Part shown: piece by piece, positions 1-64,000 of the stretch | Numbering within the stretch: position 1 is the stretch's first letter | Layout: each line of letters opens with the position of its first letter | Source: Candidatus Hydrogenedentota bacterium | GTDB taxonomy: Bacteria; Hydrogenedentota; Hydrogenedentia; Hydrogenedentales; SLHB01 | DNA length: 64,000 nt | Reading direction: 5' to 3' | NCBI GenBank assembly: GCA_045863295.1 | Contig: BTWA01000002.1 | Coordinates: 70,399-134,398, forward strand | Notes under the pieces: model-generated | Database searches by the model: none | What the model saw: the letters and a program-made list of their open reading frames with translations, nothing else | Told to the model about the DNA's origin: nothing | Position numbers and translations under genes: made by a program

Positions 1-1
1 A

Positions 2-1561
2 GTCCTCCTGCACGGATACCAGGCGTACGGCGACACGATTCTGGATCGCTTGAATGGCATGTTTGCTTTTGGCGTATACGACGCCAATCGCAAGCGGTTG
101 CTTTTGGCGCGCGACCGGCTGGGCATCAAGCCCCTATTCTACACCGTCGTCAACGGCCAATTGGCGTTTGCTTCGGAAATCGACTCGCTGATCCGGTCCG
201 GACTCGTAGACGGCCGAATAAACACACGTGCCATTCACGCATATTTTACAAGACTGTATGTACCCGGACCGGACACCGCATTTCTCGACGTGCTCAAACT
301 GGGTGCCGGCGAAGCGCTTGTCTTTGAAAACGGCCGGGCGCAGAAGCGCCGCTACTGGACTCTATCGATGCAGCCGGATTCGCACTGGACCGAGGCCGAT
401 GCGAAGGCTCGGTTAAATGAACTGCTGGAAGACTCGGTGCGCCTGCAGCAGGTGGCTGATGTTCCGGTGGGCGCGTTCCTCAGCGGCGGCGTGGATTCCA
501 CGGCCGTGGTGGCATTGATGAGGCGGGTGGGTGTGAATCCGATTCGCACATTTACCATTGGCTTTGACGACAAACATGCGGATGAGTTGGCTTTTGCACG
601 CCTCGCGGCGCGGCACTATGAAACGGACCACCACGAGGCGATACTGAAGCCGGACATAGCGCCTGTTGCGGAGGGTATTGCACGGCATTTTGGCGAACCG
701 TTTGCCGACTCTTCGGCCATCCCGATGTGGCTTGTTTCCAAGACGGCGCGGCAGCACGTCACTGTGGCCCTCAGCGGCGACGGCGGGGACGAACTGTTTG
801 CCGGTTACGCATGGTTGCACAATACCTTGAAGGCAATGCGGTACGGACGGACACCAGCAGCGTTCCGGGGACTGGTGTCCGCGGCGCTTGGCTTCGCGCC
901 TCGTTCGCCTCTGATTACCAAGGCGCGGCGGTTTAACGCGGATTCTTTTCTGGAGCCGCGGGCCATATTTGAACGCAGGCAGACGTGCATGGATGCCACG
1001 ACCCGCAACCAGTTGTTCCGGCCGGATTTTTTGCATGCCGTCGATAGTGACTTCGATGGGCAAGACGCGATGCCGCCGGAGGAATGGATGCAGCTGCGAG
1101 ACACCACACGGTACTTGCCCGACGACATTCTGACCAAGGTGGATCGAATGAGCATGGCGCACGGCCTTGAGGCGCGCGTGCCCCTCCTTGATCACCGGTT
1201 GGTGGAATTCGCAGCCACGCTGCCGTTTCACTTCAAGTACCGGGGCGGCGTCTCGAAATGGATTTTGAAAGAAACCATGCGGCCCGATTTTCCACCGCGT
1301 CTGTTGAAGCAGCGGAAGCAGGGGTTTGCGATTCCGATTCATCGCTGGTTTCGCGAAGAGCTTCGGCCGGTTTTTGCCGATACGGTGTTGTCGACGAATG
1401 CGCGATGCGGGGCTGTCTTGCGTCCCGAGACGGTCGACCGGTTGTACCGGGAGCACCAATCGGGCCGCGAGAATCACGGACATGCCCTGTGGTCAATATT
1501 GATGTTCGAACTCTGGCTCGGCTACTTTGCGACCGTGCCGGGAATCGGACCGGGTTTTTGA
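2..1561 (+). CDS. asnB: Asparagine synthase (glutamine-hydrolysing) family amidotransferase, 5'-truncated by window edge
   Basis: Frame open from position 2 (VLLHGYQAYG...RLNGMFAF); motifs ARDRLGIKPL, FLSGGVDS, LSGDGGDELFAGY, KVDRMSMAHGLEARVP. Confidence 0.9.
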   Translation, partial: VLLHGYQAYGDTILDRLNGMFAFGVYDANRKRLLLARDRLGIKPLFYTVVNGQLAFASEIDSLIRSGLVDGRINTRAIHAYFTRLYVPGPDTAFLDVLKLGAGEALVFENGRAQKRRYWTLSMQPDSHWTEADAKARLNELLEDSVRLQQVADVPVGAFLSGGVDSTAVVALMRRVGVNPIRTFTIGFDDKHADELAFARLAARHYETDHHEAILKPDIAPVAEGIARHFGEPFADSSAIPMWLVSKTARQHVTVALSGDGGDELFAGYAWLHNTLKAMRYGRTPAAFRGLVSAALGFAPRSPLITKARRFNADSFLEPRAIFERRQTCMDATTRNQLFRPDFLHAVDSDFDGQDAMPPEEWMQLRDTTRYLPDDILTKVDRMSMAHGLEARVPLLDHRLVEFAATLPFHFKYRGGVSKWILKETMRPDFPPRLLKQRKQGFAIPIHRWFREELRPVFADTVLSTNARCGAVLRPETVDRLYREHQSGRENHGHALWSILMFELWLGYFATVPGIGPGF

Positions 1562-1603
1562 CATGTTCCGTATACAAATGCGATTCAAACCGGGATTAAT
1601 CCA

Positions 1604-2020
1604 ATGAACACTTCGGTAATTCGGTGCTTGCTGGCGGCAGGTCTCGTGCTGAGCTGCACGGCATGCGTGTCGGTTCGTTATAAAGGCGAAAGCCGGGCGC
1701 CGGTCCAGGCCGTAGACGAATACAACGCGCGCGAAGACGTGAAGCGGGCATTTGTCGAACTGGGCACCATTGAAGTGCGGGGGGACTATTCCAAGACCAC
1801 GGTGGAAGGCATGAAGGCGCGGGTGGTCAAGGAAGCGGCCAAGCGAGGCGCCAACGGAGTGATATACACGGTCGCGGAGCGGCGCACGACGCGCAACACC
1901 GATTTCGCCGGCGCATTTGAACCGCACGAAGGGCCGGACGAATTCCGAGAGCCGGATGTAGACGAAGTCTGGCTTGTGGAAGCCATTCTCATCGCATACG
2001 ACGCGGCCACAACCCCGTAG
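1604..2020 (+). CDS. Hypothetical lipoprotein
   Basis: Signal peptide with lipobox-like Cys (LSCTAC); AAKRGANGVI segment typical of small YbjQ-like lipoproteins. Confidence 0.6.
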   Translation: MNTSVIRCLLAAGLVLSCTACVSVRYKGESRAPVQAVDEYNAREDVKRAFVELGTIEVRGDYSKTTVEGMKARVVKEAAKRGANGVIYTVAERRTTRNTDFAGAFEPHEGPDEFREPDVDEVWLVEAILIAYDAATTP

Positions 2021-2220
2021 AACAACCCCGCGTTTAACCGGCTGACGCACTGCGCCATTGTTGCCGCGTATGCCGCGTGGCATGATGGGCTCCGGTGGTA
2101 ATGCGCCAATACGATTACGGCATACCCAATGGGCAATTCCGGGCTACCGCTTTCCTCATGAGTGCTTCCCGTGCGGGAAAAGGAGCGGCAAACCCCCACT
2201 ATAGGACCGATCTGGGCGAT

Positions 2221-5200
2221 ATGACGAAGTTCCTGGACTACCTGAACGATCACGTGCTCATCCTTGACGGCGGCATGGGCACGCAAGTGCAGAATCTTGG
2301 TCTTGACGATCTGGATTACGGCGGCGTCGATTTCAAGATGCTGCCGGATATATTGGTGTTTTCGCACCCCGAGGCGATTCGAGACATTCACCTCAATTAC
2401 TTCCGGGCGGGCGCCCATGCGGTCGAAACCGATACGTTTGGCGCGACGCCGTTCCGTTTGGGCGAATACGATCTTTCGAAACTCGACTTGTCCCGGTTTG
2501 CGCCGGTCCCCTACGGAATCGATTTGCGTTCGATCGATCACCATGAATTCGCTTACTACGTGAGCCGGCGCGCGGCGGAAATTGCGTGCGAGGCGCGGGC
2601 GCTCTATCGCACCGAACCGGAATATGACGGCCGGCCACTCTACGTGGTGGGTTCCATTGGACCCTCGAACCGCGTGCTTTCCAGCACGGACGCAAATCTG
2701 CAACTTTCCACGTTCGATGCGATGATGGCGAATTTTCATGTTCAGGTGAAGGGCCTTGCTGAGGGCGGTGCGGACGTGCTGCTGTATGAAACGCAGCAGG
2801 ATGTGCTCGAACTGAAAGCGGCCGTCATGGGCGGCAGGAAGGCGCTTGCCGAAGCGGGCAAGGACTTGCCGATCATGGCGCAAGTGACCGTGGACGCTTT
2901 CTGCAAGATGCAGATATTCAACACCGACATTCATGCCGCGCTGGTAACGATGGAAGGAGCGGGCATCGACGTCTTCGGGATCAACTGCAGCATCGGCCCC
3001 GACCTGATGGGGAAAACGATTGAGAAGCTGTCTCGCTTTTCCCGTTTGCCGATTTCCGTCGTTCCCAATGCCGGTTTGCCGGTTTCGGAAGACGGCAAGA
3101 CCGTATACCGATTCAAGCCCGAGGACTTCGCGGAATACCTGTACCGGTTTGTGACGGAGTACGGCGTAAACATTGTGGGCGGATGCTGCGGCACGACGCC
3201 CGATCACATACGCGCGGTGAGTGCGCGCCTCAGAGGGGTGCGGCCCAAGACACGCACGCCCGATCCCGGGTTGTATGTTTCCGGCCCGCAGGAGGCCGTC
3301 TTGCTCGACAGCCGCGAGTCGCTGATCATGATTGGCGAGAGGCTCAATGTGCGCGGTTCGGCCAAGGTACGGAAGGCCGTGGAAAGTGGCGGCCCCATCG
3401 ACCATCATGCGCTGGAAGAGGTCGTGCACGAGCAAGTGCGTGATCTGGGCGTGAAAGTGATTGATGTCTGCATGGACTCGAACATGGTGGATACAACCGC
3501 CGCGCTCACAGAGGTCATTCACAAACAGACCACCGATTTTCAGGGGGCCATGTGCCTCGATTCGTTTGCGCTCGAGGCGCTCGTCGAGGCCATCAAGGTG
3601 TATCCGGGACGCCCCATCATCAATTCCATGTCCATGGAAGACGTGGAGGATGGGGTCACCAAAGTTGAGGCCGTGTGCCGGGCGACGCGCGATCACAATC
3701 CCATGTACATTGGGCTTGCAGCCGGACCGAAGGGTCCCGGCGCCACGGCGGACGAGAAGGTGGAATTGGCAAGGCAGATTGTGGAGACCGCCGGCCGGTT
3801 CGGCGTGAAGCCCGGCCAAATCTTCATTGACATGAATGTATTTCCTATCGGATCGGAATCCGACGATTCGATGAATTTTGCCGTGGAGTCACTGGATTCG
3901 ATTCCCCGGATCAAGGCAATACACCCGGATTTGCGCACGACGTGCGGCGTTGGCAATTTGACCAACGGGTTGGCCAAGAAGCCGTACATGCGTCAGGTAC
4001 TCACCAGTGTTTGGCTTGACGAGGCGCGCAAGCGCGGCCTGGACGCGGCGATCATCAATCCCAATCATTACGTGTTTGTGCGCGATCTCGATCCCCACGA
4101 CTACAAGCTGGCACTGCGCACCATTCTCGAGCGCGACATGGAAGCGTTCGAGGAATTGGAAGAGATCGCGGAGCGCAAGAAGGGCGGCGAGGTCAGGAAG
4201 CGCACTTCCTACGATGAATTAGCGGTGGAAACCGCCATCTGCGAAAAGATAAAGGACGGTTACAAGGAACGGGCCTCCGGATCCGTGGATGTCGACGGAC
4301 ACACCTACGCCTACCAGGACAAAATCGTGCTGCAGGTGGTGGAAGCTGTAAAGCAGCACGAGCCGCTGCAATTCATCAACGCGCACCTCATGAAGGCCAT
4401 GAACGAACTGGGCGACGGCTTCGCCCGGGGCGAGGTATCCCTGCCGCACCTGTTGAAATCGGCGGATGTCATGAAGCAGGTGATGGGCTTTCTCGAAGAG
4501 TACATGCGTGTCAAAAGCGGCGTGGATGTGCATACAAAAATAGAGTACAAAGGCACGATCGTGCTGGGCACGGTTTACCAGGATGTGCATTCGATCGGCA
4601 AGGACCTCGCCAAGACACTGTTTGAGAACTATGGCTATCGGGTGATCGATCTGGGTGTTATGACGCCGCTGCAAAAGTACCTCGACACGGCCAAGGAAAC
4701 CGCGGCGACCGCGATTGGCATGTCGGCGCTGCTGGTGCAGACGTCGAATCATATGATCACTGTGTCGAAGATGATGCAGGAGCAGGGCATGGCGGACGTC
4801 CCCGTGCTCATTGGAGGCGCTCCGGTGAACGATCGTCATGCGGCGTACGTGGCGTTGGCGGGTGAGCAGGATACGTCTCAGATGCGATCCAACGTGTTCT
4901 ATTGCCCCACCGCGATGGATGGCGTGAATGTGATGAATACGTGGACCTCCAACGGGCAACGCAACGAGTTGATGGACCGCAATCTCAGGAAACTGCAGAC
5001 GCAGTTCGAGAAAGCGGAACGGCTTCAGGAAGAGGAAGAGAAACTCCTTCGCACGTTGCCGCGCCGCGACGTGAGCCTGGAGCATCATGTACTGCCGGAG
5101 AAGCCGTGGTTCGGCGTTGAGCGCGTGGAACACTCGCTGCGCGCGTTTGCGCCTTACCTCGATCTGAAGACGCTTTTTGCGTTGAACTGGAAATTCGGCG

Positions 5201-5844
5201 GCAAGGCGCACCGCCAGAAGTCCGGCGACTCGCCCGAGAAGCTGCAAGCTCTGTTCGAGGAATGGGTGCAAAAGGCCGACAAGCATGCGTGGCTTCGGCC
5301 TCAGGGCGTGTTTGCGGTGTTTCCCTGTCAGGCCGAAGGCGAGTACGTGTACGTGTACGATCCCGCCGATCTGAGCCGCGAACTTTGCCGGTTCCGGTTT
5401 GACGTGGTGATTGGCGCGGGGCGGAAAGACACCGTGTGTGCCGCGCAGTATTTCTATTCGCAGAGCCTGGGCCAGTTCGATGCGATCGGGTTGCAGATTT
5501 CGACCAGCGGCCCGCAGGTCGATGATCAGATCAACGCATTTCGCGAATCAAAAGACTCCGAGTCCACCCTGTACCTGCAGGGTCTGTCCGATCGGGTCGC
5601 CGAAGACATGGCGGACTACATTCACGGCCTGCTTCGCGAACGCCTTGGATTCGACAAGGCGCGCGGGGCGCGTTGGTCGCCCGGGTATCCCGCGATAAGC
5701 GATACCGCGTATAATGAGAGTATTGCAACGCTGCTTGATGCGACGTCCCGGATTGGCGTGAAGATAACGGAAGCTGGCGAGTTTTCGCCCACCGGCACCA
5801 CGGCCGCCATCGTTTCGTTTCATCCGGACGCGCGGTACACGTGA
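2221..5844 (+). CDS. metH: Cobalamin-dependent methionine synthase
   Basis: LDGGMGT, GINCS and GGCCGT (Zn/Hcy domain), IGERLN pterin domain, DVHSIG (DxHxxG B12 motif), SPGYP reactivation domain; start taken at ATG 2221 (MTKFLDYL). Confidence 0.93.
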   Translation: MTKFLDYLNDHVLILDGGMGTQVQNLGLDDLDYGGVDFKMLPDILVFSHPEAIRDIHLNYFRAGAHAVETDTFGATPFRLGEYDLSKLDLSRFAPVPYGIDLRSIDHHEFAYYVSRRAAEIACEARALYRTEPEYDGRPLYVVGSIGPSNRVLSSTDANLQLSTFDAMMANFHVQVKGLAEGGADVLLYETQQDVLELKAAVMGGRKALAEAGKDLPIMAQVTVDAFCKMQIFNTDIHAALVTMEGAGIDVFGINCSIGPDLMGKTIEKLSRFSRLPISVVPNAGLPVSEDGKTVYRFKPEDFAEYLYRFVTEYGVNIVGGCCGTTPDHIRAVSARLRGVRPKTRTPDPGLYVSGPQEAVLLDSRESLIMIGERLNVRGSAKVRKAVESGGPIDHHALEEVVHEQVRDLGVKVIDVCMDSNMVDTTAALTEVIHKQTTDFQGAMCLDSFALEALVEAIKVYPGRPIINSMSMEDVEDGVTKVEAVCRATRDHNPMYIGLAAGPKGPGATADEKVELARQIVETAGRFGVKPGQIFIDMNVFPIGSESDDSMNFAVESLDSIPRIKAIHPDLRTTCGVGNLTNGLAKKPYMRQVLTSVWLDEARKRGLDAAIINPNHYVFVRDLDPHDYKLALRTILERDMEAFEELEEIAERKKGGEVRKRTSYDELAVETAICEKIKDGYKERASGSVDVDGHTYAYQDKIVLQVVEAVKQHEPLQFINAHLMKAMNELGDGFARGEVSLPHLLKSADVMKQVMGFLEEYMRVKSGVDVHTKIEYKGTIVLGTVYQDVHSIGKDLAKTLFENYGYRVIDLGVMTPLQKYLDTAKETAATAIGMSALLVQTSNHMITVSKMMQEQGMADVPVLIGGAPVNDRHAAYVALAGEQDTSQMRSNVFYCPTAMDGVNVMNTWTSNGQRNELMDRNLRKLQTQFEKAERLQEEEEKLLRTLPRRDVSLEHHVLPEKPWFGVERVEHSLRAFAPYLDLKTLFALNWKFGGKAHRQKSGDSPEKLQALFEEWVQKADKHAWLRPQGVFAVFPCQAEGEYVYVYDPADLSRELCRFRFDVVIGAGRKDTVCAAQYFYSQSLGQFDAIGLQISTSGPQVDDQINAFRESKDSESTLYLQGLSDRVAEDMADYIHGLLRERLGFDKARGARWSPGYPAISDTAYNESIATLLDATSRIGVKITEAGEFSPTGTTAAIVSFHPDARYT

Positions 5845-5890
5845 TGTTTTTTGGGCTTGAAGCAGTGAGGCGGCGGGTTGAGGTTGAGCT

Positions 5891-5929
5891 TTTACCCCCC
5901 CTTGATCCCCTCCCTCAAGGGAGGGGAGA
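5891..5929. repeat. REP-like palindrome CCCCTCCCT-CA-AGGGAGGGG between metH and hicA
   Basis: Perfect inverted repeat seen in sequence, no U-tract. Confidence 0.5.
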
Positions 5930-5976
5930 ATGGCGCAGATGCGAAGCATGTAAATTGAACCCGAGTAACTTCGAAA

Positions 5977-6180
5977 GTGAAAGTTAGAGAGATCATCCGC
6001 ATTCTGCATCTTAGAGGATGGCAACTTGTGCGAACCAAGCGCAGCCATCGTCAGTTTAGATCGCAGTCCCATCCTGGAGTGGTGACCGTTTCAGGGAATG
6101 ACAATAAGGACATTCCGATAGGAACATTGAAGAGTATCCTGCGGCAAGCAGCGATCGATGAAGAGGAGCTTCAGCGATGA
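5977..6180 (+). CDS. hicA: HicA family toxin (type II TA)
   Basis: 67 aa, GW..RTK(R)SHRQF...VTV...DIPIGTLKSILRQA; overlaps hicB start (ATGA). Confidence 0.88.
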   Translation: MKVREIIRILHLRGWQLVRTKRSHRQFRSQSHPGVVTVSGNDNKDIPIGTLKSILRQAAIDEEELQR

Positions 6181-6392
6181 AATACATGGTTGTTGTCGAG
6201 CATGGCGCCAGCAGCTTCGGGGCGTACGTGCCGGATCTTCCTGGTTGCGTGGCTGTGGGCGATACGCGCGATGAAGTCCTGTCACTCATAAAAGAGGCCG
6301 TCGAACTGCACATTCAAGCCATGCAAGAAGCTGGCGAGCACGTGCCGTCGCCTACTTCCGATGTTGCGTTTGTTGATGTGCATGCGGCTTGA
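6177..6392 (+). CDS. hicB: HicB family antitoxin (short form, no DNA-binding domain)
   Basis: AYVPDLPGCVAVGDTRDE...IKEAVELHI signature. Confidence 0.9.
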   Translation: MKYMVVVEHGASSFGAYVPDLPGCVAVGDTRDEVLSLIKEAVELHIQAMQEAGEHVPSPTSDVAFVDVHAA

Positions 6393-6418
6393 CTCGTGCC
6401 AAAAGGAGCCAACCTGAA

Positions 6419-6955
6419 ATGAGTGACAACGCCATTGCCGACGCATTTCTCGAATCATGCGTTCGCCGCCTCAAGAACGACAAGATTCTGGGTGAAAAGG
6501 CCATCGCCCAATTGAGCGACGAGGAGTTGCTTTGGCAACCGGATGCCGAGTCCAACAGCATCGCCATCATCATTCAGCACATGCACGGCAACATGATTTC
6601 GAGATGGACCAACTTTCTCACTACCGACGGCGAGAAACCCAGCCGGAACCGCGATCGCGAGTTTGACCTCTACGACAACCTGAACCGAACCGATCTGATT
6701 CAATTGTGGGAGGAAGGTTGGGCGTGCGTCGTGGATGCGGTGCAGGCGTTGAATTCGGGCGACTTGCTGAAGACCATCACGATCCGCGAACAGGAATTCG
6801 GTGTCATCGACGCCATTCATCGTCAACTCACGCACTACGCGTATCACGTGGGCCAAATCGTATACATTGCCAAGCATCATCGCGGCGCGGCATGGGAGAC
6901 GCTCTCCATTGCCAAAGGGAAATCGGCCGAATTCAAACCGGGCAAGAAAGACTAG
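6419..6955 (+). CDS. DUF1572/DinB-superfamily protein
   Basis: SNSIAIIIQHMHGNMISRWTNFLTTDGEK.RNRDREF, HYAYHVGQI. Confidence 0.85.
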   Translation: MSDNAIADAFLESCVRRLKNDKILGEKAIAQLSDEELLWQPDAESNSIAIIIQHMHGNMISRWTNFLTTDGEKPSRNRDREFDLYDNLNRTDLIQLWEEGWACVVDAVQALNSGDLLKTITIREQEFGVIDAIHRQLTHYAYHVGQIVYIAKHHRGAAWETLSIAKGKSAEFKPGKKD

Positions 6956-6962
6956 AGCCGCC

Positions 6963-7259
6963 ATGGAAAAGAACGAGCTGCCGTTTCAGAAAATGATCTT
7001 CGTATGCTGCAACCAGCGCGAGCCGGGCGATCGCGTGTGTTGCGCCGACTGTGGCGGGCCGGTGCTGCAGGAAAGACTGAAGGCCATGGTGAAGGAACGG
7101 CAGTTGCGTTCGAAGATTCGCGTCAGCAAATCCGGTTGCATGGACCGGTGCGAAGACGGCCCCAACCTCATGATCTTCCCCGATAACATCTGGCTCAGCG
7201 GGGTTCAGGAAAGCGACCTCGAAGGCATCCTGGATTCCGTGGCCGGTTCATTGAAATAG
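6963..7259 (+). CDS. Thioredoxin-like (2Fe-2S) ferredoxin
   Basis: IFVCCNQR..CC...SKSGCMDRCEDGPNLMIFPDNIW; start ATG 6963. Confidence 0.85.
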   Translation: MEKNELPFQKMIFVCCNQREPGDRVCCADCGGPVLQERLKAMVKERQLRSKIRVSKSGCMDRCEDGPNLMIFPDNIWLSGVQESDLEGILDSVAGSLK

Positions 7260-7287
7260 CCGCGATCCGCCGGACTCGGGCCTTATT

Positions 7288-8112
7288 CTAAGCCTGCACG
7301 ACGACAAATTCCGTCGTAATCGTTTCCCCGTCCACATGAAACAGGCGATAGCCTTTTTCCGCCGTGCCGTCATGGTTGTCGCGTGTCGTGGAGCAACAGG
7401 CCGTCGTAGTGAAGAGAATGCCCTCGCGTTCTTCTTCCTGGTTGCCGTGGTAATGGCCGGCGGCGACGAGCTTTACGTTGTGCTCCGCGAAAATGCCCAG
7501 CACTTCGTCCGCATTCTGCACCCGATAGGCTTTCGAGTTCGGGTTGAACGGATGGTGAGAGAGGATGGCGATCGGACGCGACTTGTTCGCTTTCTTCGCG
7601 ACCTTCTGCAACCATTCCATTTCCTCGTCGCGAATGGACACGTCGCTCTTGGTCGCGTCGCACGAGTTGAGGCCAATGAACAGCCAGCCCTTGTCGCCGG
7701 TGTGCCAACTCGGTTCGTCAAAGGCCCGCTTGTAGTTGCCGAAGATGTCCTTCGACTTCATGTAGACGTCGTGATTGCCGGGAATGACGAAGTGTGGCCG
7801 CACAAGCCGATCGAGCGAGTTCTTGGCGAGATTCAGCTCGACCATTTCGCCGTCGGTCGCGAGATCTCCAAGCACGGCGGTGAAGGCCACGTCCTTGTTC
7901 GCATTGATGGAATCCGCCGCGCGATTCACAATACTCGCACTGCGGCCGTCGAGGATGTGCAGATCATTAATCGCGGCAAAGGTGAATTTGCCTCCGCCGC
8001 CGGGGATTACATCGACCCGTGAAATGGCTCCAAGGCTTTCCTTGGTCTTGGCGCACCCTGCCAGGCTGGCCGCGCCGATAAAGGTAAGAAATTGCCGCCG
8101 CGAGAAATCCAT
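7288..8112 (-). CDS. Tat-exported calcineurin-like metallophosphoesterase (lipoprotein)
   Basis: SRRQFL Tat motif, LAGC lipobox; DLH, GD, PGNHD, SHHP, AGHYH motifs. Confidence 0.88.
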   Translation of the reverse strand: MDFSRRQFLTFIGAASLAGCAKTKESLGAISRVDVIPGGGGKFTFAAINDLHILDGRSASIVNRAADSINANKDVAFTAVLGDLATDGEMVELNLAKNSLDRLVRPHFVIPGNHDVYMKSKDIFGNYKRAFDEPSWHTGDKGWLFIGLNSCDATKSDVSIRDEEMEWLQKVAKKANKSRPIAILSHHPFNPNSKAYRVQNADEVLGIFAEHNVKLVAAGHYHGNQEEEREGILFTTTACCSTTRDNHDGTAEKGYRLFHVDGETITTEFVVVQA

Positions 8113-8191
8113 ATCCCTCTCCTTACACCCACGCCACATCAGGCCGCACCCGGAATGAATCCCGTATTGTTTGAATAAACGGTCCGCCGTG

Positions 8192-9637
8192 TCAAGTGCC
8201 GGAGGCCGCGGCAAGCGCCGTGGCCCCACCCTCGCGTCTCACTTCCGGGAAGGCGGCCTCATCTTCGAGTAGAGGCGCCGGTTTGCCGCACAGATACAAG
8301 TCGAAAAACGCGCGGAGATATTCACGGTTAATCTCCATCATCCTGGCGCCGTCGATGGGACCCTTCATCCCCAAAGTGCCCGCCAGCGGCGAAAACAACC
8401 CGGTCATGACAAAGTCGTTGTGGTTCGATCCCACCACGGACAAGAGGCGCTTGTCGCCCGTGGCGCGGTCGAAGAAAATCTGCTGCTTGTCGCGGTTATC
8501 CCCGGTCGACCACGATTCGCTGTTCATCATAAGGAGCGGTTTATCGAACGACGCGGCGAAAACATCGTCCGAAACAGGCTCGATCCAGATGTCCTGTCCG
8601 AAGCACGCCTTGCAACGCGGATCGCGCGCGCATACTTCCACCACCGCGCCACCGCCTGTGCTGTGACCAAACAACCCGACGCGATCCAGATCGAGCCGGT
8701 CTTTGAACCGCGCATCCAATTTGCCGTTCGCGAGTCCGGCCAATCGATCCAATACAAACGAAAGATCATCGGCATACATATCCACGAGGCGTTCGATGCC
8801 CGCCTGATACACCGCGTCGCCGGTATCCTTGGGCATCAGATCGGGGTGCAGCGGTTCCACCGTGCCGTCCGGAAACACCGTTCCCATGGCGCCATGCAAA
8901 TGGTCAAGAGAGACGACCGCATACCCGTGGCTTGCCAGCGATTCGAGTTGATCCGCATTTACCACGCGGAACCCGCGCCACCCGTGCGAGTACACAATGA
9001 CCGGCATCTTCCCCGCCGTCTCCGCGATGGGCGCATCTTCCCACGCGTTCAGTTGAACGAGATTCAGGTGATTCAAAATGAATTTGGGCAGGCCGAAGAA
9101 GCCCGCGATGGCCGGACCCACTTCATCGGTGCGGTGCATCCACGCCATCCGCTTCGAACTTTTCGCGGGCGAAGCCGGATACCAGATCTGCGCGACAATT
9201 TTTCTCGGGCCGGTTTCTCCCCCTGCGTAGACGGTCTCGCGGCTATCGTCTTCCCAGACATATACCGACGAGCCAACCTTGTACGGACCGCCCGGCGCGG
9301 GGAGCGCAGGCACCGGCAGCAAATAAGCCGCCGTCGCTCCCACGCCCGTCAGCAATAGGCCCGCCACCCCGGCGAGCCGGGCTCCCGGGGTTGGATCCGC
9401 CGCGCGTTCGGCTCCACCCACGAAGCGCGGCGCCATCAAGGCAAGCGCGCCCAGCGCGACGCCGTACACGGGGATCATCTGCCAACGGTAGCCTTCCACA
9501 CCGGCATGGAGGAGCAACAACACGCACAACAACAACCCCATCAACCACGATTCGGGCTCGTACACCCGCCCGGTGCGGAGGGATCGCGCGGCCCACGCAA
9601 ACGCCACGACAGCCAGGGGGATTTCAAAAAATTGCAC
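8192..9637 (-). CDS. Membrane-anchored alpha/beta hydrolase (PAF-acetylhydrolase-like)
   Basis: N-terminal TM helices; QIWYPA, YSHG, LASHGY, GHSTGG nucleophile elbow. Confidence 0.85.
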   Translation of the reverse strand: MQFFEIPLAVVAFAWAARSLRTGRVYEPESWLMGLLLCVLLLLHAGVEGYRWQMIPVYGVALGALALMAPRFVGGAERAADPTPGARLAGVAGLLLTGVGATAAYLLPVPALPAPGGPYKVGSSVYVWEDDSRETVYAGGETGPRKIVAQIWYPASPAKSSKRMAWMHRTDEVGPAIAGFFGLPKFILNHLNLVQLNAWEDAPIAETAGKMPVIVYSHGWRGFRVVNADQLESLASHGYAVVSLDHLHGAMGTVFPDGTVEPLHPDLMPKDTGDAVYQAGIERLVDMYADDLSFVLDRLAGLANGKLDARFKDRLDLDRVGLFGHSTGGGAVVEVCARDPRCKACFGQDIWIEPVSDDVFAASFDKPLLMMNSESWSTGDNRDKQQIFFDRATGDKRLLSVVGSNHNDFVMTGLFSPLAGTLGMKGPIDGARMMEINREYLRAFFDLYLCGKPAPLLEDEAAFPEVRREGGATALAAASGT

Positions 9638-9890
9638 GCCACACCGCTCCGATAGTCAATGCCAACGATTGTTTGCCGGACACCCGACAGCCACGGGCCA
9701 CCCGTGCTCCCATAGTACACGAGCGCCGCCGTCTTTGAAATAAAAGGCCCGCAAACGTATGATAAGAGGCTATTTCCGCTGGAATTCGGGCGCTTTTTTG
9801 TTCCGGTATGCATGGTCACGGATCTTTTCAACGATTTCGGGGATTACAGGTCATGCAACGCCAGCACACACTTACGTTTAGGACAGGGCA

Positions 9891-11207
9891 ATGAGACGCA
9901 ATATCGTACACATGGGCGCGGGATCGTTGAGCTACGAAATCCGGGAAATCGTAGCCGTCGCCCACGAGCTTCGCCGATTGGGCATGGAAATCACATGGGA
10001 AAACATCGGCGATCCCGTGCAAAAAGGCGAACAGCCCCCCGAATGGATCCGCAGCATCGTGCGCGATCTCGTGGACGATCCGATCTCCTGGGCCTATTGC
10101 GACACCGCCGGCGTGCCCCATGTGCGCGAGTTCCTGGCGGAAAAAGTGAACGCCCGCGGCGGCGGCGTGCAAATTACTCCCAACGATATCCTGTTCTTCA
10201 ACGGCCTCGGCGATGCCGTTGCCAAGGTCTACGGGTTTCTCCGCCGCGAAGCGCGCATCCTCGGGCCGTCCCCGGCGTACAGCACGCACTCCTCCGCGGA
10301 AGCCGCGCATTCCGGGTACAGCCAGGTCACCTACGAACTCGATCCGCACAACGGCTGGATGCCCGACGTCAACGACATCCGCAACAAGGTGAAATACAAC
10401 GATTCGATCGCGGGCATCCTCCTGCTCACGCCGGATAATCCCACCGGCGCGGTGTACCCCCGCGAGATTCTCGAAGAGATTGCGGACATCGCCCGCAAAT
10501 ACGACTTGTTTCTGATCTCCGACGAGATCTACGCCCATATCGTCTACAACGGTCATCCCCGCATGCACATGAGCGAATGGTGCGGCGACGTGCCCGCGCT
10601 CGCCATGCGCGGCATCAGCAAGGAATATCCATGGCCCGGATCGCGGTGCGGCTGGCTTGAAGTGCTGAACCGCGAGAAAGATTCGAACTTCAACACCTAC
10701 GTGAACAGCCTGCTCGCGGCGAAACGCCTCGAAGTGTCGTCCACCACCCTGCCCCAATTGTCCATTCCCAAGGTCATGGGCGATCCCCGCTACCTGGGCC
10801 ATCTGCACGAACGCGAACAAATGTTCGACGCCCGCGCGGAAGAAGCCGTGGCCGCGTTTGAAGGCTGCGATTCCGTCATCGCGAACAAGCCCAGCGGCGC
10901 GTTCTACTTCACGGTCATGTTCAAACCCGGTTTGTTGAACAACCGGCAAACCCTGCCGATCGAGAACAACGACGTGCGCAAGACGATTGAACGATTGGTG
11001 GAAGGCGTGCGTCCCGACAAACGGTTCGTGTACTACCTCATGGGCGCCACCGGCATCGTCGTCGTGCCGCTCACCGGGTTCCAATGCAACCACGACGGTT
11101 TCCGCATGACCCTGCTCGAATCCGACGAGTCGAAGCGCGCCTGGATTTTCAAGACCCTGCGCGAATGCATCGAAGCCTACGTCGGCAGCGCCTGCGTCGT
11201 GGCCTGA
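9891..11207 (+). CDS. PLP-dependent class I/II aminotransferase (AlaA-like)
   Basis: NIGDP, PDNPTGAVY, SDEIY, GISKEYPWPGSRCGW (PLP lysine). Confidence 0.88.
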   Translation: MRRNIVHMGAGSLSYEIREIVAVAHELRRLGMEITWENIGDPVQKGEQPPEWIRSIVRDLVDDPISWAYCDTAGVPHVREFLAEKVNARGGGVQITPNDILFFNGLGDAVAKVYGFLRREARILGPSPAYSTHSSAEAAHSGYSQVTYELDPHNGWMPDVNDIRNKVKYNDSIAGILLLTPDNPTGAVYPREILEEIADIARKYDLFLISDEIYAHIVYNGHPRMHMSEWCGDVPALAMRGISKEYPWPGSRCGWLEVLNREKDSNFNTYVNSLLAAKRLEVSSTTLPQLSIPKVMGDPRYLGHLHEREQMFDARAEEAVAAFEGCDSVIANKPSGAFYFTVMFKPGLLNNRQTLPIENNDVRKTIERLVEGVRPDKRFVYYLMGATGIVVVPLTGFQCNHDGFRMTLLESDESKRAWIFKTLRECIEAYVGSACVVA

Positions 11208-11237
11208 GGCGGGCGGCGTTTTCGCGCCCGCGCGCGG

Positions 11238-14135
11238 TTACAACTCCAAATCGACCGCGGTTTCCGCATTCCCGGCCACTTCGGCTTGCCGCGAAGCGGT
11301 CAAGGGCGGCGTGCCGTCGTCGCTCAGTTGGACCGTCGTGCTGACTGTGTAGAGGCCCGGCGCGAGATTGGCGAAGACATACCCGCGCCGCGGATTCGTG
11401 ATCGCCGATTGGCTCGTTCCACCATCACCAGACAGGACCACTGTCGCGCCGATTACTTCCTGGCCGTCCATGAGCACCCTGCCCGTAATGCTGCCCACCG
11501 CATTCAACACGATCCGCACCTGTTGCGTGGCATTCGCGCGCGGCGTCGTTTGGGCGGTCCCATAGCCATGGTCCGCATGCCGGGCGGACAGAATCAGCGG
11601 ACGATCGGGAATCACCCCGTGGATGGTGAACGCGCCGCCGCTATCGGTTTGCGCGGCCACGTTTCCCTCCGATCCGGATGCGCCGCCTTTGAATACGTGC
11701 GCACCGCTCACGCCCTGCCCGCGCGCATCCACCACGATGCCCGCGACCGATGAATCGCCTGGCTTCAGCGTGACCACGATTTCGCCGGACCCGGCGGACC
11801 CAACGCGCACGTTGTCCACCTGTTCCGGCAAATAGCCTTCGGCTTCCACTTCGAGCGTGTACCGCCCCTGGTTCAGCGGGAAATCGAACCGGCCCTCGGG
11901 ATGGCTCACCGGGATAACGCGCGGCTGCACCGGCATGTCCGCAATCAACATCGTTGTGATCCGGAACTGCGTCACTGGCTGCTGCGCCGCATCCACCACC
12001 CGGCCAGTCAGTGATGCGCCAGACTTCTTCAGCCGCAAAACGACACCGGTCGTTCCCGCCGCAACCTGCTCCATGCCCATGGGGTCGTAGCCTTGAAGGG
12101 CTGGGATGAGTGTGTAGGTGCCCTCTTCCAGGTTTCGAAAGGCGAATGTTCCGTCGGCGTGGGCTTTTCGATTGCCGCCGGGGTTCATAATCACCGAGGC
12201 CTCCAGCGGTTGGCCCGTGTCATCTTCCACCCGGCCTTCGATGCTTAAAGTGGCATCGCCTTCATATACAAGGCGTACGCCTCCAAGCGTCTGGCCCGCT
12301 GTCACGGTATATGTGCCTATAGGCCGGAGCGGATTTCGGCCTATCTTTATCGCAAGTTGATAATCGCCCGCAGGGAGATCCAATAGAAAGAATTCGCCCT
12401 TGAGGTCGGATTCTGCTCGGTAGGGATAGGACTTACCCTCGGGTAGCGGCATGGCAAGTACTTCTGCCCGGATCGGTTGTCCTGTCTGGTCAACCACAAT
12501 GCCCGTAATCGTTCCGACGATTCCGTCTGTCGCTGTATTAAGGACCAGATTAAGGTCTTGCACGCCTTCCTCGGGTACCACTAGCGATCCCACAACCTGA
12601 TTCCGGATTCTGTCTGTCTTTGCCTTAATTTGCAGATCCATGCCAACGGGCACACTCGTAAACGCGAATTGTCCAGCCTCGCCGGTGAGCGTCTGATTGG
12701 ATCGGCCCTGTTCATCACCGATGGTCTCAAGAGACAACGCTGCGCCAGCCACCGCAATACCCTCTTGGTCGACAAGCGTTCCGATAACGCGTACGCCAAG
12801 ATCCAATTTGAAATCGATTCCCCGAATTTCGTCGTCAGGGGCCACTTGCACTTCGGTAGGCCTTGGAGGAAGTGTCGTTGAGTAAACTCCGGGGACGTGG
12901 TCCTCCGGGTATACGTCGTAAATGGCTGGCGAAAGACCTTCCACCAAATACTCGCCCGATTCGTTCGTAGCGGCACGGCGCTCTGGCGAATGGGCTGGCG
13001 CAGGCCCCATCGCCGCCATGCCTCGGCCACGGGATGGCCGAGCAATGACCTCAACACGTTCTATGCCTTCGCCCGTCTGCGAATCAATGACCCTTCCCGC
13101 AATTGATCCGCCCTTGGAAACCTTCAACGTCACGGGTGGCGCGCCCGGCGATACGTGCACTTCGGGCACCGGCTCCAGAACAACATATTTGTCGTTCCTT
13201 ACTCCGAGTTGATACTGCGCCAAGGCTAAGGCTGGAAACACGAATTCGCCGGACCGGTTGCTTCGCGCAGTTTGCGCGGGCGCGTTTGTATTGGACCGCT
13301 TCGCGGTTACGTTGATGCCCGGCACAGGATCGCCGGTCGATCCATCCACAGTCCGGCCGATAAGGGGATACCCTGGCTCCAGCACGATGTCCAGGTTGTC
13401 CGTGCCCACAGGGACTTGGGCTGTCTCCACAGCGGCATACGATTCCGACGCCGCGTAAAGCGACCAGAGAGTTGGCTCCAGTCCAGCGACGGTGAATGCG
13501 CCGTCTTGCCCCGAAACGGCAATTCGATTCGCCATGCCGGGCGAGGAAACCGTCTCGCCATCGTGCAAAATGGGAATGATTTGAACGCCTTCCACCGGAG
13601 TTCCGTCAATGGCCGACACTTTGCCCGAAATCTGGCCCGCCGGTTCGAGAGTGATCTGGATTCCACGTGCCCTGACTCTCGGCGAAAGCAACGCTGACCG
13701 GATTCCGTAGTACCCTTCCATACGTGCCGTTGCGACAAACCGCTTCAGAGGCAGCGATTCCAGTCGAAACTGGCCTTCCGTATTTGTGTACGTGGTCAGT
13801 TTTGCATCGGGTTGAATTGAACCGGCTAGAAACGGCGTTTGGGCTTCTCCAAGAGTTACCTCCGCTCCTGCCGCGGGGGTGCCGTCCCTATAGATCACAG
13901 TCCCGTGGATTACGCCTGGGCCGGACTCTTCGACGGGTTCCGGTTCGGGCGGCAGAGGCCACACAACCGGTCTCGCTTCCACGGGTTCGGAAGGTGCTGG
14001 CGCTTCGGCCACGGGATCGGGATACACGGGATCTTCGATGGATTCGTCGTCAGACCCGCGAAGGGCGAAGACCACCGCCAGAATACATGCCAGCAACAAG
14101 AATCCCAGAATGCCGATCCGGAGTCTCCATTGCAT
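11238..14135 (-). CDS. Membrane-anchored protein with repeated carboxypeptidase-regulatory-like (prealbumin-fold) domains
   Basis: N-terminal TM; repeated I.G.V.D..G.PV.GA.V...T...G.F...L..G.Y units. Confidence 0.8.
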   Translation of the reverse strand: MQWRLRIGILGFLLLACILAVVFALRGSDDESIEDPVYPDPVAEAPAPSEPVEARPVVWPLPPEPEPVEESGPGVIHGTVIYRDGTPAAGAEVTLGEAQTPFLAGSIQPDAKLTTYTNTEGQFRLESLPLKRFVATARMEGYYGIRSALLSPRVRARGIQITLEPAGQISGKVSAIDGTPVEGVQIIPILHDGETVSSPGMANRIAVSGQDGAFTVAGLEPTLWSLYAASESYAAVETAQVPVGTDNLDIVLEPGYPLIGRTVDGSTGDPVPGINVTAKRSNTNAPAQTARSNRSGEFVFPALALAQYQLGVRNDKYVVLEPVPEVHVSPGAPPVTLKVSKGGSIAGRVIDSQTGEGIERVEVIARPSRGRGMAAMGPAPAHSPERRAATNESGEYLVEGLSPAIYDVYPEDHVPGVYSTTLPPRPTEVQVAPDDEIRGIDFKLDLGVRVIGTLVDQEGIAVAGAALSLETIGDEQGRSNQTLTGEAGQFAFTSVPVGMDLQIKAKTDRIRNQVVGSLVVPEEGVQDLNLVLNTATDGIVGTITGIVVDQTGQPIRAEVLAMPLPEGKSYPYRAESDLKGEFFLLDLPAGDYQLAIKIGRNPLRPIGTYTVTAGQTLGGVRLVYEGDATLSIEGRVEDDTGQPLEASVIMNPGGNRKAHADGTFAFRNLEEGTYTLIPALQGYDPMGMEQVAAGTTGVVLRLKKSGASLTGRVVDAAQQPVTQFRITTMLIADMPVQPRVIPVSHPEGRFDFPLNQGRYTLEVEAEGYLPEQVDNVRVGSAGSGEIVVTLKPGDSSVAGIVVDARGQGVSGAHVFKGGASGSEGNVAAQTDSGGAFTIHGVIPDRPLILSARHADHGYGTAQTTPRANATQQVRIVLNAVGSITGRVLMDGQEVIGATVVLSGDGGTSQSAITNPRRGYVFANLAPGLYTVSTTVQLSDDGTPPLTASRQAEVAGNAETAVDLEL

Positions 14136-14174
14136 GTGGTTTCTCCCCTCGTATCCGTCGTCACAGTTGGCCTA

Positions 14175-14392
14175 TTTGGAGTGCGGCGGCCGCGACGCCG
14201 CTTTCAATTCTTGCAGACTGCCTTCGAGTTTTGCATGGACTCAGACCCAGCGAAAAAAGACCTTTGCGTATCCAATGCCCTGTTTGCCAAGGGCTGCATT
14301 CTGCCCCGTTGCACCACCCGAGTTGCCTGAAGGTGCACGCGCAAATGCCAAAGCGGCGTCGCCGCGTGTACACTCTGCCGCCGCAGTCCATA
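14175..14392. repeat. Inverted pair of TGGA(G/C)TGCG...GCCGCTTT-type REP elements (MITE-like)
   Basis: TTTGGAGTGCGGCGGCCGCGACGCCGCTTT at 14175-14204 and complementary AAAGCGGCGTCG...GCCGCCGCAGTCCA at 14350-14390. Confidence 0.65.
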
Positions 14393-14398
14393 CAGGAT

Positions 14399-15430
14399 TC
14401 AGAAACCGGGGACCCACTTCCCGTCCCGCAAGTTGAGAGTGGTTGGTTCGATCTGATCGGGACTGTATTTGCGCAACACCAATTGACCCGTGTCCTTGAA
14501 CTCCAGGGATTCAAAGTCAAACAGGCTGTCCGGCAGATCGATATTTACTTCCGGTTCCTGGACGTCTATGGTGACAAAGTTCGGGCCATTCTGGAGTTTT
14601 ACATGATCTGGCATCCAAACCCCATCGGCCACCTGCTTCACCGTTAAGTTCATTTCGTGATGGAGAGACTCTTTCGCATCGCGTTTGAGAAGTTTGGTAA
14701 CCAGATGGCCGCGATTCGGATCGACCTCCAGATATGTCGTGTGAAAGAACTCGCCTTCCTTGTTCCTTCTTTTAAGCTCCATTCCGATTCTTGGTCCGTC
14801 ACTGCCGTCCACGGATACAATAGATACCAGTCCATCGCCAGACACAACGTCCTCAATCGTCTCGTCGAGAAACTCGCCTTGATCGGCGAATCCGAACATG
14901 ACAGCGTTCAACTCCCAAATTGTGCCAAAAAGGTCCGAAGCGTCAGAGGCCATCTCGGCGGACGAGTCATGCTCGTAAAGCAGACAAGGACCGGAAAGTC
15001 CATTTAGGGCCAAAAAGCAAAAGTCATCGTTCAGAATTGCGTAGTTTGTACTGGACATGGATTTGCCCGAACCCGACGTCATTTGCACCGTGCGATCTAC
15101 TCGCTGTCTGCCGTCCTCCCAATACCACTGCCCCTCTATCGCATCTTCCCTCATCCCACCCGGAAACATCGCAGCCCCTTGATCGGGTCCGTCAACGCCG
15201 AATCTCACTGTTTGCGAGATTTTGTATGATCGAATCAAATCGTACGACTCACGGTTCCTACCGGCAATTTCCCTAGCCTGCTTGAGATCGTCTGGGTCTT
15301 GTTGATTGCAGGCCAAGAACAGAGAGGCGGCAAAGACCAACCCAAAGACAGCGCGACATATCCCAGGCACTACTTCGCAGAACCATGGTCGCTTGAATCG
15401 CATGCTGACACCCGGCATGTTCGATATCAT
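14399..15430 (-). CDS. Hypothetical exported protein/lipoprotein (C-terminal LolA-like signature)
   Basis: FLAC lipobox; GVWMP...V.I..PEVNIDLPDSLF motif; start uncertain. Confidence 0.6.
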   Translation of the reverse strand: MISNMPGVSMRFKRPWFCEVVPGICRAVFGLVFAASLFLACNQQDPDDLKQAREIAGRNRESYDLIRSYKISQTVRFGVDGPDQGAAMFPGGMREDAIEGQWYWEDGRQRVDRTVQMTSGSGKSMSSTNYAILNDDFCFLALNGLSGPCLLYEHDSSAEMASDASDLFGTIWELNAVMFGFADQGEFLDETIEDVVSGDGLVSIVSVDGSDGPRIGMELKRRNKEGEFFHTTYLEVDPNRGHLVTKLLKRDAKESLHHEMNLTVKQVADGVWMPDHVKLQNGPNFVTIDVQEPEVNIDLPDSLFDFESLEFKDTGQLVLRKYSPDQIEPTTLNLRDGKWVPGF

Positions 15431-15762
15431 GGGACATTTCCACGCGTTGTGCGGTTTCGACGGAAGTCTCAGGCGGCAGAAGGGGCCACACGCCAGTCCG
15501 CGATTAAACTTGTCCGTGCCCTATTCGCCGCCAACAATAAAGTAATTGATAGTATGGCCCGACTCTCTCGGAACGATTCGGATAATACACGCAATACGAT
15601 TTCGCTGTCGTTATGCCGGGCGCGTTCGGGAAGACCGGTTATCCGGGATCGGCTGGTGCGGAATTGGCAACTCAGGCACTCCCCACATGCGGGGGGGGCA
15701 CAACTCGTGGTTCATTCGTTACGCGCACGGGCTTCCACCTCGCCTAGAGCACCAGTGAAATA

Positions 15763-15791
15763 ACACTACCCGCGAATGCGTGTCTTGTCAA
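15763..15791 (-). promoter_or_regulatory. Putative sigma70 promoter TTGACA-17-TAGTGT
   Basis: Consensus -35 with 17-bp spacer on the minus strand, pointing to the 14399..15430 gene. Confidence 0.45.
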
Positions 15792-16124
15792 GGGGGGACT
15801 TCGAAGCCAAGGACGTGTCCAAGCGCGACGCAGTCTTGCCGAAATCCATTCGTGTATTTGGCCCTATGGAAGATTCCGCGTTTCCACGAATTTCAGGAGG
15901 CCGGCCTGTTAGGCAAAGCATCGCGATTTATGCTATGTATGTAGGGGCGCAAAGGGGCGATCCGGCGCGAAAACGAGCGTTTGGCCGGGTGCTTCCCGTC
16001 GCCAACTTGGGTGGTGGTCGAGGGATTTCCTCGCTGCGAATGCCTTAAACGATTTTGTGGGAGCATTTTACACCGCGCGCGTATTGGGCGCGGCGCGAAA
16101 TGCGTGTTAACCGGGAGAAGATCC

Positions 16125-17675
16125 ATGACTTTGTTGAAACGGTTCAGTTTTGCCGTTGCGATTTCGGTCGTGCTTGCGTTTGGGGCGCAGGCCGAACTGT
16201 GGATGCCGAGCGTATTCACGGATCACATGGTGCTGCAACAGAAGTCGCTCGTGCCGGTGTGGGGCAAGGCGGCGCCGGGCGCGGCGGTGAAGGTGGCGAT
16301 TGCCGATCGCGAAGCGAGCGCGACAGCGAACACGCAAGGCCAGTGGCGCGTGAAGATTGGCCCGTTTCCCGCGGGCGGTCCGCACACGTTGACGGTCACC
16401 GTGGGCGAAGAGACGAAGACCATCAACGATGTATTGTTCGGCGAAGTGTGGGTGTGTTCGGGCCAATCGAACATGGTGTGGTGGGTAAACCAAAGCAACG
16501 ACGCGGAAGCGGAGATTGCGGCGGCCAACTATCCGAACATCCGGTTGTACAAAGCGCCCAACGTGACGTCGGATACGCCGAAGGACGACATCGAAGCGGC
16601 GTGGGCCGTGTGCGCGCCCGAAACCGTTCCCGAGTTTTCCGGGGTGGCGTATTATTTCGGCCGAAAGCTTCATCAGGATTTGGGGGTGCCCGTTGGGCTG
16701 GTGTTGAGCGCGTGGGGCGGCACGCCGGCGGAAGCGTGGACCAGCCTGCCGAAGCTTCAGGCCAATGCCGAATTTGAACCGCTGCTGGCGCGTTGGAACG
16801 ACACGCTGGCCGCTTATCCCGAAGCAAAAGCCAAGTTCGATGAAGCGCTGAAGGCGTGGGAAGCGGAAGCCGAAAAGGCCAAGAGCGAAGGCAAAGAGCC
16901 GCCCGCGAAGCCGCGCGCGCCGATGGGTCCGGACAGTCCGCATCGCCCGGCGAATTTGTACAACGCGATGATCAACCCGCTCATCCCCTACGGCATGCGC
17001 GGCGCGATCTGGTATCAGGGCGAATCGAACGCCAGCCGCGCGTATCAGTACCGCGCGTTGTTTGCCGATATGATCAAGGATTGGCGCGAGCGTTGGGGCC
17101 AGGGCGCGTTTCCGTTTTATTTTGTGCAACTCGCGAATTTCTCGACGAATGCCGACACGCCAGATGGTTCGCCCTGGGCCGAATTGCGCGAAGCCCAGAC
17201 AATGGCGTTAAGCCTGCCGAACACGGGCATGGCGGTCATCACCGATATCGGCGATCCTGCCGACATTCACCCGCGCAACAAGCAGGACGTGGGAAAGCGG
17301 CTGGCCCAATGGGCGCTTCGCTACACGTATGGCCGGGCGGATGTGCCGCCTTCCGGCCCGTTGTACAAGGCCATGAAGGTGTTGGACGGCGGCAAGGTCT
17401 CCCTTGAATTCGATCACGTGTACGGCGGATTGAAGGCGAAGGAGGGTGGCCTGGCCGGATTTACGGTTGCCGGCGAAGACAAGAAGTTTGTCGAGGCGAA
17501 GGCCGAGATTTCCGGCGATACCGTGCATGTGTGGTCGGATCAGGTGGCCCTGCCCGTTGCGGTGCGCTATGCGTGGTCGGACAATCCTCCCGCGACGTTG
17601 TATAACGGCGCGGACCTGCCGGCATCGCCGTTCCGCACGGATGATTGGCCCGGCGTGACCGTGGAAAACAAGTAA
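16125..17675 (+). CDS. Sialate O-acetylesterase (SASA family), secreted
   Basis: Signal peptide; GEVWVCSGQSNM, WGGTPAEAW, IWYQGESN, DIHPRNK. Confidence 0.92.
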   Translation: MTLLKRFSFAVAISVVLAFGAQAELWMPSVFTDHMVLQQKSLVPVWGKAAPGAAVKVAIADREASATANTQGQWRVKIGPFPAGGPHTLTVTVGEETKTINDVLFGEVWVCSGQSNMVWWVNQSNDAEAEIAAANYPNIRLYKAPNVTSDTPKDDIEAAWAVCAPETVPEFSGVAYYFGRKLHQDLGVPVGLVLSAWGGTPAEAWTSLPKLQANAEFEPLLARWNDTLAAYPEAKAKFDEALKAWEAEAEKAKSEGKEPPAKPRAPMGPDSPHRPANLYNAMINPLIPYGMRGAIWYQGESNASRAYQYRALFADMIKDWRERWGQGAFPFYFVQLANFSTNADTPDGSPWAELREAQTMALSLPNTGMAVITDIGDPADIHPRNKQDVGKRLAQWALRYTYGRADVPPSGPLYKAMKVLDGGKVSLEFDHVYGGLKAKEGGLAGFTVAGEDKKFVEAKAEISGDTVHVWSDQVALPVAVRYAWSDNPPATLYNGADLPASPFRTDDWPGVTVENK

Positions 17676-17682
17676 CCGAACC

Positions 17683-17715
17683 GGCCCCGGCGGCACCGTC
17701 CGCCGGGGCCTTTTT
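17683..17715 (+). terminator. Rho-independent terminator
   Basis: GGCCCCGGCGG-caccgt-CCGCCGGGGCC followed by TTTTT. Confidence 0.85.
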
Positions 17716-17727
17716 ACAATCAAATAC

Positions 17728-18552
17728 ATGAGTCAACGCGAATACCGGTATCCCAGTCACTTTCGATGGTTGCGAAACGCCATGGCCGCGGTTGCGGTGC
17801 TGGGCGCGTTTTGCACGTTCGACGCATTCACACGCACCGCGTCGGATGACACCGTATACCGGATGCGGTTTGCGCTTGTCTTCGTCTCATGCATCCTGCT
17901 GACCGCGCTTGCGATCATGGTGTGGCGGTTTCTATCCCGGTTGTCATCGGCGCGCGTGAAGCTCACGGAATCCCGGTTTGAATATAGCGACGCGCGCACG
18001 GGAGCGAACCTGCGCTACGGCGAAATCGGCGTGGTCAAAGCAGCGGGCGGTCCCTACTTCGGCGGTTGGCTCACAGTGCACGGTTCCGGACAACGCGTGC
18101 CCATTTACCTCGAGTTGGAAGACATCTCCGGCTTTGTATTGGAATTAAAAGAGCGGCTCGACGGCAAGCACCGGCAAGACGCCTACCGCGAGCGCGAACT
18201 CTACGGATTTCTCCAGTGGGCCAAGTTCACCGAAGTGATGTTGCGCGTCGTGCGCAAGGAGTCGCTGTCCCTCGCGGTTGCCTCGTATGTGGCGGGATTT
18301 CTTGCGTACCTCACGGCTTCCGTGAACGGATCGAACAACCCCGTGTGGTTCCTGTTGGGCGCGCTGTATCCATGGCTGCTCACGGTCCTTTACGCGCTGA
18401 TTGTGCGACAGCTTGTCGGCAAGGCTTCGCGCCGGCGCGAGTTCACGGTTTATGAGCCCGACCCAATCAAATTGACGCGATCCTGGCACGCAATCAAGAA
18501 GTGGGGCCTCGTTGTCTTCTTGTTCTGGATTGCGATGCGCTCGCTGCTGTGA
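17728..18552 (+). CDS. Hypothetical membrane protein
   Basis: 274 aa with about 5 hydrophobic helices and a soluble middle domain. Confidence 0.65.
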   Translation: MSQREYRYPSHFRWLRNAMAAVAVLGAFCTFDAFTRTASDDTVYRMRFALVFVSCILLTALAIMVWRFLSRLSSARVKLTESRFEYSDARTGANLRYGEIGVVKAAGGPYFGGWLTVHGSGQRVPIYLELEDISGFVLELKERLDGKHRQDAYRERELYGFLQWAKFTEVMLRVVRKESLSLAVASYVAGFLAYLTASVNGSNNPVWFLLGALYPWLLTVLYALIVRQLVGKASRRREFTVYEPDPIKLTRSWHAIKKWGLVVFLFWIAMRSLL

Positions 18553-18607
18553 CGCTTCCGGACCCGTTTCCGGGTTCGTGACGCTTTGACTACAGGAAAG
18601 CCCGATT

Positions 18608-21184
18608 ATGCCTTCGTTTCACGACGGTCCCGCCTCGCCCTTGTTTGCGCCGCTGCCATTTTCCGGCAATGTCTCGTTTGGCGCTTTGAAAGATTTCGGC
18701 GTGTCGACGCAGATGGCCTCCGCGGCGGAGGAAGCCCCCGGCGGGCGCTGCACCTGTTGGGGGATACCGTTTCAAGTCGGCAAGCCTGTCGTCGCGCGCG
18801 ACGCGTTGCTCCACGTGCCGCTACCGCACACTATGGCCGGCTGGATCGTCTTCATGCACACGGCCGACATCGAGCCGCTCGAATGGAATCGTCATGGATT
18901 CATCACGGCGTCGCGCGGCATTGGCCGGCTGGCGGAACACGTCGCCGACTACACGATCGAATATGCCGACGGGACCGAAGCGGTGCTGCCCATCAAGCGG
19001 CGGCATCACATTGGCATGGTGCAACGGCCATGGGGCGAGAATTGTTTTGAGGCGGTTCATCACCGCAAGTTTTTCCCGACCGCGCCCACGTTTGCGCCGG
19101 AATCCCTGCCTCCGTTTGGATCGCGTCCCTACGGTTGGGCCGTCATGCAGACACGATCTCAAATTAACGATTTGATGCCGTGGAACAACTGGTTGTGGGC
19201 GTGGGAGAATCCGCATCCGGAAAAGGCCATCGTGGGGATGCGCGTGCTGCCCCATGCGGGAACCGTGGTGATTTCCGGCATGGCGGCGGGCGAGGTGACA
19301 CGCCAGCCGCTGCGCTGGGACACGCGCAAGAAAGCCATACTCAAGGTTCCCGACGGCATACCCTTTGATTACACCTTCGATTCGATGGGGCTGCTCAAAC
19401 AATTGCGGATCGATTTGGGACAGGTCATCTCCGCGTATCCGCGTCCCGTATACCCGGACAAGAAGTGGGCGACGACGTTTAACAACCAATCGCCCGCGTC
19501 GTCGCCGAACGAAGTGATCGTGGAATACACGGCCCACCCCGACGCGCTGTTTCATTTTGCCGACGAAACCACGCTCCGCGTGGCCGATGTTGAGCGGGGC
19601 AAGCGCAAGACATGGATTTCACCCATTGCGCCGGCCACGCAGCGCGTGCGCATTCGCGTCGTCGAAAAGGCGGGCAAGAAGCCGGTGGCCGCCAAGTTGC
19701 ACATCCACGGAGCGGCCGGTGAGTATCTGGCCCCGCTCGACCGGCATCGCATTCCGAATCCCGGCTGGCTGGAAGATTTCAGTCCTGACTACGTGAACGA
19801 GCGGCGGCATTATTGTTCGTATATCGACGGCGAGACCACCGTCGATCTGCCATTGGGCACGATCTACGTGGAAGTCAGCAAAGGATTTGAAATTCGCCCT
19901 GTCCGCAAGACTGTTGACGTGAAACCCTCCACCCAATCCATCACCTTGACCGTCGACCGCGTGCTGCCCTGGCGCGAACGCGGATGGGTGACCGCCGATA
20001 CCCACGTGCATTTTCTGTCGCCGTCCACCGCTTTGCTGGAAGGCGCGGCCGAAGGGGTAAACGTGGTGAATCTGCTCGCCAGCCAATGGGGCGAATTCAT
20101 GACGAACGTTGGAGATTTCGACGGACGCACCACCTTGGGCGAACACGATCAGAACGGAGAATGGCTGGTGCGCGTGGGCACCGAACACCGCCAGCATGTG
20201 CTCGGCCATATCTCCTTGTTGGGCTATGCCGGATCGATGATCACACCGCTGTGCGTGGGCGGGCCCGACGAATCCGCATTGGGCGATGCGGTTAATGTGT
20301 TGATGGCGGAGTGGGCGCGGCAGTGCCGCGACCAGGGCGGGTTGGTCATCATGCCGCACTTTCCCAATCCGCGTTGCGAGAACGCGGCGAACTTGATCCG
20401 TGGCGACGTGGACGCGATCGAGATGTGTTCGTGGGAGAATCTATACGGCGGCCTCGATCCCTACTCGCTCTCCGACTGGTACCGCTACCTGAATTGCGGC
20501 TACTTTCTCCCGGCCGTCGGCGGTACCGACAAGATGACGACCGCCACCGCCGTTGGCGCGTTGCGCACATACACCAAATTGCCTGAAGGCACGCCGTTCA
20601 CCTACGGCGCCTGGATGGAAGCCGTCAAAGACGGCCACACCTTTGTCACCTACGGCCCCCTGCTGGAGTTCCGCGTGGAAGGGCATCCTTCGGGATCCCG
20701 CATCGGGTTGAAGCGTACGGGCGGCACGGTGCAAGTCGAATACGAAGCCGCCAGCGTGACCGTGCCCATGACCCGCCTCGATTTGATCGTCAATGGCGAG
20801 ATTCGCGAGAGCAAAGCGGTAACCGGCAAGCAGGCGCGCGGCCACTGGGCCGTGAAAGTGGACAAGAGCGCCTGGATGGCGCTGCTGATTCGGGGCCGGT
20901 TTCCCGGCAAACCGGAGATGATTGCCGCGCATTCGTCGCCCGTCATGGCGGAAGTGGAGGGTTCGCCGTTTTTCGCGGCGGCGGACGCCATGACCATTCT
21001 GGAGCAAATCGAAGGGGCCATCGCCTATCTCGACACCGTGGGAACCCGGGCCGAAACGGCGGCCTACAAGCGCATGCGCCTGACGCTCACGGCCGCGCAC
21101 CGCAGGCTGCACAACGAATTGCACCGTCAGGGCCACGACCACCGCCACACGCACGCACACGATCACGCGGATCATCACCGTTGA
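18608..21184 (+). CDS. CehA/McbA-family (PHP-like) metallohydrolase
   Basis: GWVTADTHVH, GHISLLG, MPHFP, WYRYLNCG..LPAVGGTD, TFVTYGPLL; His-rich C-terminal tail. Confidence 0.8.
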   Translation: MPSFHDGPASPLFAPLPFSGNVSFGALKDFGVSTQMASAAEEAPGGRCTCWGIPFQVGKPVVARDALLHVPLPHTMAGWIVFMHTADIEPLEWNRHGFITASRGIGRLAEHVADYTIEYADGTEAVLPIKRRHHIGMVQRPWGENCFEAVHHRKFFPTAPTFAPESLPPFGSRPYGWAVMQTRSQINDLMPWNNWLWAWENPHPEKAIVGMRVLPHAGTVVISGMAAGEVTRQPLRWDTRKKAILKVPDGIPFDYTFDSMGLLKQLRIDLGQVISAYPRPVYPDKKWATTFNNQSPASSPNEVIVEYTAHPDALFHFADETTLRVADVERGKRKTWISPIAPATQRVRIRVVEKAGKKPVAAKLHIHGAAGEYLAPLDRHRIPNPGWLEDFSPDYVNERRHYCSYIDGETTVDLPLGTIYVEVSKGFEIRPVRKTVDVKPSTQSITLTVDRVLPWRERGWVTADTHVHFLSPSTALLEGAAEGVNVVNLLASQWGEFMTNVGDFDGRTTLGEHDQNGEWLVRVGTEHRQHVLGHISLLGYAGSMITPLCVGGPDESALGDAVNVLMAEWARQCRDQGGLVIMPHFPNPRCENAANLIRGDVDAIEMCSWENLYGGLDPYSLSDWYRYLNCGYFLPAVGGTDKMTTATAVGALRTYTKLPEGTPFTYGAWMEAVKDGHTFVTYGPLLEFRVEGHPSGSRIGLKRTGGTVQVEYEAASVTVPMTRLDLIVNGEIRESKAVTGKQARGHWAVKVDKSAWMALLIRGRFPGKPEMIAAHSSPVMAEVEGSPFFAAADAMTILEQIEGAIAYLDTVGTRAETAAYKRMRLTLTAAHRRLHNELHRQGHDHRHTHAHDHADHHR

Positions 21185-21217
21185 ATCCAAACCGTGCTTC
21201 CATGGGATGATAAGCGC

Positions 21218-22096
21218 ATGAACTGCATTATCTCGCTCCGAAATGCCGGCATGGCCGCTGTGCTGGCGGTATGCGCGGGCTGCACGCCCAATGTCATCAA
21301 CGGCACCGTCACGGATATCCGGGGCGAGGCCCTGCCCGGTGTCGCCGTAGAGATTGTCGGCATGGACCGGCAGGCGCTCACGAACCCGCGCGGCGAGTAC
21401 AAACTTCGCTATGCCCAGGCGGAAACGTTGTCGCTCGCCTTTTTCAAAACGGGCTACACTCCGGGACTTGTCGAATTACCCATCGAAGGGCCATCCGCCA
21501 AGCAGGTAACGCCGGTGGCGCTCTGGCCGCTGCCCAATGTCAATGGCGTGTTCTTGTACGAAGATTTCGAATACATTCGCGCGCGGCCCGTGGAGCCGGA
21601 AAGGTACGTTACCGATGCAACGGGAACCGTATATGGGACGCTGACGTCATCCGACGTCGGCACGACGAATCCCGAGCCGCTGATCCTATGCTATAAGATG
21701 CCGAAGTACGGCGCCCATTTGTACAAGTTGGCCACGCTCGAAGGACGATTGCAGGAATCCGGCGAGGAAGGCGACATGCTGAACGTGCTCGTCCCCGTGC
21801 GCGAAATTCCGATCGCTTACACCGCCATCGACGAACCCCAGGGGCAACTTATGCAAATACAGCCTCTGCAACCGCTCGCACCCGATTCGTATGTTGTCGA
21901 GTTCGGGGTGGTTTCCGGCGAGAACGTGCGTGAGACCCGCATGTTCCTCTTCTACGTGTTCGACCCGATGCTGGCCCCGCCTGCGACAGAGGAAACCGCC
22001 GCCGAAGAAAAGCCGGAGGAGGCCGGCGAACCCAAATCCAGCGAACGGGAATCCAATCCCGACGAAGCTTCCGCGGATGACAGCGGCGGTTTCTGA
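21218..22096 (+). CDS. Lipoprotein with carboxypeptidase-regulatory-like domain
   Basis: CAGC lipobox; GTVTDIRGEALPGVAV...TNPRGEY; acidic tail. Confidence 0.7.
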   Translation: MNCIISLRNAGMAAVLAVCAGCTPNVINGTVTDIRGEALPGVAVEIVGMDRQALTNPRGEYKLRYAQAETLSLAFFKTGYTPGLVELPIEGPSAKQVTPVALWPLPNVNGVFLYEDFEYIRARPVEPERYVTDATGTVYGTLTSSDVGTTNPEPLILCYKMPKYGAHLYKLATLEGRLQESGEEGDMLNVLVPVREIPIAYTAIDEPQGQLMQIQPLQPLAPDSYVVEFGVVSGENVRETRMFLFYVFDPMLAPPATEETAAEEKPEEAGEPKSSERESNPDEASADDSGGF

Positions 22097-22162
22097 GAAA
22101 AGGTGAGCCGCGAGAGCCTGTTGCCCCCGCGGCCCCAAATGGGAACTGGTCCGGCGTCCGCC

Positions 22163-23227
22163 TTACTTACCGGAGACTATCCGGGTTTCCGTCAGGATCG
22201 TATTCATGGAAGCGTCAATTTCCGCGTCGTCCGTGCCGATTGGCTTTTCCTGGCGGTACAGGAACCAATGCTCGACATGTTCCACCGATCCGCCGTTCGC
22301 GGCGAGCACAGAGAGCGGCCCCACGGTTTCCATTTCGAGCATGTCCGCATCGGTGTAGGATTCTGTGTTGCACCCATAATCCACGTAGTGCGCATCACCC
22401 GCGAACGCGTATCGCTTCAAGAACAGATTGTCGTTCAACGAATAGGCGATCCAACCCTGCTTGTTGAGAAAACCAAACTTCTGTTTGGTCGTGGCCTTGG
22501 GGTCCTGCTGCAATTGGACGTATTTCCTGCCCCATGTCCATCGCGGATCGGTCATGTCCGTGTAATGCCAAAGCACCAGCGGCCGGGCAGGAAGCAGATA
22601 TTCGGGGTGTGACTTGTATTCCTCTTGCGGAAAGATGCCGCGACCGCCCGGCGCCATCACGGTCAGCGCCCACGGCGCGAGCGATACATCCCATACATTG
22701 CGATTAATGAGCCGGTGACGAACGGTGACATGGGACGAGTCCGGCGCGAGTTCGATCTCAATCTGCTTTTGAATGCCGGTTGATTCTTCCGTGGGCTGCG
22801 TCAAGCGCAGAATGCTGCCGTTCCATTCGTGTTGAACAGGACTATTGTCCAGCGCATACGTGCGCGGCGACGCCTCGGGCGCGTGCCACAAGCGGTGACC
22901 GCCATAAATGTTCCACGCATCGCCGCCGGACTTGCCCATTTGATCCGCATACTCTTTAAACACATTCGGGCCGTCCACGAATCCGTAGCGAATGATGCGC
23001 GGTCCAACATCCGTCGTAGCGATCAGTTCGACAAGGCCATTGCTAAGCTTGACGCAGTTTGCCCAACCGCCGTAGGACACCTTCTCAAATTTGACCGCAT
23101 TGGGCGGCGTCGCACCCCAACGATTGTTTCTAATGGCTATACCGGATCCGATCGACAGATTTTGCAGCTCCGCCGATGCGGCCAACCCAAATAGAACTGC
23201 CGCCAAGAATGTAGTCACGGTCCGCAT
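22163..23227 (-). CDS. Secreted galactose-mutarotase-like (DUF4380-like) protein
   Basis: Signal peptide; TTDVGPRII, YGGHRLWHAPE, MLEMET motifs. Confidence 0.7.
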   Translation of the reverse strand: MRTVTTFLAAVLFGLAASAELQNLSIGSGIAIRNNRWGATPPNAVKFEKVSYGGWANCVKLSNGLVELIATTDVGPRIIRYGFVDGPNVFKEYADQMGKSGGDAWNIYGGHRLWHAPEASPRTYALDNSPVQHEWNGSILRLTQPTEESTGIQKQIEIELAPDSSHVTVRHRLINRNVWDVSLAPWALTVMAPGGRGIFPQEEYKSHPEYLLPARPLVLWHYTDMTDPRWTWGRKYVQLQQDPKATTKQKFGFLNKQGWIAYSLNDNLFLKRYAFAGDAHYVDYGCNTESYTDADMLEMETVGPLSVLAANGGSVEHVEHWFLYRQEKPIGTDDAEIDASMNTILTETRIVSGK

Positions 23228-23366
23228 GTGTGCACCCCTCCGGTTGTGATGCTTCCCCTCTTTGTACGAGACATCTTAGCACACGGCCCCTTCTGCAAAC
23301 CGGGTCATTGCCGCCACGAATTGACGGATCCATTCTCCATGCCATTGCGCAGCGAACAGAACTTGG

Positions 23367-25985
23367 CTACAGATTCAGATACCTCAGCCGCAAAGCGTTG
23401 CCAATCACGGAAACCGAGCTCAGGCTCATGGCCGCCGCGGCGATCATGGGACTCAACACGATGCCGAACACGGGATATAACGCGCCAGCGGCAATGGGAA
23501 TGCTCAGCCCGTTGTAAATGAACGCGAGAAACAAGTTTTGCCGGATGTTTCGCATGACGCCCCGGCTGAGTTTTCGAGCGCGCAGAATGGCACGAAGATC
23601 GCCTTTGATCAAGGTAATTCCGGCGCTTTCCATGGCCACATCCGCGCCGGTCCCCATTGCAATGCCCACGTGGGCCGCCGCCAGCGCGGGCGCATCGTTG
23701 ACACCATCACCGGCCATGGCAACCGTGTGACCCGCCTGTTGCAAGGCGCGCACGATCCGTGATTTGTCGCCGGGCAACACTTCGGCGTGCACTTCGTCGA
23801 TGCCCAGTTCGCGGGCGATCGATTCGGCGGTGACGCGGTTATCTCCCGTCAACATAATCACGTGGATACCCTCGCGCCGCAGTTGGCTGATTGCCTCCGG
23901 CGTAGTGGACTTCACCCGATCAGCGAGGCCGATCACGCCCGCCAACGCGCCATCGACCGCCACATGGATGACCGTGTGCCCCCGAGCCCGCAATTCACGC
24001 GCGTTTGTCTCCAGCGCTTCCACAGCGATGCCGTCCTCATCTAAAAAGGCCGCACTGCCCAGAAGGACGCGACGGCCTTCCACCGCTACGCGCACCCCTT
24101 TTCCGGCAATGCTTTCAAATTGTTCCGGCTTCGGCAGGGTCAAGTGCCGATCCCTGGCGCCGGATACGATGGCTTCGGCAAGCGGGTGTTCACTTCCACG
24201 TTCGGCTGCGGCCGCGATTCTCAACAGCTCGCTTTCGTCAAAGCCATTTGCCGCCACAACGGATGCAATACTTGGCTTGCCTTCAGTAAGGGTTCCTGTC
24301 TTGTCTACAACGAGCACGTCCACGCGTTCGAAAGTTTCGAGCGCTTCGGCGTTCTTGATGAGTACGCCCGCCGTAGCCCCCCGGCCCACGCCGACCATAA
24401 TTGACATCGGCGTGGCCAAGCCCAACGCACACGGACAGGCAATGATCAACACCGCCACCGCGCTATATATGGCATGTGCGAGGCGAGGTTCCGGACCCGC
24501 GAAGAGCCAGCCTCCAAACGCGATTGCCGCGGCCACCGCCACCGCCGGTACAAAATAGCCGGAGACGACATCCGCCATTCGTTGGATGGGCGCCCGGGTT
24601 CGCTGCGCTTCGGATACCATCCGCACAATTTGTCCGAGCATCGTGTCTTTGCCAACGCGGTCCGCCTGGAACACAAAACTACCGCTTTGATTGATCGTGC
24701 CGCCCGTTACTCGGTCGTCCGGGCGCTTCTCCTGCGGCAGCGACTCGCCCGTGATCAAAGATTCATCGACGTAACTACCGCCTTCGATCACGACGCCGTC
24801 AACCGGTACGCGCTCGCCGGGCCGCACGCGCAGCCGATCCCCAACATGTACGTGCTCCAGGGGCACATCGTCTTCCCGGCCTTCGTCCAGCACCTTCCGA
24901 GCCGTCCTGGGGGTCAGGCCCAGCAACGATTTGATCGCGCTGGAAGTTCGGCTGCGCGCCTTCAATTCCATGACCTGTCCAAGCAAAACCAATGCAATGA
25001 TGACGGCTGCCGCTTCGAAGTAGACTGCAACGTGGCCGCCGTGCCCTTTCGCGGCTTCGGGGAATAGTCCCGGAGCGATCAACGCAAGCACGCTGTAGGC
25101 GTACGCCACGCCGGTGCCCATGGCAATGAGCGTGAACATGTTCAGATTCCACGTCGCCACCGATCGCCATCCTCGAACAAAGAACGGCCAGCCGCACCAC
25201 GCCACCACCGGCGTCGCCAGGAGAAATTGAATCCACAGTTGCGCAGTCATCAGCGAGTCGTAGGGGATGGACATACGATCCGCCACCGCGTGGCCCACCA
25301 GCATCTCGCCCATGGACAACACAAACACCGGTACTGCCAGTGCGCACGCAATCCGGAAACGCCAGATCATGTCGTCCAATTCGGGATTGCGATCGTCGAT
25401 CAGGATTTCGCGGGCTTCCAGCGCCATCCCGCACTTCGGGCATTCGCCCGGATGGTCCTGCACGATTTCTGGATGCATTGGGCAGGTGAATTCCACGCGG
25501 CCGGCCGGCAATGAAGTCTCCGCGGGTTCCAACGCCATGCCACACTTCGGACACGTGCCCGGCCCTTTCTGTCGCACACCCTCGCACATGGGGCAGATGT
25601 AGTCTGCGTGGATCGAATCCGTCAAAGCGGGCTTGGCGGGAGCGGGAACCGCGTATCGGGCGGGATCCGCCGCGAATTTTTCCTTGCAGGATGCAGAGCA
25701 GAAGTAGTGCAGCCGCCCCTGGTGTTTGTGCGCATGCTTGGCGTTTGAAGGATCGACGCGCATACCGCATACGGGATCCGTCACCGCCTCGGGTCCGAAG
25801 GCGTCAGGCGTGCGAAGGAATTTCGCGCGGCAACCGTCACTGCAAAAATAGTACGTTCGGCCGTGATGTGCGGCCGTGAACCGCGCGTCGCTTATACGAA
25901 CACTCATGCCGCAGACGGGATCGATAGCGGTCGGTTCGGGCCGATTCGAGTCACTGCCGAATGGTTCATACATGCTGCTGGACAC
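23367..25985 (-). CDS. copA: Cu(I)/Ag(I)-translocating P1B-type ATPase with two YHS and two heavy-metal-binding domains
   Basis: DPVCGM x2, [43 protein letters not shown]. Confidence 0.93.
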
Positions 25986-26095
25986 AGGACTCCCTCTCGT
26001 ATACGAATGGGGGAGTACGCGAGACGCACAGCGTCTTCGCTGCCTACGGATACATTTGATTCAACGCGACCGGCAGGGCCACAATTCCCGGCGGT

Positions 26096-27889
26096 TCAGA
26101 TCGAAATGCCTGTTTTGGCCGCGGTTTCTTCGCCCGGCGACTTCTTGACTTCGATCTGCGGGCTGTACTTGTCGATCTTGTCTTGCACGCCTTCCAACTC
26201 CGGGTCGAGCCGCCGGGCGCGCTGCCAGTGATCCATTGCTTTGTCGATTTCGCCATTCAGGAGGTAGGCGTCGCCAAGGTGATCGCGCAGAATGGCATCG
26301 TCCCGGTCCATGGAAACAATGGCGCGGCGAATAAGCTTGATGGAGGTTTCCGCATCGCCTTTGCGGAAGTAGATCCAACCGAGGCTGTCGAGATAGAAGC
26401 CGTTGCCGGGATCGATTTCCAACGCGCGCTTCAAGAGTTTTTCCGCCTCATCAAGTTTTACGTTTTGCTCGGCATACATATAGCCGAGGTAATTCATGAT
26501 ATCCGGATCGAGCGGATCTTTTTCGAGGCAGGCCTTCAAGTGCCGTTCAGCGTCCGCGAAGCGATCCAGTTCATCGTACACGCTGCCCAGGTAATAGTGA
26601 ATCAGTTTGTCGTCGCCAAACTCCTTCAACGCATCCTGCAGCACATGCGCGGCCTCTTCTCTCTTTTCCATAGTCACTAGAGTGCGTGCTTGAATAATGC
26701 TCAGGTTCCGGGACTTGAATCCTTCCGCGCGAAATCCATCGATAATACCGGCAAAATAAGCGCCAACTTCGTGCGCGCCGAAAAGGTACTGCATGTCGCT
26801 GACAAATTCGGAAAACTCTAGGTCCACGTCGCCAGCGGTTTCATCCAGAGAAGTGAGAAACTTGTCGTAGGGCTCACCGCATTCCTTGCGGATCACGGCC
26901 TTCAAGAACGTGCCAATGACCGGTCCTTCGCCCGGCATGACGGCTTCCATCGCTACTCGATGCCGGCCGCTGCGCAGAAGAAGATAGATGCGGTTAAATT
27001 GCGTCCCCGCCTCGGCCTCGGGTTTGGCAACCAAGTGTTCCAATTCGTCAATGGCGCCGTCGTATTGTCCCAATTGGGCCAGGGACCCCGCCAGGAATTC
27101 GCGCGCCCGATCCTCCGACCCCAGCGTCAGCGTGGTCAGATTCTCGTCTCCGGGTGATTGATGATCGATGTAAACGGTAAACGCATTGGCGGCTTCTTGA
27201 AACGCCTTCCGGTCCATCTGAATGATGCCGAGCAGATAATGGGCTTGAAACAGCGTGGGGTCGATTTCGAGCGCCTTGTTAATGGCCGTCAGGGCGGCGT
27301 CCAAGTCATTGATGCGGGCCAGCGTCATGCCGAGTTGCAGGTGCACTTCCGGGCGGTCAGGCGCAATTTGAACCAGCCGTTCGCAAATCTGTATCGCGCC
27401 GATGAGATCGTTTGCGCGCTGCTCCGCCTGTACCAATTGCAGCAGGCTGCGCGGATCGTCGGGCGCGATTTCCACCGCCTTGCGCAAGGCATCCACGGAT
27501 TGCTCGTAGTTGCCGCGCTCGTCTTCGATGCGCCCGAGGAATGCCCACAAGCCGGCCTCTCCGGGGTTAAGTTCGAGCGCGCGCTGACACGCCTCCGCCG
27601 CCGAGTCGAAGTCCTGCAGCAGATAAAAAAACTGGGCCATTTCGGTCTGCAGCCCCGGTGAATCCGGCAGTAATTTGGCCGCTACTTTGTACTCCTTTGC
27701 CGCTTCTTCAAACCGGCCGTTGCGCTGATGAATGACGCCGGCCAGATAGTGGTTGAATGCGCGCGCGCGAGGCGTGGACGCGGCGACCCCGTCCAACGAA
27801 TCCGATCCGGGCACGGTGAGGCATCCCGCGGCCACCAGCAACAGCGTCATCGAAAGCGACATGAGGCGGAATCCTTTGGTTCGAGGCAT
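26096..27889 (-). CDS. Tetratricopeptide-repeat lipoprotein
   Basis: AAGC lipobox; many TPRs; NYLGY...DSLGW...DHLGD C-terminal signature. Confidence 0.85.
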   Translation of the reverse strand: MPRTKGFRLMSLSMTLLLVAAGCLTVPGSDSLDGVAASTPRARAFNHYLAGVIHQRNGRFEEAAKEYKVAAKLLPDSPGLQTEMAQFFYLLQDFDSAAEACQRALELNPGEAGLWAFLGRIEDERGNYEQSVDALRKAVEIAPDDPRSLLQLVQAEQRANDLIGAIQICERLVQIAPDRPEVHLQLGMTLARINDLDAALTAINKALEIDPTLFQAHYLLGIIQMDRKAFQEAANAFTVYIDHQSPGDENLTTLTLGSEDRAREFLAGSLAQLGQYDGAIDELEHLVAKPEAEAGTQFNRIYLLLRSGRHRVAMEAVMPGEGPVIGTFLKAVIRKECGEPYDKFLTSLDETAGDVDLEFSEFVSDMQYLFGAHEVGAYFAGIIDGFRAEGFKSRNLSIIQARTLVTMEKREEAAHVLQDALKEFGDDKLIHYYLGSVYDELDRFADAERHLKACLEKDPLDPDIMNYLGYMYAEQNVKLDEAEKLLKRALEIDPGNGFYLDSLGWIYFRKGDAETSIKLIRRAIVSMDRDDAILRDHLGDAYLLNGEIDKAMDHWQRARRLDPELEGVQDKIDKYSPQIEVKKSPGEETAAKTGISI

Positions 27890-27894
27890 TCTAA

Positions 27895-28545
27895 TCAAAC
27901 CCTTTCCACGGGCTGGCCGGGAAGCTGACTCGTTTCTTGCGGCTTGCAGGCCAACGGGGCAAAGCTACGACGATGGATGGGACACGGTCCCCAGTGCGCC
28001 AAGGCGTCCAGGTGGCGCCGCGTGCCGTAGCCTTTGTGGCGGGCAAATCCATACTCAGGATAACACACGTCCATCTCCAACATAATCCGATCCCGCGTGA
28101 CCTTTGCCACAATACTGGCAGCCGCGATGGATTGTGACAGGCAATCGCCCTTCACGATTCGCTGGTGCGGCACGGGACACGCCGGCAAACGGTACCCGTC
28201 CACCAACAGATGGTCCGGAGCCGGTTCAAGCGCGGCCAACGCCTGCAGCATCGCGGCGTAGTTGGCGGATTGAATGCCCATCCGGTCAATTTCTTCAGCG
28301 GATATCACGGCGATTCCGATCGCGTGGCCGCCCTCGTGTAACACCGAAAAGAGCCGGTCGCGTTCCACTTCGGTGAGTTGTTTGGAGTCGTTCAGACCCG
28401 CCACCGGCGCACACAGGACCACGGCCGCGGCAACAATGGGGCCCGCCAGCGGTCCCCGCCCTGCCTCGTCGACCCCCGCCACGCGATGAAACCCCATATC
28501 CATGGCGGCCTGCTCGAATTGCCACATAGGCACGGAGTTCGCCAT
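27895..28545 (-). CDS. rnhB: Ribonuclease HII (start uncertain)
   Basis: VAGVDEAGRGPLAGP, NDSKQL, KGD..SQSIAAASIVAKVTRD, HKGYGT, HRRSF. Confidence 0.95.
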   Translation of the reverse strand: MANSVPMWQFEQAAMDMGFHRVAGVDEAGRGPLAGPIVAAAVVLCAPVAGLNDSKQLTEVERDRLFSVLHEGGHAIGIAVISAEEIDRMGIQSANYAAMLQALAALEPAPDHLLVDGYRLPACPVPHQRIVKGDCLSQSIAAASIVAKVTRDRIMLEMDVCYPEYGFARHKGYGTRRHLDALAHWGPCPIHRRSFAPLACKPQETSQLPGQPVERV

Positions 28546-28716
28546 TGGAACGCTTGTATCCATGCCGGGCAGGCATAGAGTCAGGGCAGGTTTTCCCGCG
28601 TGGGATTGGGCAATCATTCAACACTCCGGAGGTTCAACTAAGCCTTCAAGGCAGCATACCACGCGAGACTCCGATGCCAAAAAACGTTTCGGATGCAACG
28701 CCTGGGACGCGCGACT

Positions 28717-28899
28717 TCACTCCTTCTTGTCGAGCAGGGCCGCCAGAATACCTAAAAGGGTCAAGCTGCCGGATAGTGTGATCCAACTGATCAGTTGCGC
28801 GCCGAGAAAGAATTCCGGATGTCCTTGGAACTTGCCCACGACCGCCCCTGCCAAGGCTGCCACTCCGGCCGCGCCAAATGCATACGCTACGATCTTCAT
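28717..28899 (-). CDS. Small (60 aa) two-helix membrane protein
   Basis: MKIVAYAFG...LLDKKE with strong RBS GAGGAGG upstream of ATG 28899. Confidence 0.65.
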   Translation of the reverse strand: MKIVAYAFGAAGVAALAGAVVGKFQGHPEFFLGAQLISWITLSGSLTLLGILAALLDKKE

Positions 28900-29116
28900 G
28901 GATAGGCCCTCCTCGTTGATCCAGTTCGGTTCGAGTGGTGCACTCCCATTCCGCCGGATCCAACACCTGGATCCTGACCTCCCGCGGAAATTGCCTGGGG
29001 GCGCATGACTCCGCGGGGCCATTGTACCCCACACGTACCTTGAGTGCGCCCATGAATGCAACAGGGTTGCCTTAATGAGTGGTGAACCCTATTCACGGCG
29101 CGAAGGGAGCAGAAGC

Positions 29117-30736
29117 ATGGGCAAGGTGACGCAAAACGATGTGCCACAAGGGCTTGCGGATACGCATCAAGCGATGCTGAGAAAGGCGGCGGGCGTGCTG
29201 GACGATGCCGCCGCGTACGAGGCCAAGGTGCGGCGAACGGCCAAGACCACATCCACCAAGCGAAAAATGCCTTGGAACATGGCGCGAGCCAGGAACCAGT
29301 TGAAGAAACGCGAATTGAGTCCGGCCGAAACGGAGCAATGGCTGAATCTGCACCAACGAGCGGAATTTGCAAAGCAGAACCTCCACGACGAGTCCGGCCA
29401 GCCTTGGAGTTCACGGGATTACCAAAAGGATTCGCTGGAATCGACGGCGCTGCGCAAGGTGCACTGCGATGGCCGGGACGTGGGCAAGACGTCGGAAATC
29501 GAAATCATTGCCGCGTGGGCCATGGTCACCCAACCGGACAAACAGATGCTTATTGCCACGCAATGCGAGAACCATCTGTTTCCACTGATGGCGCGGCTGG
29601 CACGGCGGTTTCAAACGACGCCACAATTTGCGCCAAGCGTGGTGGAGTTGCGTCGTTCGCCTTCCTGGTACTTCCGGTTTTCAAATGGGTTTCAGTTGTG
29701 GGGCCGGATTGCGGGTCCCCATGGCGTGAACTTTCAAGGAATGCACGTCGATTGGCAAATCATCGATGAAGCGCAGGAAATGTGCGAGACCGCGTGGGGG
29801 GAATTGTATCAGGCGTTGAACGGGGGCGGACGGCGTTGGGTCTATGGGGTGCCCAATGGATTGCGCAACACGTTCTACCGGATGACGCAGGATCTGGAAA
29901 GCGAACAACACAATTGGCCGAGCTCGCTCAATCCGGAATTCACAGTGGAAAAAGACGCCGAACTGGCGCGGCTCTACGGCGGCAAGAACTCGCCGGGATA
30001 CATCCACCGCGTATTGGGAATGCACGGATCGCCCGCGCACGGCGTGTTCAATCTCGACGACTATCTCGCGTGTGTACGGGAAGACGCTGAATTTATCAAT
30101 GTGGTTCTCACGGCGGCGGACGAATTTGAAGCGCCCACGGGGATAACTTCCGGCGAATACTATCTGGGATGCGACCTCGGCTACGCGCGGGACCCCTCCG
30201 AGTTTGTGGTGTACCGGGCGGAGCCGCCCCATTTGCGCAATGTGTTGCGCGTGCATCTGGAAGGGGTGCATTACGCCAAACAGCAGCGAATCATTCAGGA
30301 ACTGGATCGCGCATACCAATTCCGCGCCATCGCGATCGACTGCGGCAACAGCGGCCGGGCCGTCGCCCACAACCTGATGGACCAGAATTCGGTGATGTGC
30401 GACAAAGTCCGCGCGATCGAGTTCGGCGGATCGTTGGACCTGCCCCCGCTGCCCGATGGCAGGCCAAGGCGCCGTCAAGCCAAACAATTCATGACCGAAC
30501 TGTTGGAGCGCTGGATGACGGAACGAGTGCTTGTGTTTCCCCGGCTGCCCGACCGCGAGACGCAGTATGCATCGCACACCTATTCACTCGGCACATTCGG
30601 ACAAATCGTCTACGACAAAGGCGACGATCACATCATCGACGCGGACCGTTGCGCGGCGTTGGCATACTTCGAAGAAATCAACATGGACCAAGGCGGCGGC
30701 GGTTTCACCAAAGGGGTGGTGGTGGAGGTGTTTTGA
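29117..30736 (+). CDS. Phage terminase large subunit-like protein (ATPase + RNase H-like nuclease), orphan
   Basis: YQ adenine-binding motif, Walker A GRDVGKTS, Walker B WQIIDEAQ, coupling-like YGVPNG, nuclease LGCDLG / AIDCG / DDHIIDA; start 29117 or 29075. Confidence 0.85.
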   Translation: MGKVTQNDVPQGLADTHQAMLRKAAGVLDDAAAYEAKVRRTAKTTSTKRKMPWNMARARNQLKKRELSPAETEQWLNLHQRAEFAKQNLHDESGQPWSSRDYQKDSLESTALRKVHCDGRDVGKTSEIEIIAAWAMVTQPDKQMLIATQCENHLFPLMARLARRFQTTPQFAPSVVELRRSPSWYFRFSNGFQLWGRIAGPHGVNFQGMHVDWQIIDEAQEMCETAWGELYQALNGGGRRWVYGVPNGLRNTFYRMTQDLESEQHNWPSSLNPEFTVEKDAELARLYGGKNSPGYIHRVLGMHGSPAHGVFNLDDYLACVREDAEFINVVLTAADEFEAPTGITSGEYYLGCDLGYARDPSEFVVYRAEPPHLRNVLRVHLEGVHYAKQQRIIQELDRAYQFRAIAIDCGNSGRAVAHNLMDQNSVMCDKVRAIEFGGSLDLPPLPDGRPRRRQAKQFMTELLERWMTERVLVFPRLPDRETQYASHTYSLGTFGQIVYDKGDDHIIDADRCAALAYFEEINMDQGGGGFTKGVVVEVF

Positions 30737-30935
30737 GGAAAGCAATCATCTCGCGAAAACCCGCTGAGAAGACTCCTTTGTGCCTTTGAGGTTCGGCGCG
30801 AGTAGCACCGATGACTCTGAAGTTGTATGTCAAATCGTTTCCAACAGAGCGATACATTCGCAATAATGCAAAGCGCGTGTTTGGCGTGTAAGATGTCGGA
30901 GACGATTACTGGCGCAACCGGGCGGAACTTTCGAA

Positions 30936-32315
30936 ATGGCATCCATCAAACCTCAGATACTGGTCACCGAAGACGACACTACGCAACGCGAGATCATTCG
31001 CGACATTTTGAATGCGTCGGGCTATGCCGTGGAGGCGGTGGGCTCGGCGTCGAATGCGCTGGCCGCGCTGGAGCGGGAGGCCTTCAGCGTGTTGTTGACC
31101 GATCTGCGGATGCCGGAGATGGACGGCATCGGTCTGTTATCGCGGGCGAAGCGCATCCGGCCGGAGTTGGAGGTCGTCGTGATGACGGCATATGCCACGG
31201 TGCAAACAGCCGTGACCGCGATGAAGGAGGGCGCGTCGGATTATTTGTCGAAGCCGTTCGACAAAGACGAATTGCTGGTAGTCATCGGCAAGGCGGTCGA
31301 GCGGGCCGAGTTGCGGCGCGAGAACAGGAACTTGCGCGAATTGGTGACGGCGTCCGTAGCGCTGGGCAATGTGGTCGGCGAGTCCGGGGTGATGCAAAAA
31401 GTGTTCGACGTGGTGCGGCGGGCCGTGCCGATCGGTTCGACGGTGTTGATCACCGGAGAATCAGGCACGGGCAAGGAGATGGTGGCGCGGCATATCCATT
31501 TTGAAGGGCCGCGCAAAGCGAAGCCGTTCGTCGTGGTGAATTGCGCGGCCATTCCGGACACGCTGGTGGAATCCGAGTTGTTTGGCCACGAGAAAGGCGC
31601 GTTCACGGGGGCGGATGCGGCGCGGCAAGGAAAGTTTGAATTGGCAAACGGCGGCACACTGTTTCTGGATGAAGTGGGGGACATGCCGCTGGAATCGCAA
31701 CCCAAACTGTTGCGCGTGCTTCAGGACGGAGTCGTGGAACGAATCGGCTCGTCCACACAGCGGCAAGTAGATGTGCGCGTCATCGCGGCCACGAACCGGG
31801 ACTTGAAAAAGCGCGTGGAGGCCGGGGAGTTTCGCGAAGACCTCTATTTCCGGTTGGACGTACTGCCGGTGGTGCTGCCGCCGTTACGGGAACGGCTTCA
31901 CGACTTGCCGCTGCTGGTAAATCACTTTCGAGAGAAATTGTCGAAGCGGCTCGGCAAACCGTGCCCCACGATTGGCCCGGATGCCCTGGAATTGATGCGG
32001 CGGTACCGCTGGCCGGGCAACGTGCGCGAACTGGAAAACACGCTGGAGCAGTTGTACATCCTGACCGACGCGGATGTAATCAAGCCCGAGCATCTGCCTG
32101 AAAAGTTGCGCGATCGCACGCCGGAGCCCGGTGATTTCGCGTTGCCCCCGGGAGGCATTGTGCTGGAGGATTTGGAACAGGATCTCATCCGGCAGGCGCT
32201 CGCGCGGTCGGGAGGGAGCATCAAAGACGCGGCCGAATTGCTTGGACTCACCTATAAAACACTTCAATACCGCCTGAAGAAACACGAAATCGATCGCAAA
32301 GCGGAACAGGCCTGA
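30936..32315 (+). CDS. Sigma54-dependent response regulator (NtrC/ZraR family), no adjacent kinase
   Basis: Receiver (EDD, DLRMP, KPF), GESGTGKE, GAFTGA, DEVGD, WPGNVRE, Fis-type HTH. Confidence 0.95.
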   Translation: MASIKPQILVTEDDTTQREIIRDILNASGYAVEAVGSASNALAALEREAFSVLLTDLRMPEMDGIGLLSRAKRIRPELEVVVMTAYATVQTAVTAMKEGASDYLSKPFDKDELLVVIGKAVERAELRRENRNLRELVTASVALGNVVGESGVMQKVFDVVRRAVPIGSTVLITGESGTGKEMVARHIHFEGPRKAKPFVVVNCAAIPDTLVESELFGHEKGAFTGADAARQGKFELANGGTLFLDEVGDMPLESQPKLLRVLQDGVVERIGSSTQRQVDVRVIAATNRDLKKRVEAGEFREDLYFRLDVLPVVLPPLRERLHDLPLLVNHFREKLSKRLGKPCPTIGPDALELMRRYRWPGNVRELENTLEQLYILTDADVIKPEHLPEKLRDRTPEPGDFALPPGGIVLEDLEQDLIRQALARSGGSIKDAAELLGLTYKTLQYRLKKHEIDRKAEQA

Positions 32316-32316
32316 G

Positions 32317-33522
32317 CTATTCCGCCTTCACTTTCACAAAATAAACCTTGCTCGGGCTGGCGCCGGAGTCCGTAAAGGATCCGATGATGTAACCGTCGGC
32401 CGTGAGGCGGCGGAAGCCGGAGAGCGCGTATACGTTGTATGCGGTCCCGCTCTGGGCGTAATCATGCCACGTCGCGCCGTTATCTCTACTGATCAGGCAT
32501 ACAATGATTCCTTGAAACGCGCCGAGGGCATAGAGCGGCGTTTCGGCCGTCAAGTCACGGGTGGTGAAGAATCCATCGAGCGATTGGATCTCGAGTTGAT
32601 CGCCCTTGAATTCCGGATTTGTGTCGATCTCGCGGTTCCCAGTGGCAATATCGTACCGAATGTAATGCTCTCTGCGCGGTTCGGTTTGCGCCATGTAGAA
32701 GAAGTGCGCCTTCCCGCCCTTGGCCATGAAACCGGACAACCACGTGTGCGCGTCATTCTCATCCCGCGATGAAATCAACGTGGCAGGACCGTGCTGATCG
32801 GCAAGCACAGGCGGGGCAATTGCAGCGCCTTGCATCGTTTGCCACGTGGCCCCGCCATCGGGGGACTGTATATGCAGGATGTCCCAATAGAGGTACCGAT
32901 CTTTCTTTTGGGTCGTCCAGGGCGCATGCAGAGTGCCTTCGGCGTCCAGCGCCAGGTGTGGATACTGAATGTACGCATCCGGGCCTTCCTGGGTGAGGTT
33001 GATCGACGAGCGGACAACGCCATCCAGGCCGACAACGCTGAATGTGTTGTTGTGCGCGAAGAAATAGAGCACACCGCGCGCTTCATCGATAGCCATTGCG
33101 TATTTACCGGCCGCGGCACCGGGCACCACGGAGACCTCGGGATCGGCGAAGTTCCTGTCAGCAAAAAAGCGATAGAGATAGGCGTTGCCGTCGACGTAAT
33201 CGGCACGCATCAAGTAGACATTGCCGGCTACATCGGTTTCGATGACCGGCGGGTTGGTTCCATGCGTGGCTTCATACACCGTGGAAAACGTCTCGCCGCC
33301 GTCAGTGCTTCGCGACAGCCGCCACTGTTGGGCGGTATAGGCCTCATTGCGCGATCGAATGTGGGTCATGAATATGCCGTGCGTGTTCGCAAGCACTTTT
33401 TGGTTGTGGCTTTGAAATGTGGCGTAACCAATGGCTTCGCCATCGACGAGGGTTACCTGGATCTCCAGGGGAGCGGCGAAAACGGTCTGCGCCGCCAAGA
33501 ACATCAGCACTGCCGCGCGCAT
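32317..33522 (-). CDS. Secreted BNR/Asp-box-repeat (sialidase-like) protein
   Basis: Signal peptide MRAAVLMFLAAQ; Asp boxes STDGGETF, SPDGGATW, SRDNGATW. Confidence 0.7.
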   Translation of the reverse strand: MRAAVLMFLAAQTVFAAPLEIQVTLVDGEAIGYATFQSHNQKVLANTHGIFMTHIRSRNEAYTAQQWRLSRSTDGGETFSTVYEATHGTNPPVIETDVAGNVYLMRADYVDGNAYLYRFFADRNFADPEVSVVPGAAAGKYAMAIDEARGVLYFFAHNNTFSVVGLDGVVRSSINLTQEGPDAYIQYPHLALDAEGTLHAPWTTQKKDRYLYWDILHIQSPDGGATWQTMQGAAIAPPVLADQHGPATLISSRDENDAHTWLSGFMAKGGKAHFFYMAQTEPRREHYIRYDIATGNREIDTNPEFKGDQLEIQSLDGFFTTRDLTAETPLYALGAFQGIIVCLISRDNGATWHDYAQSGTAYNVYALSGFRRLTADGYIIGSFTDSGASPSKVYFVKVKAE

Positions 33523-33527
33523 GGAGA

Positions 33528-35945
33528 TTACTTCTCGGGCTGGGGAAGTTTGGTGAGAAAAACCGTGTCGCCCGGACGCATGATCAAAAGGGTATCGTCT
33601 TTCGACACGGTAATGCTCTGTTCCCTGGGATTGAACTCCGCAATGATCCATCCGTCGTACAACTCGCTCAACACGGGCAGCGGCTCCTTGCGCGACCTTC
33701 CGCCCGGGACGGAAATGCTGACAATGAATCGCGGATCTTTTTGCGGCGCGTTCAGCACGCCCTGGAATTCCACTTGCGCGGCCTGTAACTCGAGCAACGC
33801 ACGTGGAATGCCGGTTGACCCTGTTGCCGTGCCGCCCGGCGATGCCGGTTGCGGCGGTGTCTCAGTTGGAGCTGCCGCAGCCGGGGGGGCAGTAGGCGTG
33901 GGGGCTGGAACCGTTTCGACGACCGCCCCGAGCGCCTGAATTGGGTCCAAGGTGAACGGATATGCAACCATTGCATGACCGCTATCGGGTTGATTGACGA
34001 TGGCCCTGTATTCGCCGGGGTCCAGGCTGTACTCGAATTCGCGTGAATCGCCGGGAAGGACGGTAAAGGCCGGTTCGGAACCGGTTTTGGGCACAGTCAG
34101 CCACACGTCGGACCCCGCGTGCCGTTCCACGGCATACGTTACGTTGTTGAGGGCCGTACTTTGGCTGTTCACGAACAACGGGCGGCCGCCGGTATTTCGA
34201 AGAGAAACTTCCACCCGGTACCGCATCTCTTCTTCTTGGGGCACAAAGCCTACGCTCAGACTGGCGGACGGAATCCTCAGTCCACCGACATCCGTCGCGG
34301 CAACGATTAAGCAAACAGCCGCAGTGGACGCCAGCGCCGCGGGCACGAAACGGATGCGGGGAAAGGGCGCCAGCGCCGCGAACGCGGCCACCAGCCATCC
34401 AAGCATACCCGCCATGTAGGCCAGTTGATACGGCTGTGTAGGCACTGACCCGGCTTCTCGAATCCACGCGCTCACCGGATCGTGTCCATACCGCGATTCA
34501 AACCAGGCGATCCCCGTTATGAGCATGACCGCGAGCCAAAGCATAACTTCGACCAGCCCGCGCCGTTCTCTAGGGCGCACGAAGGAAACAGGCAGTAAAG
34601 CCGCAGCCGTGATCAAAAGGCCGATAAACCACAGATGCGCGTAAGCGGTTTCATCGGAAAACGAACTCCACACCGAGGCCAACGACATGCCGCCCGGCCC
34701 CGGAATGAAAACCGACGAGGCAAGCACAACCGCTGACGCGCGGAGAAGCCAACGGTCCACGGGATCGGTGGTATCGAGCCCCACGCGGGCGAGCCGTTCA
34801 ATAAATGTGCCTCGGGGATGAGGTACTTCGGCCGCCGACTTCGCCGCCAGGGCGCGAGACACCAGGGATCGGGCCTTAGCAAGATCGGACTTCAAACGGG
34901 TCAAGTCCCGTTCGCCTTCGTCAAACTGTTCCCGGGTGATTTGCGCGGCCTGAATCTTGCCGCGCAAATGATCGAGTTGCGCATCCACGGCTTTCAGATC
35001 CTGAGCCAGATCGGCCTTGTATTCTTCCAGGCGCGCGCGCCGGTACTGAGCCTCGGCGTTGTACCGGGCCTTGATGGCCTGCAGGGCTTCGGCCGGCGAT
35101 CCGGCATGACCATTCGAAGCCGGCCCGGGGTTGCGGAGTTCCTGCTTGGCCTCCAGGGCCTCCCGGAGACCGTCCACGTGCCAATCGAGTATGGTGTGGA
35201 TCTTGTCCACGTCCAGCGTCATGGGAATGCGGAATGGACCTGCGGGGATGGCATCCAACGGAACTTCAATGAGCCCACCTGCCAGGTACGGGTCATCCAC
35301 CGATAGCCAGCCGCGAAGGTTTTCCTGCAATCGTTCGAGCAGATCGCGGCGGCGGCGCTGCCGCTCGATTTGTTCGCGATACGGTTTCAACTCGATTTCG
35401 CCCACGCGCACGGCCAGGGCCAATTCCGAAATCTTTTCCTGGGTGGAGGTCAACTCGATGGCCGTTTCCATCAGCCGCTGCCGCAATTCCTCTTCCAGGT
35501 CTTCGAGCGCCGCCCGGACCTTAACGTGGTTCCGGCGCAGACTGTCGTGTTCATCCTTCGAAAGTCTATCGCTGTCTCTGATGGCGGCGCTAATCCGGTA
35601 GTGGAGGCTGCACAACACTTTCAAGGGCTCGAGATCGTCCAACGGAACGGACAACTTCACCGCGCCGTCTTCCGCCATGAGCGAATCCCGGTTCTCGTCG
35701 TCGAACGGCTCCGGCTCGGGATCGGGTTCGGGAACAGCCGGGGCTTTGGACTTGCGCAAATATTCCGGGTGGTCCTTCAGATGTACAACATCGGTGTCAG
35801 GCGGCAGATCGTCGGGGTGCGGTATAAGGATCTTTTGCCGGCAGGCAACACACTTCCCAGGCTTGCCGTACATGCCGGGAGAGACTTTCATTTTTTGGCC
35901 GCAGATGCAATAGATGCGCAACCGCTTGGCCTCGCTCTTGGGCAT
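33528..35945 (-). CDS. Hypothetical membrane protein with N-terminal zinc ribbon and coiled coils
   Basis: CICG...CVAC, long coiled-coil region, about 5 TM helices, Ig-like/Pro-rich C-terminus; RBS GAGGG before ATG 35945. Confidence 0.7.
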   Translation of the reverse strand: MPKSEAKRLRIYCICGQKMKVSPGMYGKPGKCVACRQKILIPHPDDLPPDTDVVHLKDHPEYLRKSKAPAVPEPDPEPEPFDDENRDSLMAEDGAVKLSVPLDDLEPLKVLCSLHYRISAAIRDSDRLSKDEHDSLRRNHVKVRAALEDLEEELRQRLMETAIELTSTQEKISELALAVRVGEIELKPYREQIERQRRRRDLLERLQENLRGWLSVDDPYLAGGLIEVPLDAIPAGPFRIPMTLDVDKIHTILDWHVDGLREALEAKQELRNPGPASNGHAGSPAEALQAIKARYNAEAQYRRARLEEYKADLAQDLKAVDAQLDHLRGKIQAAQITREQFDEGERDLTRLKSDLAKARSLVSRALAAKSAAEVPHPRGTFIERLARVGLDTTDPVDRWLLRASAVVLASSVFIPGPGGMSLASVWSSFSDETAYAHLWFIGLLITAAALLPVSFVRPRERRGLVEVMLWLAVMLITGIAWFESRYGHDPVSAWIREAGSVPTQPYQLAYMAGMLGWLVAAFAALAPFPRIRFVPAALASTAAVCLIVAATDVGGLRIPSASLSVGFVPQEEEMRYRVEVSLRNTGGRPLFVNSQSTALNNVTYAVERHAGSDVWLTVPKTGSEPAFTVLPGDSREFEYSLDPGEYRAIVNQPDSGHAMVAYPFTLDPIQALGAVVETVPAPTPTAPPAAAAPTETPPQPASPGGTATGSTGIPRALLELQAAQVEFQGVLNAPQKDPRFIVSISVPGGRSRKEPLPVLSELYDGWIIAEFNPREQSITVSKDDTLLIMRPGDTVFLTKLPQPEK

Positions 35946-36347
35946 TCCACCCTCCCCACACAACGACGTTGGCGCTTCTCGACCGACTTCATTCTGCCGG
36001 CCCCCGAATTCTGCCCGGCAGATAGCTGCTTCAACCCGACACACGACCGCCCGTGCATCCTTTCGGAACCCAAGGGAAACGCTGCACTGAGCCGGAAAGA
36101 GCGTGCCCCAACGATCTCGAAAAGTCAAACGGCATAACGCTTTAGCGGATTGAATTCATTCCATGAGTCAACCGGCCGTGTGGCCGCACAGCCATTTGGA
36201 TAGCCCAATTTCTGTCAGTCCCGGCCGGATTTCTGTCACTCTGTCAATTTTTCGTCACGTGTCGCCGCCGGGCTCTTCAAACAGGCCAAAAGCATAAATG
36301 ATTGCTATAAAACGGGTTACGAATTCACGCCGTGACTGAATCCCGGT

Positions 36348-36363
36348 TGGCACGGCCGTTGCT
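36348..36363 (+). promoter_or_regulatory. Sigma54 (-24/-12) promoter TGGCACGGCCGTTGCT
   Basis: Exact match to the TGGCAC-N5-TTGC consensus; phased TGTCA repeats at 36208-36257 upstream. Confidence 0.8.
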
Positions 36364-36373
36364 CTATTCGAGT

Positions 36374-36447
36374 TGCTCGCTCAGCCACATAAGCACGGTC
36401 CCGGCAGCGGCCCTTGGCGATGTTCGCCAAGGGCCGCTGTCATTTTG
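36374..36447 (+). ncRNA. Putative sigma54-dependent small RNA / terminated leader (~70 nt)
   Basis: Lies between the sigma54 promoter and a perfect 16-bp hairpin (36405-36439) followed by TCATTTT. Confidence 0.45.
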
Positions 36448-36597
36448 CCCGGCGATCGCGTTCTCACTGGTTCGTTGATTGAATACAACCGGGGGGCACG
36501 ATACCATTACGCCATCTTCAAAGCCGCGCGCAGAACACTCTATTCACGCGGCGGCTTTCCTAACATCCACGACAGCGATTGAAAGGATTTCACACTC

Positions 36598-38130
36598 ATG
36601 GCGGTGATCGCGGCAAAGGGCCCGTCGGCGCTGGCGGACTACCTCTCAAAGACCGATCCGGAACGCATCGACATAAGTCTAGTGGCGTATCTCGCCAACT
36701 TGACGGCAGTGGCTTCGGTCGCTCCGGAGGTGGCTCGGGGAATCGTGCAAGAGTTGGCGGATCAGCGTTCCTACCTGAAGCTCATCGCGAGTGAAAACTA
36801 TTGTTCGCTGGCCACCCAATTGGCCATGGGCAATCTGTTGACCGACAAGTATGCCGAGGGCTACCCGGGCACGCGATTCTATGAAGGCTGCGACAATGTC
36901 GATACGATTGAGGCCTATGCCTGCGCGCAGGCGTGCAAGCTCTTTGGGTGCGACCACGCATTCGTGCAACCGCACAGCGGCGCAGACGCAAACATGGTCG
37001 CCTTTTGGGGGATCCTGCAGGCGCGGGTGACCGTGCCCGCGCTGGAGGAACTCGGCGTCAAGGACCCGATGGCCCTATCGCACGCGGACTGGGAAACGAT
37101 TCGCGTTAAGCTGGGCAATCAGCGTCTGCTCGGGTTGAATCTGGCCGCGGGCGGACACCTGACTCACGGGTACCGGCACAACGTGTCGGGCAAAATGTTT
37201 GAAGCCCATGCCTACGGGGTGGACCCGAAAACGCACTTGCTGGATTACGACGCGATAGAGAAGCAGGCTATTGACGTAAAGCCGCTCATTCTGTTGGCCG
37301 GCTACAGCGCGTATCCGCGCGCGATCAATTTCAAGCGCATGCGCGCCATTGCCGACAAGGTGGGCGCCGTGTTGATGGTGGATATGGCCCACTTCGCCGG
37401 TTTGGTTGCAGGCGGCGTGTTTACCGGCGACTTTAGTCCATTTCCCCATGCCCATGTGGTGACGTCTACCACGCACAAGACGTTGCGCGGCCCGCGCGGT
37501 GGCATAGTGCTCTCCACGGCGGAATTTGGGGAGTACATGGACAAGGGCTGTCCGATGGTGTTGGGCGGTCCGCTGCCCCACGTGATGGCCGCCAAGGGTG
37601 TGGCGTTTACGGAAGCCAATCAATCGGCGTTCAAAACCTACGCAAAACAGATCGTAAAGAATTCGCAGGCGCTGGCGCAGGCGTGCATCGACGAAGGCAT
37701 GTCGGTGGTGTCCGGCGGCACGGACAACCATCTGATGTTGATAGATGTGACCTCGTTCGGCATCACGGGCCGTCAGGCGGCGGGTGCGCTCCGCGAGTGC
37801 AGCATCACGCTGAATAAGAACGCCATTCCGTTCGATCCAAACTCTCCCATGATCACCAGCGGTTTGCGCCTGGGCACACCCGCGTTGACGACACTGGGCA
37901 TGGGGCCGGAAGAAATGAAGGCCATCGCGGGCATTATCAAACTGGTGTTGTCTCATACGTCGCCGGATGTCCTGACCACGGGCAAGAACGCGGGCCAACC
38001 CAGCAAGATCCAGTACACGGTGAAATCGTCCGCGTTGGACGAAGGCCGCGCGCGGGTGAAGGCGCTGCTGGATCGATTCCCGGTCTATCCGGAATTGGAT
38101 CTGGCGTTCCTGCAAGCCCATTTCGGTTGA
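36598..38130 (+). CDS. glyA: Serine hydroxymethyltransferase (long form)
   Basis: LIASEN, DKYAEGYPG.RFYEGC, GGHLTHG, DMAHFAGL, STTHKTLRGPRGG. Confidence 0.96.
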   Translation: MAVIAAKGPSALADYLSKTDPERIDISLVAYLANLTAVASVAPEVARGIVQELADQRSYLKLIASENYCSLATQLAMGNLLTDKYAEGYPGTRFYEGCDNVDTIEAYACAQACKLFGCDHAFVQPHSGADANMVAFWGILQARVTVPALEELGVKDPMALSHADWETIRVKLGNQRLLGLNLAAGGHLTHGYRHNVSGKMFEAHAYGVDPKTHLLDYDAIEKQAIDVKPLILLAGYSAYPRAINFKRMRAIADKVGAVLMVDMAHFAGLVAGGVFTGDFSPFPHAHVVTSTTHKTLRGPRGGIVLSTAEFGEYMDKGCPMVLGGPLPHVMAAKGVAFTEANQSAFKTYAKQIVKNSQALAQACIDEGMSVVSGGTDNHLMLIDVTSFGITGRQAAGALRECSITLNKNAIPFDPNSPMITSGLRLGTPALTTLGMGPEEMKAIAGIIKLVLSHTSPDVLTTGKNAGQPSKIQYTVKSSALDEGRARVKALLDRFPVYPELDLAFLQAHFG

Positions 38131-38133
38131 GCA

Positions 38134-38241
38134 GTAGAAGCGGCATCCTGCCGCTTCCGGTGGCCAGTTCCGTTTCTAAACGAGCGTGGATATCGTTAAC
38201 TATCCGCGCCGAAGAGCGGCGCCGAAAGGTGCCGCGTCTAC
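38134..38241. repeat. GTAG-type REP doublet
   Basis: GTA-GAAGCGGCA-tcc-TGCCGCTTC (GTAG overlapping the hairpin) at the left end; GCGGCGCC-gaaa-GGTGCCGC-GT-CTAC at the right end. Confidence 0.55.
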
Positions 38242-38274
38242 TTCCGCGCCTCAAAGTAGTGATATCATCGTTTC

Positions 38275-38946
38275 ATGACGGCAACCTCCCAACATACCGT
38301 GCCATCCTTGCGTGTGACGGAAATCTACAAGAGCGTCCAGGGCGAATCGACGTGGGCGGGACTGCCCTGCATTTTTGTGCGATTGACGGGCTGCCCGTTG
38401 CGGTGCGTGTGGTGCGATACGGCATACGCCTTTCACGGCGGAACCACGATGACGGTCCCGAACGTGGTCGATCAATGCCTTGCGCTGGATTGCCCGTTGG
38501 TGGAGATTACCGGTGGCGAGCCGCTGGCCCAGAAACAATGCGGGGCGCTGGCGCAAGGGCTGCTGGACAACGGCTTGACCGTGTTGTGCGAAACCAGCGG
38601 ATCCTTTTCGCTGGACCGGCTGCCGAGGGCCGTTATCAAGATCATGGACTTGAAATGTCCGGACAGCGGGGAGGAAGCGCAGAACGATTGGGGCAATCTG
38701 GACCGGCTATCGCCTCACGACGAAGTGAAATTTGTGATCGCGTCACGCAAGGATTACGAATGGAGCCGGGACGTCGTTCGCACGCACCGGTTGAATGACC
38801 GTGTCCACGCGGTGCTCTTCTCGCCGGTGTTCGGATCGGTGGATCCGAAAGACATGGTGTCGTGGTTGTTGGAAGACCGGTTGCCGGTGCGTTTTCAGCT
38901 TCAGATGCACAAGTTCATTTGGCCGCCGGACATGAAAGGCGTGTAG
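38275..38946 (+). CDS. queE: 7-carboxy-7-deazaguanine synthase (radical SAM)
   Basis: EIYKSVQGES, RLTGCPLRCVWCDT, EITGGEP, QLQMHKFIW. Confidence 0.93.
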   Translation: MTATSQHTVPSLRVTEIYKSVQGESTWAGLPCIFVRLTGCPLRCVWCDTAYAFHGGTTMTVPNVVDQCLALDCPLVEITGGEPLAQKQCGALAQGLLDNGLTVLCETSGSFSLDRLPRAVIKIMDLKCPDSGEEAQNDWGNLDRLSPHDEVKFVIASRKDYEWSRDVVRTHRLNDRVHAVLFSPVFGSVDPKDMVSWLLEDRLPVRFQLQMHKFIWPPDMKGV

Positions 38947-38970
38947 CACGCGCAGCCTTTCACGGACCGC

Positions 38971-39678
38971 ATGGAATACGTGATGTTTGAATTGGTGAAA
39001 ACATTTCAGTTTGAAGCGGCGCACGAAAACACGCGCGGCTTGCACGGACACAGCTATCAAGCGGAGGTGCACGTGGCGGGCGAAGCCGATCCCGTGCACG
39101 CCTGGGTGTTGGACTATGGCGAGATTACCTATCGCTTCAAGCCGTTGTTCAATCAGCTCGATCACTATTTGCTGAACGGGGTCGAGGGCATGGACGATGT
39201 GTCGGCGTCGGGAGTCCGCACATGGATCCACGGCCGTCTTCAGCCGGAGATACCGTTGCTGAAAGACGTTCACGTGAACATCATCGGCGATTGCGCGTTT
39301 GTCCCGCGAACGCGCGAGGCATGGCCCGCGTTCCGGCTGCCCGCACGAACGGCGTTCACGTTTGAGGCGGCCCACTTTCTGCCGACGCTCGCCGAAACGC
39401 ACAAATGCCGGCGAATGCACGGACACAGTTTTCATGTGGAAATCGCGGCTGGCGATTCGGGAAACGTTGAAGCGATCGCCAAGGCGATCTACGATACCCT
39501 CGATCACACCTGCTTGAATACGCTGGCCGGCTTGGAGAACGCCACGTCGGAAATGCTGGCGGGCTGGATATGGCAGTGGATGGAAAAGCACGGCACGAGT
39601 CCGCGGGCCGTAGTCGTGGCGGAGACGTGCACGGCCCGATGCATGCATTTCGGGCCGTCAACCGGAAATCGACGATGA
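38971..39678 (+). CDS. queD: 6-carboxytetrahydropterin synthase, tandem two-domain form
   Basis: Two FEAAH...HGHS repeats; second domain has CRRMHGHSF, LDH..LN, NATSE. Confidence 0.85.
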   Translation: MEYVMFELVKTFQFEAAHENTRGLHGHSYQAEVHVAGEADPVHAWVLDYGEITYRFKPLFNQLDHYLLNGVEGMDDVSASGVRTWIHGRLQPEIPLLKDVHVNIIGDCAFVPRTREAWPAFRLPARTAFTFEAAHFLPTLAETHKCRRMHGHSFHVEIAAGDSGNVEAIAKAIYDTLDHTCLNTLAGLENATSEMLAGWIWQWMEKHGTSPRAVVVAETCTARCMHFGPSTGNRR

Positions 39679-40109
39679 ACGAGAACCCCCACCTTCGATC
39701 GCAATTTGCCGCGGAAGATCGCAGCGTCCCCTTCAAGGGCCCCGAGGCGATCGATACCGCCGTGTTGGAATGTTTTGAATACGAATACGCGGACAAGCCG
39801 GTGGGCGATCCGATGCAAATCGTCACCACGACCGACGAGTTCACGTCGGTGTGTCCGTTTTCCGGATTGCCGGATTTTGCGCGCGTTACGATCACCTATG
39901 TGCCGGATCGGGTTTGCCTGGAATTGCGCTCACTGAAATATTACCTGATGTCCTACAGGGATGTCGGCATTTGGTACGAACATCTCGTTAACCGGATGCT
40001 CGATGATTTGGTAAAAGCGGCCCAACCGAAAAGCATGGAAGTGGTGATTGCGTGCAATCCGCGAGGTGGACTGGCGAGCACGGTCCGGGCGAGCTATTCA
40101 AAACCGTAA
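39675..40109 (+). CDS. queF: NADPH-dependent preQ0 reductase (single-domain)
   Basis: EFTSVCPFSGLPDFA, ELRSLKYY QueF motif, PRGG. Confidence 0.9.
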   Translation: MNENPHLRSQFAAEDRSVPFKGPEAIDTAVLECFEYEYADKPVGDPMQIVTTTDEFTSVCPFSGLPDFARVTITYVPDRVCLELRSLKYYLMSYRDVGIWYEHLVNRMLDDLVKAAQPKSMEVVIACNPRGGLASTVRASYSKP

Positions 40110-40131
40110 GCCGCGCAAATGGAGGTGTACG

Positions 40132-40482
40132 ATGTCGGAACTCGCGAAAAAGGAATGCATCCCCTGCAAGGGCGGGGTGCCGCCGTTGAAGGGCCGGGAT
40201 CTCGTGGACATGCAGAAGATACTCGGCCATGATTGGCAAGTCGTTAATGAGCATCATCTTGAAAAAGCCTACAAGTTCAAGAACTTCGTCGATGCGCTCG
40301 CATTCACGAACAAGGTGGGCGAGATCGCCGAGGACCAGAACCACCACCCGGATATCCTGACCACCTGGGGCTTGACCAAGGTCACCATCTGGACGCACAA
40401 AATCGACGGACTGACCGAAAGCGATTTCATCTTCGCGGCAAAAGTCGAAGACGCCGCCGAACAGGCGCCTGTGGTACAATAG
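40132..40482 (+). CDS. phhB: Pterin-4-alpha-carbinolamine dehydratase
   Basis: CIPCKGG, NHHPDI, WTHKIDGLTESDFIFAAK; RBS GGAGG. Confidence 0.92.
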   Translation: MSELAKKECIPCKGGVPPLKGRDLVDMQKILGHDWQVVNEHHLEKAYKFKNFVDALAFTNKVGEIAEDQNHHPDILTTWGLTKVTIWTHKIDGLTESDFIFAAKVEDAAEQAPVVQ

Positions 40483-40515
40483 ATCCGGTTTTCAACCGGA
40501 AAGAAGTAAATTGCC

Positions 40516-40977
40516 ATGCCTTGCAGCGATGTCACCGAAATTATTCAAGTCACCATCGACGAAAACGACCGGCTGAAGGATTATTTTTTCAGCAAGCGCA
40601 CCTGCGGCCAAGGCGTCGGCGCGGGCAACTTGTTGCTCGCGTTCATGTCGAATTGGTCCATCGACGAAATCCTGCGCGCGGATGCGGAACACGTGATCGA
40701 CCACTATCCTTTCAGCGACGATATCGATACGGAACTGGAAGAGTTTCTCGTGCTGAAGCATTTCTTCGCGGTGCAATCCGTTTTAGAAGTGTTGACCGGA
40801 CGGGACGCGGGAGGAAAAGAGAGTTCGTGCGCCGCCGCCGAAATCGCCTATGAGGCCAACGGAGACATCATCATCACCGGCCAGATCGACGTGGATCTGG
40901 TGACTGAGAAGATCAAGGCCTGCGGCAACTGCAAAGGCTGCGGCAAATCGAAGAAAGAGAAGGTTGTATTCCACTGA
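40516..40977 (+). CDS. Hypothetical Cys-rich protein (possible Fe-S/metal binding)
   Basis: MPCSD, KRTCG, SSCA, C-terminal CGNCKGC. Confidence 0.65.
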   Translation: MPCSDVTEIIQVTIDENDRLKDYFFSKRTCGQGVGAGNLLLAFMSNWSIDEILRADAEHVIDHYPFSDDIDTELEEFLVLKHFFAVQSVLEVLTGRDAGGKESSCAAAEIAYEANGDIIITGQIDVDLVTEKIKACGNCKGCGKSKKEKVVFH

Positions 40978-41083
40978 CGTGACAGGGAGCAGCACGGGCC
41001 GCCTTCCATATCGCACAGACATCGGCAATATGAATATGCTTCCACGTTAGTTGAAGACGTAAGCAAAATCGGCACATGAAACA

Positions 41084-41116
41084 CAGCGCGGCCAAGGGTA
41101 CACCTTGGCCGCGCTG
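41084..41116. terminator. Hairpin between convergent genes (probable terminator)
   Basis: CAGCGCGGCCAAGG-gtaca-CCTTGGCCGCGCTG, 14-bp stem. Confidence 0.7.
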
Positions 41117-41139
41117 ATCTCTTTATTGAGGATTCCGGG

Positions 41140-42423
41140 TTACTCGCCGGTGCTCAACTTCTCCACCTGGGCGCGATAGCCGCCCTTGGATTGGTCGAAC
41201 AAGTAAATGACTAGAAACACGACAAAGATGACGACCGGCAATATCGCCCACACCTGGAGCGAACCCACGGGCCCGAATTTGTCGTTCAACGCGCCAATGG
41301 CCGGTCCCGCGAAGAACGTGGCAAAGCTGCCCGCGCCGCCCACCAAGGCCAATCCAAACGCGCCCGATTTCGGGCAGCGCTCGCTCACAATGCCCAGCAT
41401 CGTGGGCCACCAGAAACACACGCCGACATACAGCAGCGTCGCAGCCAGAAAGAACATGACTACACTGCCTTGGGCGGCAAATTTGAACAAGTACAGGCCT
41501 GCGGCGGCCAATGGAGCCGTGACGCAAATCAGCAATACGGGCGACATTTTGTGCACCGGCTTGCTGAAGAATTGCCTGAGGATATACATGAGTATGCTGC
41601 CCCACACGACCGCCAGGATGCCTTCCTTGCGTTGCATCACATCCTGATAAATATTGGAAATCCAGGCGCCGGGTCCAAGTTCGGTGGCGGCAGTGAAGAG
41701 CATGATGACAAGCAGCACGAGGAACAGCGGCCTGCTAAACGCCCCCACCACCATTTCACTAAAGGATAGTCCAGCGGCAACTCGTTCCGTTGCCGGGAAT
41801 TTCTCTTTGATAATCAAGAATAGATAGATTACCGACGGAATCAGCAAAAGGGCGGTTTTCGCTTGCCATCCCAAGCCGATATTGCTAAATAGATACGCGG
41901 CGAGACCGCCAATCACGATGCCACCGGGAAACCACGCGTGAAACAGCGTCAACTTGTGCGTTTTTTCGTCGGGGTAAAGGGTGGCAATCAGCGGGTTGCA
42001 AACCGCCTCCACAAGTCCGTTGCCTGCGCCCACGACGAAAGTCGCGAAGACCAGAACCCAGTAGTTCGGAGAAAATATGGTCAGTATGGCGCCGCCTACG
42101 TGGCAAAAGGCCGCCAGGCGAAGTAGCATGCCCATGCCGAATGCATCCACCATGGGACCGCCGAAAACGATGGTAAGGCCAAAGGAGAAAAAGGCAATGG
42201 TTCCGATGAGGCCCAAGCGTGCCTTCACGTGCGCTTCCGCCAGGGCCGCTTGTTCGTCGGTGGCTTCGACGCCGGCGAGATCGGTCTGCTGCACGTACGG
42301 TTCTACAAACTGCGTCTGAAAGTCGCCCATCGTGTCGCCCCGGATCGCAAAAGACATGGCAGTCGCGATGAGGGCGATGTTGCTTGCGATGAAGAGCCGC
42401 CTGCGATGCAATTCGTCGGTCAT
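41140..42423 (-). CDS. MFS transporter (sugar/FucP-like)
   Basis: About 12 TM helices; GNGLVEAVCNPLIATLYP, FHAWFPGG, WPTMLG. Confidence 0.88.
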   Translation of the reverse strand: MTDELHRRRLFIASNIALIATAMSFAIRGDTMGDFQTQFVEPYVQQTDLAGVEATDEQAALAEAHVKARLGLIGTIAFFSFGLTIVFGGPMVDAFGMGMLLRLAAFCHVGGAILTIFSPNYWVLVFATFVVGAGNGLVEAVCNPLIATLYPDEKTHKLTLFHAWFPGGIVIGGLAAYLFSNIGLGWQAKTALLLIPSVIYLFLIIKEKFPATERVAAGLSFSEMVVGAFSRPLFLVLLVIMLFTAATELGPGAWISNIYQDVMQRKEGILAVVWGSILMYILRQFFSKPVHKMSPVLLICVTAPLAAAGLYLFKFAAQGSVVMFFLAATLLYVGVCFWWPTMLGIVSERCPKSGAFGLALVGGAGSFATFFAGPAIGALNDKFGPVGSLQVWAILPVVIFVVFLVIYLFDQSKGGYRAQVEKLSTGE

Positions 42424-42710
42424 TACTCGATTCTCCCTCCCATCGCGACCGAGCGGCCCCGATACGCCCTAGCCCAAGCGCGCGGCAGACCAGACGGATG
42501 GATATTCGGTTCGATAGCTCCCTACGCGGAGGAGGCACTCCCCCCCTGCCCAAGACACCATCCTAATGGCTTAATCGATGATGGTCAAGAACTTGTACCG
42601 TCGGTCAAGACTCAGGCTCGGCGTTCGAGCGATCCGTGGAGGGCTTCGAATCCAATGTACGGCGGCCACACAGTTGAACGCGGGTTTTTTAGGTTCTATG
42701 ATCGGCCTCT

Positions 42711-45194
42711 ATGTCTACGCCGGTTTTGGAGCTGACCGACGTCCAGAAAAGCTTTGGGGGCGTGCCTGCCCTGAAGGGTGCGCGGCTTGAAGTCCGGGCG
42801 GGGGAAATACACGGACTCGTGGGCGAGAACGGGGCGGGCAAGAGCACGCTGATCAACATCGCCACGGGTGTGCTGCGTCCGGACGGCGGCGCGATGGCAC
42901 TTTCGGGTGAACCGTATGCCCCGGCCAATCCCCGGCAAGCGGCGGCCGCCGGCATTGCCGTGGTGCATCAGGAGGCGGACCTGTTCGGCCAACTCTCCAT
43001 CGCGGAGAACATGCTGCTGGGCCACGGCCTGGTGCGAAACCGTGCAGGGCTAATCCGGTGGCCGGCCACGAACCGGCGCGCGGAGGCCATGGTCCAGACC
43101 GTGGGCGAGACGTTTGACGTGCGCCAGCCGGCTCTAGGCCTTTCGGTGGCACGGCGGATGATGTCGGAAATCGCCGCCGCCGTGTCGCAACAGGGCAAGG
43201 TACTTTTTCTGGACGAGCCCACCTCCTCACTGACCCACAAAGAGTCGGCCAATCTGTTTGATCGCATTCGCGCGCTTAAGGCGGCCGGCGTGGCGATTGT
43301 TTATGTAAGCCACCGGCTCGAAGAAATCCTGGAATTGTGCGACCGCGTGACGATTATGCGCGACGGCCAGACCGTGGACACGCAGGACAAAGCGGACCTG
43401 ACCATGGATCGCATCGTCGCGGCGATGGTGGGCCGCGAGCCAGGCCAGATGTTTCATAAACGGCAAGTGGCGGCGGGAGACGTGCGGTTGACGGTGCGGT
43501 ACGCGACGGACGCACAGGGCGCGTTTCGCGATGTGAACATGACGGTACGGGCCGGGGAAATCGTCGGCCTGTACGGATTCGTCGGTGCGGGCCGGAGCGA
43601 ATTGGGCCAGGGTTTGTTTGGCTTGCGCATAATGAAGGGCGAGATTGAGATCGACGGCAAACCTTTTTCTCCGGGTTCTCCGCGCCGGGCGGTGAAGGCG
43701 GGCATCGCCTATTTACCCGAAGACAGGCTGGTGCAGGGGGTGTTTCGCAACCACGCCGTCCGGCGCAACGCGAGCATCGCCGCGCTGCCAAACCTGTCCG
43801 TGTTCTCCCTGATTCAATCCCGCCGGGAAAATGCCCTGGCGGAAAGCGTGCGGAGCGATATGCGCGTGCGGCTGGCGACGGTGGAACAGCCCATTGTTTC
43901 GCTGAGCGGCGGCAACCAGCAAAAGGTCGTGTTTGGACGCTGGCAAGCGACACAACCCAAGGTCTTTATCCTTGACGAGCCCACGCGCGGCGTGGACGTA
44001 GGCGCGAAAGCGGAGATCCACAAGCTTATCTGCGACTTGGCGGAGCAGGGCGCGGCCATTTTGATGATCAGTTCGGAATTGCCAGAGATCATGGCCATGA
44101 GCGATCGCGTCATCACGCTTTCGGAAGGCCGCCAAACCGGCGAATTCAACCCGCGCACCGACAGCCAGGAAACCCTTGCGGCGGCGGCGGTGCCGCGCTC
44201 GGGCGAGGTGGCCGCGCTCCCAGCCGAGAGCCGGGCGCACCGGGCGGGCGCGCGCATCCTGCAATTCCGCGAGTTGGGATTGCTCGCCTTCATCTTGATT
44301 CTGTCCGGGGGCATGGTGCTGACGCGGCCCGAACAATTCGCCACGAGCGAAAGCTTCTTTGAAGTGCTGGCGAGCGCGGCGCTGCCGGCAATTATGGCGC
44401 AAGGCGCAATGCTGATTATTTGCACGGGCGGCATCGATATTTCCGTGGGCTCGATGATGGGGCTTGCGGGGGCGCTGGCAGCCATGGCGGCGAAGAGCGG
44501 TTCGCCCCCGGCGGCGGCCATGGCGATCGCCGTGGGTTCCGCATGCGGAATGAGCCTGTTGAATGGCGGGCTCTCGATTCTGGCGCGCATTCATCCAATC
44601 ATCGTGACGCTGGCAGGCATCAGCATCTACCGGGGTGTTATGCGCATCGTCACGGACGGCCGCGAGATCATGAGCTTGCCCGAAACCTATCGCGCCCTCG
44701 CCGACGGCACGTTTCTGGGCATTCCCAAGATCTGCTATTACGTGGTGGCGGTGACAATCGTGACCCACGTGATTCTTCGCTACACGCTAACGGGCCGCCG
44801 CGTGCTGGCATTGGGTAACTCGGAGACGGCGGCGCGATTGATTGGGTTGTCCAAAGCCCGGTTGACGCTGTTTGTGTTCGCGTTTTCCGGTGTGCTGGTG
44901 GGGCTGGCGGCGGTGCTGGACGCCGCGTACTACGGCCAGGTGCAGGCCAACACGGGCCGAGGTATGGAATTGAATGCGATTGCCGCGGCGGTCATTGGCG
45001 GAACCAACATTCTGGGCGGGCGTGGATCGGCACTGGGCACGTTGCTGGGCGCCTTTCTCGTGGCGCTCTTGTCGAAAATGCTGATCCTGTTGCACATCAG
45101 TCCCTACTGGCAGGATTCGTTTGTCGGCGGCTTGATTCTGATCGCCGTGGTGTCGGACGTCATCTTCCAACGGATTCGCGGGGCACAGGCATGA
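42711..45194 (+). CDS. Sugar ABC transporter ATP-binding protein fused to a permease domain
   Basis: GENGAGKST, LSGGNQQK, DEPTRGVDVGAK, then GGIDISVG and AAVIGG..I.GG permease motifs. Confidence 0.88.
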   Translation: MSTPVLELTDVQKSFGGVPALKGARLEVRAGEIHGLVGENGAGKSTLINIATGVLRPDGGAMALSGEPYAPANPRQAAAAGIAVVHQEADLFGQLSIAENMLLGHGLVRNRAGLIRWPATNRRAEAMVQTVGETFDVRQPALGLSVARRMMSEIAAAVSQQGKVLFLDEPTSSLTHKESANLFDRIRALKAAGVAIVYVSHRLEEILELCDRVTIMRDGQTVDTQDKADLTMDRIVAAMVGREPGQMFHKRQVAAGDVRLTVRYATDAQGAFRDVNMTVRAGEIVGLYGFVGAGRSELGQGLFGLRIMKGEIEIDGKPFSPGSPRRAVKAGIAYLPEDRLVQGVFRNHAVRRNASIAALPNLSVFSLIQSRRENALAESVRSDMRVRLATVEQPIVSLSGGNQQKVVFGRWQATQPKVFILDEPTRGVDVGAKAEIHKLICDLAEQGAAILMISSELPEIMAMSDRVITLSEGRQTGEFNPRTDSQETLAAAAVPRSGEVAALPAESRAHRAGARILQFRELGLLAFILILSGGMVLTRPEQFATSESFFEVLASAALPAIMAQGAMLIICTGGIDISVGSMMGLAGALAAMAAKSGSPPAAAMAIAVGSACGMSLLNGGLSILARIHPIIVTLAGISIYRGVMRIVTDGREIMSLPETYRALADGTFLGIPKICYYVVAVTIVTHVILRYTLTGRRVLALGNSETAARLIGLSKARLTLFVFAFSGVLVGLAAVLDAAYYGQVQANTGRGMELNAIAAAVIGGTNILGGRGSALGTLLGAFLVALLSKMLILLHISPYWQDSFVGGLILIAVVSDVIFQRIRGAQA

Positions 45195-46177
45195 GCGTGA
45201 TCAAAGCCATCATCTTCAAGCGGGAAACGGCATTGGCCGTGGTGCTCTTCGCCCTGATTGCTGGATTTGGCTTGACGGTGGATGGGTTCCTGGATCCGTT
45301 CAGTATTTTCGAGCGCTCGCGATACTGGGTGGTGGCGGGTCTGATTGCCGTGCCGATGACGTTTGTCATAGCCACCGCCGGTATCGATCTGTCCGTGGGA
45401 TCGATCGTGGCGCTGAGCTCGATTGTCATGGGGATGCTGTATCGCGATGCGGGCGCGCCTATGTGGATCGCGGCAGTATGCGCGGTGCTGACGGGCATGG
45501 CCGCGGGCGCGATGAACGGCGGCGTGCTCGGGTTTGTGGGCGTGCCGCCGCTGGTTGTCACATTGGCGACGATGGCCCTGTTTCGCGGTCTGGCCATGGG
45601 CTTGAGTAAGGCCGATCCCATCAGCAGCTTTCCGCCAGGCTTCTTAAGTATCAGCCACGGCGATGCCTTTCAGATTCCCTTGGGCGGCCAGTATCCGGTC
45701 TTTTTTCCAGCGCCGCTGATACCCATGCTTGTGGCTTTTTTGATTGGCATGGTGTTGTTGCGCAAGTCGTGGGCCGGCCGGTACACCGAGGCCATCGGCG
45801 AGAACGAAACGGCGGCCCGGTTCGCCGCGATCGACGTGCGGTGGGTAAAAATGGCCATCTATACCGCCTGTGGCACGGTGTGCGGCATCGCCGCGCTGTT
45901 TCACACGGCGCTGTTCGCCACCGCCAAAGCCGATACGGCCGTGGGCTTGGAACTGGAGGTAATCGCGTGTGTCGTCGTGGGCGGAACGCGCATCAGCGGC
46001 GGCGACGCGTCCGTCTTTGGGTCGTTGCTTGGACTCTTGATCATCGGTATTCTACGGTACGGGCTTGATAAAGCGGGTGTCGAATCGCAAAACATCGTCA
46101 TTGTGGTGGGCCTGCTGCTTATCGCAACAGTGGTGTTCAATGAACGCATGGCACTTCGCCGGGGAGGACGGACATGA
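45191..46177 (+). CDS. Sugar ABC transporter permease (RbsC/RhaQ/LsrD-like)
   Basis: GIDLSVG, LVVTLA, ELEVIACVVVGG..ISGG. Confidence 0.9.
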   Translation: MSVIKAIIFKRETALAVVLFALIAGFGLTVDGFLDPFSIFERSRYWVVAGLIAVPMTFVIATAGIDLSVGSIVALSSIVMGMLYRDAGAPMWIAAVCAVLTGMAAGAMNGGVLGFVGVPPLVVTLATMALFRGLAMGLSKADPISSFPPGFLSISHGDAFQIPLGGQYPVFFPAPLIPMLVAFLIGMVLLRKSWAGRYTEAIGENETAARFAAIDVRWVKMAIYTACGTVCGIAALFHTALFATAKADTAVGLELEVIACVVVGGTRISGGDASVFGSLLGLLIIGILRYGLDKAGVESQNIVIVVGLLLIATVVFNERMALRRGGRT

Positions 46178-47214
46178 AACGGATTTTCAGTGCGCTGTTT
46201 TTGTGCGCGGCGCTGGTGTCGGGTTGCGGGGGGCAAACGGATCAGGCCGCGCCTGCGGCGGGCGGCGGTGAGGCGGCTCCTGCGGGCGAACCCGGAAAGA
46301 AACTCAAGATCGGGGTGATGCCAAAACTGACGTCCATCGCGTTCTTCCAGGCAACCGAAAAAGGCGCCCGGCAGGCGGCGGACGAATTGGGCATCGAATT
46401 GGTGTATGACGGACCGATGGAAGCCTCCGTGGAACAGCAGGTCCAGTTGCTCACCACGTGGATGACGGAAGGATTCGATGCCATCGCCGTCGCGCCCAAC
46501 GATCCCGATGCCATTACGCCCGTGCTGCAAAAGGCGAAGGCGCGTGGCATCAAAGTCATCACATGGGACGCGGACGCGCAACCGGACGCACGCGACTTTT
46601 TCGTGAACCAGTGCACCTCCGCCAGCGTGGCGAAATCAGTACTCGATCTGGTCGCCGAGGGCGCGGGGCCAAATGCGAAATACATTCAGGTGACAGGAAC
46701 CCTGACCGCCACCAATCAGAATATCTGGATGCAGGAGATTGAGAAGTACCGGCAGCAGGCGCACGCGACCATGACCAATCTGACGCCGACGCCCATCGCG
46801 CCCGGCGAGGATACGGCCAAAGCAACGCAGATGACGATAGACGCGCTGACGGCGTATCCGGATGCGAATGCAATCATTGCACTGACGTCCGTGGCGCTGC
46901 CCGGTGCAGCCGAAGCATTGCGCAAAACCGGCAAGGCATCCAGCATCACACTGATTGGGCTGTCCACGCCCAACACGATGAAGCAATACATTGCGGACGG
47001 CACGGTGAAGAAATTTGTGCTCTGGAATGCCGTGGATCTGGGCTATTTGGCGACTCAAGCCGCCGTGGCTTGCGCAAAGGGCGAACTGACACAGGACATG
47101 GCAACGTTTAGCGCCGGTCACATTGGCGAATGCAAGATTATTGAGAACCACGAGATCATTCTCGGCGATCCCATCATCTTCGACGAAAGCAATGTGAACA
47201 ATTTCGACTTCTAA
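46174..47214 (+). CDS. ABC substrate-binding lipoprotein (RhaS/LsrB-like)
   Basis: VSGC lipobox; MPKL...FF, DAIAVAPND, VITWDAD, LWNAVDLGY. Confidence 0.88.
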   Translation: MKRIFSALFLCAALVSGCGGQTDQAAPAAGGGEAAPAGEPGKKLKIGVMPKLTSIAFFQATEKGARQAADELGIELVYDGPMEASVEQQVQLLTTWMTEGFDAIAVAPNDPDAITPVLQKAKARGIKVITWDADAQPDARDFFVNQCTSASVAKSVLDLVAEGAGPNAKYIQVTGTLTATNQNIWMQEIEKYRQQAHATMTNLTPTPIAPGEDTAKATQMTIDALTAYPDANAIIALTSVALPGAAEALRKTGKASSITLIGLSTPNTMKQYIADGTVKKFVLWNAVDLGYLATQAAVACAKGELTQDMATFSAGHIGECKIIENHEIILGDPIIFDESNVNNFDF

Positions 47215-47258
47215 ACCGGCATGTACTTGGGCCCTGCGGCCAATGGGGGTCGCGGGGC

Positions 47259-48107
47259 CTATTCTTTTTCAAACAGGTCATCCATATCGTAGGCCGCCGT
47301 CCCCTTTGCATGATGCTCAGCAACATCAATCACCACGGGCTTGTCAAAACGGCTCTCGCGATACAAGTAGACAACCCCATTCTTCAGATCGCACACATTG
47401 GAATACAACGTGCCGCCATCCCGCTTGGTTTTGGGGTCATGGGTGCGAGGCACTGCAACAGCGTTCAACACATCCCGGCAGAACTCCGGCGTGACCGTGG
47501 CCTCGGGCGTGAGTTCCTTTTTCAAGGCAGCAAAACGGGGGCAGGGAAAATTCCCGCGTGACGGATCGGCAACCGCGAAATTCGTCACGCCGATGTAGTC
47601 CTTGGTTTTAGGAAACGACTTCAGTTCACCGTCCACCAACTCAACCACAGCGGCGGCGCCCGATCGATCGGCGATGAGAAAATGACCGCCATTCATGATC
47701 TTCAGGTTAAATTGACCGAGCCATGCAATGGCCTCCTCCACCGTGCCGCACTCCGCCAACATTCGATCGCCCATATTCTCCGGCGGCTTCGGCTTCTTGT
47801 CCTTGGGTTCTGGCTCTGGCGGGATGACGGCCGCATCGAAAAACAGCCCCACCTCATTCATGCCGCCCTGCGCGAAAGGCCGCGCCCGCTTCTTCTCCGC
47901 AAAGCCTACGCAGACCCGTCCATAGTCGCCGTTCTCGCCGGCAGTGATCCACAGCTTCGGCGTAACATCGAGATAGAAATCCTCGTTGTTCGCTGCGATT
48001 ACGGCGCCGTCTTTCGCCGCCACGAAAATAGTGCACGCACTTGCGGCGGACGCCGTCAACGCGCAGGAAACAAGATAAAGCAGCGTCTTTGAAAAGGGAA
48101 TTGGCAT
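47259..48107 (-). CDS. Secreted Ntn-hydrolase (choloylglycine hydrolase/C45-like)
   Basis: Signal peptide ending ASA followed by CTIF nucleophile; NNED, GGMNEVGL, ADRSG, TLYS. Confidence 0.8.
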   Translation of the reverse strand: MPIPFSKTLLYLVSCALTASAASACTIFVAAKDGAVIAANNEDFYLDVTPKLWITAGENGDYGRVCVGFAEKKRARPFAQGGMNEVGLFFDAAVIPPEPEPKDKKPKPPENMGDRMLAECGTVEEAIAWLGQFNLKIMNGGHFLIADRSGAAAVVELVDGELKSFPKTKDYIGVTNFAVADPSRGNFPCPRFAALKKELTPEATVTPEFCRDVLNAVAVPRTHDPKTKRDGGTLYSNVCDLKNGVVYLYRESRFDKPVVIDVAEHHAKGTAAYDMDDLFEKE

Positions 48108-48163
48108 CGTTTGTCCCCAATGACCGGGTCTGACCGCTGTGAGAATAGAAGCAAGTTGCGATC

Positions 48164-48208
48164 AAAAACAAAGAACCGGCGAAAACAGAAACCCGTTTCC
48201 GCCGGTTC
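48164..48208 (-). terminator. Rho-independent terminator of the tRNA
   Basis: GAACCGGCG...CGCCGGTTC stem with U-tract on the minus strand. Confidence 0.7.
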
Positions 48209-48226
48209 GCATGGGAAGAATGTAAA

Positions 48227-48304
48227 TGGTCGGGGTGAGAGGATTCGAACCTCCGGCCTCTTCGTCCCGAACGAAGCGCGCTAGCCGGGCTGCGCTACAC
48301 CCCG
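48227..48304 (-). tRNA. tRNA-Pro (anticodon CGG)
   Basis: CGGGGTG acceptor stem, CTTCG-TTCGGGA-CGAAG anticodon arm, GGTTCGAATCC T-arm, encoded CCA. Confidence 0.97.
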
Positions 48305-48566
48305 CCGACCAAGGGAATATGCTACCGTTTGAAGGCGGGGTGTGTCAACTTTTCGCCGGGCGGAGCGCTGCGGAACCGCGAGAGCAACAGTCCATTGATC
48401 CCGCCTTCGCAGGCATTGCACTATAGGACCGCGAACGTCGGCAGCGGCAAATCCGAAGGAGGTTCGTGCGTGTCAACGCATGGCTGGCGGCAAGCGTTTT
48501 AGCCCATGACGGCACCACACGTCCCGGACTGGGCGGCCGGATTAGTTGCGGAGGGAGTGAATCGAG

Positions 48567-49577
48567 ATGAGCGACGCCAAACGTAGGAGGGGGCTTCGAA
48601 CCCTGGAATTTGCCGCTGTACTTGCGCTGATTGTCGTAGGCCTTATGCTCGCCCTTCCCGTTATCCGCAACTCGTTTTTTGCCAAACCTCCCCGCCTGTG
48701 CGTGGATAACCTGAAACAGTGGGGCCAATGCCTGAGCATGTACCGGAACGACTATGTTACGGCCGATCCTCCGCTGCACGGATTTGAAAAGATAGACGAG
48801 TCGGAGGCGTGGCAGGGGTGCGAAAACGTCAACCCCAATTTCAATTTCATCCCCGACATGGGCCTTATGATCCCGGAGTACATGAACGACCTCGGCTTGT
48901 TGTCGTGTCCCGACTCCATCTATTCACACCCGGCCAAAAAGGCAGGCCCGTTCCTGCTTAGTCCGGCCAGCGGTCCCACCACGGAACTGGGCGTCGTGTC
49001 GAAATCCGCTTTCAGCCCCTGCGCGCACGATGGACTCGTCACCAATGGTGACGTGTCGTACACCTACCTCGGTTTTATGATCGACCGCGCCGGCGACAGT
49101 GACCTCCAGGTGGATGAAGCCACCGCCCGCCGGCTGAACTTGCCCGCCACGGGCCCGGCCCAGGTCGTCGCCGTGTTACGGCAATTGGAAGAAGACGTTG
49201 TCCGGAACGAAGAACCCCGCTTGGTCGATGTCGATCTCCGTGAGTATTTCACAAGCGGTGATTGGGGGCTCATGACCAACGGAAACCGGCTCTTGGTGGA
49301 GTTGCCGGATTGGCCCTTTATTGGCCGTAATTACTACGGCATGACCGAATCTGAAGGCGGCGCCGCCAACACAAAACCTGTGAAGCGGGAGTGGCACAGC
49401 CGCGTGCCCACCATGTGGGACACCATCTATCAGGACGCCAACGGAATGCCCATCTTTTCCCACAAGAATCCCGAAGGCGTGAACGTGTTGTACATGGATG
49501 GACACGTCGAATTCGTCCCGTATCCTTCCCGATTCCCCGCATCCACCGCCTTTGCCACCATGAAGCGCATTCGGTAA
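48567..49577 (+). CDS. Prepilin-like protein (DUF1559 type) with C-terminal H-X9-DG motif
   Basis: RRRG/LRTLEF + TM, C.DNLKQWG...MY.ND, SHKNPEGVNVLYMDGHVEF. Confidence 0.8.
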   Translation: MSDAKRRRGLRTLEFAAVLALIVVGLMLALPVIRNSFFAKPPRLCVDNLKQWGQCLSMYRNDYVTADPPLHGFEKIDESEAWQGCENVNPNFNFIPDMGLMIPEYMNDLGLLSCPDSIYSHPAKKAGPFLLSPASGPTTELGVVSKSAFSPCAHDGLVTNGDVSYTYLGFMIDRAGDSDLQVDEATARRLNLPATGPAQVVAVLRQLEEDVVRNEEPRLVDVDLREYFTSGDWGLMTNGNRLLVELPDWPFIGRNYYGMTESEGGAANTKPVKREWHSRVPTMWDTIYQDANGMPIFSHKNPEGVNVLYMDGHVEFVPYPSRFPASTAFATMKRIR

Positions 49578-49710
49578 CCGCGCGCAAATCTTCCTCAGTG
49601 CGAAGGCGGAAACGCTTGATTCCGGCCTGTGTGTGGGATAGCATTCTCGGTTCCCACTGACACGGCCCAATGGCCGTGCAATGCCCTGTCATTCTTGGAG
49701 GAATCGGATC

Positions 49711-51102
49711 GTGGACTACCGCATCGAACGCGACACCATGGGAGAGGTAAAGGTCCCCGCGGACAAATACTACGGCGCACAAACCGCCCGATCCATGGTG
49801 AATTTCCATATCGGCACCGAACTGATGCCATACCAGCTCATCCGGGCGTTTGGCATCCTGAAAAAAGCATGTGCCATGGCGAATGTGGAACTCGGGCTGC
49901 TGGATAAAAAGCGGGCAAAGGCCATCTGTATGGCTGCCGATGAGGTGATCTCCGGCGAACTGAACCACCATTTTCCTCTTCGCGTGTGGCAGACCGGCAG
50001 CGGCACTCAATCGAACATGAACGTGAACGAGGTAATCGCGAACCGGGCTATCGAGATATTGGGGGGAAAACTGGGAAGCAAGGACCCCGTGCATCCCAAC
50101 GATCACGTCAACATGTCGCAATCGTCCAACGACACGTTTCCAACGGCCATGAGCATCGCCGCCGTGGACCAGATTCACCGCCGCCTGATTCCCGCGCTCG
50201 AACATCTCAAGAAGGCACTGTTCAAGAAGTCGCACGAGTTCCGCAAGATCATCAAGACCGGCCGGACGCACCTGATGGACGCAACGCCGCTTACCTTGGG
50301 CCAGGAATTCTCCGGCTACTTTCAACAGATCCAATACGGCATCAGCCACATCAAGTGTTCGCTGCCTCATCTCACGGAACTGGCGATCGGCGGAACCGCC
50401 GTCGGCACGGGGCTGAACACGAAGAAGGGATTCGACAAACTCGTCTGCAAGAAAATTAACGAGATTACGAAGCTCAGTTTCAAGCCGGCGCCCAACAAGT
50501 TTGAGGCACTTGCCGCGCACGACGCCATGGTGATGACGCACGGGTCCTTGAAGACCGTGGCATGCAGCATGATGAAGATCGCAAATGACGTCCGGTGGCT
50601 GGGCAGCGGGCCGCGATGCGGCATCGGCGAATTGTTGCTCCCCGAGAACGAACCGGGCTCTTCCATCATGCCGGGCAAGGTCAACCCTACGCAGTCGGAA
50701 ATGGTGACCATGGTGGCCGCTCAAGTCATGGGCAACGACGTGACCGTCAACGTGGCCGGCGCGTCGGGTAATTTCGAGTTGAATGTGTTCAAGCCGGTAA
50801 TCATCTACAACGTTCTCCAGTCCATTCACCTGCTGTCGGATGCCGCCGTCTCTTTCACGGACCGGTGCGTTGCGGGCATTGAACCGAACCGGGAACAAAT
50901 AAAAGAACACCTCAACCGCTCGCTAATGCTGGTCACGGCCCTGAACAGCCGCATCGGGTACGACAACGCCGCCAAGGTGGCCAAGGCCGCCCATGCCAAC
51001 AACACCACCCTCAAGCACGAAGCCGTAAAAATGGGCCTGTTGGCCGAAAAAGAGTTCGACCAACTGGTCGATCCCGCCAAGATGATTGGCCCGAAGGATT
51101 GA
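49711..51102 (+). CDS. fumC: Class II fumarate hydratase
   Basis: [42 protein letters not shown] start after GGAGG. Confidence 0.96.
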
Positions 51103-51163
51103 TGCGAAAATGCCTGTGCATTGCGCATAGAACCGGTATTAGAAAACGGACTGTAAAAATCGC

Positions 51164-52900
51164 ATGAGCCATACATTCAAACGCACTCTGGTTACCAGCG
51201 CACTGCCCTATGCCAACGGCAATATTCACCTCGGACACATCGCCGGCGCATACCTGCCCGCGGATATCTATGTCCGGTACAAGCGCCTCAAAGGGGAATC
51301 TATCCTCTACATCTGCGGATCGGACGAACACGGCGTGCCCATCACGCTGACGGCATTGCTGGAAGGCGTTGAACCGAAAGACGTCGTCGACCGGTATTGG
51401 GCCGCGCAGGCGGAGGATTTCGATCGCCTCGGCATTTCATTCAATATCTACGGCCGGACTTCGTGGCCGTTGCACGTGGACACCACCCAGGCGTTCTTCA
51501 AGCAACTGGAAGCCTCCGGTTACATTGATGTGCAGGATATGGAATTGTGGTATTCGGAACAGTCCAACAAGTTTCTGCCCGATCGGTATGTCAAGGGAAC
51601 GTGCCCCAAGTGCGGATACGAAGATGCCAACGGCGACGAATGCGAAAACTGCGGCGCGCAGTATGCCGCCCACGAATTGGTTAATCCCCGTGTAAATATC
51701 CCGGGCGATTCCTCGAGGCCAGTGCTGCGCCAGTCCACGCACTGGTTCTTGCGCCTGCAGGATTTCGCGGAAGCACTTAAATCCTGGGTGGACGGACACG
51801 CCGAATGGCGGCCCAACGTGAAGGGCATCGCCTACGGATGGATCAACGAACTGCGCGCAAGATGCATTACCCGAGACACCGACTGGGGCGTGCCGATCCC
51901 GGTGGAATCCGAAACCGCCGAAGGAAAGCGCATCTACGTCTGGTTTGACGCGCCAATCGGCTACGTCACCAATACCCGCCAATGGGGCATCGACGCGAAT
52001 CAAGGCAACGACGCGTGGAAGACCTGGTGGAAAGATCAGGACACGCGCCTGATCCACTTCATCGGCAAAGACAACGTGCCATTCCATGCCGTCATATTTC
52101 CAGCCATGCTCATCGGACAGGGCGACTACATTTTGCCCGACAACGTGGTCGGCAACGAATACCTCAACGTCTTCAACCGCGAGACTGGCAAAGCGGAAAA
52201 GGGTTCGAAGTCAAAAGGCAACATGATTAGCGTGCGCTGGTTTCTCGATCGCTTTTCCAGAGACAGCCTGCGCTACTACCTTTCCGCCATTATGCCCGAA
52301 ACCAAGGATACCGCCTTCGACTGGGACGAGTTCATGTACCGGTACAACGGCGAGTTGTGCGACGTCGTCGGCAACTTCGTGCACCGTTCGCTTACCATGA
52401 CCGTAAAGAATTTCGACGGCAAGGTGCCCTCACCCGGCCCGTTAGACGATGACGACACGGCCTTGCTGGAGTCGCTGCCTTCATCGATCGACGGTGTAGC
52501 CGAGGCATTGGAAAGCTTCCGGTTCCGGCTGGCAACCGAACGATTCATCGACATCGGACGCAAAGCGAACCAGTATTTCGATACCAAAGCCCCATGGACA
52601 ACGCGCAAAACAGATTTGGAGCGTACTGCGACGACCCTGTTCGTGTGTTGCCAGGTCGTGCGCGCGTTGTGCACAACGATGGCCCCGTTCGCGCCCGACG
52701 GTGCGGCAAAGCTGGCCGGTATCCTGAATGTGACCTTGCCCAGTGGCGGCCCCAGCGGCGGATCCGATGCCTGGAATGCCGCGAAAGAGGTTTTACCGGC
52801 GGGATCGCCCCTGAATGTGCCCGAAGTCCTGTTTCCCAAGCTGGATCCCGATGTCATCGCGGCAGTTGCGGCCGATCACGCGACAGGCAAAGCGGTTTGA
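51164..52900 (+). CDS. metG: Methionine--tRNA ligase (no C-terminal EMAP domain)
   Basis: LPYANGNIHLGH, GSDEHG, CPKC..CENC knuckle, YVWFDA, FIGKDN, KGSKS. Confidence 0.96.
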   Translation: MSHTFKRTLVTSALPYANGNIHLGHIAGAYLPADIYVRYKRLKGESILYICGSDEHGVPITLTALLEGVEPKDVVDRYWAAQAEDFDRLGISFNIYGRTSWPLHVDTTQAFFKQLEASGYIDVQDMELWYSEQSNKFLPDRYVKGTCPKCGYEDANGDECENCGAQYAAHELVNPRVNIPGDSSRPVLRQSTHWFLRLQDFAEALKSWVDGHAEWRPNVKGIAYGWINELRARCITRDTDWGVPIPVESETAEGKRIYVWFDAPIGYVTNTRQWGIDANQGNDAWKTWWKDQDTRLIHFIGKDNVPFHAVIFPAMLIGQGDYILPDNVVGNEYLNVFNRETGKAEKGSKSKGNMISVRWFLDRFSRDSLRYYLSAIMPETKDTAFDWDEFMYRYNGELCDVVGNFVHRSLTMTVKNFDGKVPSPGPLDDDDTALLESLPSSIDGVAEALESFRFRLATERFIDIGRKANQYFDTKAPWTTRKTDLERTATTLFVCCQVVRALCTTMAPFAPDGAAKLAGILNVTLPSGGPSGGSDAWNAAKEVLPAGSPLNVPEVLFPKLDPDVIAAVAADHATGKAV

Positions 52901-53089
52901 TTTGCGTCCCTTTCGCCGTTTTTCACGGCTGAAGGCCATTCGTTTAATCTGATCGGCGACATTCCGCCATACTCCGTACAGGCGTCCACGGCGGACCGGC
53001 CGAGTGTGCCGAAAATCCGGAACTCCATTGATCCACAACGCTTTCGGTCCCATGATAGACTTGGTGCCCGAAGTTCATGGAATGATGCA

Positions 53090-54007
53090 ATGCCTGACTA
53101 CTTCGTGTTGTGCGTGGCCTGTGGGCAGGTGAACCGGGTGGCATCCGCGCCCATAGGTTCTTCCATCCGGTGCAAAAGCTGTAACCGGCCGGTCACGTTG
53201 ACGGAAGAGAATGCCGTGCCCACAGGCGAGGGCGAAACAGCCGCGCCCATGGAAATCGTATACGGTGAAGACAACGCCATGCGCGCGGCCTCGCGGCGTC
53301 AGGGCAAGGATTGCGATCGATGCGGAAAGCCGTTTCGTGGAGACTGGGATAAGCACGAAACGGAAAACGGCCTGCTCTGCAACATATGCGCGAATCAATA
53401 CCGCGAACCCGATCCGGGGTTCAGCAACCGCATTGAACCCATCGAAGACAACGAACTCCCTTTCGCCGATTGCAAACCTTCGGTAAACCCCGATGAACCG
53501 CCGCCGAAGACCCCTTTTGAAGAGAACATGCAAAAGGTGGCCATTGTAGGCGCAATCTTCGTGGTCGGATTGGGAATCCTGTTCTTCTTCTACGATCCGC
53601 AACCATTGCCCAGTATCGCGGATGAGGAATCGGCGCAACAGGCAATCGCGGACACGGCAAAAGACGTGCCTTCCTTGGTGTATTTCATTGCGTACGCATT
53701 TCGATTTGGCGCGGGCATCGCCGCGCAATTCATCGCGCTCTACCTTATATTGAGTTGGACGAAAAACTTGCCCAACGACACACTATGGAAGAACATTATT
53801 GCGCTTGCAGTCATCGCCGTCGCGCTCAGCGCCATTAACATGGTGCCCTGTTTTGGCACCTTTCTGGCCGTCGCATTCGTGATCTACCTCTACCGGGTGG
53901 ACTGGCAGGAAGCGTTTATTTTCCTCATCTTGACGTCCTTGGCGCACATCCTGGTTTGGGTCGCGGGCCAGTTCGTGGTAGGCGCACTGACATGGGTGTT
54001 TGCGTGA
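53090..54007 (+). CDS. Hypothetical membrane protein with two N-terminal zinc ribbons
   Basis: CVACG..CKSC, CDRC..CNIC; about 5 TM helices. Confidence 0.65.
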   Translation: MPDYFVLCVACGQVNRVASAPIGSSIRCKSCNRPVTLTEENAVPTGEGETAAPMEIVYGEDNAMRAASRRQGKDCDRCGKPFRGDWDKHETENGLLCNICANQYREPDPGFSNRIEPIEDNELPFADCKPSVNPDEPPPKTPFEENMQKVAIVGAIFVVGLGILFFFYDPQPLPSIADEESAQQAIADTAKDVPSLVYFIAYAFRFGAGIAAQFIALYLILSWTKNLPNDTLWKNIIALAVIAVALSAINMVPCFGTFLAVAFVIYLYRVDWQEAFIFLILTSLAHILVWVAGQFVVGALTWVFA

Positions 54008-54044
54008 TGGTCGCCACAGTCTCCGACCTCACGGCGGAATCGAA

Positions 54045-55178
54045 TCAATGACCATCGGCCGTTGAGAGATTCCCCTTCCGGTGGTCTATCGTCGAGTCGT
54101 CAAGAATATTGTTGTTGATCACAATCGGCTTCTGCGCTTCCGTTTCGTCATGGATCACAACGGTCACGCGCTCGAAAATGTTGGCCGTCACCAGTGTGTT
54201 CCCGCCCGAAATGTTCAAGGGCAGGCGATCGCCTTCCTTCGGGCCACGAATGTTGTTGCCGGTGACCACGGCGCCATAGCCGCGGATGTCCATGGCCGCG
54301 CCCAGCTTCCCGCCCTCCTCGATCATGATCACGTTATTCGCAATGACATGACGCTCCGATTCCGCCCAGGATCGAAAGCCGATGTCGATGTCGCCGGTGG
54401 GCATTACGTGTATGATGTTATTGGACATCAGAATGTTATTGCCGCGATCACTGCCGATACCAACATGCGTGCGGCCGGTGATTTCCACAAAGTTGCCGCT
54501 GATAATGCCGGGTCCCGTTAGTATTTCCACCGAATCGGATTCTGCGTTGCCCAGCCGGTTGTTGATCACCCGCATGTTCGATCCCTCGAGCATGATGCCG
54601 AGGCGGCGCGCATCCAGCACATGGCAATTCTCAATCGTAATATTGTGGTTCCGCTCACCGGTGGGTCCGCCGGGATGCGTGTAAAAAGCCTTGATGCCGC
54701 AAAACTCAAAACGCGCATGGGAGACGTTTGGATCGCCTTCCCCGTAGGGATTCTGGTCGCGGTTCTGATCGACCCAGAGATCCCGTAGAGTGATGTGCCC
54801 CACGCCAGATCCGATTATGCGAATGACATTGGTGCTCTGCTCCGGTCCAAGCACCAATTTGGTGGCCGCGCCCTGGCCCTCAAGCGTCACGTAGCTCCGA
54901 TCGATGATGACGCCTCCCAAAGCCCCTTCAACCTTGCGAATGTCGTAGGTGCCTTCCATCAGTGTCACTGTGCCGCCCGCGGGCGGAAGGGATTGGATGG
55001 CTCGGTTGATTTCCTCCTGATCGCCTTCGCCGTCCCCGATATAGTCGGCCGCTTCCTTGGCCTTTACGGAGGAATCCCGGGTCGCCACAACCAGCGAGGC
55101 GCTGCGCAGACGCTCCTGCGCAGGCGCGATGACGGCGAGACCCAGCACCAGCCCTATCAGTATCCAGACATTTTTCAT
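54045..55178 (-). CDS. Secreted right-handed parallel beta-helix protein (pectate-lyase-like)
   Basis: Signal peptide; ADYIGDG..DQEEIN.AI..L...GGTV.L.EGTY; repeated I.NN.I coils. Confidence 0.8.
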   Translation of the reverse strand: MKNVWILIGLVLGLAVIAPAQERLRSASLVVATRDSSVKAKEAADYIGDGEGDQEEINRAIQSLPPAGGTVTLMEGTYDIRKVEGALGGVIIDRSYVTLEGQGAATKLVLGPEQSTNVIRIIGSGVGHITLRDLWVDQNRDQNPYGEGDPNVSHARFEFCGIKAFYTHPGGPTGERNHNITIENCHVLDARRLGIMLEGSNMRVINNRLGNAESDSVEILTGPGIISGNFVEITGRTHVGIGSDRGNNILMSNNIIHVMPTGDIDIGFRSWAESERHVIANNVIMIEEGGKLGAAMDIRGYGAVVTGNNIRGPKEGDRLPLNISGGNTLVTANIFERVTVVIHDETEAQKPIVINNNILDDSTIDHRKGNLSTADGH

Positions 55179-55420
55179 TATTGATCCCCCTCACCGGCCG
55201 CGAACCGGTTGAAAGTGCATTATAGGCAGACCCACGCATGGGCGCACCTTAGGAATCCTCGCGGTTTAAAGGTCCTTCGAATCCCAAGGGGAGTCGAATT
55301 GGACTTGTCGAACCGGCGATCTACCCCTATACTATGCATGGGACTCGTGCCCGGGTGATCAACGGCTTCATTCAGAACGATCATGTATATGCTGCGATTC
55401 CAACTGCGAGGCACGATGAG

Positions 55421-55912
55421 ATGGGACTTCCACGGCGAAGGCGTTTGCGTCGGCCTGGACTTCCGGAAGCGCTGGCTGTCGCGGCGCTGCTGGGAGCGTT
55501 GGCCCCGCTTCTGGCCTGGCTGTATTACAGCGTCCAGCCTGCGTGGGTGGCAACGGGGGGTCACGTTACCAGCGGCAGCGTGGAGCTGCTCCATTATAAT
55601 GCCACCGATGTCCGGCCCAAGGTAAACCTCACGTATGAGTACGATGTATTGGGAAATACGTTCGCCGGCCGCTTTGAAGGCTTGTGGCCGGAGACCCATA
55701 GCCCGAACGCCTTGCTACCGGCAGACTTAAAGTATTTGGCACAACCGGGTTATACCCTGGTCGTGCTCTATGACCCCGCAAACCCGGACGAAAGCAGGCT
55801 CCACTACCTCGGCAATGAAGAATCCATGCCCTATGCACTTCTGAGCATCGCGGGATTCATCGTCGCCGGCGCTTATTGCCTGTTCGTCTACCCCGCGTGG
55901 CGTTCTCAGTAA
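55421..55912 (+). CDS. DUF3592-like membrane protein
   Basis: TM + W....G.V...Y.Y.V.G....G...V.YDP.NP.ES.L + TM. Confidence 0.7.
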   Translation: MGLPRRRRLRRPGLPEALAVAALLGALAPLLAWLYYSVQPAWVATGGHVTSGSVELLHYNATDVRPKVNLTYEYDVLGNTFAGRFEGLWPETHSPNALLPADLKYLAQPGYTLVVLYDPANPDESRLHYLGNEESMPYALLSIAGFIVAGAYCLFVYPAWRSQ

Positions 55913-55941
55913 CGCCGCGGATTCCCATCCCCGGCGCGCAT

Positions 55942-55971
55942 TTGACTTGTCCCGCGTTTATACGCTACTCT
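55942..55971 (+). promoter_or_regulatory. Putative sigma70 promoter of rpsD (TTGACT-18-TACTCT)
   Basis: Near-consensus hexamers about 100 nt upstream of rpsD. Confidence 0.5.
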
Positions 55972-56068
55972 TTCGCGTTTGTTATCCGTTCGGACCATGC
56001 CAGGATCGTGTCGTTGGAACGGTAATTTTGTCGCAAAAGAAGACCTCGGAGAGGACCGCGAAGGGATT

Positions 56069-56677
56069 ATGGCGAAGAAAATCGGACCGAAACACAAGTT
56101 GTGCCGGCGTCTTGGCTCGTGCATTTGGGGCAAACCCAATTGCCCGTCGGTCAAGCGGCCGTTTGCACCGGGGCAGCATGGCCCGAACCAGCGGAAGAAA
56201 ATGTCGGTTTATGGCCAACAGTTGCAGGACAAACAGAAACTGCGCACCCACTACGGCCTGTTGGAACGGCAGATGTGGCGCACGTTCTCCGAAGCCCAGC
56301 GCATGGGCGGCGTCACGGGCACGAACCTGTTGATGCTGCTGGAGTCCCGCTTGGACTCCATGATCTACCGCGCAGGCTACGCAAATACGATTCACGCGGC
56401 GCGTCAAGTCGTTGTGCACGGCCATGTGCTCGTCGACGGCAAGAAAGTGGACCGCCCGTCGTTCCGCGTCATGCCGGGAATGGCCGTGAGCATCCGCGAG
56501 AAGAGCCGCAAAGTTCCGATGATTGCGGCCGGCGCGGAACAACTGCCGACCTTCCTGCCGGAATACATCGAGCGTTCCGCGAAATCGTTCGAATTCAAGA
56601 TGTCGGCATTGCCGAATGCGGAAACGATTCCCTACAAGACCGACACCCAGGGCGTTATCGGTTTCTACAGCCGGTAA
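56069..56677 (+). CDS. rpsD: 30S ribosomal protein S4
   Basis: PGQHG, YGQQLQDKQKLR..YG, LESRLDS, ARQVVVHGHV.VDG, FYSR. Confidence 0.96.
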   Translation: MAKKIGPKHKLCRRLGSCIWGKPNCPSVKRPFAPGQHGPNQRKKMSVYGQQLQDKQKLRTHYGLLERQMWRTFSEAQRMGGVTGTNLLMLLESRLDSMIYRAGYANTIHAARQVVVHGHVLVDGKKVDRPSFRVMPGMAVSIREKSRKVPMIAAGAEQLPTFLPEYIERSAKSFEFKMSALPNAETIPYKTDTQGVIGFYSR

Positions 56678-56700
56678 GCCTCGAATCCAATGAATACCCC

Positions 56701-56737
56701 GGCGCCCCCAAGCGAAGTTTGGGGGCGCTGTTCTTTT
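56701..56737 (+). terminator. Rho-independent terminator after rpsD
   Basis: GCGCCCCCAA...TTGGGGGCGC followed by TGTTCTTTT. Confidence 0.8.
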
Positions 56738-56754
56738 ATCCGCGCGAGGCTGGC

Positions 56755-57888
56755 ATGATGCATGTTCCGTTTAACAGGGCCACCGTCTGCGGCAACGAAA
56801 TGGCATACGTGCAAGAGGCCGTCGCCAAGGGCGCCTTCTCCGGCGATGGCCCCTTCACGCGCAAGTGCGAAGCGCTGCTTCAGGAATGGTTCGGCTCGAA
56901 ACAAGTGCTGCTGACTACCTCCTGCACCCATGCCCTCGAAACCGCCGCGCTCGCGCTCCAATTCCAGCCCGGCGACGAAGTCATCATTCCCGCCTACACG
57001 TTTGTCTCCACCGCGAACGCCTTCGCGCTGCACGGCGCACGGCCCAGGTTTGTCGACGTGCGGCCGGATACGGTCAATCTGGATGAATCGAAACTGGAAG
57101 CAGCCATTACACCGCGCACGCGCGCCATCGTGCCCGTGCATTACGCGGGCGTGCCTTGCGCGATGGACGCTATCTGTTCAATTGCCGAAGCGCGCGGCAT
57201 CGCCGTGGTGGAAGACAACGCCCACGGCATTTTCGGCAGATACAAAGGCAAGCCGCTGGGCACGTTCGGCTGCATGGCAGCGCACAGTTTTCACGATACC
57301 AAAAACATCACCTGCGGAGAAGGCGGCGCACTCGCCGTAAACGAAGAACAGTATCGCGTACCCGCCGAAATCATCCGCATGAAGGGAACCAACCGCGCGC
57401 AGTTCGTGCGCGGCGATGTGGACAAATACTCCTGGCGCATGCTCGGGTCCAGCTACATCCCCGCCGATCTGCTGGCGGCGTTTCTCTACGGCCAATTGGA
57501 ACAGAGGGAAAAGATCCAGGCGCGCCGAAAAGAAATATGCGAAGCATACCGCGCCGCGCTTGCCCCATGGGCCGAACGCAATGGGATAGCACTCACACCC
57601 GAGCCAACGGACAGCACGCCCACGTATCATATCTTTTATGTGTTGCCGCGCGACGCGGACTCGGCAAAGCGCCTCTTCGCCCACCTGCGCGAACGCGGAG
57701 TTCACGTCTCGTACCACTACCCCGCTCTGCATCTCGCGGACATGGCCCAACAATTCGGCGCAAAACCAGGCGATTGCCCAATGGCCGAAAGTATCGCGGA
57801 GCGTTTGATTCGATTGCCGTTGTTTTACAGCCTGACGGATGACGAAGTCGCGTATGTGGCGGAATCAGCCGCCTCGTTCGTGCGGTAG
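56755..57888 (+). CDS. rffA: dTDP-4-amino-4,6-dideoxygalactose transaminase (DegT family)
   Basis: SGDGPFT..C, LTTSCTHALE, VHYAG, EDNAH, SFHDTKN..CGEGG, GTNR, DKYSW. Confidence 0.9.
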   Translation: MMHVPFNRATVCGNEMAYVQEAVAKGAFSGDGPFTRKCEALLQEWFGSKQVLLTTSCTHALETAALALQFQPGDEVIIPAYTFVSTANAFALHGARPRFVDVRPDTVNLDESKLEAAITPRTRAIVPVHYAGVPCAMDAICSIAEARGIAVVEDNAHGIFGRYKGKPLGTFGCMAAHSFHDTKNITCGEGGALAVNEEQYRVPAEIIRMKGTNRAQFVRGDVDKYSWRMLGSSYIPADLLAAFLYGQLEQREKIQARRKEICEAYRAALAPWAERNGIALTPEPTDSTPTYHIFYVLPRDADSAKRLFAHLRERGVHVSYHYPALHLADMAQQFGAKPGDCPMAESIAERLIRLPLFYSLTDDEVAYVAESAASFVR

Positions 57889-57914
57889 TCCGATCTCATG
57901 AAGGACAGGTGAGC

Positions 57915-58883
57915 TTAATCGCCGCGCAACGCATCCAACGCGGCCTGAAAGTCCGGCGGCAGTGGCGCGGTAAACATCATGCGCTCGCCCGTGCTCGGAT
58001 GTTCGAAACCGAGTTGTTCCGCATGCAACGCCTGTCCCTGCAACCCTTCCAGCGCGGCCTGAACCGGCTTCGACACGCCCAGCTTCGCATAATCGGTATA
58101 TCCATACACCGGATCGCCGAGGATATGATGCCCCGTGAACCGCAGATGTACGCGAATCTGATGCGTGCGTCCGGTTTCCAAGGTCAACGCCACCAACGCC
58201 GCGGCCCCGAACCGCTCCAACACGTCAAAACGCGTGGCCGCGTCGCGGCTGTTCACGCTGGTTACCGTCATCCGCGATCGATCGGCCAGACTGCGGCCAA
58301 TCGACGCCACAATGCGCCCGCTATCCTCTTTGAAATCGCCGCGTACAATTGCAAGATACCGTCGGTCGAAGGTGTGTTCCCGGGCCTGCTCCGACAGATG
58401 CGCGAAGGCCTTGGCCGACTTCGCAATCACCAGCAAGCCTGACGTGTCCCTGTCGATGCGATGCACGATGCCGGGGCGAACCGGGTCCTCGCCGGGACGC
58501 TGAAAATCCGCGCAATGGAACAGGATGGCGTTGAGCAACGTGCCCGAATAGTGGCCCGGCGCCGGATGCACCACAAGTCCCGCCGGCTTGTTGACCACCA
58601 GCAAATCCATGTCCTGATAGACAATCTCTATCGGGATGTTTTCAGGCGAAAGCGTGGTTGTGAGGGCATCCGGGATTTCCGCCGCCACCTTCTCGTCCAC
58701 GTTCATCGTGCGCCCCGGCCGGACACAGACGTGACCGTTGATCGTGACCTTGCCGTCTTTGATGATCTTTTTCAGAAACGATCGGGAAGCATCTTCGATC
58801 TGCCCCGCGAGGTAGACGTCAAGTCGCTCTCCGTCGTGGGTCTCTTCCACGATATCTTCGAATAGCGTTGGTTCGTGCGTCAT
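57915..58883 (-). CDS. rluD: RluA-family pseudouridine synthase (RluD-like)
   Basis: S4-like N-terminus, NKPAGLVVHP, GIVHRIDRDTSG, ETGRTHQIRVH, QALHA. Confidence 0.92.
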   Translation of the reverse strand: MTHEPTLFEDIVEETHDGERLDVYLAGQIEDASRSFLKKIIKDGKVTINGHVCVRPGRTMNVDEKVAAEIPDALTTTLSPENIPIEIVYQDMDLLVVNKPAGLVVHPAPGHYSGTLLNAILFHCADFQRPGEDPVRPGIVHRIDRDTSGLLVIAKSAKAFAHLSEQAREHTFDRRYLAIVRGDFKEDSGRIVASIGRSLADRSRMTVTSVNSRDAATRFDVLERFGAAALVALTLETGRTHQIRVHLRFTGHHILGDPVYGYTDYAKLGVSKPVQAALEGLQGQALHAEQLGFEHPSTGERMMFTAPLPPDFQAALDALRGD

Positions 58884-58932
58884 GGTTGCGTCGCCCTTTC
58901 AGACCTTCTTTCGCGCGTAACGAGGTGGACGC

Positions 58933-59125
58933 ATTTTGGACTGCGGAAGCTTGCTTCCGCTTTTCCGAAGCGAGCTTGCTCGCGCGTGCGTGAGGTATAG
59001 CGTCACTGCTTCTGTCGAGACTCGCGCGCGTGTTTGGCGCGTACCCAATTCAATTGCTTTCCGGTGCTGAAACCGCAAGCAAGCTTGTTTGGCGAAGGCG
59101 AAAGCTTGCTTGCGCGGTCCAAAAT
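58933..59125. repeat. Inverted pair of TTGGACTGCG...AAGCTTGCTT-type REP elements (MITE-like)
   Basis: 58933-58984 is clearly similar to the reverse complement of 59074-59125. Confidence 0.7.
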
Positions 59126-59128
59126 AGG

Positions 59129-60658
59129 TTACCCCAGCAACTCCGCACCGCGTTTAAAACCCGGCGCGAGGGCTTTATAGGCCGCCTGATATTCACGAAA
59201 CCAACGGGTGTACACCGCCGATCGCGCGGCATCGGGTTCGCACGAGTCCACGACGCGAATCGTGGCCGCACACGCTTCCGGGACACTCCCGTACATTCCC
59301 GTGGCCACCGTTGCAAGCAACGCCGCGCCGTACGCCGGGCCTTCGTCGACATTGATCGTTACCAGCGGCGTCTCGTTCACATCGGCCTGCATCTGCCGCC
59401 ACATCGCGCTCTTCGCGCCGCCGCCCGAGGCGCGCACCTGCGTAATGGCCACGCCCATGTCGCGCATGATTTCCAAACTGTCCCGCATGGCGTACGACAC
59501 GCCTTCCAACACCGCGCGCGCCATGTGCGCCTTGGTGTGTTTCAGCGAAAGGCCGATAAACGCGCCCTTGGCATACGGGTCTTTGTGGGGTGTGCGCTCG
59601 CCGGAAAGGTACGGCAGGAAAAGCAATCCCTCGCTGCCCGGCGCGATGGCATCCGCGTCTCCGGTGATATATTCGTAGGGATCACGGCCTTCGGCCTTCC
59701 CTTTCTGAATCTCTTCATTGCACAGCGCGTCGCGGAACCAGCGCAACGATCCGCCCGCACTGAGCACCACGCCCATCACGTGCCACTTGCCGGGCACGGA
59801 ATGACAAAAAGTATGTACACGCCCCTGGGGATCGAGACTCACCTCATCGGCGAAAGCAAACACCACGCCGCTGGTGCCAACCGTCGCCGAGATCACGCCG
59901 GTGTCCACAATACCGCAACCCACACCGCCGGCCGCCTGATCGCCGCCGCCCGCGACCACGGGTATGCCCGCGGGCAACCCCGTCTTCTTCGCCGCTTCCG
60001 GGGTCAGGGTGCCGGTAATCTCCGTACCCTCAAACGCGCGGGGCATCCACTCCGCCGGAATGTCGAGTAGGCCGAGGAGTTCCTTGTGCCAGATTCGATT
60101 CTTCACATCGAAAAGCAGCGTGCCCGAGGAATCGGCCACGTCGCTGGCGTACTCGCCCGTGAGACGCAGCCGCACATAATCCTTCGGAAGCAGAACCTTC
60201 CTCACCTTTGCATAGTTGGCAGGTTCATTGTCGCGCAGCCATAGAATCTTCGGCGCGGTAAACCCGGTAAGCGCAGGGTTGCACACCATCTCAATCAGAC
60301 GCGGCTCGCCCACCCTCGCGGTGATGTCGTCGCACTGTTTCGCCGTTCGCTGATCGCACCAGAGCAACGCCGGTCGGATGACGTTGTCCCCGGAGTCCAG
60401 GAACACCGATCCGTGCATCTGGCCCGTGAGGCCGATGCCTTTGACCTCCGCCGCGTGAGAACCGAGCCGTGCCGCCAATTGCGAAAGGGCCTCGAAAGCC
60501 GCACGTTCCCAGTCTGCCGGGTCCTGTTCCGCCCAGCCGGGCTTCGGCGTATGCAGCGGATACTCGATCAGTGCCGACGCCACCACCTCGCCCTTCGCGT
60601 TGATGGCAACAGCCTTCGTCCCGCTCGTGCCGACATCCACCCCGATAACGATGCTCAT
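59129..60658 (-). CDS. xylB: Xylulokinase (FGGY family)
   Basis: GVDVGTSG.K, GQMHG, LWCDQR, GGGDQAAG, GTSG, PYLSGERTP, GGGAKS. Confidence 0.92.
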   Translation of the reverse strand: MSIVIGVDVGTSGTKAVAINAKGEVVASALIEYPLHTPKPGWAEQDPADWERAAFEALSQLAARLGSHAAEVKGIGLTGQMHGSVFLDSGDNVIRPALLWCDQRTAKQCDDITARVGEPRLIEMVCNPALTGFTAPKILWLRDNEPANYAKVRKVLLPKDYVRLRLTGEYASDVADSSGTLLFDVKNRIWHKELLGLLDIPAEWMPRAFEGTEITGTLTPEAAKKTGLPAGIPVVAGGGDQAAGGVGCGIVDTGVISATVGTSGVVFAFADEVSLDPQGRVHTFCHSVPGKWHVMGVVLSAGGSLRWFRDALCNEEIQKGKAEGRDPYEYITGDADAIAPGSEGLLFLPYLSGERTPHKDPYAKGAFIGLSLKHTKAHMARAVLEGVSYAMRDSLEIMRDMGVAITQVRASGGGAKSAMWRQMQADVNETPLVTINVDEGPAYGAALLATVATGMYGSVPEACAATIRVVDSCEPDAARSAVYTRWFREYQAAYKALAPGFKRGAELLG

Positions 60659-60712
60659 GCGTCCAAATCCTTCCCCGTGCCGTATTCGATGGCGCCGATT
60701 GCGATATGCGGA

Positions 60713-60899
60713 TTGCGCCGCCCTTTCAGGGCTTGGCTTTTTGACATCCCATTACCCAGGGCGTTGCCCTGGGCTGTCATCCGCTGGCCCTTAGGGCCGA
60801 ATAACCAAGAAGTGAAACATCCAATTGGTGACTGCGCCCGCGCGTGCAACGCCACCCAAATACAACACCAAGCACGCCTAATGGGGCTTGCCAGTAAGC
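60713..60899 (+). repeat. ~187-bp direct repeat, copy 1 (contains a three-palindrome REP unit)
   Basis: Nearly identical to 61635-61822. Confidence 0.9.
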
Positions 60900-61172
60900 A
60901 TGACCATGTACGCGCTTATTAGGCTAGCTCATAGCATAGCCCCTCCAGATAAGGGCTAGGCTCTTGTCTTGTCTCTTTCTTAGGGCGTTGCCTTGGGCCG
61001 TTTTGCACTGCCCTTCAGGCCGAAGTCGCCGACGCTATCGCCGGAAGAAAATCCAGTCTCAACCGTCCTGTCTTCCGGCCTGAAAGGCCATGGGATGATA
61101 GCCCAGGGCAACGCCCTGGGTTATAGGCCGAACAAAAGGCCAAGCCCTGTAAGGGCGGCGCAAAGGTCAGTC

Positions 61173-61619
61173 CTATACGTATCGTTCATCATATTCTACT
61201 TTATAGCGTTTGAGAAACGCGCGAAATTCCTCTTGAAATGTTCTCTTCCGGTGATGTTCTTCCTGGTTGCCGATGTACGTGCGTACGGTGGCCACTTGTG
61301 ACTGCCCGATTGAGAAAGCGCCGTAGCCACTTTGCCATTGAAACCTGGCAAGCGAGGCATGCTGGGTCTTGATCCAGCGAGATGACCCCTTCTTCACGTC
61401 TTCAATTACGTTACACAGAGCCCTGTTCTTCGAGAGGCAGAAAAGGGCATGAACATGATCTTCGGTGCCGCCTATCGTCAGTACAGGACAATCGAGATCG
61501 CGAAAAATGCCCGCCTGATATTCGAAAAGACTGGGGCGCACGCCGGCAAATAGAAACGGTTTGCGATCCTTTGTGCTGTAGATAAGATGAATGAGATTCA
61601 TTGCCAGCGATTGCGACAT
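61173..61619 (-). CDS. tnpA: IS200/IS605-family Y1 transposase (REP-associated type)
   Basis: HLIYSTKDR, GGTEDHVH (HUH), KKGSSRW, WQSGYGAFS, YIGNQEEHH. Confidence 0.92.
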   Translation of the reverse strand: MSQSLAMNLIHLIYSTKDRKPFLFAGVRPSLFEYQAGIFRDLDCPVLTIGGTEDHVHALFCLSKNRALCNVIEDVKKGSSRWIKTQHASLARFQWQSGYGAFSIGQSQVATVRTYIGNQEEHHRKRTFQEEFRAFLKRYKVEYDERYV

Positions 61620-61634
61620 GAATGAAAATCCTTT

Positions 61635-61822
61635 TTGCGCCGCCCTTTCAGGGCCCGGTTTTTATTACATCTCATTACCCAGGGCGTTGCCCTGGGCTGT
61701 CATCCGCTGGCCCTTACGGCCGAATAACCAAGAAGTGAAATATCCAATTGGTGACTGCGCCCGCGCGTGCAACGCCACCCAAATACAACACCAAGCACGC
61801 CTAATGGGGCTTGCCAGTAAGC
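61635..61822 (+). repeat. ~188-bp direct repeat, copy 2
   Basis: Nearly identical to 60713-60899. Confidence 0.9.
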
Positions 61823-61869
61823 GTCGCCCCTTCAAATCCTTCCCCGTGTCACACACCGCGTAGCGCCGA

Positions 61870-62082
61870 TCACGACACCCATTTCAATTTCTTTTTCTGG
61901 GTTGCGCAATCCCTCAGATACATATTAATCAGGTTCTGATAGGGCATGCCCAAATCGTCCGCAAGCTCTTTGAAATATGCAATAGTCTGCTTATCAAGAC
62001 GAATCGTTATGGGTTGCTTCAAATGCTTGACGTAGGGATTGCGCTCGCCTTCCATTGAGTCAAAGTCGTAATGTTTTCTCAT
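61870..62082 (-). CDS. brnA: BrnA/CopG-like antitoxin
   Basis: YDF....NPY...KQPITIRLD...YFK......MPYQNLIN.YL. Confidence 0.85.
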   Translation of the reverse strand: MRKHYDFDSMEGERNPYVKHLKQPITIRLDKQTIAYFKELADDLGMPYQNLINMYLRDCATQKKKLKWVS

Positions 62083-62085
62083 GGT

Positions 62086-62376
62086 TCACCTCCTGCGCCA
62101 GTAAGCCGCTTCTTCCTTGGCATTTGCCTTCCGCGCCGAAATGATTCGTATCTTGGTTTCGTTCTCGCGATAACAGTGGCAAACTAGAACAACCCTCAGT
62201 TGAAAACTGAGACCCAGCATGATGAAGCGGTCTTCTTCGCCCGAGTGATCCACATCGAAGAAACGAACGGCGAATTCGTCGAAGAATACCGTGCGCGCTT
62301 CTTCAAAGGACACGCCATGTTTTCGTTTGTTCGACTTTTCCTTTGTTCTGTCCCACTCAAACTGGATGTCCGCCAT
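62086..62376 (-). CDS. brnT: BrnT family toxin
   Basis: FEWD..K...N.RKHGVSFEEA..VF.D, E.R...LG, IRIISARKA. Confidence 0.92.
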   Translation of the reverse strand: MADIQFEWDRTKEKSNKRKHGVSFEEARTVFFDEFAVRFFDVDHSGEEDRFIMLGLSFQLRVVLVCHCYRENETKIRIISARKANAKEEAAYWRRR

Positions 62377-62411
62377 ATGTACATTGTACATATGGAAAAA
62401 GTGATTGGCAA
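62373..62411 (-). promoter_or_regulatory. brnTA promoter (TTGCCA-17-TACAAT) with overlapping palindromic operator
   Basis: CCATATGTACA-T-TGTACATATGG at 62373-62395 covers the -10 box and the start codon. Confidence 0.7.
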
Positions 62412-62622
62412 GATATTGACCGGTGTCGCGTCGCCCCTTCGGTCGATAGGTGAATGTGTCTGGTCGGGTTTCGGCCTGTCATTCGCCGCTTCGATTGTAT
62501 TTGCCTGTTACGCATCCTCCACGGATCTACGCGATCGGAAGGATAAGAGCACCAATCTCCGAGGTTTCCACAGGCCGCGAGCACGACTGGGAATCCTGCT
62601 ACGGAAGCAACGCCCAACAAGC

Positions 62623-62658
62623 AAAAAGCGGGGTCAAGGCCGTTGGCCTCAACCCCGC
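62623..62658 (-). terminator. Rho-independent terminator after rpsU
   Basis: GCGGGGT...ACCCCGC stem followed by TTTTT on the minus strand. Confidence 0.75.
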
Positions 62659-62691
62659 CGCATGTGCTCGATGAAAGCGCCGGCGCCCGGA

Positions 62692-62874
62692 TCAGTCGTG
62701 CGACGCGTTGCGGGCAATGGCCTTGGCCAATTTGCGCCGCCTCTTGTCACTGGGCTTTTCGTAGTGCTTCATTTCTTTCAGCCTCTGCATGAGGCCTTCC
62801 TTGTTGCACTTCTTCTTGAACCGTTTCAGCGCTTTTTCGAAAGGCTCATCGGGTTTAACGCGAACCTTCGTCAC
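62692..62874 (-). CDS. rpsU: 30S ribosomal protein S21
   Basis: V.V...EPFEKALKRFKKKC..EG......HYEKPS..RRRK; RBS GGAGG. Confidence 0.95.
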   Translation of the reverse strand: MTKVRVKPDEPFEKALKRFKKKCNKEGLMQRLKEMKHYEKPSDKRRRKLAKAIARNASHD

Positions 62875-63010
62875 GCAGATTCAACCTCCCCTCTGTAGAA
62901 AGATATACACCCCGGGAACACCGGGGGAGAGACACGGCAAAAACGAGAGGACCGGCTCCCCATTGGAGACGCTCCTCACTCTTGCCTGGACATACCGCTG
63001 GCAACCTGAG

Positions 63011-63039
63011 ATTGTAGCATGTGACGGGCCGGATGTCAA
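63011..63039 (-). promoter_or_regulatory. Sigma70 promoter of rpsU (TTGACA-17-TACAAT, with extended -10 TG)
   Basis: Near-perfect consensus on the minus strand. Confidence 0.8.
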
Positions 63040-63165
63040 TGAAATCCGCAATCCCCGCAAAGGAAATCGGCAAGTCCCACTTGGACTACCCAAAAAACCA
63101 AACCCAACCCGATTCCACCGGCAATGCGCATTGATCCCCAACGAAACCGCTGCACATACTCTTCG

Positions 63166-63489
63166 CTAAAATCCCGGCACCGTGCGACTTGTAGACAGTG
63201 CATTCCGTATCCAGCGAACGATCAGTCCGCCAACGATGGAAGCGGGAAATGTAATTGTGCATGTGATGGCGAAGGACTTGATAATGAGAACTAGCGAACT
63301 CATACCCGTCCAGCCCAGGCCTTCCGTGGAAACAACCAAAACCATCGCCCCAGCAACCCAAACAATGGCGCCCGCTAGACCACCGACAACGCTTGCCTTC
63401 CAGAATCGCGGCTCCTTGCGATGTGTCACGATGCCACTGGCGACGCCAACGGCCATCATTATGGAAGCGGGCACAGCTACGCTTGGCAT
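63166..63489 (-). CDS. Small hypothetical membrane protein (3 TM)
   Basis: Hydrophobic ORF with RBS GAAGGGGAGG upstream of ATG 63489. Confidence 0.5.
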   Translation of the reverse strand: MPSVAVPASIMMAVGVASGIVTHRKEPRFWKASVVGGLAGAIVWVAGAMVLVVSTEGLGWTGMSSLVLIIKSFAITCTITFPASIVGGLIVRWIRNALSTSRTVPGF

Positions 63490-63945
63490 GTTCTGTCCCT
63501 CCCCTTCTTTGCACGAGGCTATTGTACACCCGAATTCGTTAGCGCTGCTCAATAAAGTAGACCGTGAAACTGCAATTCCGTTTGTCTGAGGCAGTAGCCA
63601 TCCTTACGTCTTTGTTTCGTTCAACAGCTTCGTGTTTTTGCTCAGGTACGAAACGTGGGCTGGCCTCGTTGCATGGTGGCGCTGGACCAACGAAAGATGG
63701 CCATCGCACAAATCGTGGCTGTTGACTGGAACCCACCGCATAGAGCGAAATTGGGTACTCAGGAATCTATATAGGCAAATAATCCCCTGATTTCGACGTC
63801 TATCCCGGATATTTCACGACTTTGTCCAATTGACTGTGTTAACAACAGATCCACCGCACCATTGTCGAATGCGATGCAAGTACAGTGTGCACGTGAAATA
63901 TCCTCAGCGATTCAGGCCCAGACTATTCTGCGTGAGCATTTTGCA

Positions 63946-64000
63946 CCACGAAGACTGTACTTCAGTCTTCCACGAAGACTGTACTTCAGTCTTCCACGAA
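63946..64000. repeat. 24-bp tandem repeat CCACGAAGACTGTACTTCAGTCTT (2 full copies + partial, runs off the window)
   Basis: Exact copies at 63946-63969, 63970-63993 and from 63994. Confidence 0.9.

Follow-up and report, generated by a model that had tools for sequence, protein, structure and literature searches.

The open reading frame (ORF) at 29075-30736 of the window (the whole stretch of DNA analysed, 64,000 nucleotides) is a real, intact large terminase (TerL), and we consider it likely that this protein is the motor, now detached, of an ancient set of phage-derived particle genes that has become a fixed part of the chromosome and is vertically inherited across the Hydrogenedentota. A sequence-only reading of the window had suggested that the host keeps TerL as part of a dispersed system resembling a gene transfer agent (GTA). 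That idea is supported by the phylum-wide occurrence of TerL, portal and capsid genes, by a head operon on contig C18 of the same genome, by the linkage of TerL to this operon in relatives and by a gene order shared with phages. What holds of it at the level of genes is the scattering of the loci, with portal and capsid on C18, the near-universal presence of the genes and purifying selection; the hosts probably use the set to build DNA-carrying particles of their own. A full-text search of the literature found no published terminase, capsid, portal or GTA of Hydrogenedentota.

An intact large terminase conserved across the Hydrogenedentota

TerL genes usually stand beside the genes for the small terminase (TerS) and the portal, a context that is typical rather than strictly defining. 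In the 64-kb window this arrangement is absent: a Pfam scan of the 44 window ORFs detected no small terminase, portal, capsid or integrase, in agreement with the sequence-only reading, and the neighbours which that reading had described (RNase HII, a small membrane ORF and an NtrC regulator) were as claimed. TerL does lie upstream of the portal gene in relatives G035 and G017. The GC content of TerL equals that of its surroundings, and a scan for sigma-70 promoters and terminators around the gene gave chance-level results. The features of the window and of the TerL frame are given below, with residues numbered on the longest ORF and motif conservation scored in a 32-sequence alignment.

27895..28617, minus strand: RNase HII (PF01351, E 7.6e-36), flank outside the system
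28717..28899, minus strand: 60-aa two-helix membrane ORF, flank outside the system, seen in translation and without any family match
29075..30736, plus strand: TerL-like longest ORF, 553 aa, no internal stop
From ATG 29117 (M15), plus strand: gene-caller form P0001 of TerL, 539 aa
29267..30736, plus strand: conserved core of TerL, 489 aa from M65 (MPWN...), delimited by orthologue alignment, phrog_2 and fold
29417..29425, plus strand: DYQ (Q motif), residues 115-117; Q117 at least 90% conserved
29471..29494, plus strand: Walker A GRDVGKTS, residues 133-140; R134, G137 and K138 invariant
29753..29776, plus strand: Walker B WQIIDEAQ, residues 227-234; E232 invariant, D231 at least 90% conserved
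29843..29860, plus strand: YGVPNG, named as coupling motif in the sequence-only reading, residues 257-262; Y257, G258, P260 and G262 at least 90% conserved
30164..30181, plus strand: nuclease motif LGCDLG, residues 364-369; D367 invariant
30332..30346, plus strand: nuclease motif AIDCG, residues 420-424; D422 invariant
30623..30643, plus strand: nuclease motif DDHIIDA, residues 517-523; H519 invariant, D518 and D522 at least 90% conserved
30936..32315, plus strand: NtrC-type sigma-54 activator (Sigma54_activat E 2.4e-72, Response_reg, HTH_8), flank outside the system
48227-48304, strand not given: single tRNA-Pro
61173-61619, strand not given: IS200-type transposase (Pfam scan)

All the TerL modules that had been claimed from the letters are thus present, with neither frameshift nor internal stop. 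The core consists of N-terminal helices followed by an ASCE ATPase domain and then an RNase H-like nuclease domain, and alignments of orthologues begin at about residue 57-65 of the long ORF. Recognition by profile was divided: the curated PHROGs family phrog_2 (terminase large subunit) matched residues 53-532 at E 9e-24, whereas Pfam (E ≤ 1) and NCBIfam (E ≤ 0.01) families, as well as PADLOC, gave zero matches. The AlphaFold model of the ORF reached a mean pLDDT of 86.7, and its top PDB matches in Foldseek were all large terminases (D6E 5oe9_B, E 4.1e-17; T4 gp17 3cpe, E 4.9e-17; HK97 6z6d, E 3.8e-15). The ATPase domain superposes on those of T4 gp17 and P74-26, and the nuclease domain matches those of G20c, E217, P74-26, SPP1 and P22. 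With the solved TerLs of D6E, T4 gp17, HK97 and Sf6 (gp2), the Hydrogenedentota protein thus shares the two-domain fold (Foldseek E 4e-17 to 1e-12) and keeps all catalytic motifs, at an identity of only 12-15%. In contrast to these phage proteins, it is the product of a cellular, probably vertically inherited gene, it adjoins neither TerS nor portal in this genome, and it has extra N-terminal helices (residues 65-105) that are the predicted docking site of a partner, T3, described below.

In the genomes compared, which are all metagenome-assembled genomes (MAGs) where misassembly or binning gaps are possible, TerL orthologues were found in 122 of 135 Hydrogenedentota and in 83 of the 86 of high quality (E ≤ 1e-20). 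Full-length orthologues were 51-71% identical, mostly with one per genome; a match was obtained in 36 of 41 relatives spanning 13 families, and identity drops with taxonomic distance. Among contigs from one genome per species, the best 80 TerL loci showed 42-71% identity, and their titles named Hydrogenedentota or MAGs called Nitrospiraceae/Nitrospirales, FCB group, Latescibacterota, Armatimonadota or an unnamed bacterium. TerL is about as conserved in the phylum as methionyl-tRNA synthetase, a comparator from the same window that was detected in 113 of 135 genomes with 65-80% identity within the order. In the 15 loci compared, the association of TerL with rnhB or NtrC, named as a check in the sequence-only reading, was not conserved. 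The other value it had named, a dN/dS below 1, was observed: the median was 0.098, with extremes of 0.03 and 0.25 (Nei-Gojobori; 3577 pairs were computed, and the 40 with amino-acid identities of 80-98.5% were used), values that place TerL under purifying selection.

Head operon and phage ancestry

A search of the rest of the genome for orphan portal and capsid genes, as the first reading had envisaged, found both on contig C18: the portal gene at C18:101778-103040 (phrog_3753, E 5e-49) and the capsid gene at C18:105301-106347 (phrog_3922, E 6e-51). They were found only with these families, taken from the nearest viral contigs, and the generic models PF04860, PF05065, phrog_2739 and phrog_2522 gave zero portal or capsid matches in this genome. 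Both genes belong to one same-strand operon of about 9 kb, with housekeeping flanks and without a terminase, which contains in this order genes for the portal, a phrog_16951 protein, two further proteins, a small virion protein, an HK97-type major capsid protein, a 138-aa protein, a Dit-like protein, a Tal-like tail-tip protein and small, weakly lysin-like proteins. With about 12 genes in addition to TerL and T3, the set as a whole is small. Neither a tail tube nor a tape measure, head-tail adaptor or holin could be recognised.

The portal gene is present in 119 of 135 genomes (45-78% identity) and the capsid gene in 114 of 135 (58-81% identity). All three genes occur together in 102 of 135 genomes by a hand tally in which one capsid-negative genome was inferred from family tallies to be G028. 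In G027 (95% complete) and G041 (96%), portal and capsid are present and TerL is absent even by profile search. The gene order of the operon recurs at 23 loci, and the Dit-like and Tal-like genes are missing from the loci of three families. In G017, G035 and G094 a distance of 5-6 kb separates TerL from the capsid gene, and in G021 TerL adjoins the portal gene; in seven other genomes its distance from the operon ranges from 13 kb to 1.5 Mb. Further, pairwise identity matrices for 12 genomes correlate between TerL and capsid (r 0.55, Mantel p 0.009) and between TerL and portal (r 0.60, p 0.005).

Phage relatives of the set are distant. A single-protein scan of IMG/VR with TerL found no relative, so that a profile scan was needed, and this detected none closer than 39% identity. 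The nearest viral TerLs, 31-39% identical, are those of the IMG/VR phages L031, L034, L035, L036 and L041, while among GenBank phages the best match had 23% identity over 87% of the query. Contigs L031 and L034 show the same order of TerL, portal, phrog_16951 protein, small virion protein and capsid, with identities of 31-39% for TerL, 34-35% for the portal, 28-30% for the phrog_16951 protein and 29% for the capsid. The whole set (TerL, portal and capsid) is descended from one phage lineage. The viral loci nevertheless differ from the cellular ones: they are true phage contigs that carry additional phage genes, ligase-like in L031, for an integrase in L035 and for a methyltransferase in L041; L035 and L041 have a portal from another family; and the GC content of L031 and L034 is about 41-42%, compared to about 59% here. 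Cellular orthologues resemble one another far more closely than they do the phage TerLs, and in a FastTree tree they form a clade apart from the viral sequences.

T3 and the N-terminal extension

T3 is a small protein, all-helical in structure, whose gene lies upstream of TerL. In the main clade, a full T3 lies at most 4 kb upstream in 46 of 66 assessable loci (at most 300 nt in 30 of the 66), and 15 of the 66 have no T3 within 4 kb. In the present genome the 60-aa membrane ORF stands where relatives have the body of T3, and the TerL frame begins with the following features.

29075..29116, plus strand: codons 1-14 of the longest ORF, unlikely to be translated (gene-caller start 29117)
29103..29109, plus strand: Shine-Dalgarno-like AAGGGAG, 7 nt before ATG 29117, read from the sequence
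29117..29266, plus strand: N-terminal extension of the gene-caller form, from M15
29132-29263, plus strand: remnant of the T3 C-terminus, TerL residues 20-63, T3 profile positions 117-160 of 162

What the extension retains is the C-terminal helix by which T3 is predicted to dock on TerL; the remainder of T3 has been lost in this genome. The T3 profile matched it with E 2.9e-7 in a local search, and it was the only match genome-wide (E 0.0065). A T3-like stretch of this kind occurs in one of 87 TerL open frames, that of this genome. No intact T3 was found elsewhere in the 96%-complete assembly, the search also covering the stretch of contig C42 upstream of its 3D-domain gene; with T3 truncated and no intact copy found, the local system could be impaired. 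As to translation, no motif comparable to AAGGGAG precedes ATG 29267, and the T3-derived peptide may be made from M15; residues 1-24 of the long ORF have a pLDDT below 50. The extension of about 75 aa that had been described from the letters is present, but it measures 64 aa relative to the orthologues, which start at M65. The accompanying proposal that it replaces TerS in DNA recognition had to be abandoned, given this start of the orthologues and the nature of the extension, a docking helix of T3 and not a DNA-binding module. A T3-TerL fusion suspected in G023 (a 655-aa open frame) was also rejected: its upstream frame is open only via very high GC and has no similarity to T3.

T3 is predicted to bind the ATPase domain of TerL via its C-terminal helix. 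The modelled complex scored 0.67, compared to 0.08 for the best of three controls, and 0.67 is a mark that 116 of 157 solved complexes attain, as do 2 of 215 mismatched pairs, counts that are rough since own alignments were used. Model runs agreed in at least 62% of contacts with a partner pLDDT of at least 70, and the T3 residues predicted to contact TerL, 132-157, fall within the stretch that survives in the TerL extension.

We regard T3 as a candidate small terminase. Like the small terminases of phages, it is small, all-helical and encoded directly upstream of TerL, and its C-terminus is predicted to bind the ATPase domain. It differs from them in having no profile match in PHROGs or Pfam, no recognised helix-turn-helix and a fold likeness at background level. 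Foldseek searches of PDB and BFVD gave no match to the T3 fold at E ≤ 0.001, and comparison with the HK97 TerS (8pop) yielded E 1.3 and a VIA-align Z of 6.5 at rank 30, which is the background of helical proteins. Atlas rows with small-terminase families scored 0.86 against T3 and are leads only.

Readings of the gene set and comparison with gene transfer agents

In the mechanism that we propose, TerL would ancestrally have stood just upstream of the portal gene, as in related phages and some relatives, and would have moved away from the operon in this lineage. The protein would dock on the portal of host-encoded procapsids, where its intact ATPase would drive DNA translocation into the procapsid and its intact nuclease would cut the DNA, yielding GTA-like particles. 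In most relatives T3, encoded just upstream, would bind the TerL ATPase domain by its C-terminal helix, while in this genome only that helix survives, in frame on the N-terminus of TerL. More tentatively, and with clear reservations, the set may represent an independent GTA lineage that is phylum-wide and hence very old, in which tube-less particles of capsid and tail tip would move host DNA to other cells, and whose motor has here absorbed the docking helix of T3, works without T3 and packages DNA independently of sequence.

Among the alternatives, it is unlikely, though the best surviving of them, that particles are made for another end, either as packagers of specific DNA, as a killing or lysis device, or as a chromosomally grounded, self-propagating virus. 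The unusual architecture, a capsid with Dit-like and Tal-like tail-tip proteins and no recognised tube, would suit such a role, as would an SNase-like stretch in the Tal-like protein and a 3D-domain wall hydrolase whose gene is linked to those of T3 and TerL at 29 of 93 loci. However, integrase, phage replication and regulatory genes are absent from both the TerL and the C18 loci, and the closest relative in IMG/VR is the one at 39% identity. The location of the genes on separate contigs or up to 1.5 Mb apart also precludes their excision as a unit.

A similarly unlikely reading, placed just behind it, sees TerL as an exapted, stand-alone ATP-dependent nuclease that was recruited to defend the cell, obstruct phage packaging or process DNA, and that is uncoupled from the capsid genes. 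TerL is indeed solitary in most genomes, with variable neighbours, and T3 is truncated in this one; moreover, G028 (97% complete) has T3 and TerL without a portal or capsid match. A second paralogue is encoded in this genome (contig C23, 61% identical), a hint of functions beyond one motor per particle, and some families possess a second, solitary paralogue clade without T3 (0 of 5 loci). Against a free-standing nuclease speak the lack of any PADLOC match, the adjacency of TerL to the head operon in G017, G035, G094 and G021, the near-universal presence of TerL, portal and capsid with correlated divergences, and the origin of the whole set in one phage lineage.

It is improbable, more so than either of these readings, that the system works in the phylum and decays here, the loss of T3 having disabled the initiation of packaging and TerL being intact merely for lack of time. 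This would fit the reduction of T3 to 44 residues, with no other copy in the assembly, and an arrangement found in a single TerL frame of the 87. Yet no internal stop interrupts TerL or any gene of the C18 operon, portal and capsid included, T3 is likewise missing within 4 kb in 15 of the 66 main-clade loci, the piece kept here coincides exactly with the helix predicted to dock, and a good ribosome-binding site precedes M15. An ordinary prophage remnant, by chance still intact, is already contradicted and very improbable: a TerL-like gene whose partners are absent from the 64 kb and whose upstream partner T3 is truncated may resemble one, but, contrary to the signs of a relic named in the sequence-only reading, TerL is present in relatives at 51-71% identity (122 of 135 genomes), its closest homologues are cellular, it has no stops, a dN/dS of about 0.1, the GC content of its surroundings and housekeeping neighbours with no prophage adjacent, and in the real prophage of this genome, on contig C15, TerS, TerL and a portal-like gene have stayed together, its TerL being without pairwise similarity to that of the window (E 0.49).

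Known independent GTA lineages are few, and most are limited to an order or class. Should the GTA-like reading be true, the set would be among the oldest and broadest virus domestications in bacteria, a packaging and capsid set under purifying selection throughout an uncultured phylum, and would provide the Hydrogenedentota with an unrecognised route of DNA exchange. To this the window adds a motor fully detached from its head operon and a natural experiment in which T3 is lost except for the helix predicted to bind TerL. The small size of the set and the lack of a recognised tail tube make it a tractable candidate for heterologous reconstitution. For annotation, a "lone terminase" among housekeeping genes should not be labelled a relic until the whole genome has been searched for matching portal and capsid genes.

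Host-encoded capsids outside the Alphaproteobacteria also feature in a recent report on gut Oscillospiraceae and Ruminococcaceae, where GTA-like packaging of bacterial DNA was detected by long-read sequencing of capsid-packaged DNA (PMC12946183, Nat Commun 2026). That case concerns another phylum and another gene set, and packaging was measured there; for the Hydrogenedentota set it is proposed.

GTAs are characterised, in Kogay et al. (Virus Evol 2022, PMC9662315), by particle proteins derived from caudoviricetes, encapsidation of mostly random host DNA, genes that are endogenised, often at several loci, and that cannot all be packaged in one particle, mostly vertical inheritance and delivery of DNA to other cells; the genes of RcGTA are spread over five loci. 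Phage homologues exist for the TerL, portal, capsid, Dit-like and Tal-like proteins of the Hydrogenedentota. The genes are endogenised at several loci, TerL being carried by contig C2 and the head operon by C18, each among housekeeping genes and without an integrase, and this dispersal over distant loci makes co-packaging of all of them implausible. Near-universal, mostly single-copy presence and correlated divergences are in line with vertical inheritance, G004 and G017 being oddly placed in the FastTree TerL tree. As in the RcGTA-type GTAs of Alphaproteobacteria, head and packaging genes of a tailed phage are fixed in the chromosome without integration and replication genes, split over several loci and, here probably, inherited with the host across a large clade. 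The two differ in origin, which is independent here and lies in another phylum and another phage lineage (portal phrog_3753, capsid phrog_3922, TerL matched only by phrog_2), in the tail tube and tape measure, which are not recognised here, and in range, which is class- or order-level for RcGTA and phylum-wide for the Hydrogenedentota set.

The large terminase gene and its conservation in the phylum

The large terminase ORF (TerL; 29075..30736, +) consists of 553 uninterrupted codons, and every motif listed in the sequence-only reading, which had also described the frame as free of internal stops, was found at its stated place in the translation. The public gene call (P0001) is 539 aa long and starts at M15 of this ORF. 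Among 32 aligned homologues, conservation was complete or at least 90% at R134, G137 and K138 of Walker A, at D231 and E232 of Walker B, and at D367, D422, D518, H519 and D522 of the nuclease domain. The protein had no match in Pfam (E ≤ 1), NCBIfam or PADLOC; its proposed identity was confirmed with the PHROGs profile phrog_2 (terminase large subunit; residues 53-532, E 9e-24), and the sole match in a PDB sequence search was a weak one, to the P74-26 TerL ATPase (E 0.05). An AlphaFold model built on an alignment had a mean pLDDT of 86.7, with values below 50 at residues 1-24, 59-63 and 539-553. Its best Foldseek matches were all large terminases (D6E, 5oe9_B, E 4.1e-17; T4 gp17, 3cpe, 4.9e-17; HK97, 6z6d, 3.8e-15; and Sf6 gp2), and isolated ATPase and nuclease domains were likewise matched.

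A Pfam scan of 44 ORFs revealed housekeeping genes throughout the window, among them asparagine synthase, MetH, P-type ATPase, RNase HII, an NtrC-type activator, SHMT, an ABC transporter and MetRS; as had been seen earlier, no small terminase, portal, capsid or integrase gene was detected in the 64 kb. GC content near TerL (0.575-0.59) matches the window, whose sole tRNA gene is a tRNA-Pro at 48227 and whose sole mobile-element gene encodes an IS200-type transposase (Y1_Tnp; 61173-61619, −). The segment containing this transposase (61000-64000) has a GC content of ~0.52 vs. ~0.59 elsewhere and may be a small inserted element. The rnhB/NtrC neighbourhood, suggested as a test of synteny, did not prove to be conserved: in 15 loci, no non-TerL family was common to more than four.

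A protein database search returned 370 homologues, of which the top 120 show 64-74% identity and mostly have lengths of some 475-500 aa, with a few longer (e.g., P0015 and P0082); the named proteins among them are mostly hypothetical proteins of Candidatus Hydrogenedentes. By whole-genome search, a match was present in 36 of 41 relatives (13 families, one order). Retention of the gene in relatives, on which the earlier proposal hinged, extended to 122 of 135 Hydrogenedentota genomes (E ≤ 1e-20) and to 83 of the 86 high-quality ones, although all genomes are metagenome-assembled and absences may be gaps. TerL is mostly found as one full-length copy per genome, 51-71% identical, including a 58% identical copy in G042, a genome outside the window's order that is listed only as belonging to the same phylum. 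The 80 best loci of a scan with one genome per species carried either Hydrogenedentota titles or differently named MAG titles (Nitrospiraceae/Nitrospirales, FCB group, Latescibacterota, Armatimonadota and an unnamed bacterium). For comparison, the window's methionyl-tRNA synthetase was found by the same procedure (E ≤ 1e-40) in 113/135 genomes, with 65-80% identity within the order and 44-46% in two out-of-order genomes; TerL is thus about as conserved as a core enzyme. As a side observation, the synthetases of G015, G041, G042 and the family f3 genomes are 39-46% identical to the window's and the other full-length matches 65-80%, which suggests two MetRS types within the phylum.

Values of dN/dS (Nei-Gojobori) were computed for 3577 pairs among 87 TerL sequences. 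In the 40 pairs with 80-98.5% amino-acid identity, some of which represent one genomic place fetched twice, the median was 0.098 (range 0.03-0.25), below 1 as anticipated for a retained gene. TerL is a phylum-wide gene, not a relic, and the reading of it as a plain relic is dismissed.

A head operon on another contig and other terminases

The assembly of the window's genome, in 88 contigs, is 96% complete. None of four generic models for portal and capsid (PF04860, PF05065, phrog_2739 and phrog_2522) had a match in it, and the families used for the genome search were taken from the nearest viral contigs, where they accompany TerL. Orphan portal and capsid genes, which the sequence-only reading had proposed to look for elsewhere in the genome, were both found on contig C18:

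C18:101778-103040, portal (phrog_3753, E 5e-49)
C18:105301-106347, major capsid protein (phrog_3922, E 6e-51; Pfam Phage_capsid_4)

Both belong to one same-strand operon, in which the portal gene is followed by genes for a phrog_16951 protein, a ~75-aa ORF, a phrog_16951 paralogue, a small virion protein (phrog_4588), the capsid, a ~138-aa protein, a Dit-like protein (SPP1_Dit), a 583-aa protein and three small ORFs, one of them with weak endolysin similarity. The Atlas model of the 583-aa protein, which has an SNase-like stretch, resembles the tail-tip proteins Prophage_tail, YqbQ and Sipho_Gp37. On one side the operon borders genes for NAD synthase and DinB, on the other genes for an aminotransferase, a methyltransferase and a glycosyltransferase. 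No terminase lies at this locus and no tail tube or tape measure was recognised at the operon; judged by the genes recognised there, the particle tail is incomplete by known standards. The order is kept in 23 loci from many families. In five loci (L207-L211, from G049, G036, G082, G034 and G027; three families) the Tal-like gene is missing and the small terminal ORFs come straight after the capsid gene; L208, L209 and L211 also lack the 138-aa and Dit-like genes, so some families keep a head-only operon.

With a threshold of 1e-10 for capsid and portal, unequal to the 1e-20 used for TerL, the capsid gene was present in 114/135 genomes (58-81% identical; nearly always single copy, the few second matches being fragments) and the portal in 119/135 (45-78%). 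In G035 and G017, TerL is located upstream of the portal at a distance of 5-6 kb from the capsid gene; it follows the last operon gene in G094 and is divergently adjacent to the portal in G021. The distance to the operon is 13 kb in G110, 16 kb in G111, 26 kb in G036, 50 kb in G004, 134 kb in G118, 0.97 Mb in G010 and 1.5 Mb in G039, and the window's genome has TerL and the operon on separate contigs. Across 12 genomes with all three genes, pairwise identity matrices were correlated for TerL-capsid (r 0.55, Mantel p 0.009), TerL-portal (r 0.60, p 0.005) and capsid-portal (r 0.81, p 0.0015), these tests being made on related genomes. TerL belongs to the C18-type head operon, from which it would have been detached by rearrangement. 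The distribution was discordant in several genomes: portal and capsid were present in G027 and G041 (95-96% complete) and in G038, where TerL was not found even by profile search; G032 had a portal match alone; and portal and capsid matches were missing from G028 (97% complete), which has TerL and its upstream partner T3, and from G096, which has TerL.

The nearest viral TerLs (IMG/VR) are 31-39% identical. Two of the viral contigs, L031 and L034, carry TerL, portal, phrog_16951 protein, small virion protein and capsid in the order of the cellular set (portal 34-35%, phrog_16951 protein 28-30% and capsid 29% identical), and the whole set therefore goes back to a single phage lineage. A FastTree phylogeny of 87 cellular and five viral TerLs, with L031 and L034 as the root, placed the main Hydrogenedentota sequences in one clade; the viral L035, L036 and L041 fell outside it, grouped with one divergent MAG sequence.

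The genome encodes two further terminases. Copy 2 (C23:22329-23816 = L013:9830-11317) is 61% identical to the window's TerL over 470 aa with all motifs kept; it is solitary, with no T3 upstream and with dCTP deaminase and sigma factor genes among its neighbours, and its paralogue clade, seen in several genomes of one family group, is nested within the cellular TerL clade (FastTree). A true prophage block on contig C15 (~105-119 kb; L194:5000-19000), all on one strand, encodes a small terminase (phrog_4044), a TerL (phrog_2, E 3e-33) with a stop codon reported inside the match, a 661-aa head-tail adaptor/portal-like protein, a Holliday junction resolvase, a DnaD-like loader, a helicase and a tail-fibre-like protein. 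This is how an ordinary prophage terminase looks in this organism, and it showed no pairwise similarity to the window's TerL (E 0.49).

The upstream partner T3 and the N-terminal extension

TerL orthologues start at the position of M65 (MPWN...), and in relatives a ~170-aa ORF, T3, lies upstream on the same strand. After duplicate removal, 71 of 86 distinct TerL sequences had enough upstream DNA, 66 of them from the main clade. A full T3 was found within 4 kb upstream in 46/66 main-clade loci (within 300 nt in 30 of these), a partial match in 5/66 and none in 15/66; it was missing at all five copy-2 loci. T3 had no PHROG or Pfam match, its model consists of four long helices (pLDDT 81.4), and its resemblance to small terminases in fold and feature searches was only at background level. 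In 29/93 loci (e.g., L215:2108-2590), T3 and TerL are separated by the gene of a 160-aa lipoprotein-like 3D-domain protein (PF06725, wall-hydrolase type), which in the window's genome is encoded alone near a contig end (C42:616-1104, −). For relatives, ORF calling simply took the longest frame, at a GC content where antisense ORFs occur frequently. In one very GC-rich relative (L003:482-2446), the TerL frame is open for 655 codons; its arginine-/proline-rich upstream part had no similarity to T3 and exemplifies how long ORFs mislead at high GC.

In the window, only positions 117-160 of the 162-position T3 profile matched, at residues 20-63 of the long ORF (nt 29132-29263; local E 2.9e-7), read in the TerL frame without an intervening stop. 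This was the only T3-profile match in the six-frame genome (E 0.0065). The T3 body is gone, and in its place is:

28717-28899, −, two-helix membrane ORF of 60 aa (MKIVAY...KKE) with two predicted hydrophobic helices

The 114-aa ORF containing it had no match in Pfam (E ≤ 1e-5) or in NCBIfam or PADLOC (E ≤ 0.01). The arrangement is unique among 87 TerL open frames, and among 270 proteins it was present only in the window's protein and the metagenomic homologue P0015.

Complex prediction for T3 and TerL of G035, each with an alignment, gave a score of 0.67 (runs 0.67, 0.67 and 0.71), compared with 0.08 for the best of three controls; the runs agreed in at least 62% of contacts, with partner pLDDT of at least 70. 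In a benchmark, the score mark was reached by 116/157 solved complexes and 2/215 mismatched pairs, counts that apply only approximately here because the alignments were made for this analysis; should a terminase complex of similar kind have been solved before, part of the score may be memorisation by the predictor. The prediction supports binding of T3 to TerL. The predicted contacts on TerL (residues 8-34, 65, 91-96, 125-129 and 143-147 of the G035 model) cover the N-terminal helices and ATPase domain, and those on T3 (residues 132-157) correspond to the helix starting at GLAD (residue 134), which is the part of T3 that the window has kept. The N-terminal extension is what remains of the T3 gene. 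Rather than a substitute for TerS in DNA recognition, as first proposed, it appears from the profile match and predicted contact helix to be the docking end of the candidate TerS itself. Since ATG 29117 is preceded at 7 nt by a Shine-Dalgarno-like AAGGGAG and ATG 29267 lacks such a motif, a 539-aa form carrying the T3-derived helix may be made in the organism.

Interpretation and comparison with gene transfer agents

The best-supported reading of these genes is that TerL would drive DNA packaging in a particle system of the gene transfer agent (GTA) kind that the host has domesticated and owns. Points against this reading, or qualifying it, are the number of genomes with all three genes (102/135, hand tally), the discordance in G027, G041 and G028, the incomplete tail and the truncation of T3 in the window. 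TerL as a stand-alone exapted nuclease would suit G028 and the solitary copy 2, but is less likely and is to be weighed against the correlated divergence of TerL with capsid and portal. Alternatively, and also less likely, the gene set could form a particle with a non-GTA role. Lineage-specific decay of the system in this genome would account for the T3 remnant, alongside which stand an open TerL frame and intact catalytic motifs.

Distribution and correlated divergence lend support to a putative vertical co-diversification of the set with its hosts. Full-text searches of the literature yielded no account of a system of this kind in Hydrogenedentota. The defining features of GTAs were taken from PMC9662315. 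Two of these features are found, and random packaging, a limit on head capacity and delivery to other cells would be putative; the system is therefore named GTA-like and is not classed among the GTAs. The dispersed GTA-like system envisaged in the sequence-only reading is borne out at the level of genes, with TerL on contig C2 and portal and capsid on C18. In the terms of that source, the likeness to GTAs is twofold: by sequence criterion, the proteins of this system, known here from its genes, derive from tailed phages, and the genes are endogenised in the host at several loci.
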